Origin: Macrostomum lignano
Taxonomy: Eukaryota
DNA length: 30,510 nt
Reading direction: 5' to 3'
NCBI GenBank assembly: GCA_002269645.1
Contig: NIVC01004945.1
Coordinates: forward strand, 1-30,510
Below, piece by piece: positions 1 through 30,510 of the stretch (its first letter is position 1; every line of letters starts with the position of its first letter). Under the pieces are notes generated by a model. It searched no databases and was not told where the DNA came from. It was given only the letters and a program-made list of their open reading frames with translations. A program made the position numbers and the translations under genes.

Positions 1-287
1 GATGCAGGCAGCTTGGCACAAGCTACATCTATATGTATTGCGCGGGGCGCCCAGCTTATTGCTATGGCTAGAAACTTTCTGCCACCTGTCAGTGCAGTCG
101 CTCGGTCCAAATGCATCTTCTGTAAGTTTTCTCAAGAGGGACTTTTGCTTTATTATCGCTACTCCAGTGAGCCAAAAATACAGCGCCATTATCGATTAGC
201 ATTACGTCAGTGTATTTATAGCTTAGCTTTTGGGATGAAGTCCCACTTGCCAAAGGAATCCCATTCGGAGTCAACTTTGGTAGAAAG

Positions 288-2511
288 ATGGGAGACAGGT
301 GGACTGAGAGAGGACAGGTGGACTGAGACGGATACAGGTGGACTGAGACGGATACAGGTGGACTGAGACGATACAGGTGGACTGAGAGGGAGACAGGTGG
401 ACTGAGAGGGAGACAGGTGGACTGAGACGGATACAGGTGGACTGAGAAGGAGACAGGTGGACTGAGACGGATACAGGTGGACTGAGAGGGAGACAGGTGG
501 ACTGAGAGGGAGACAGGTGGACTGAGAGGGAGACAGGTGGACTGAGACGGATACAGGTGGACTGAGAGGAGACAGGTGGACTGAGACGGATACAGTGGAC
601 TGAGAGGGAGACAGGTGGACTGAGACGGATACAGGTGGACTGAGAGGGAGACAGGTGGACTGAGACGGATACAGGTGGACTGAGAGGGAGACAGGTGGAC
701 TGAGAGGGAGACAGGTGGACTGAGACGGATACAGGTGGACTGAGAGGGAGACAGGTGGACTGAGAGGGAGACAGGTGGACTGAGACGGATACAGGTGGAC
801 TGAGAGGGAGACAGGTGACTGAGAGGGAGACAGGTGGACTGAGACGGATACAGGTGGACTGAGAGGGAGACAGGTGGACTGAGAGGGAGACAGGTGGACT
901 GAGACGGATACAGGTGGACTGAGAGGGAGAGACAGGTGGACTGAGACGGATACAGGTGGACTGAGACGGATACAGGTGGACTGAGAGGAGAGACAGGTGG
1001 ACTGAGAGGGAGACAGGTGGACTGAGAGGGAGACAGGTGGACTGAGACGGATACAGGGTGGACTGAGAGGGACAGGTGGACTGAGAGGGAGACAGGTGGA
1101 CTGAGACGGATACAGGTGGACTGAGAGGGAGACAGGTGGACTGAGAGGGAGACAGGTGGACTGAGACGGATACAGGTGGACTGAGAGGGAGACAGGTGGA
1201 CTGAGAGGGAGACAGGTGGACTGAGACGGATACAGGTGGACTGAGAGGGAGACAGGTGGACTGAGAGGGAGACAGGTGGACTGAGACGGATACAGGTGGA
1301 CTGAGAGGGAGACAGGTGACTCAGACGGATACAGGTGGACTGAGAGAAAGGCCGGTACGCAGATTTCTGATTTACCTTGATTTCAAAGCCAAGTTTCAAT
1401 TTTTAGCTGACTCGAACTTGGAACTTAAATTCCATATCGCCGCTTGAATTCCAGCAGCTTTGTAGGCCTCATCACCCTGGCCAGCCTCTGCTGCCTCGGG
1501 CGGCCCGAGACAAGTCGGAGTTTGACTTCATCCTGCTCACCAGAGAGTGGCCCTTCTCCTTCTGCTCGGTGACCTCGGTCTGTGCTGCGGTCTCTGGTTG
1601 ACTGGGGATTCAAGGATGAGGGGGTGAACTAAGGGGTGTGAACTTAGGGAGAGAGTGAACTAAGGGGGTGTGAATTTAGGGAGAGGGTGAACTAAGGGGT
1701 GTGAATTTAGGGAGAGGGTGAACTAAGGGGTGTGAACTTAGGGAGAGAGTGAACTAAGGGGTGTGAACTTATGGAGAGGGTGAACTAAGGGGGTGTTAAG
1801 CTGTAGAGAGGGTGAACTAAGGGGTGTGAACTTATGGAGAGGGTGAACTAAAGGGGTGTGAACTTATGGAGAGGGTGAACTAAGGGGTGTGAACTATGGA
1901 GAGGGTGAACTAAGGGGGTGTGAATTTAGGGAGAGGGTGAACTAAAGGGGTGTGAACTTATGGAGAGGGTGAACTAAGGGGTGTGAACTTATAGAGAGGG
2001 TGAACTAAGGGTGTGAACTTAGGGAGAGGGTGAATTAAGGGGTGTGAACTTATGGAGAGGGTGAACTAAGGGGGTGTTAACCTGTGGAGAGGGTGAACTA
2101 AGGGCCGGTGTGAAACTTTTCGAGACAGTGAACTCGGGTGACAGAATTATTCTTTGTAATTTAAAATGTAAACTATAGCGTGCACCTGCCTGCAAAATTT
2201 AGGAAGCTTCACACGACGTACTTTCTATATGAGGTCATGACCTGATGAACTCAATGGAATCACGCACACATTCGTAGTTCCTCGTGTTAACCCGCAGTGC
2301 AAGCACAAGGAGCTGCTACAGAAAAGGTTCAACATTCATGGACTTTGGTGAGTTCGACTGCGATTTGTTTTTATCAGCGGCCTAAGCGGCCTACTTAAAG
2401 TAGAGTGGTTAATTTCGGAACACCGCTTTTTTCAGGGCCGAGTCCAAAGATTCTCCGTCCAAGCCGCCCATGTTCTGCAACTCCACTGCGTTCAACGAAT
2501 CCGAGCTGGGG
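288..2511 (+). CDS. RNASET2: RNase T2-family gene, exons 1-4: 288-298, 1455-1577, 2298-2347, 2436-2511
   Basis: Spliced translation MGDSSFVGLITLASLCCLGAAR-DKSEFDFILLTREWPFSFCSVTS-CKHKELLQKRFNIHGLW-AESKDSPSKPPMFCNSTAFNESELG: signal peptide, T2 N-terminal FDF..WP..FC motif and CAS I (IHGLW). GT/AG boundaries are phase-compatible. Needs one extra G in the run at 1498-1500. The exon-2 donor could alternatively be at 1569, and its acceptor is a NAGNAG (1455/1458). The symbol is family-level. Confidence 0.85.
291..1346 (+). repeat. 20-bp minisatellite in RNase T2 intron 1, about 52 copies (GGAGACAGGTGGACTGAGAG / GGATACAGGTGGACTGAGAC variants)
   Basis: Direct reading; two unit variants alternate and the array starts inside exon 1. 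Confidence 0.95.
1617..2105 (+). repeat. 31-33-bp minisatellite in intron 2, about 15 copies; each unit holds two GTGAACT subunits
   Basis: Repeated TATGGAGAGGGTGAACTAAGGGGTGTGAACT with small variants. Confidence 0.9.
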
Positions 2512-3319
2512 GTGAGTTGCCTTGTGGCTTTGAGCTGGGTGAGTTGCCTTGTGGCTTTGAGCTGGGGTGAGTTGCCTTGTGGCTTTGAGCTGGGGTGAGT
2601 TGCCTTGTGGCTTTGAGCTGGGGTGAGTTGCCTTGTGGCTTTGAGCTGGGGTGAGTTGCCTTGTGGCTTTGAGCTGGGGTGAGTTGCCTTGTGGCTTTGA
2701 GCTGGGGTGAGTTGCCTTGTGGCTTTGAGCTGGGGTGAGTTGCCTTGTGGCTTTGAGCTGGGGTGAGTTGCCTTGTGGCTTTGAGCTGGGTGAGTTGCCT
2801 TGTGGCTTTGAGCTGGGGTGAGTTGCCTTGTGGCTTTGAGCTGGGGTGAGTTGCCTTGTGGCTTTGAGCTGGGGTGAGTTGCCTTGTGGCTTTGAGCTGG
2901 GGTGAGTTGCCTTGTGGCTTTGAGCTGGGGTGAGTTGCCTTGTGGCTCCGAGCTGGGGTGAGTTGCCTTGTGGCTTTGAGCTGGGGTGAGTTTCCTTGTG
3001 GCTTTGAGCTGGGGTGAGTTGCCTTGTGGCTTTGAGCTGGGGTGAGTTGCCTTGTGGCTTTGAGCTGGGGTGAGTTGCCTTGTGGCTCCGAGCTGGGGTG
3101 AGTTGCCTTGTGGCTTTGAGCTGGGGTGAGTTGCCTTGTGGCTCCGAGCTGGGGTGAGTTGCCTTGTGGCTTTGAGCTGGGGTGAGTTTCCTTGTGGCTT
3201 TGAGCTGGGGTGAGTTGCCTTGTGGCTTTGAGCTGGGGTGAGTTGCCTTGTGGCTTTGAGCTGGGGTGAGTTGCCTTGTGGCTCCGAGCTGGGGTGAGTT
3301 GCCTTGTGGCTTTGAGCTG
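2503..3319 (+). repeat. 28-bp minisatellite GAGCTGGGGTGAGTTGCCTTGTGGCTTT, segment 1
   Basis: Direct reading; begins at the end of exon 4. Confidence 0.95.
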
Positions 3320-4386
3320 CCCGTTGGAAAAGTTATGCACCTGCAGAGGCACAAAAGGTGAGCGAGGTGCACAAAAGAGGCACTTTGGTGGCCTATTTCG
3401 TGTGTGTTTTGGAAATGCACCTGAGTGCACCTTTTATGCCTAAATGTCACCAATATTTTTGAAAAGAGGCATGAAAGGTGTAAAATCGGTGAAGTGGTCA
3501 GGCAGTAGGTGAATTCTCAATTTTGATTGGCTGCGGCGGTAGGGGCAGTAAAGGTGCTGAAGGGGCGCAGAAAGTGCACAAAAGGTGAATTAGAGGTGCA
3601 TAAGGTGTACATGTTGCAGCGTAAATATGTATACAGGTGCATTTCCAAAACACGCTCGAAATAGACCCCAAAGTGCCTCTTCTGTGCACCTCGCTCACCT
3701 TTCATGCCTATGCACGAATTAACGCATTAATAATCAGTAACAAAAAATTAACTGAGAGTTACATACTCGTAAATTGCACGCACAGATCGAACATAGAAAA
3801 GCTTTATTTACACCTATACTAATTGCTGCTATCCCCTTCCTGATCCTGACTAACCACAAAAGTAAGCATTTCCTGTACTGATAAGTTTTAATAACTTTCA
3901 AATACTCAGGAAAAGTTCCGAAAAGTGATGAAAAGCTTTGAATCTGTTTAAAGAATAATAAGGAAAAGTAGCAAAGAACTTTCGCAAGTTGGAACGCCCC
4001 TTGCATTGCCTCTACACCTAAAGTGCCCACTGTGCACCGTTTGTTCACCTTTTGTGCCTCCAATGCACACTGTACACTTTTTATGCACCTCCACCACAGC
4101 GCACCTTTTTCACCTTTCACTCCACCAATGCCCCAATTCCTACTTTGTTCACCTTTTGTGCCTCCAATGCACACTGTGCACCTTTAATACACCAAACTCC
4201 CTATGACACCTGTGCCCCTACCACCTATTTCGTGCCTTATATTCACCATTTGACCCTGCAGAGGCACTCAGGTGAACACGCGGTGCACAAGTGGCACAAA
4301 ATAGGCATAAGAGAGGCGAAAGTGAGGCAGACGGTGTAAAACTCTTCACCTTTCATGCCTACTTTAAAAACTCAAAATTCAACGGG
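3320..4386. mobile_element. Non-autonomous DNA transposon (1067 bp), 7-bp TIR CCCGTTG/CAACGGG, 3-bp TSD CTG; possibly CMC/EnSpm-like
   Basis: CTG at 3317-3319 and 4387-4389; removing the insert restores the satellite unit exactly. No transposase ORF. The superfamily is a guess from the CCC ends and short TSD. Confidence 0.7.
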
Positions 4387-4971
4387 CTGGGGTGAGTTTC
4401 CTTGTGGCTTTGAGCTGGGGTGAGTTGCCTTGTGGCTTTGAGCTGGGGTGAGTTGCCTTGTGGCTTTGAGCTGGGGTGAGTTGCCTTGTGGCTTTGAGCT
4501 GGGGTGAGTTGCCTTGTGGCTTTGAGCTGGGGTGAGTTTCCTTGTGGCTTTGAGCTGGGGTGAGTTGCCTTGTGGCTTTGAGCTGGGGTGAGTTTCCTTG
4601 TGGCTTTGAGCTGGGGTGAGTTGCCTTGTGGCTTTGAGCTGGGGTGAGTTGCCTTGTGGCTTTGAGCTGGGGTGAGTTGCCTTGTGGCTTTGAGCTGGGG
4701 TGAGTTGCCTTGTGGCTTTGAGCTGGGGTGAGTTGCCTTGTGGCTTTGAGCTGGGGTGAGTTGCCTTGTGGCTTTGAGCTGGGGTGAGTTGCCTTGTGGC
4801 TTTGAGCTGGGGTGAGTTTCCTTGTGGCTTTGAGCTGGGGTGAGTTGCCTTGTGGCTTTGAGCTGGGGTGAGTTGCCTTGTGGCTTTGAGCTGGGGTGAG
4901 TTGCCTTGTGGCTTTGAGCTGGGTGTGAGTTGCCTTGTGGCTTTGAGCTGGGGTGAGTTGCCTTGTGGCTT
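4387..4971 (+). repeat. 28-bp minisatellite, segment 2
   Basis: Same unit and orientation as segment 1. Confidence 0.95.
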
Positions 4972-5579
4972 AGTAGAAGGCATGAGGGGGCTTTTGGGAC
5001 AAAATTTTTCACGTCCTCCATAATCCCATTAAATCCATCTATATTATCCCTGACAGAATCAGAAAAAAAGGGGGGTCGCACTCGCTAACAAAACGTCCTC
5101 CATAATCCCATTAAATCCATCCATATTATCCCCGACAGAATCAGAAAAAAGGGGGTCGCACTCGCTCACAAAACATCCTCCATAATCCCATTAAATCCAT
5201 CCATATTATCCCTGACAGAATCAGAGCATAACAGGTGTCCTACTGTTATGCTCTGAGGGTTTATGCTCTGAGCATAACAGCTCCAAATCCACCCATAGCA
5301 TCTTCGAAACAATCAGAAAATAATCTGCATTCTTCTCCCCACATTCAATCCGCAACGTGCTACCAGATCCCTAAGACTTTAAATCCCCTAACCCAGGGTC
5401 CTTACCCTTTGAAAAAAAATCTAAATTTTCTCTAAAAATGTTTCCAGTTGTCTCCCCAGGTTCTTATTACAAAGCGCACGAGCCTAATTACAAGAGTAAG
5501 TACCAATGCAAACTAGAATGCAGCGAGTACATGAGAAAATATTGGCCCGGCGTTGATATCAATGTCCCTAATATTAATC
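4972..5579 (+). repeat. Left terminal inverted repeat (608 bp)
   Basis: Reverse complement of 20934-21541; identical wherever compared, including homopolymer lengths; first mismatch at 5580/20933. Confidence 0.95.
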
Positions 5580-5629
5580 TAGCTCTCCAAAGACACTGGT
5601 TCAGAACACAGCTGAGAAAATTTGCTTAG
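5438..5629 (+). CDS. Small TIR-initiated ORF, left copy (63 aa), unknown function
   Basis: TAAAAATG start context shared with other element genes; N-terminal 47 aa identical to the right copy. Confidence 0.4.
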   Translation: MFPVVSPGSYYKAHEPNYKSKYQCKLECSEYMRKYWPGVDINVPNINLALQRHWFRTQLRKFA

Positions 5630-6467
5630 TCATGCTAGTAAGAGTTTGGCTCTGCATGAAAGGTACAATCGTTGATGGTAATTTCACTTAAAACAAAGAA
5701 AAGAAAGAAAGCAGACCTTATTTATTAATTGTTAAATAAATACCGTACCGTAATACGGTACCGAAAATACCGTATTGTAGTTGGAGTTTATTCTATGAAG
5801 CTTTGAATTTTTATTTATCGAAATTTTGTAATAAATAGAATAACAATGTTTTACATAAACAAAAACAAGAATGATTATTAATTGGTGGTACTTCTAAAAT
5901 TGTCTACAAGTTGCTCTAAATTTATATTAGAAGGAAGGTTATCTAACAAACCTACAGTATCCTCTCTACATATCCCACATTTTCTCGTGTTATTACTTGA
6001 AGTAAGAATTTCTAGTCATATTACTTATAAGTAGGCTCTAAACAACTTGACGCCATTCTGGACTGTCTCGGAAAAACCACACATGATTTTCTCTAACGTG
6101 TTAGAAAAAATCATGTACACACATCATTTTCTCTAACGCGTTAGAAAAAATCATGTGCGCCCAGTACGTTCAAGGCCGTCTCCCCAGCTGGCCTTGGGTA
6201 CCTCGGTTTCAGAGAAATCTCTCTCCCACGCCAGTGTACGCTTTCTGTTACACTCCGCTATTCTTAACACACAACCTTGGCGACAACCTCTTCATGCCTT
6301 TCTTGCCTTGCCCCCCCCCCTAGTGGTATCTAGTGGTAAGTGATATCTTACCACTTCTCTCTACACTCTATGAAAATATTAATACTTATGAAATCTTAAC
6401 ACAACAAACAATAACCTAAAGGACTTGTCAATAAAATGCCTGAATAAATATTAGAGTGTTGTCACCG

Positions 6468-7329
6468 TCAGCACGTCTTCACTTTTTTGTCCTCGTCCTC
6501 ATCTTCATCATCTTCCTCGTTGGCCTCTGAAAAAAAGCAACGTTTTAAGAATTATCAATTTAAATTTAATAGAATTAAAACTGTGAAGCAATTACTTACC
6601 GTCTTCGTACCAGGCTTGGATTGTCTTTTCAAATTCACCTTCCATTGTAAGGAAGGCAACACTTTCGTGCTGCATTCTCAGCAGCTGGTCAAATCTGGTG
6701 TCGGTGGCAGCCTTCTTGCGGATTGGAGCGCTATAGTTCAACACACGCCCCATTGAATAACCCGAGAAGATCAGCCCCGGGAACTCCAGGCACAGCCGGT
6801 AATACTTCACATAATCACTCACTTTCCGAATGGTTACGTCAAACACACGAGCTAGCTCGCGTTCGTCCATACCAAACTTTGAGCTTAAATAGTTGACTCT
6901 TCTTCCGAACTCGAATTGTAAGATCGCCTTAAGTATTGACACATTGTCAATGCCAACTATCACTTGTTTGGTGCCCTCGATAATCGATGTTCTCGACAAA
7001 TCAAACAACTTTTCTCCGACGAAATTAATCGAAGAGAATAGTGACTGTAGACTGACTCGCACGCCGCGATCTTCGATATCCTCCAATTTTTCCTTTATTT
7101 TTTCAATTACGGTTTCCTCTTGTCTATTCTCTTCTTTCTTCTCCGATACGCTCTTCCGTTTGTCTGGCAGACCGTTTAACTTTTGCAAGCTTGCTTGAAG
7201 CCTCATCAGCTCTTCATTGGGAAAGTCTCGGAGGCGAGCTCCCAGCAGCGATCGATCTTTTTTTAATAACGATGTGGTCATCTCCACAACGTCTGAGATG
7301 CGTCTTTGTTTCTCTTTAGACAAAGCCAT
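6468..7329 (-). CDS. Putative HTH DNA-binding protein, spliced (7329-6600 + 6526-6468), about 262 aa with acidic tail
   Basis: HTH-like segment ERELARVFDVTIRKVSDY. Donor G|GTAAGT at 6599 and acceptor TTTTTTTCAG at 6527 join in frame to give EANEEDDEDEDEDKKVKTC*. TATAAAA at 7400-7394. Confidence 0.7.
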
Positions 7330-7393
7330 GCTGGGATTTCAATAGTATATACAATCGAATGTGTGTGTAGTGTGTTTAGCGTTTTATTTTTGC

Positions 7394-7400
7394 TTTTATA
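7394..7400 (-). promoter_or_regulatory. Candidate TATA box of the HTH gene
   Basis: TATAAAA on the minus strand about 65 bp upstream of the ATG at 7329. Confidence 0.45.
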
Positions 7401-7766
7401 CAGCCGGCTAGGGTGGAAATGAAAGTTTCCAGAACGTAGTTAGCAAACAAGAACACACGGTGTACAAGCGGAGGACCAGATCGCTAAATATGAAAACGAG
7501 CTAGCACCCAGACGTCACCCAGACGTCACCCAGACGTTAACTAGCTTCCGAGCGATCGATTCCCTCCACCCGTTTGAAGTCCCTGTACATTTCCTTGGTT
7601 GATTGGGGATGTCAAAGCGGAAAGGAAAGCACGCGTGGAACTTGTACATTCGCAAAATCGATTAGAGGGCTGCGCTCCCTCAACAAATAGCAGTTACCCC
7701 ACCCTTTTCAAAATGCACCTGTTGCGTTTGGCTAGGGCTGAGAATAATAGTTAAGCCCTTCCCGAC

Positions 7767-8255
7767 TCAAGCGCCTCTCTCTACCCCCAGCTCTTTCAGC
7801 AGTCTTCCTAGTACCTCGTTTGGAGCGCACAAAATAAACCCAGCTCCCTCTCTCCCCGTGCAACCGCCCTCTCTCCCCAAACACCCACCCTCGCCGTCGA
7901 TCCCCAACCCCAGCTTTTTCTTACCAAAAATAACCGCCTTGACTAATTTCCGAGCAATCGACTCACGAAATCCGCTTGAAGCCCCTATATTGTCTAGTCT
8001 CTTAAGCATTTCTTTGTCCCAGCGATTCTTCTCCTCAGGAAAATCTCTATATTTAACGTCGTGCCACATGCAGACAGAGTCTAGCTCGTTCACAGGCTCA
8101 TGCCCAGGATTTGGATTATCGTTTGTATCTAACTGTATTTCAAGTGGATTCAAAGGCCCGCAATATTTGTACCCGGGAAGTGTCCAGCCTTTGTTTGGAT
8201 GAGGAAGCTTTTCTATCAGTCCATGTGAATCTAACTTACCACCAGAGCGTTGCAT
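7767..8255 (-). CDS. Parvovirus VP1u-type phospholipase A2 domain protein (162 aa)
   Basis: LPGYKYCGPLNPL...EPVNELDSVCMWHDVKY matches the parvoviral LPGYKYLGPGN...PVN..D.....HD..Y pattern, including the HDxxY catalytic motif. Confidence 0.9.
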   Translation of the reverse strand: MQRSGGKLDSHGLIEKLPHPNKGWTLPGYKYCGPLNPLEIQLDTNDNPNPGHEPVNELDSVCMWHDVKYRDFPEEKNRWDKEMLKRLDNIGASSGFRESIARKLVKAVIFGKKKLGLGIDGEGGCLGREGGCTGREGAGFILCAPNEVLGRLLKELGVERGA

Positions 8256-8285
8256 TATTTTATTTTAAATTTTCTTTTTAAAAAA

Positions 8286-9321
8286 ATGACAGATCAGAAA
8301 CTTAAAAAACTCTACTACAGCGACAAAGGATTCTTTGTAGGAAAAAATGCAGTCACCAAACTCGCAGAACTAAGTAAGGAACCAAAAGCTAAAGTAGAAA
8401 AGTGGCTCTCTAAGCAGGCTGTCTTTCAAGTCTATTTCCCACCTGTTATATTTACAAGACCTCACTTTAGCATCTATAAACCTAATGAGGCGCACCAAGC
8501 AGACTTATTGTTTCTCCCCAATGACTCGGGCTACAAGTATGCTCTCACAATTACAGACGTTGCTTCCAGATATAAGGAAGCTCGCCCACTCAAGACGAAG
8601 AAGTCAGAGGTTGTTGCCAGCGCACTCCAAGATATTTATAAAAACTCACCCCTTAGTTACCCTGAAATCTTTATGACGGACCCGGGTAAAGAATTCATGG
8701 GTGCAGTGAAATCACTTCTACATAAGCATGACACAAAAATTCGCTATGGCAGAACAAACTTGCACAGAGACCAGGCTTTTGTGGAAAGATTCAATCTAAC
8801 TCTAGCCAAGAGGCTATTCACTAAGCAGACAGCTGAGGAGCTGAAACTAAAAAGTGGTCAGTACTATTCAAAATGGACAGACCGGCTCCCCACTGTTATA
8901 GAGCAACTGAACAATGAAGTCACACGTATGACTGGATTGAAACCATCCCATGCAATTAAACAAGACACTGTCAAACTTAAGGCAACTCATAGAACAGACA
9001 ACAACACTACAACCCCACACAACACACACAACACAAAACACACCTCGAACTACCCTAAGCTTCCAGGAGTTGAATCACCATACATACTGACAAACTCTGA
9101 GTTTCTACGCTTTTTATATCTACCTGGAGAGCTAGAGAAAGACACCAAAAGAAGAGCTACAGATCCATACTTCAGCCTTGATGTGCATAAAATAGACAGA
9201 CATTTTACCTCCGACTCCGGTGATTTACTTTTTATCTCAAGCCTTTAACCCTAAATCCCCCACGCGGTCATTCACTAGAGCTGAACTCCTAGTGATACCA
9301 GCTGACACAGAAATTAATTAA
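8286..9321 (+). CDS. int: Retroviral-like (rve) DDE integrase; C-terminus frameshifted at about 9229-9248
   Basis: ADLLFL, ITDVASRY, MTDPGKEF and FVERFNLTL motifs; AAAAAAATG start at 8286. Adding one T and one A restores FYLKPLNPKSPTRSFTRAELLVIPADTEIN*. Confidence 0.93.
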
Positions 9322-9337
9322 AATATTAAAATAAAAA

Positions 9338-9784
9338 ATGACAAAGATTGAAACCAGAACCATCAATAAACTCAATAAAATCATTGAATCAAAGAAACCA
9401 GGTATTATATCAATTAAAGGTGCCAAAGTAAAAATCGATCCCACGCAGCAAATACTTCAGTGTAATGAGCAAAGACACAGCATCACAGATGAAAAGTCAG
9501 GAGGAATCCTACCATTAGCAGCTCTTATTCCGATCATTGCAGGCGCTGTAAGTGCCGCAGGTGGTGTAGCTGGAGGTGTAGCAACTGCTGTTAAAGCTGG
9601 TAATGATAGAGCCCACCAGCTGGAATTGCAAAAGATTGCAAGAGATAAAGGTATAACAATTAAGGCAGGAGAGGGCTGCCCGGATTTTGATGATTGTGAG
9701 CATGAAAATTCTGTAAGCAAGTCTGACATTGTCAAAGCAATCATGACACTACACAATGCTGGGTTTACAATAATGCGGATGTGA
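9338..9784 (+). CDS. Adenovirus pX-like putative virion protein (148 aa)
   Basis: SGGILPLAALIPIIAGAVSAAGG resembles the adenoviral pX C-terminus RGGILPLLIPLIAAAIGA. Confidence 0.7.
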   Translation: MTKIETRTINKLNKIIESKKPGIISIKGAKVKIDPTQQILQCNEQRHSITDEKSGGILPLAALIPIIAGAVSAAGGVAGGVATAVKAGNDRAHQLELQKIARDKGITIKAGEGCPDFDDCEHENSVSKSDIVKAIMTLHNAGFTIMRM

Positions 9785-20838: not shown

Positions 20839-21075
20839 CTACAACTGCCTTATAACTTCAGCAAAGTTATAATAGCTGTCAAAATTGTTAATGACTACTC
20901 CGTGTTTTTCAAACCAGTGAGATTTAAGTGCTTGATTAATATTAGGGACATTGATATCAACGCCGGGCCAATATTTTCTCATGTACTCGCTGCATTCTAG
21001 TTTGCATTGGTACTTACTCTTGTAATTAGGCTCGTGCGCTTTGTAATAAGAACCTGGGGAGACAACTGGAAACAT
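20839..21075 (-). CDS. Small TIR-initiated ORF, right copy (78 aa), unknown function
   Basis: Starts in the right TIR and runs 95 bp beyond it; A-run start context. Confidence 0.5.
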   Translation of the reverse strand: MFPVVSPGSYYKAHEPNYKSKYQCKLECSEYMRKYWPGVDINVPNINQALKSHWFEKHGVVINNFDSYYNFAEVIRQL

Positions 21076-21541
21076 TTTTAGAGAAAATTTAGATTTTTTT
21101 TCAAAGGGTAAGGACCCTGGGTTAGGGGATTTAAAGTCTTAGGGATCTGGTAGCACGTTGCGGATTGAATGTGGGGAGAAGAATGCAGATTATTTTCTGA
21201 TTGTTTCGAAGATGCTATGGGTGGATTTGGAGCTGTTATGCTCAGAGCATAAACCCTCAGAGCATAACAGTAGGACACCTGTTATGCTCTGATTCTGTCA
21301 GGGATAATATGGATGGATTTAATGGGATTATGGAGGATGTTTTGTGAGCGAGTGCGACCCCCTTTTTTCTGATTCTGTCGGGGATAATATGGATGGATTT
21401 AATGGGATTATGGAGGACGTTTTGTTAGCGAGTGCGACCCCCCTTTTTTTCTGATTCTGTCAGGGATAATATAGATGGATTTAATGGGATTATGGAGGAC
21501 GTGAAAAATTTTGTCCCAAAAGCCCCCTCATGCCTTCTACT
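20934..21541 (-). repeat. Right terminal inverted repeat (608 bp)
   Basis: Reverse complement of 4972-5579. Confidence 0.95.
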
Positions 21542-22684
21542 TGGCTTTGAGCTGGGGTGAGTTGCCTTGTGGCTTTGAGCTGGGGTGAGTTGCCTTGTGG
21601 CTTTGAGCTGGGGTGAGTTGCCTTGTGGCTTTGAGCTGGGGTGAGTTGCCTTGTGGCTTTGAGCTGGGGTGAGTTGCCTTGTGGCTTTGAGCTGGGGTGA
21701 GTTGCCTTGTGGCTTTGAGCTGGGGTGAGTTGCCTTGTGGCTTTGAGCTGGGGTGAGTTGCCTTGTGGCTTTGAGCTGGGGTGAGTTGCCTTGTGGCTTT
21801 GAGCTGGGGTGAGTTTCCTTGTGGCTTTGAGCTGGGGTGAGTTGCCTTGTGGCTTTGAGCTGGGGTGAGTTGCCTTGTGGCTTTGAGCTGGGGTGAGTTT
21901 CCTTGTGGCTTTGAGCTGGGGTGAGTTGCCTTGTGGCTTTGAGCTGGGGTGAGTTGCCTTGTGGCTTTGAGCTGGGGTGAGTTGCCTTGTGGCTTTGAGC
22001 TGGGGTGAGTTGCCTAGCGGCTTTGAGCTGGGGTGAGTTGCCTTGTGGCTTTGAGCTGGGGTGAGTTGCCTTGTGGCTTTGAGCTGGGGTGAGTTGCCTT
22101 GTGGCTTTGAGCTGGGGTGAGTTGCCTTGTGGCTTTGAGCTGGGGTGAGTTGCCTTGTGGCTTTGAGCTGGGGTGAGTTGCCTTGTGGCTTTGAGCTGGG
22201 GTGAGTTTCCTTGTGGCTTTGAGCTGGGGTGAGTTTCCTTGTGGCTTTGAGCTGGGGTGAGTTTCCTTGTGGCTTTGAGCTGGGGTGAGTTGCCTTGTGG
22301 CTTTGAGCTGGGGTGAGTTGCCTTGTGGCTTTGAGCTGGGGTGAGTTGCCTTGTGGCTTTGAGCTGGGGTGAGTTGCCTTGTGGCTTTGAGCTGGGGTGA
22401 GTTGCCTTGTGGCTTTGAGCTGGGGTGAGTTGCCTTGTGGCTTTGAGCTGGGGTGAGTTGCCTTGTGGCTTTGAGCTGGGGTGAGTTGCCTTGTGGCTTT
22501 GAGCTGGGGTGAGTTGCCTTGTGGCTCCGAGCTGGGGTGAGTTGCCTTGTGGCTTTGAGCTGGGGTGAGTTTCCTTGTGGCTTTGAGCTGGGGTGAGTTG
22601 CCTTGTGGCTTTGAGCTGGGGTGAGTTGCCTTGTGGCTTTGAGCTGGGGTGAGTTGCCTTGTGGCTCCGAGCTGGGGTGAGTTG
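21542..22684 (+). repeat. 28-bp minisatellite, segment 3
   Basis: Same unit and orientation; resumes in register after the TSD. Confidence 0.95.
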
Positions 22685-22889
22685 CATAGCGGCTTGTTCT
22701 TCTAAAAAGTTAGAGGCAGAGCAGTGAGACTTCTGGAGAGGCTGTGAATTCCTGAACAAGCAGTGAGATTCTTGATGGCCGGGGTAGATCGTCTTGCAGA
22801 GGTCTACGAAGGTGAGACTTCTCAAAGACGCCCAGCTGTCATCATCAGGTGCTGCATTCACACAAAGCTGACCCAACTGAACTCCGCAG

Positions 22890-24184
22890 CCCCTCCGGGA
22901 TGAACTCCAGAAGAGCTGGATGGATCTGCTGAATCCCAAAGGCAGCCCGCTTTACTTCTGGTGAGTCGCCTGCTGATGAAGTCAAATTTCCAGTCTCACT
23001 AGATCTCCATCCAGTCTCACTAGATCTCCATCCAGTCTCCCTAGATCTCCATCCAGTCTCACTAGATCTCCACCCAGTCTCACTAGATCTCGACCCAGTC
23101 TCCCTAGATCTCCATCCAGTCTCACTAGATCTCCACCCAGTCTCCCTAGATTTCCATCCAGTCTCACTAGATTTCCATCCAGTCTCACTAGATTTCCATC
23201 CAGTCTTCCTAGATCTCCACCCAGTCTCACTAGATCTCATCCGAGCCTCACTCCTCAAATCTAGGCGTGAAGAGTTCAAGAAGCACGGCTCTTGCGTGGC
23301 AACTGATCCCAGGTTCAACACAACTTTTTTGTACTTTAAAGCAGCGCTTCAGCTTAACCAAAAGTACAACCTGAGCGAGTGAGTTCAGCTGCAATGGCTT
23401 TCGCCGTGATTTAATAAGCAGTTCATCACCTGCACCATCTCTGATAAACTTCAGAATGTTGCAAAAGGGGGGCGTGACGCCCAGCTCAACCCCTATTGAT
23501 GTACGTTTGGCCTCGCGGCTGTGAACTGATTATGTGGCTCCTTTTATGACTATTACGAGCTAATGCTAGCTAAGAAATTCTGAACTGTCAACTCGCACCT
23601 CTGACACCCCCAGGCATCCAAGATTCGCAGCGCGCTGCAGAGCGCCTTCGGCTTCAAGCCCATGGTCCGCTGCGCCAAGACGGTGAGATCATACTCACCC
23701 CACTCCGACACCCACCCCACTCCGACACCCACCCCACTCCGACACCCACCCCACTCCGTCACCCACCTCACTCCGACACCCAACCCACTCCGACACCCAC
23801 CTCACTCCGACACCCACCCCACTCCGTCACCCACCCCACTCCGACACCCACCCCACTCCGACACCCACCCCACTCCGACACCCACCCCACTCCGACACCC
23901 ACCCCACTCTATTACCAAACAACTTGCAGAATGGCCAGACATTTCTGTACGAGCTGCGCCTGTGCTTCGCCAAAGACCTGAGCCCGAATGATTGCAATGA
24001 GGAGCCTCAGCCTGCCCGCCCCTTCACGGTGTGGGGTGTGCTGGAGAAGACGGCGGCCCAGCTGCACCAGATGCTGTTCGGCTGGTCGACCCCGGGGTCG
24101 GTGTGGCTGCCGCGCCGCTCGAACGGGACCTACGAGTGCGGCGACGGCGAGCTGGTGCTGCTGCCGGACGCCGCTCAACGATGA
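22890..24184 (+). CDS. RNASET2: RNase T2-family gene, exons 5-9: 22890-22960, 23265-23378, 23455-23500, 23614-23682, 23930-24184
   Basis: PLRDELQKSWMDLLNPKGSPLYFW-REEFKKHGSC (CAS II)...YFKAALQL...GGVTPS...IRSALQSAFGFKPMVRC...LYELRLCFAKDLSPNDC. All junctions are GT/AG and in phase. The total CDS of 816 nt gives 271 aa. Confidence 0.9.
22994..23238 (+). repeat. 21-bp minisatellite TCTCACTAGATCTCCATCCAG in intron 5, about 11 copies
   Basis: Direct reading. Confidence 0.93.
23698..23908 (+). repeat. 17-bp minisatellite CCCCACTCCGACACCCA in intron 8, about 12 copies
   Basis: Direct reading. Confidence 0.93.
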
Positions 24185-24296
24185 TTTCTCTGAGGCTTGA
24201 AAAACGCCAAAATGTCACTAATTTATCAAATTAACTCGGCAAAGTTTACCAGCTGAGCCGCCTAATTCCCTCACAGGTATTCTAGAACCATGATTA

Positions 24297-24302
24297 AATA
24301 AA
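24297..24302 (+). terminator. Candidate polyadenylation signal of the RNase T2 gene
   Basis: AATAAA 113 bp after the stop codon. Confidence 0.5.
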
Positions 24303-24704
24303 AAAGCATTACAGAACTCGGTGCGGCTTGATAATTCAGCCAGCAATTTCAGCATGTACTTTTGAAACGGCTTTGCTAAGGTGAATTCTAACAAAATTTG
24401 TATCTGCCTCAAGCCAGCTGTGGGGTAAAAATGACTAAAATGGCTGCTGGTCACCTGACCAGGGCTAGCAGCGCTGACAGGTCTGCACCTGGCGGTCTCC
24501 CGCCGCGAAGCAAAACCAGCGGCACCTGGCCGCGGCAGGGGGGCACCGGCCATGAAATTGGAGAGTTTGGGAACGGCTGCTGCGCCTGCGGGCAAACTGA
24601 CTGTTCCGCAGCTGAATTTACCTAATTTTTAACCGCCAGCCACCGCGGGGAGTCTCTACTGCGGCAGGTTTTTCCTTCTCATCGTCACAATTTTATGAAG
24701 CTTT

Positions 24705-26576
24705 TTAAGTTGCCGCCCGCTTGCCGTACTGCAGCGGCGGGAAGTTGACGCGGAAGCTGACGTGGGAGGCGCACAGGGTGGTCAGCAGCTCCAGCAGCTC
24801 GGCCAGCGAGATCACGGAGGACCCCATCCAGAGGCCGAGGATGCCGCCGAGATGTGACAGCAGGTCCACGGTGGAGTAGCTGCGCTCCTCCGCGATGTAC
24901 ACCACGCTGAGGCTGAACGGGTACACCTGCACCCTTAAGAAGTGCCTGGAGATGAACTTCTGCACCTGCAGGCAGTGCGACTCGTTCGCGAACCTCCTGC
25001 TGCTGTCCATGCGGGTGCAGTCGCCGGGCCGCAGCCGCCGGGCCCGCACGGCTCTCACCACAGCGGGCAGGCGGGCATCGGGCAGGCTGGAGTTGGCGAA
25101 CTGCTTCAGGTACGAGTCCAGGATGCCCGAGAAGGTCTGGAAGATCAGCCTGGCGTCGTAACGGCCGTGCAGGTGGCTGGCGGAGTCGGGCAGCTCGGAA
25201 GTGAAGATCTGAAACTGGTAGCTCGATGAGGAGCACTGGTCCTCTGCGTGCTCAGCCTCCTGCACCAGCTGCTCGGCCAGTCTCAGGTGGCAGCGCAGCG
25301 ACTCCCAGTTGCTCCACAGGTCCGGCATGTTGAGCCTGACGAGCTCCCTGCAGGCTGAGAAGTTCGCCGCCTTGAGCAGCCCATCGCACAGGTCGCTGAT
25401 TCTCCGCTGGAATCTTCGGAAGCCGCCGCTCTGAGCGTCGAAGAGGTCGGCGCAGTGCCGGCTCGGCCTCAGGTGCGTCGGCAGGCAGACGGGGCCGGTG
25501 GGGAGGCAGCCGCACCTGGCCTGCACCTGCGCCGCCTCCTGCCACTCCAGCCGGTCCGCCAGGCTGGTCTTGTAGGTCCTCACCGTGGGCACCAGCGGGT
25601 CCCGAACGGAGAACTCCGAGGCCTCCTCGCACGGTCTTTGCGGCGTGTTGAGCAGCTGAGTTCGCACCTCCCGGAGCCCGATCTTCGTCTCGTGGCTGGT
25701 GGCAGCCATGATGGAGTCCTCGCTCACCCTCGGCATCGAGTCGGGCTCGTGCGCCGTCACCAGCACCCCGTTCGTCTCCAGACCCGTATCCGTTGAGCCG
25801 TCCAGCATCGCCGGGTCGCTCCAGTTGCGGAAGTGCGGGTCGGAGGCTGGCGAGTACATGATGAGGCTCAGGCCATCGTGCGGCCTCTCCTGGCTGCCCT
25901 CGGGGCGGAAGGTGAAGCAGTTGCCGTACTGCCGGTGGTAAAAGGCCGAGAACTGCGAGGGCTGGCACAGCGAGCCGCAGAACTTGCACTGGATCAGCAG
26001 GTCCTGCACGGACAGCCCCAGGGCGGTGGCGTTTCCAAGAAAGTGCAGCCCCGGCACCGACTTGGGCAGCTCGAAGACGCCGTGCGAGAGCGTCAGGAAG
26101 CTGCTGAGGTCCGGGATTCGCTTCAGCGCGTCGGGGTAGCCCGCCCTGAAGAAGCGCATCTGCCAGGCCTCGCACACGGTCACGCTGGGGAATCTGAAGT
26201 CGTTGAGGATCTCCCGCGTTGAGGACTGCAGTGGGAACTTGTAGTACTCAGACACCTGCTGGAACACGTGCAGGCCCAGGCAGCTCAGCATCACGGCCAG
26301 GACCGCCGCCCACGCGACGCCGCAGGGCGTTGAGCCCACGTGCCACAGGCCGTGGATTGCCGCGGTGTCCAGGAACTTCGCCACCGTCCGCCTGCGATGG
26401 CGGGACAACGCCAGCTGGCGGCACTTGGCGCCACCAACGACGGAGGCTGGCGCGGCTGGGGCGCGGGACGGCCTCGTGGATGCGTGGACCGCCGCCGACT
26501 CCTCCCGCAGCACCCACACAGGCGGCTCCTCCAGCGGGATCTGCACCGCTCGCTGCGACTCCGAGCAGTCGGCCAT
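24705..26576 (-). CDS. Intronless DEG/ENaC (amiloride-sensitive) channel subunit, 623 aa from the first ATG
   Basis: Pre-TM1 IHG, TM1, FPSVTVC, YGNCFTF, Cys-rich ectodomain and TM2 LGGILGLWMGSS. The reading frame stays open upstream to 26702 without an ATG. Confidence 0.93.
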   Translation of the reverse strand: MADCSESQRAVQIPLEEPPVWVLREESAAVHASTRPSRAPAAPASVVGGAKCRQLALSRHRRRTVAKFLDTAAIHGLWHVGSTPCGVAWAAVLAVMLSCLGLHVFQQVSEYYKFPLQSSTREILNDFRFPSVTVCEAWQMRFFRAGYPDALKRIPDLSSFLTLSHGVFELPKSVPGLHFLGNATALGLSVQDLLIQCKFCGSLCQPSQFSAFYHRQYGNCFTFRPEGSQERPHDGLSLIMYSPASDPHFRNWSDPAMLDGSTDTGLETNGVLVTAHEPDSMPRVSEDSIMAATSHETKIGLREVRTQLLNTPQRPCEEASEFSVRDPLVPTVRTYKTSLADRLEWQEAAQVQARCGCLPTGPVCLPTHLRPSRHCADLFDAQSGGFRRFQRRISDLCDGLLKAANFSACRELVRLNMPDLWSNWESLRCHLRLAEQLVQEAEHAEDQCSSSSYQFQIFTSELPDSASHLHGRYDARLIFQTFSGILDSYLKQFANSSLPDARLPAVVRAVRARRLRPGDCTRMDSSRRFANESHCLQVQKFISRHFLRVQVYPFSLSVVYIAEERSYSTVDLLSHLGGILGLWMGSSVISLAELLELLTTLCASHVSFRVNFPPLQYGKRAAT

Positions 26577-28627
26577 TGCCAAGACAGGGATCTCTGAGCT
26601 CGCACCCTCGAGGAGGAGAGCAGGATATACGGCTCGTAGAGTGGGGCGTGAGGGCGGGAGGCAGCCACTCCCGCCTGGATTCGCTGCGGCTGCCTCACTC
26701 AATCAGCAGCCTCAGACCCAAATCCTCTCCATCTCTCCCGGCCCGGCCAAAAAGTCGGCCAGATTAGTGCCTGGCAGCACGGAGATTATGAATCGGCCAC
26801 CCCATGTGAGTGTCTGCCGCAGCCCCGGCACTCCGGGAGATTGCATTCACCAAAGCTGGCCTGACAGATTGCGGATGACTTGGCCGCGCGAGCCGCCTCC
26901 CGGGGCTCCTGCTGGCGTTATTTATGCGGCAAGGAAACCGGCTCAGCCCTGTCCGGGCTGTCTATCTGGGCTGATCCTATAAAAAAGTGAGCCAGGCTGC
27001 TGACCGACTCAGTCGTTCCCGACCGAGCCGAACTGCTCGCCACACACGTGGCTCAATAATGCATGGCGCTCCCACAGCTCTGCTTATTGACTTGGATGCT
27101 GTTCTTCTGGAAAACAGCCTGTACTTCAGGCCATAACATGGAAAGCTTAACAAAATGGAAAGCCGCCTGCTGTCCTCGAGCATCGACCGGCCCTGTGCTC
27201 GGGTCAGACTTGATTTCTCGCTGGACATGGCTGGGCCAGTGGCTGCATGGGTCGAAGTCTGCGGTCACTACTCATTAGACCGACCCCCCGCGGGAGGCTG
27301 GGTCGGAGCTGCATCAGGCCCACTTCTCTCAACTCTCACAGGATCGTTGAGGTGTTCCGCTGTCTGACAGCTCGGCTGCTCCCCCTGCCAGCCATAATGG
27401 ATCAAACTTGTCCTCTGCTGCCCCTAACACGAACAGGCACAGCACAGGAGGCGTCACGAAACAGCGGCTGTGCAGTCTCATATTGATCTGTCACAGCATC
27501 ATTTTTTTAGATTTCTTCTGTTTTAGCAAGTGACTGTTCGGAGATCTTCGAGATGCCATCCTCTCAGGTCCTCAGGGCCGGGCGCTAAAGCCCCCCCCCT
27601 AGATCCGTCCCTGATTTCTTCTGCCTGCCTATAGCAAGTACAGCACGTCCTTTTAAGCAGATGCAAGCCGTATGAAAGATTTAAATAAAGGATTACACAT
27701 GCCATTTTCCAGAGCCATTATCATGAACCCTGGGGAATCTGAGGATTTATAGAAATCCAAAATCCCCAAACACGCATATTTTATCTCATGTAAAACATTG
27801 ACAAAGCGATTTCCCAAGACAACATCGAATACTAACGTATAAAACGCCTTGTACTCGTAGCTGAAACAGTGTCTTTATAGCTGTGCGTTGTCCTAATTTA
27901 CTGCTCAATAAGTACCAGTTATGAACTCGAGTCAGGCTTGTTAACTGACGCACTATATTTTATTATATTTATCATTTCATATGACATTTAATATTCCACC
28001 GATGCCAAATCTGATTCATTAGTTAAAATACAAATGTCAATTTTGTTATTATAATACCTTGTGCACCTTGTTGGCTCATCCAATATTATCCAATATACGT
28101 AGTATGTTTCAGCATTTGAACCTCTAGTAATTAACAGATGACGCAATGCCAACTCACAAGTATGTACAGTGTAAAGTGTACGTTTGCATTTTCGCCTCTA
28201 TCCCAAAGATTGATCTGATTGGCTGGCGGGATCAGCCAGTCCTCTCTCCTGCGTGCCAGCTTGTGCCGTATCACAGTGGAGAGATATGAAATGCGAAAGC
28301 CAAAACCAAATTTGGACATCCAGAGTTTCTGGGCTTCGCACAGGTCATTCAGCTCTGGTGCAGACGAACTTGTAAATGAGAGGGTGTCTGCGACCTCTAT
28401 AATTGGTCCAGACTGGTCCGATGAGTCATCCAGTCAATTCACCCACGCCACCACCCCGGCCCGGCACACGGCCCACACCCACCCCGCCTCCATTCAGCTC
28501 CACAAGCCAATGAATTAAAGCAGCCCCAAATAGTCAACCAAGCCTGTGACTGTGACCCTCACTTGCACTGCGAACTGTTACCGAGAAAGCCTTCGCTATT
28601 CCAGCCACAGCAGGCTGTTTTATCATC

Positions 28628-30280
28628 ATGGAGGTCGACTCTGAAGATATTCAATTGCTGTCAATGACAATGACCGACCTGCGATCCGACCAACTGGAGG
28701 TGAGATTGAGTTTGCTTTTGCAATAACAGAAATCGCTAAGTCTCGAAAAGCTCATGCTGGTAAAATGCTAGAAAGCAGTCAAAAAGTAACAGCTTTGATC
28801 CACCTCTAGCCATAGCTCTCCACTCTCTCCTCACCAGTCTAAGCTGGGGCCTTGTGACCCAACTTGCATCACCTACGGTTGAGACGAGAGCCGTGGGCGC
28901 GGTGTGAAATGTGTCACTTGGGACTGAGATCTGCGAACAGCTCTGATCACTGGTTTCGGGGTGCAAACTTTAGCATGCTGCTGAGCGTATTTTGACGTTG
29001 GAAGGCCGCTTTTCCAGACCGATTCGTACGGGTTGATGAATGAGTACATGTACTATTTTCGGACTTCTTGAACTTTAGGTAGATAAAATAGTTGCAGTTT
29101 TGATATGATCATAATTTTGTCTCTACAGAGGTTTTTGATGGTGCTGATTTCATATTTGAACTTCCTTTTTTTGTAGCTTAAAGCCAACCGCCAGGGCATG
29201 GGGAATGGGGGGGTTTAGGGTGGGGAGAATCTTCATAGGGATTGATTTTACGTACCTAAACTTCAATAGAGGCATGGAGATCTATTGAAGATTAGGTAGA
29301 TAAATTTGGAGACTAAGGGGGTCCAAGGGGGGTTGTAATGAAGCTTAATTAAATTAAAAATTCAGCAAGTTATCAAACACCTCCATGGAGAAAAATTATA
29401 ATCCTATCAAACTACATGTAATTGATATTAGCAGCTGTACTTACCTTTAAAATGGAGAAGACAACCGTAGATTAGTAGAAATAAGTATAGTTAAACATGT
29501 AAAGAATGTACGGCTAGTCACAACCATGACAGAACGACAGCGAATCAAAAGCAGGAGGTGAGGGTGGAGGCGAACCGTGAGTCAGCATTTTTTTAAAACA
29601 CTAATTTGACGTGGCAACTCTCGCTGCACTATAACAAAGTGAGTGAAGAAAAATTAAAACAGACACTCTTTTTATCAGAGTTGAAATTCTAACCCTCTAA
29701 ATGTTCTTTTAAAATGAATTTGTTAAATTGTGGAAAATATTTACGTTTGAGAGTCATGATTCTAAAAAAATTAAATTTTCAAACATACAATTCACCGAAA
29801 CTGCTTGCATCAAATTATCACTAATTATGTGGAGGATTAACAAATTGAGCTCCTGTTAGCTCTGAAGGTAATTTTTTGCAGTTTTTTTGCTTTATTATCA
29901 TTTTGGACAGCCTCTAAGACTCTGGCGAAAGTTTCAGAAAAATCGGAAAATCGGAAGTATTTTATGTACCTAAAGTTCAAGAAGTCCCTATTTTCTCTTG
30001 CAGAACCAGCTGCTGCGACACGTGGACAGCCTCAACAAGCCTTTGGTCAACCCCAGACTTCGGAGCAGCTTTGAGCAGCTGCGGGCTGAACACCCGAGAC
30101 GCTTTGCCGAGCTGTGCAAAGTGCACCTGTCCTTCATCACCGACGTGCCAGCCGACTTCCTGGAAGATGAGACCGCCTGCTCCGGCCCGCGACTCGCTGG
30201 ACATCCCGACGGTATGGCCAACAAATCCACGACTTCCCTCACTCGCTGGCTCGCCATCGGATTGCTGAGCCGCCCCGCAG
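28628..30280 (+). CDS. Two probable exons of an unidentified gene (28628-28699, 30004-30280) continuing beyond the window
   Basis: ATG-led 24-codon exon ending GAG|GTGAGA; acceptor TTTTCTCTTGCAG; 92 open codons ending CAG|GTGAAT; phases match. Confidence 0.55.
29061..29987. mobile_element. MITE-like element (927 bp), 30-bp TIRs, 8-bp TSD CTATTTTC; Merlin- or hAT-like
   Basis: GGACTTCTTGAACTTTAGGTAGATAAAATA (29061-29090) matches 29958-29987 at 29/30; TSD at 29053-29060 and 29988-29995. Confidence 0.85.
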
Positions 30281-30339
30281 GTGAATCGCTGGGTGAGCTT
30301 TTCTGGAGCTACTCCATCATCACTATCACTCCGTCACTC

Positions 30340-30510
30340 ACTCAGTCTCTCTCCGTCACTCTCGCCGTCACTCTCGCCGCCACTCCGCTGTCACTCTCGC
30401 CGTCACTCTCTCCGTCACTCTCGCCGTCACTCTCTCCGTCACTCTCGCGTCACTCTCGCGTCACCCTCGCCGTCACCCTCGCCGTCACTCTCGCCGTTAC
30501 TCTTTCCGGA
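30340..30510 (+). repeat. 12-bp tandem repeat CCGTCACTCTCG, running off the window
   Basis: Direct reading. Confidence 0.9.

Follow-up and report, generated by a model that had tools for sequence, protein, structure and literature searches.

A spliceosomal intron in an HTH gene of a Macrostomum lignano Polinton adds an acidic tail

An HTH gene inside a full-length Polinton of Macrostomum lignano contains a short spliceosomal intron, the removal of which joins a long first exon in frame to a second exon that encodes an acidic tail. The gene was found in a window of 30,510 nucleotides (the whole stretch of DNA analysed here; contig NIVC01004945.1, assembly GCA_002269645.1), the relevant features of which are collected in Table 1. 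A spliced intron in a Polinton gene is unusual for such elements, which are usually annotated as intron-free ORFs. We consider it probable that the gene is a constitutively spliced, host-transcribed accessory regulator of the Polinton; its fold and its dimeric state are predicted only.

Table 1. Positions of the HTH gene, of its parts and of neighbouring features in the window
Feature	Position	Strand	Remarks
HTH gene, coding exon 1	6600..7329	-	730 nt, 243 codons plus one base; covered by X1, X2 and X15 contigs, partly by X6
Spliceosomal intron	6527..6599	-	73 nt, GT-AG, phase 1; in-frame stop two codons in
HTH gene, coding exon 2	6468..6526	-	acidic tail of 19 residues with a short basic cluster at its end
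Lys/Arg-rich linker, NLS candidate	7135..7161	-	residues 57-65, read from sequence; most relatives are Lys-rich at these columns; putative function
Long helix, predicted antiparallel homodimer interface	6874..6993	-	residues 113-152; score 0.76, best of 3 controls 0.00
KorB/ParB-like HTH domain (predicted)	6673..6933	-	residues 133-219, HTH helices 156-163 and 167-182; model pLDDT 91-96
TATA box candidate TATAAAAG	7393..7400	-	64 nt upstream of the ATG; AATAAA follows at 7388
Three tandem 11-nt repeats with two TGACGT sites	7505..7537	-	upstream of the gene; candidate sites from sequence
PLA2-like gene	7767..8255	-	PF08398, E 8.8e-14; upstream of the HTH gene, same strand
Full-length Polinton/Maverick (adintovirus-like)	4972..21541	.	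16.6 kb; TIRs, 6-bp target duplication, core-gene matches

The order of exon, intron and exon given by the original prediction, with its coordinates, proved exact on rechecking. The intron opens with the donor GTAAGT, contains a T-tract and closes with a CAG acceptor, and thus combines the GT-AG ends and pyrimidine tract of the U2 type. Its G+C content is 22%, compared with 45% in exon 1, and stop codons occur in two of its three frames; candidate branch points are weak and lie 28-32 nt from the acceptor. An ATTAAA hexamer at 6565-6570 (minus strand) could be an intronic polyadenylation signal and is expected in DNA so rich in A+T. Exon 2 is open solely in the frame that had been proposed, and the ORF encodes 245 amino acids when unspliced and 262 when spliced. 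Splicing does add an acidic tail, as predicted: the most acidic 15-residue window near the C-terminus holds 13 Asp/Glu residues in the spliced form and 5 in the unspliced one. Gene predictors had already found the spliced 262-residue protein, exon 1 plus exon 2, as UniRef100_A0A1I8GRG2 (P0002); the entry is labelled Macrostomum lignano and bears no Polinton label. By itself the donor/acceptor pattern is weak evidence: when the element was resampled 200 times at first order, 35% of the resamplings held one such pair or more. It is the contig evidence that decides.

This evidence comes from four of 24 listed sequencing runs (X1, X2, X6 and X15), in the form of assembled contigs, from which rare variants are dropped. 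The status of X1, X2 and X6 as RNA is a program's guess, no run being on record as RNA, and X15 is of unknown kind and DNA-like. In X2 and X6, which belong to two studies, position 6526 is joined to 6600, skipping exactly 73 nt with CT..AC ends, and depth is zero in the intron bin 6532-6578. X2 spans the whole ORF with two overlapping contigs, with one and three listed differences, respectively. X1 contributes two contigs with the junction, in the form of loose ends spanning it, and one unspliced contig of 132 nt at a depth of 7.4. The X15 contig covering 6250-7322 keeps the intron without any listed difference inside it; because two variants on the exon 2 side are common to this contig and the spliced X2 contig, that type of copy has the intron in its DNA. 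The 6600/6526 junction check suggested with the original prediction, run on these contigs, finds an intron that is removed exactly in X2 and X6 and retained in X15, and the gene is not one that is transcribed and never spliced. The use of this intron locates transcription and splicing of the HTH gene in the host nucleus.

Expression does not prove function, since a broken and a rearranged copy are also transcribed. The former is represented by a second X2 contig (6855-6977, depth 13.4) with six differences, including a stop at codon 131. The latter is met at 6769, where the spliced X6 contig leaves the element; contigs of X1 and X6 exit there, share the next 16 bases, which are foreign to the element, and differ from then on, and this rearranged copy seems to be spliced to an outside exon. 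A high-depth match at 6490-6527 in X1, X6 and X15 was considered as a paralogue and rejected, because it is another acidic gene that matches there through low complexity. The contigs, from which rare variants are dropped, show no trans-splice branch at the CAG that precedes the ATG.

The Polinton setting of the gene is secure: the element that encloses it is bounded by TIRs of 639 nt (4972-5610 and 20903-21541) that are 98% identical. The AGTAG termini and the 6-bp target duplication are those of a Polinton/Maverick, the duplication being derived from the repeat unit of a 28-nt satellite that flanks the element (2503-3319, 4386-4971 and 21542-22600). A Pfam scan of 18 ORFs identified an integrase, PLA2, an adenovirus pX-like stretch (Adeno_PX), pPolB, a protease and a DJR capsid protein, with E values of 3.5e-10 for the rve integrase (PF00665) and 6.4e-9 for the DJR major capsid protein (PF21738), two hallmarks of these elements. 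Matches to PF03175 (2e-4) and PF00770 (2.6e-4) fall below their own cut-offs because the genes are in pieces; in the ORF map the polymerase, the ATPase and other core genes are split into overlapping frames or by single stops. A putative packaging ATPase is suggested by Walker A and B-like motifs, seen by eye in the broken ORFs at 16637-15806, which gave no Pfam match. Introns were rejected as the cause of the breaks in the core genes: frames overlap there or single stops intervene, and no other strong GT-AG pair turned up in the scan. The HTH gene sits in the interval from the left TIR to the PLA2X/integrase genes. Between it and the TIR there are two tandem imperfect palindromes of 40 nt (6078-6157), candidate sites for a dimeric HTH protein. 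The element also holds a 21-nt tandem array that is open in several frames (16554-17058), directly upstream of the ATPase gene; outside the element, an intronless and G+C-rich (67%) ORF at 24705-26576 (minus strand) encodes a host ENaC/degenerin channel (PF00858).

On the promoter side, TATAAAAG at 7400-7393 is the sole site of its kind in the element. With 6 differences, the 52 nt around it (7363-7414) recur in a 389-nt X15 contig that is unrelated in the rest of its sequence, a likeness that hints at conservation. Contigs cross the candidate TATA box unbroken, those of X1 and X2 reaching 7566 and that of X6 reaching 7413; possibly the transcript starts further upstream, or read-through RNA of the PLA2-like gene, with the AATAAA at 7388 nearby, overlaps the candidate box. 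The TGACGT sites in the tandem repeats are presumably ATF/CRE-like. At 7537-7650 depth is far higher and loose ends occur in all four runs, which points to a stretch common to other genomic loci. The start context does set the gene apart, as had been claimed: only one A is present in positions -6 to -1, which makes it Kozak-like, compared with A-runs of 4-6 A in seven of the eight other correctly placed starts, the eighth of which probably belongs to a broken ORF and would be an internal ATG there. The ATPase start, misplaced by 3 nt, was left out of the comparison.

Sequence searches of Pfam, PHROGs and the PDB assigned the HTH protein to no family, and the HTH-like leads from the ESM Atlas, including DUF3102 at 0.89, were weak. 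Structure prediction, one of the checks initially suggested, yielded a confident fold with a putative KorB/ParB-like HTH (pLDDT 82 from a 17-row alignment; six near-identical rows gave only 52). The model runs from three N-terminal helices through the basic linker, a long helix and a 40-residue helix to the HTH (156-182), into which the latter leads; more helices follow, then a hairpin and, last, the disordered tail. Residues 1-59 are modelled as a three-helix bundle that resembles generic bundles only, and residues 246-262, the tail from exon 2, have low pLDDT. The best structural match is KorB (8qa8; Z 7.1, rmsd 3.1, 80 aligned residues), followed by KorB, SopB, Spo0J, ParB and VirB. ParB-family DNA-binding domains account for 8 of the top 11 rows, and the Z of 7.1 is middling, in a range rated common; Foldseek found no match for the model in PDB or BFVD at E<=0.001. 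The ParB/Srx CTPase domain is absent from the N-terminus, and a ParB Pfam match from all 11 family members compared, so that the protein is at most ParB-type in the action of its HTH and not a ParB. By eye it has neither the LxCxE motif with CK2 site nor the paired CxxC by which the available part of PMC8502044 defines the adintovirus Oncoid.

The HTH protein is probably dimeric, judging from the predicted pairing of two copies of residues 60-245. The prediction runs share at least 82% of the contacts, with a partner pLDDT of at least 69. In calibration, 21 of 30 solved microbial pairs and none of 23 microbial single chains came up to the mark for the dimer score; for eukaryotes the counts were 17 of 29 and none of 30, respectively.

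A profile search of 1.84 billion representatives returned 13 matches at E<=0.001, to which a second search added four. The family consists of three multi-copy subfamilies in M. lignano and of unnamed proteins from sequencing-run and metagenome assemblies. One metagenome scan produced eight loci with about four distinct sequences on contigs of 1.6-3.7 kb. At one of these loci (L008), the C-terminal part of a pPolB (E 4e-6, pairwise) and a fragment of a capsid protein (PF21738, E 1.6e-6) have a degenerate relative downstream of them; the other seven have no recognisable Polinton gene in their short flanks, and the ORFs of the element gave no tblastn match to the eight loci at E<=0.01. L006/L007, a family member at a probability of 97.9, carries a candidate in-frame GT-AG intron of 256 nt (528-783 in L007), read from sequence, in the N-terminal linker; its position differs from that in M. 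lignano, and it is absent from L008. L001-L005 have a pyrimidine tract and CAG directly before the start. An intron at the same position as in M. lignano was considered for L001/L002 and rejected, no donor being present at their stop. The scans of viral contigs found no relatives, and longer, fused relatives were not found in what was a weak test.

Splicing of the HTH gene is probably routine. The initial proposal that it switches the tail on and off is not borne out: X2 and X6 contain the spliced form only, the unspliced X1 contig is unspecific, and acidic tails are common in the family. A C-terminal patch with at least seven Asp/Glu residues in a 15-residue window occurs in 8 of 14 scored relatives, by a threshold chosen after the table had been seen and with five of the eight positives forming one clade. 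In a paralogue from M. lignano that is 271 aa long and 51% identical, an acidic tail starts at the same column. The other six relatives are without a strong acidic tail, and one of them stops directly after the HTH; P0012 is tailless and ends a few residues past the Gly at the column of the 6599-6527 intron, as the unspliced reading would. An NLS-like role for the tail, also proposed at the outset, loses ground to the basic linker in exon 1, which is the better and more conserved candidate; the basic end of the tail fits no more than a minimal NLS consensus.

A regulated isoform switch resembling that of the P element, in which retention would leave a tailless 245-residue dimer acting as a DNA-binding repressor and splicing would produce the active form, seems unlikely. 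X1 does hold both forms, a retained minority could have been missed, rare variants being absent from contigs, and the in-frame stop just inside the intron would spare the folded core and the dimer helix. The intron is also the last one, which leaves no later junction that would trigger decay of the transcript. The Drosophila P element offers a precedent, as described in the available part of PMC7776569. Against such a switch stand the exclusively spliced X2 and X6, the strong consensus of the splice sites and a basic patch that is already present in exon 1. At 6769, moreover, X6 goes on into other sequence but the loose end of X1 enters an acceptor-like stretch, a difference that suggests pre-mRNA or DNA in X1.

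In the reading that we prefer, a constitutively spliced accessory regulator, host Pol II would transcribe the gene and the intron would be used constitutively; the 262-residue protein would be the standard product, and the 245-residue form is probably just read-through of unprocessed RNA. The long antiparallel helix is predicted to dimerise the protein and to present two KorB/ParB-like HTH units; since the predicted dimer has two such units, it would most likely bind palindromic DNA, probably in the element, with the palindromes at 6078-6157 and the TIR as candidates. The protein would then regulate transcription of the element, and its disordered acidic tail may be an activation or cofactor-binding patch, at somewhat less than even chances.

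It is distinctly unlikely that the gene is instead host-derived cargo, a cellular intron-bearing gene captured into the stretch from the left TIR to the integrase in the manner of nematode Maverick proteases and kinases. Its location is that of the nematode cargo region (10.1101/2022.07.12.499685, in the text available), the Kozak-like start and candidate TATA box set it apart from the core genes, and seven of the eight related loci have no Polinton gene in their short flanks. However, the searches placed the protein in no named cellular family, its predicted fold is like prokaryotic and plasmid HTH domains, and its family has three multi-copy subfamilies in M. lignano. The L008 relative adjoins remnants of a polymerase and a capsid gene, and the exon G+C content of 45% matches the element, not the host channel gene. 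About as unlikely is DNA binding without a regulatory role, by which the protein would tether, condense or partition the genome in the style of ParB/KorB or of viral episome tethering, with the tail as charge modulator: the nearest folds are partition proteins, a dimer is predicted and chaperone-like DNA-binding proteins can also bear acidic tails, but the ParB CTPase domain is absent, the expression signals are unlike those of capsid and packaging genes, and the gene is transcribed from integrated copies.

A wider proposition, which we regard as unlikely to hold, is that a family of dimeric HTH regulators of prokaryote type has been overlooked in animal Polintons. These would be the only part of the element with host-like expression, with a TATA promoter and spliceosomal introns gained at differing positions by lineage; they would be transcribed when the element is integrated, and would act as a latency or activation switch, which the last intron, if retained in the manner of the P element, might tune.

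Overall, the analysis adds an RNA-supported spliced accessory gene of a Polinton, found in a model animal for which transgenesis is available. It also points to a definite candidate for a regulator, the HTH family of which is unclassified and linked to animal Polintons. The surprise is moderate, since public annotation already contained the spliced protein and intron-bearing cargo genes of Mavericks have been published. The NCBI paralogue models stem from transcriptome-based annotation, according to the available part of PMC5730564; the gene names of the paralogues are absent from the main texts searched and from three supplementary files of that paper. No paper on the HTH gene or on Polinton expression in Macrostomum was found in a search outside of which most subscription papers lie, and the available portions of 10.1101/2024.03.25.586562, 10.1101/2023.08.22.554363, PMC11296320, PMC12220804, 10.1101/2022.07.28.501842, PMC11161782 and 10.1101/2024.01.15.575659 contain nothing on such a gene.

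Compared with known systems, the element shares its TIRs, 6-bp target duplication, rve integrase, pPolB, protease, putative ATPase, DJR capsid and PLA2-like and pX-like genes with animal Polintons/Mavericks and adintoviruses, as far as these are described in the accessible parts of PMC8097293 and PMC8502044. Intact vertebrate Mavericks are reported to be intron-free (available text of PMC8097293, which cites Kapitonov and Jurka 2006), whereas in the M. lignano element one accessory gene, from a family without a Pfam or PHROGs match, has an intron that RNA supports. Oncoid and conserved genes without names are listed in the adintovirus paper (PMC8502044), the available part of which has no passage on splicing. 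The helical HTH of about 80 residues, as modelled, superposes on the DNA-binding domains of KorB, ParB, SopB and VirB (Z 5.7-7.1, 9-13% identity); unlike KorB and ParB, the M. lignano protein has no N-terminal CTPase, is predicted to dimerise via the helix before the HTH and ends in an acidic tail.

The third intron of the Drosophila P element is likewise a last intron with an early stop, the retention of which spares the DNA-binding part, as retention would here; according to the available part of PMC7776569, retention in the P element is regulated and removes a third of the transposase, whereas in M. lignano it would remove 19 residues and its regulation is hypothetical. Spliceosomal introns inside Polinton-like elements are also found in the Maverick-Polinton-like proviruses of dinoflagellates, which bear introners (PMC11957031, in the part available); those introns are transposon-made and numerous, whereas the M. 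lignano gene has just one intron, which is short and for which no repeat family is apparent in the window. A parallel in arrangement is provided by nematode Mavericks, in which intron-bearing cargo lies at the same place, in the interval from the left TIR to the integrase, and the core genes are intronless (accessible text of 10.1101/2022.07.12.499685). The nematode cargo, however, consists of host-type proteases and kinases in a G+C-rich block, whereas the M. lignano gene encodes an HTH protein of no known host family that has one relative beside Polinton core genes.
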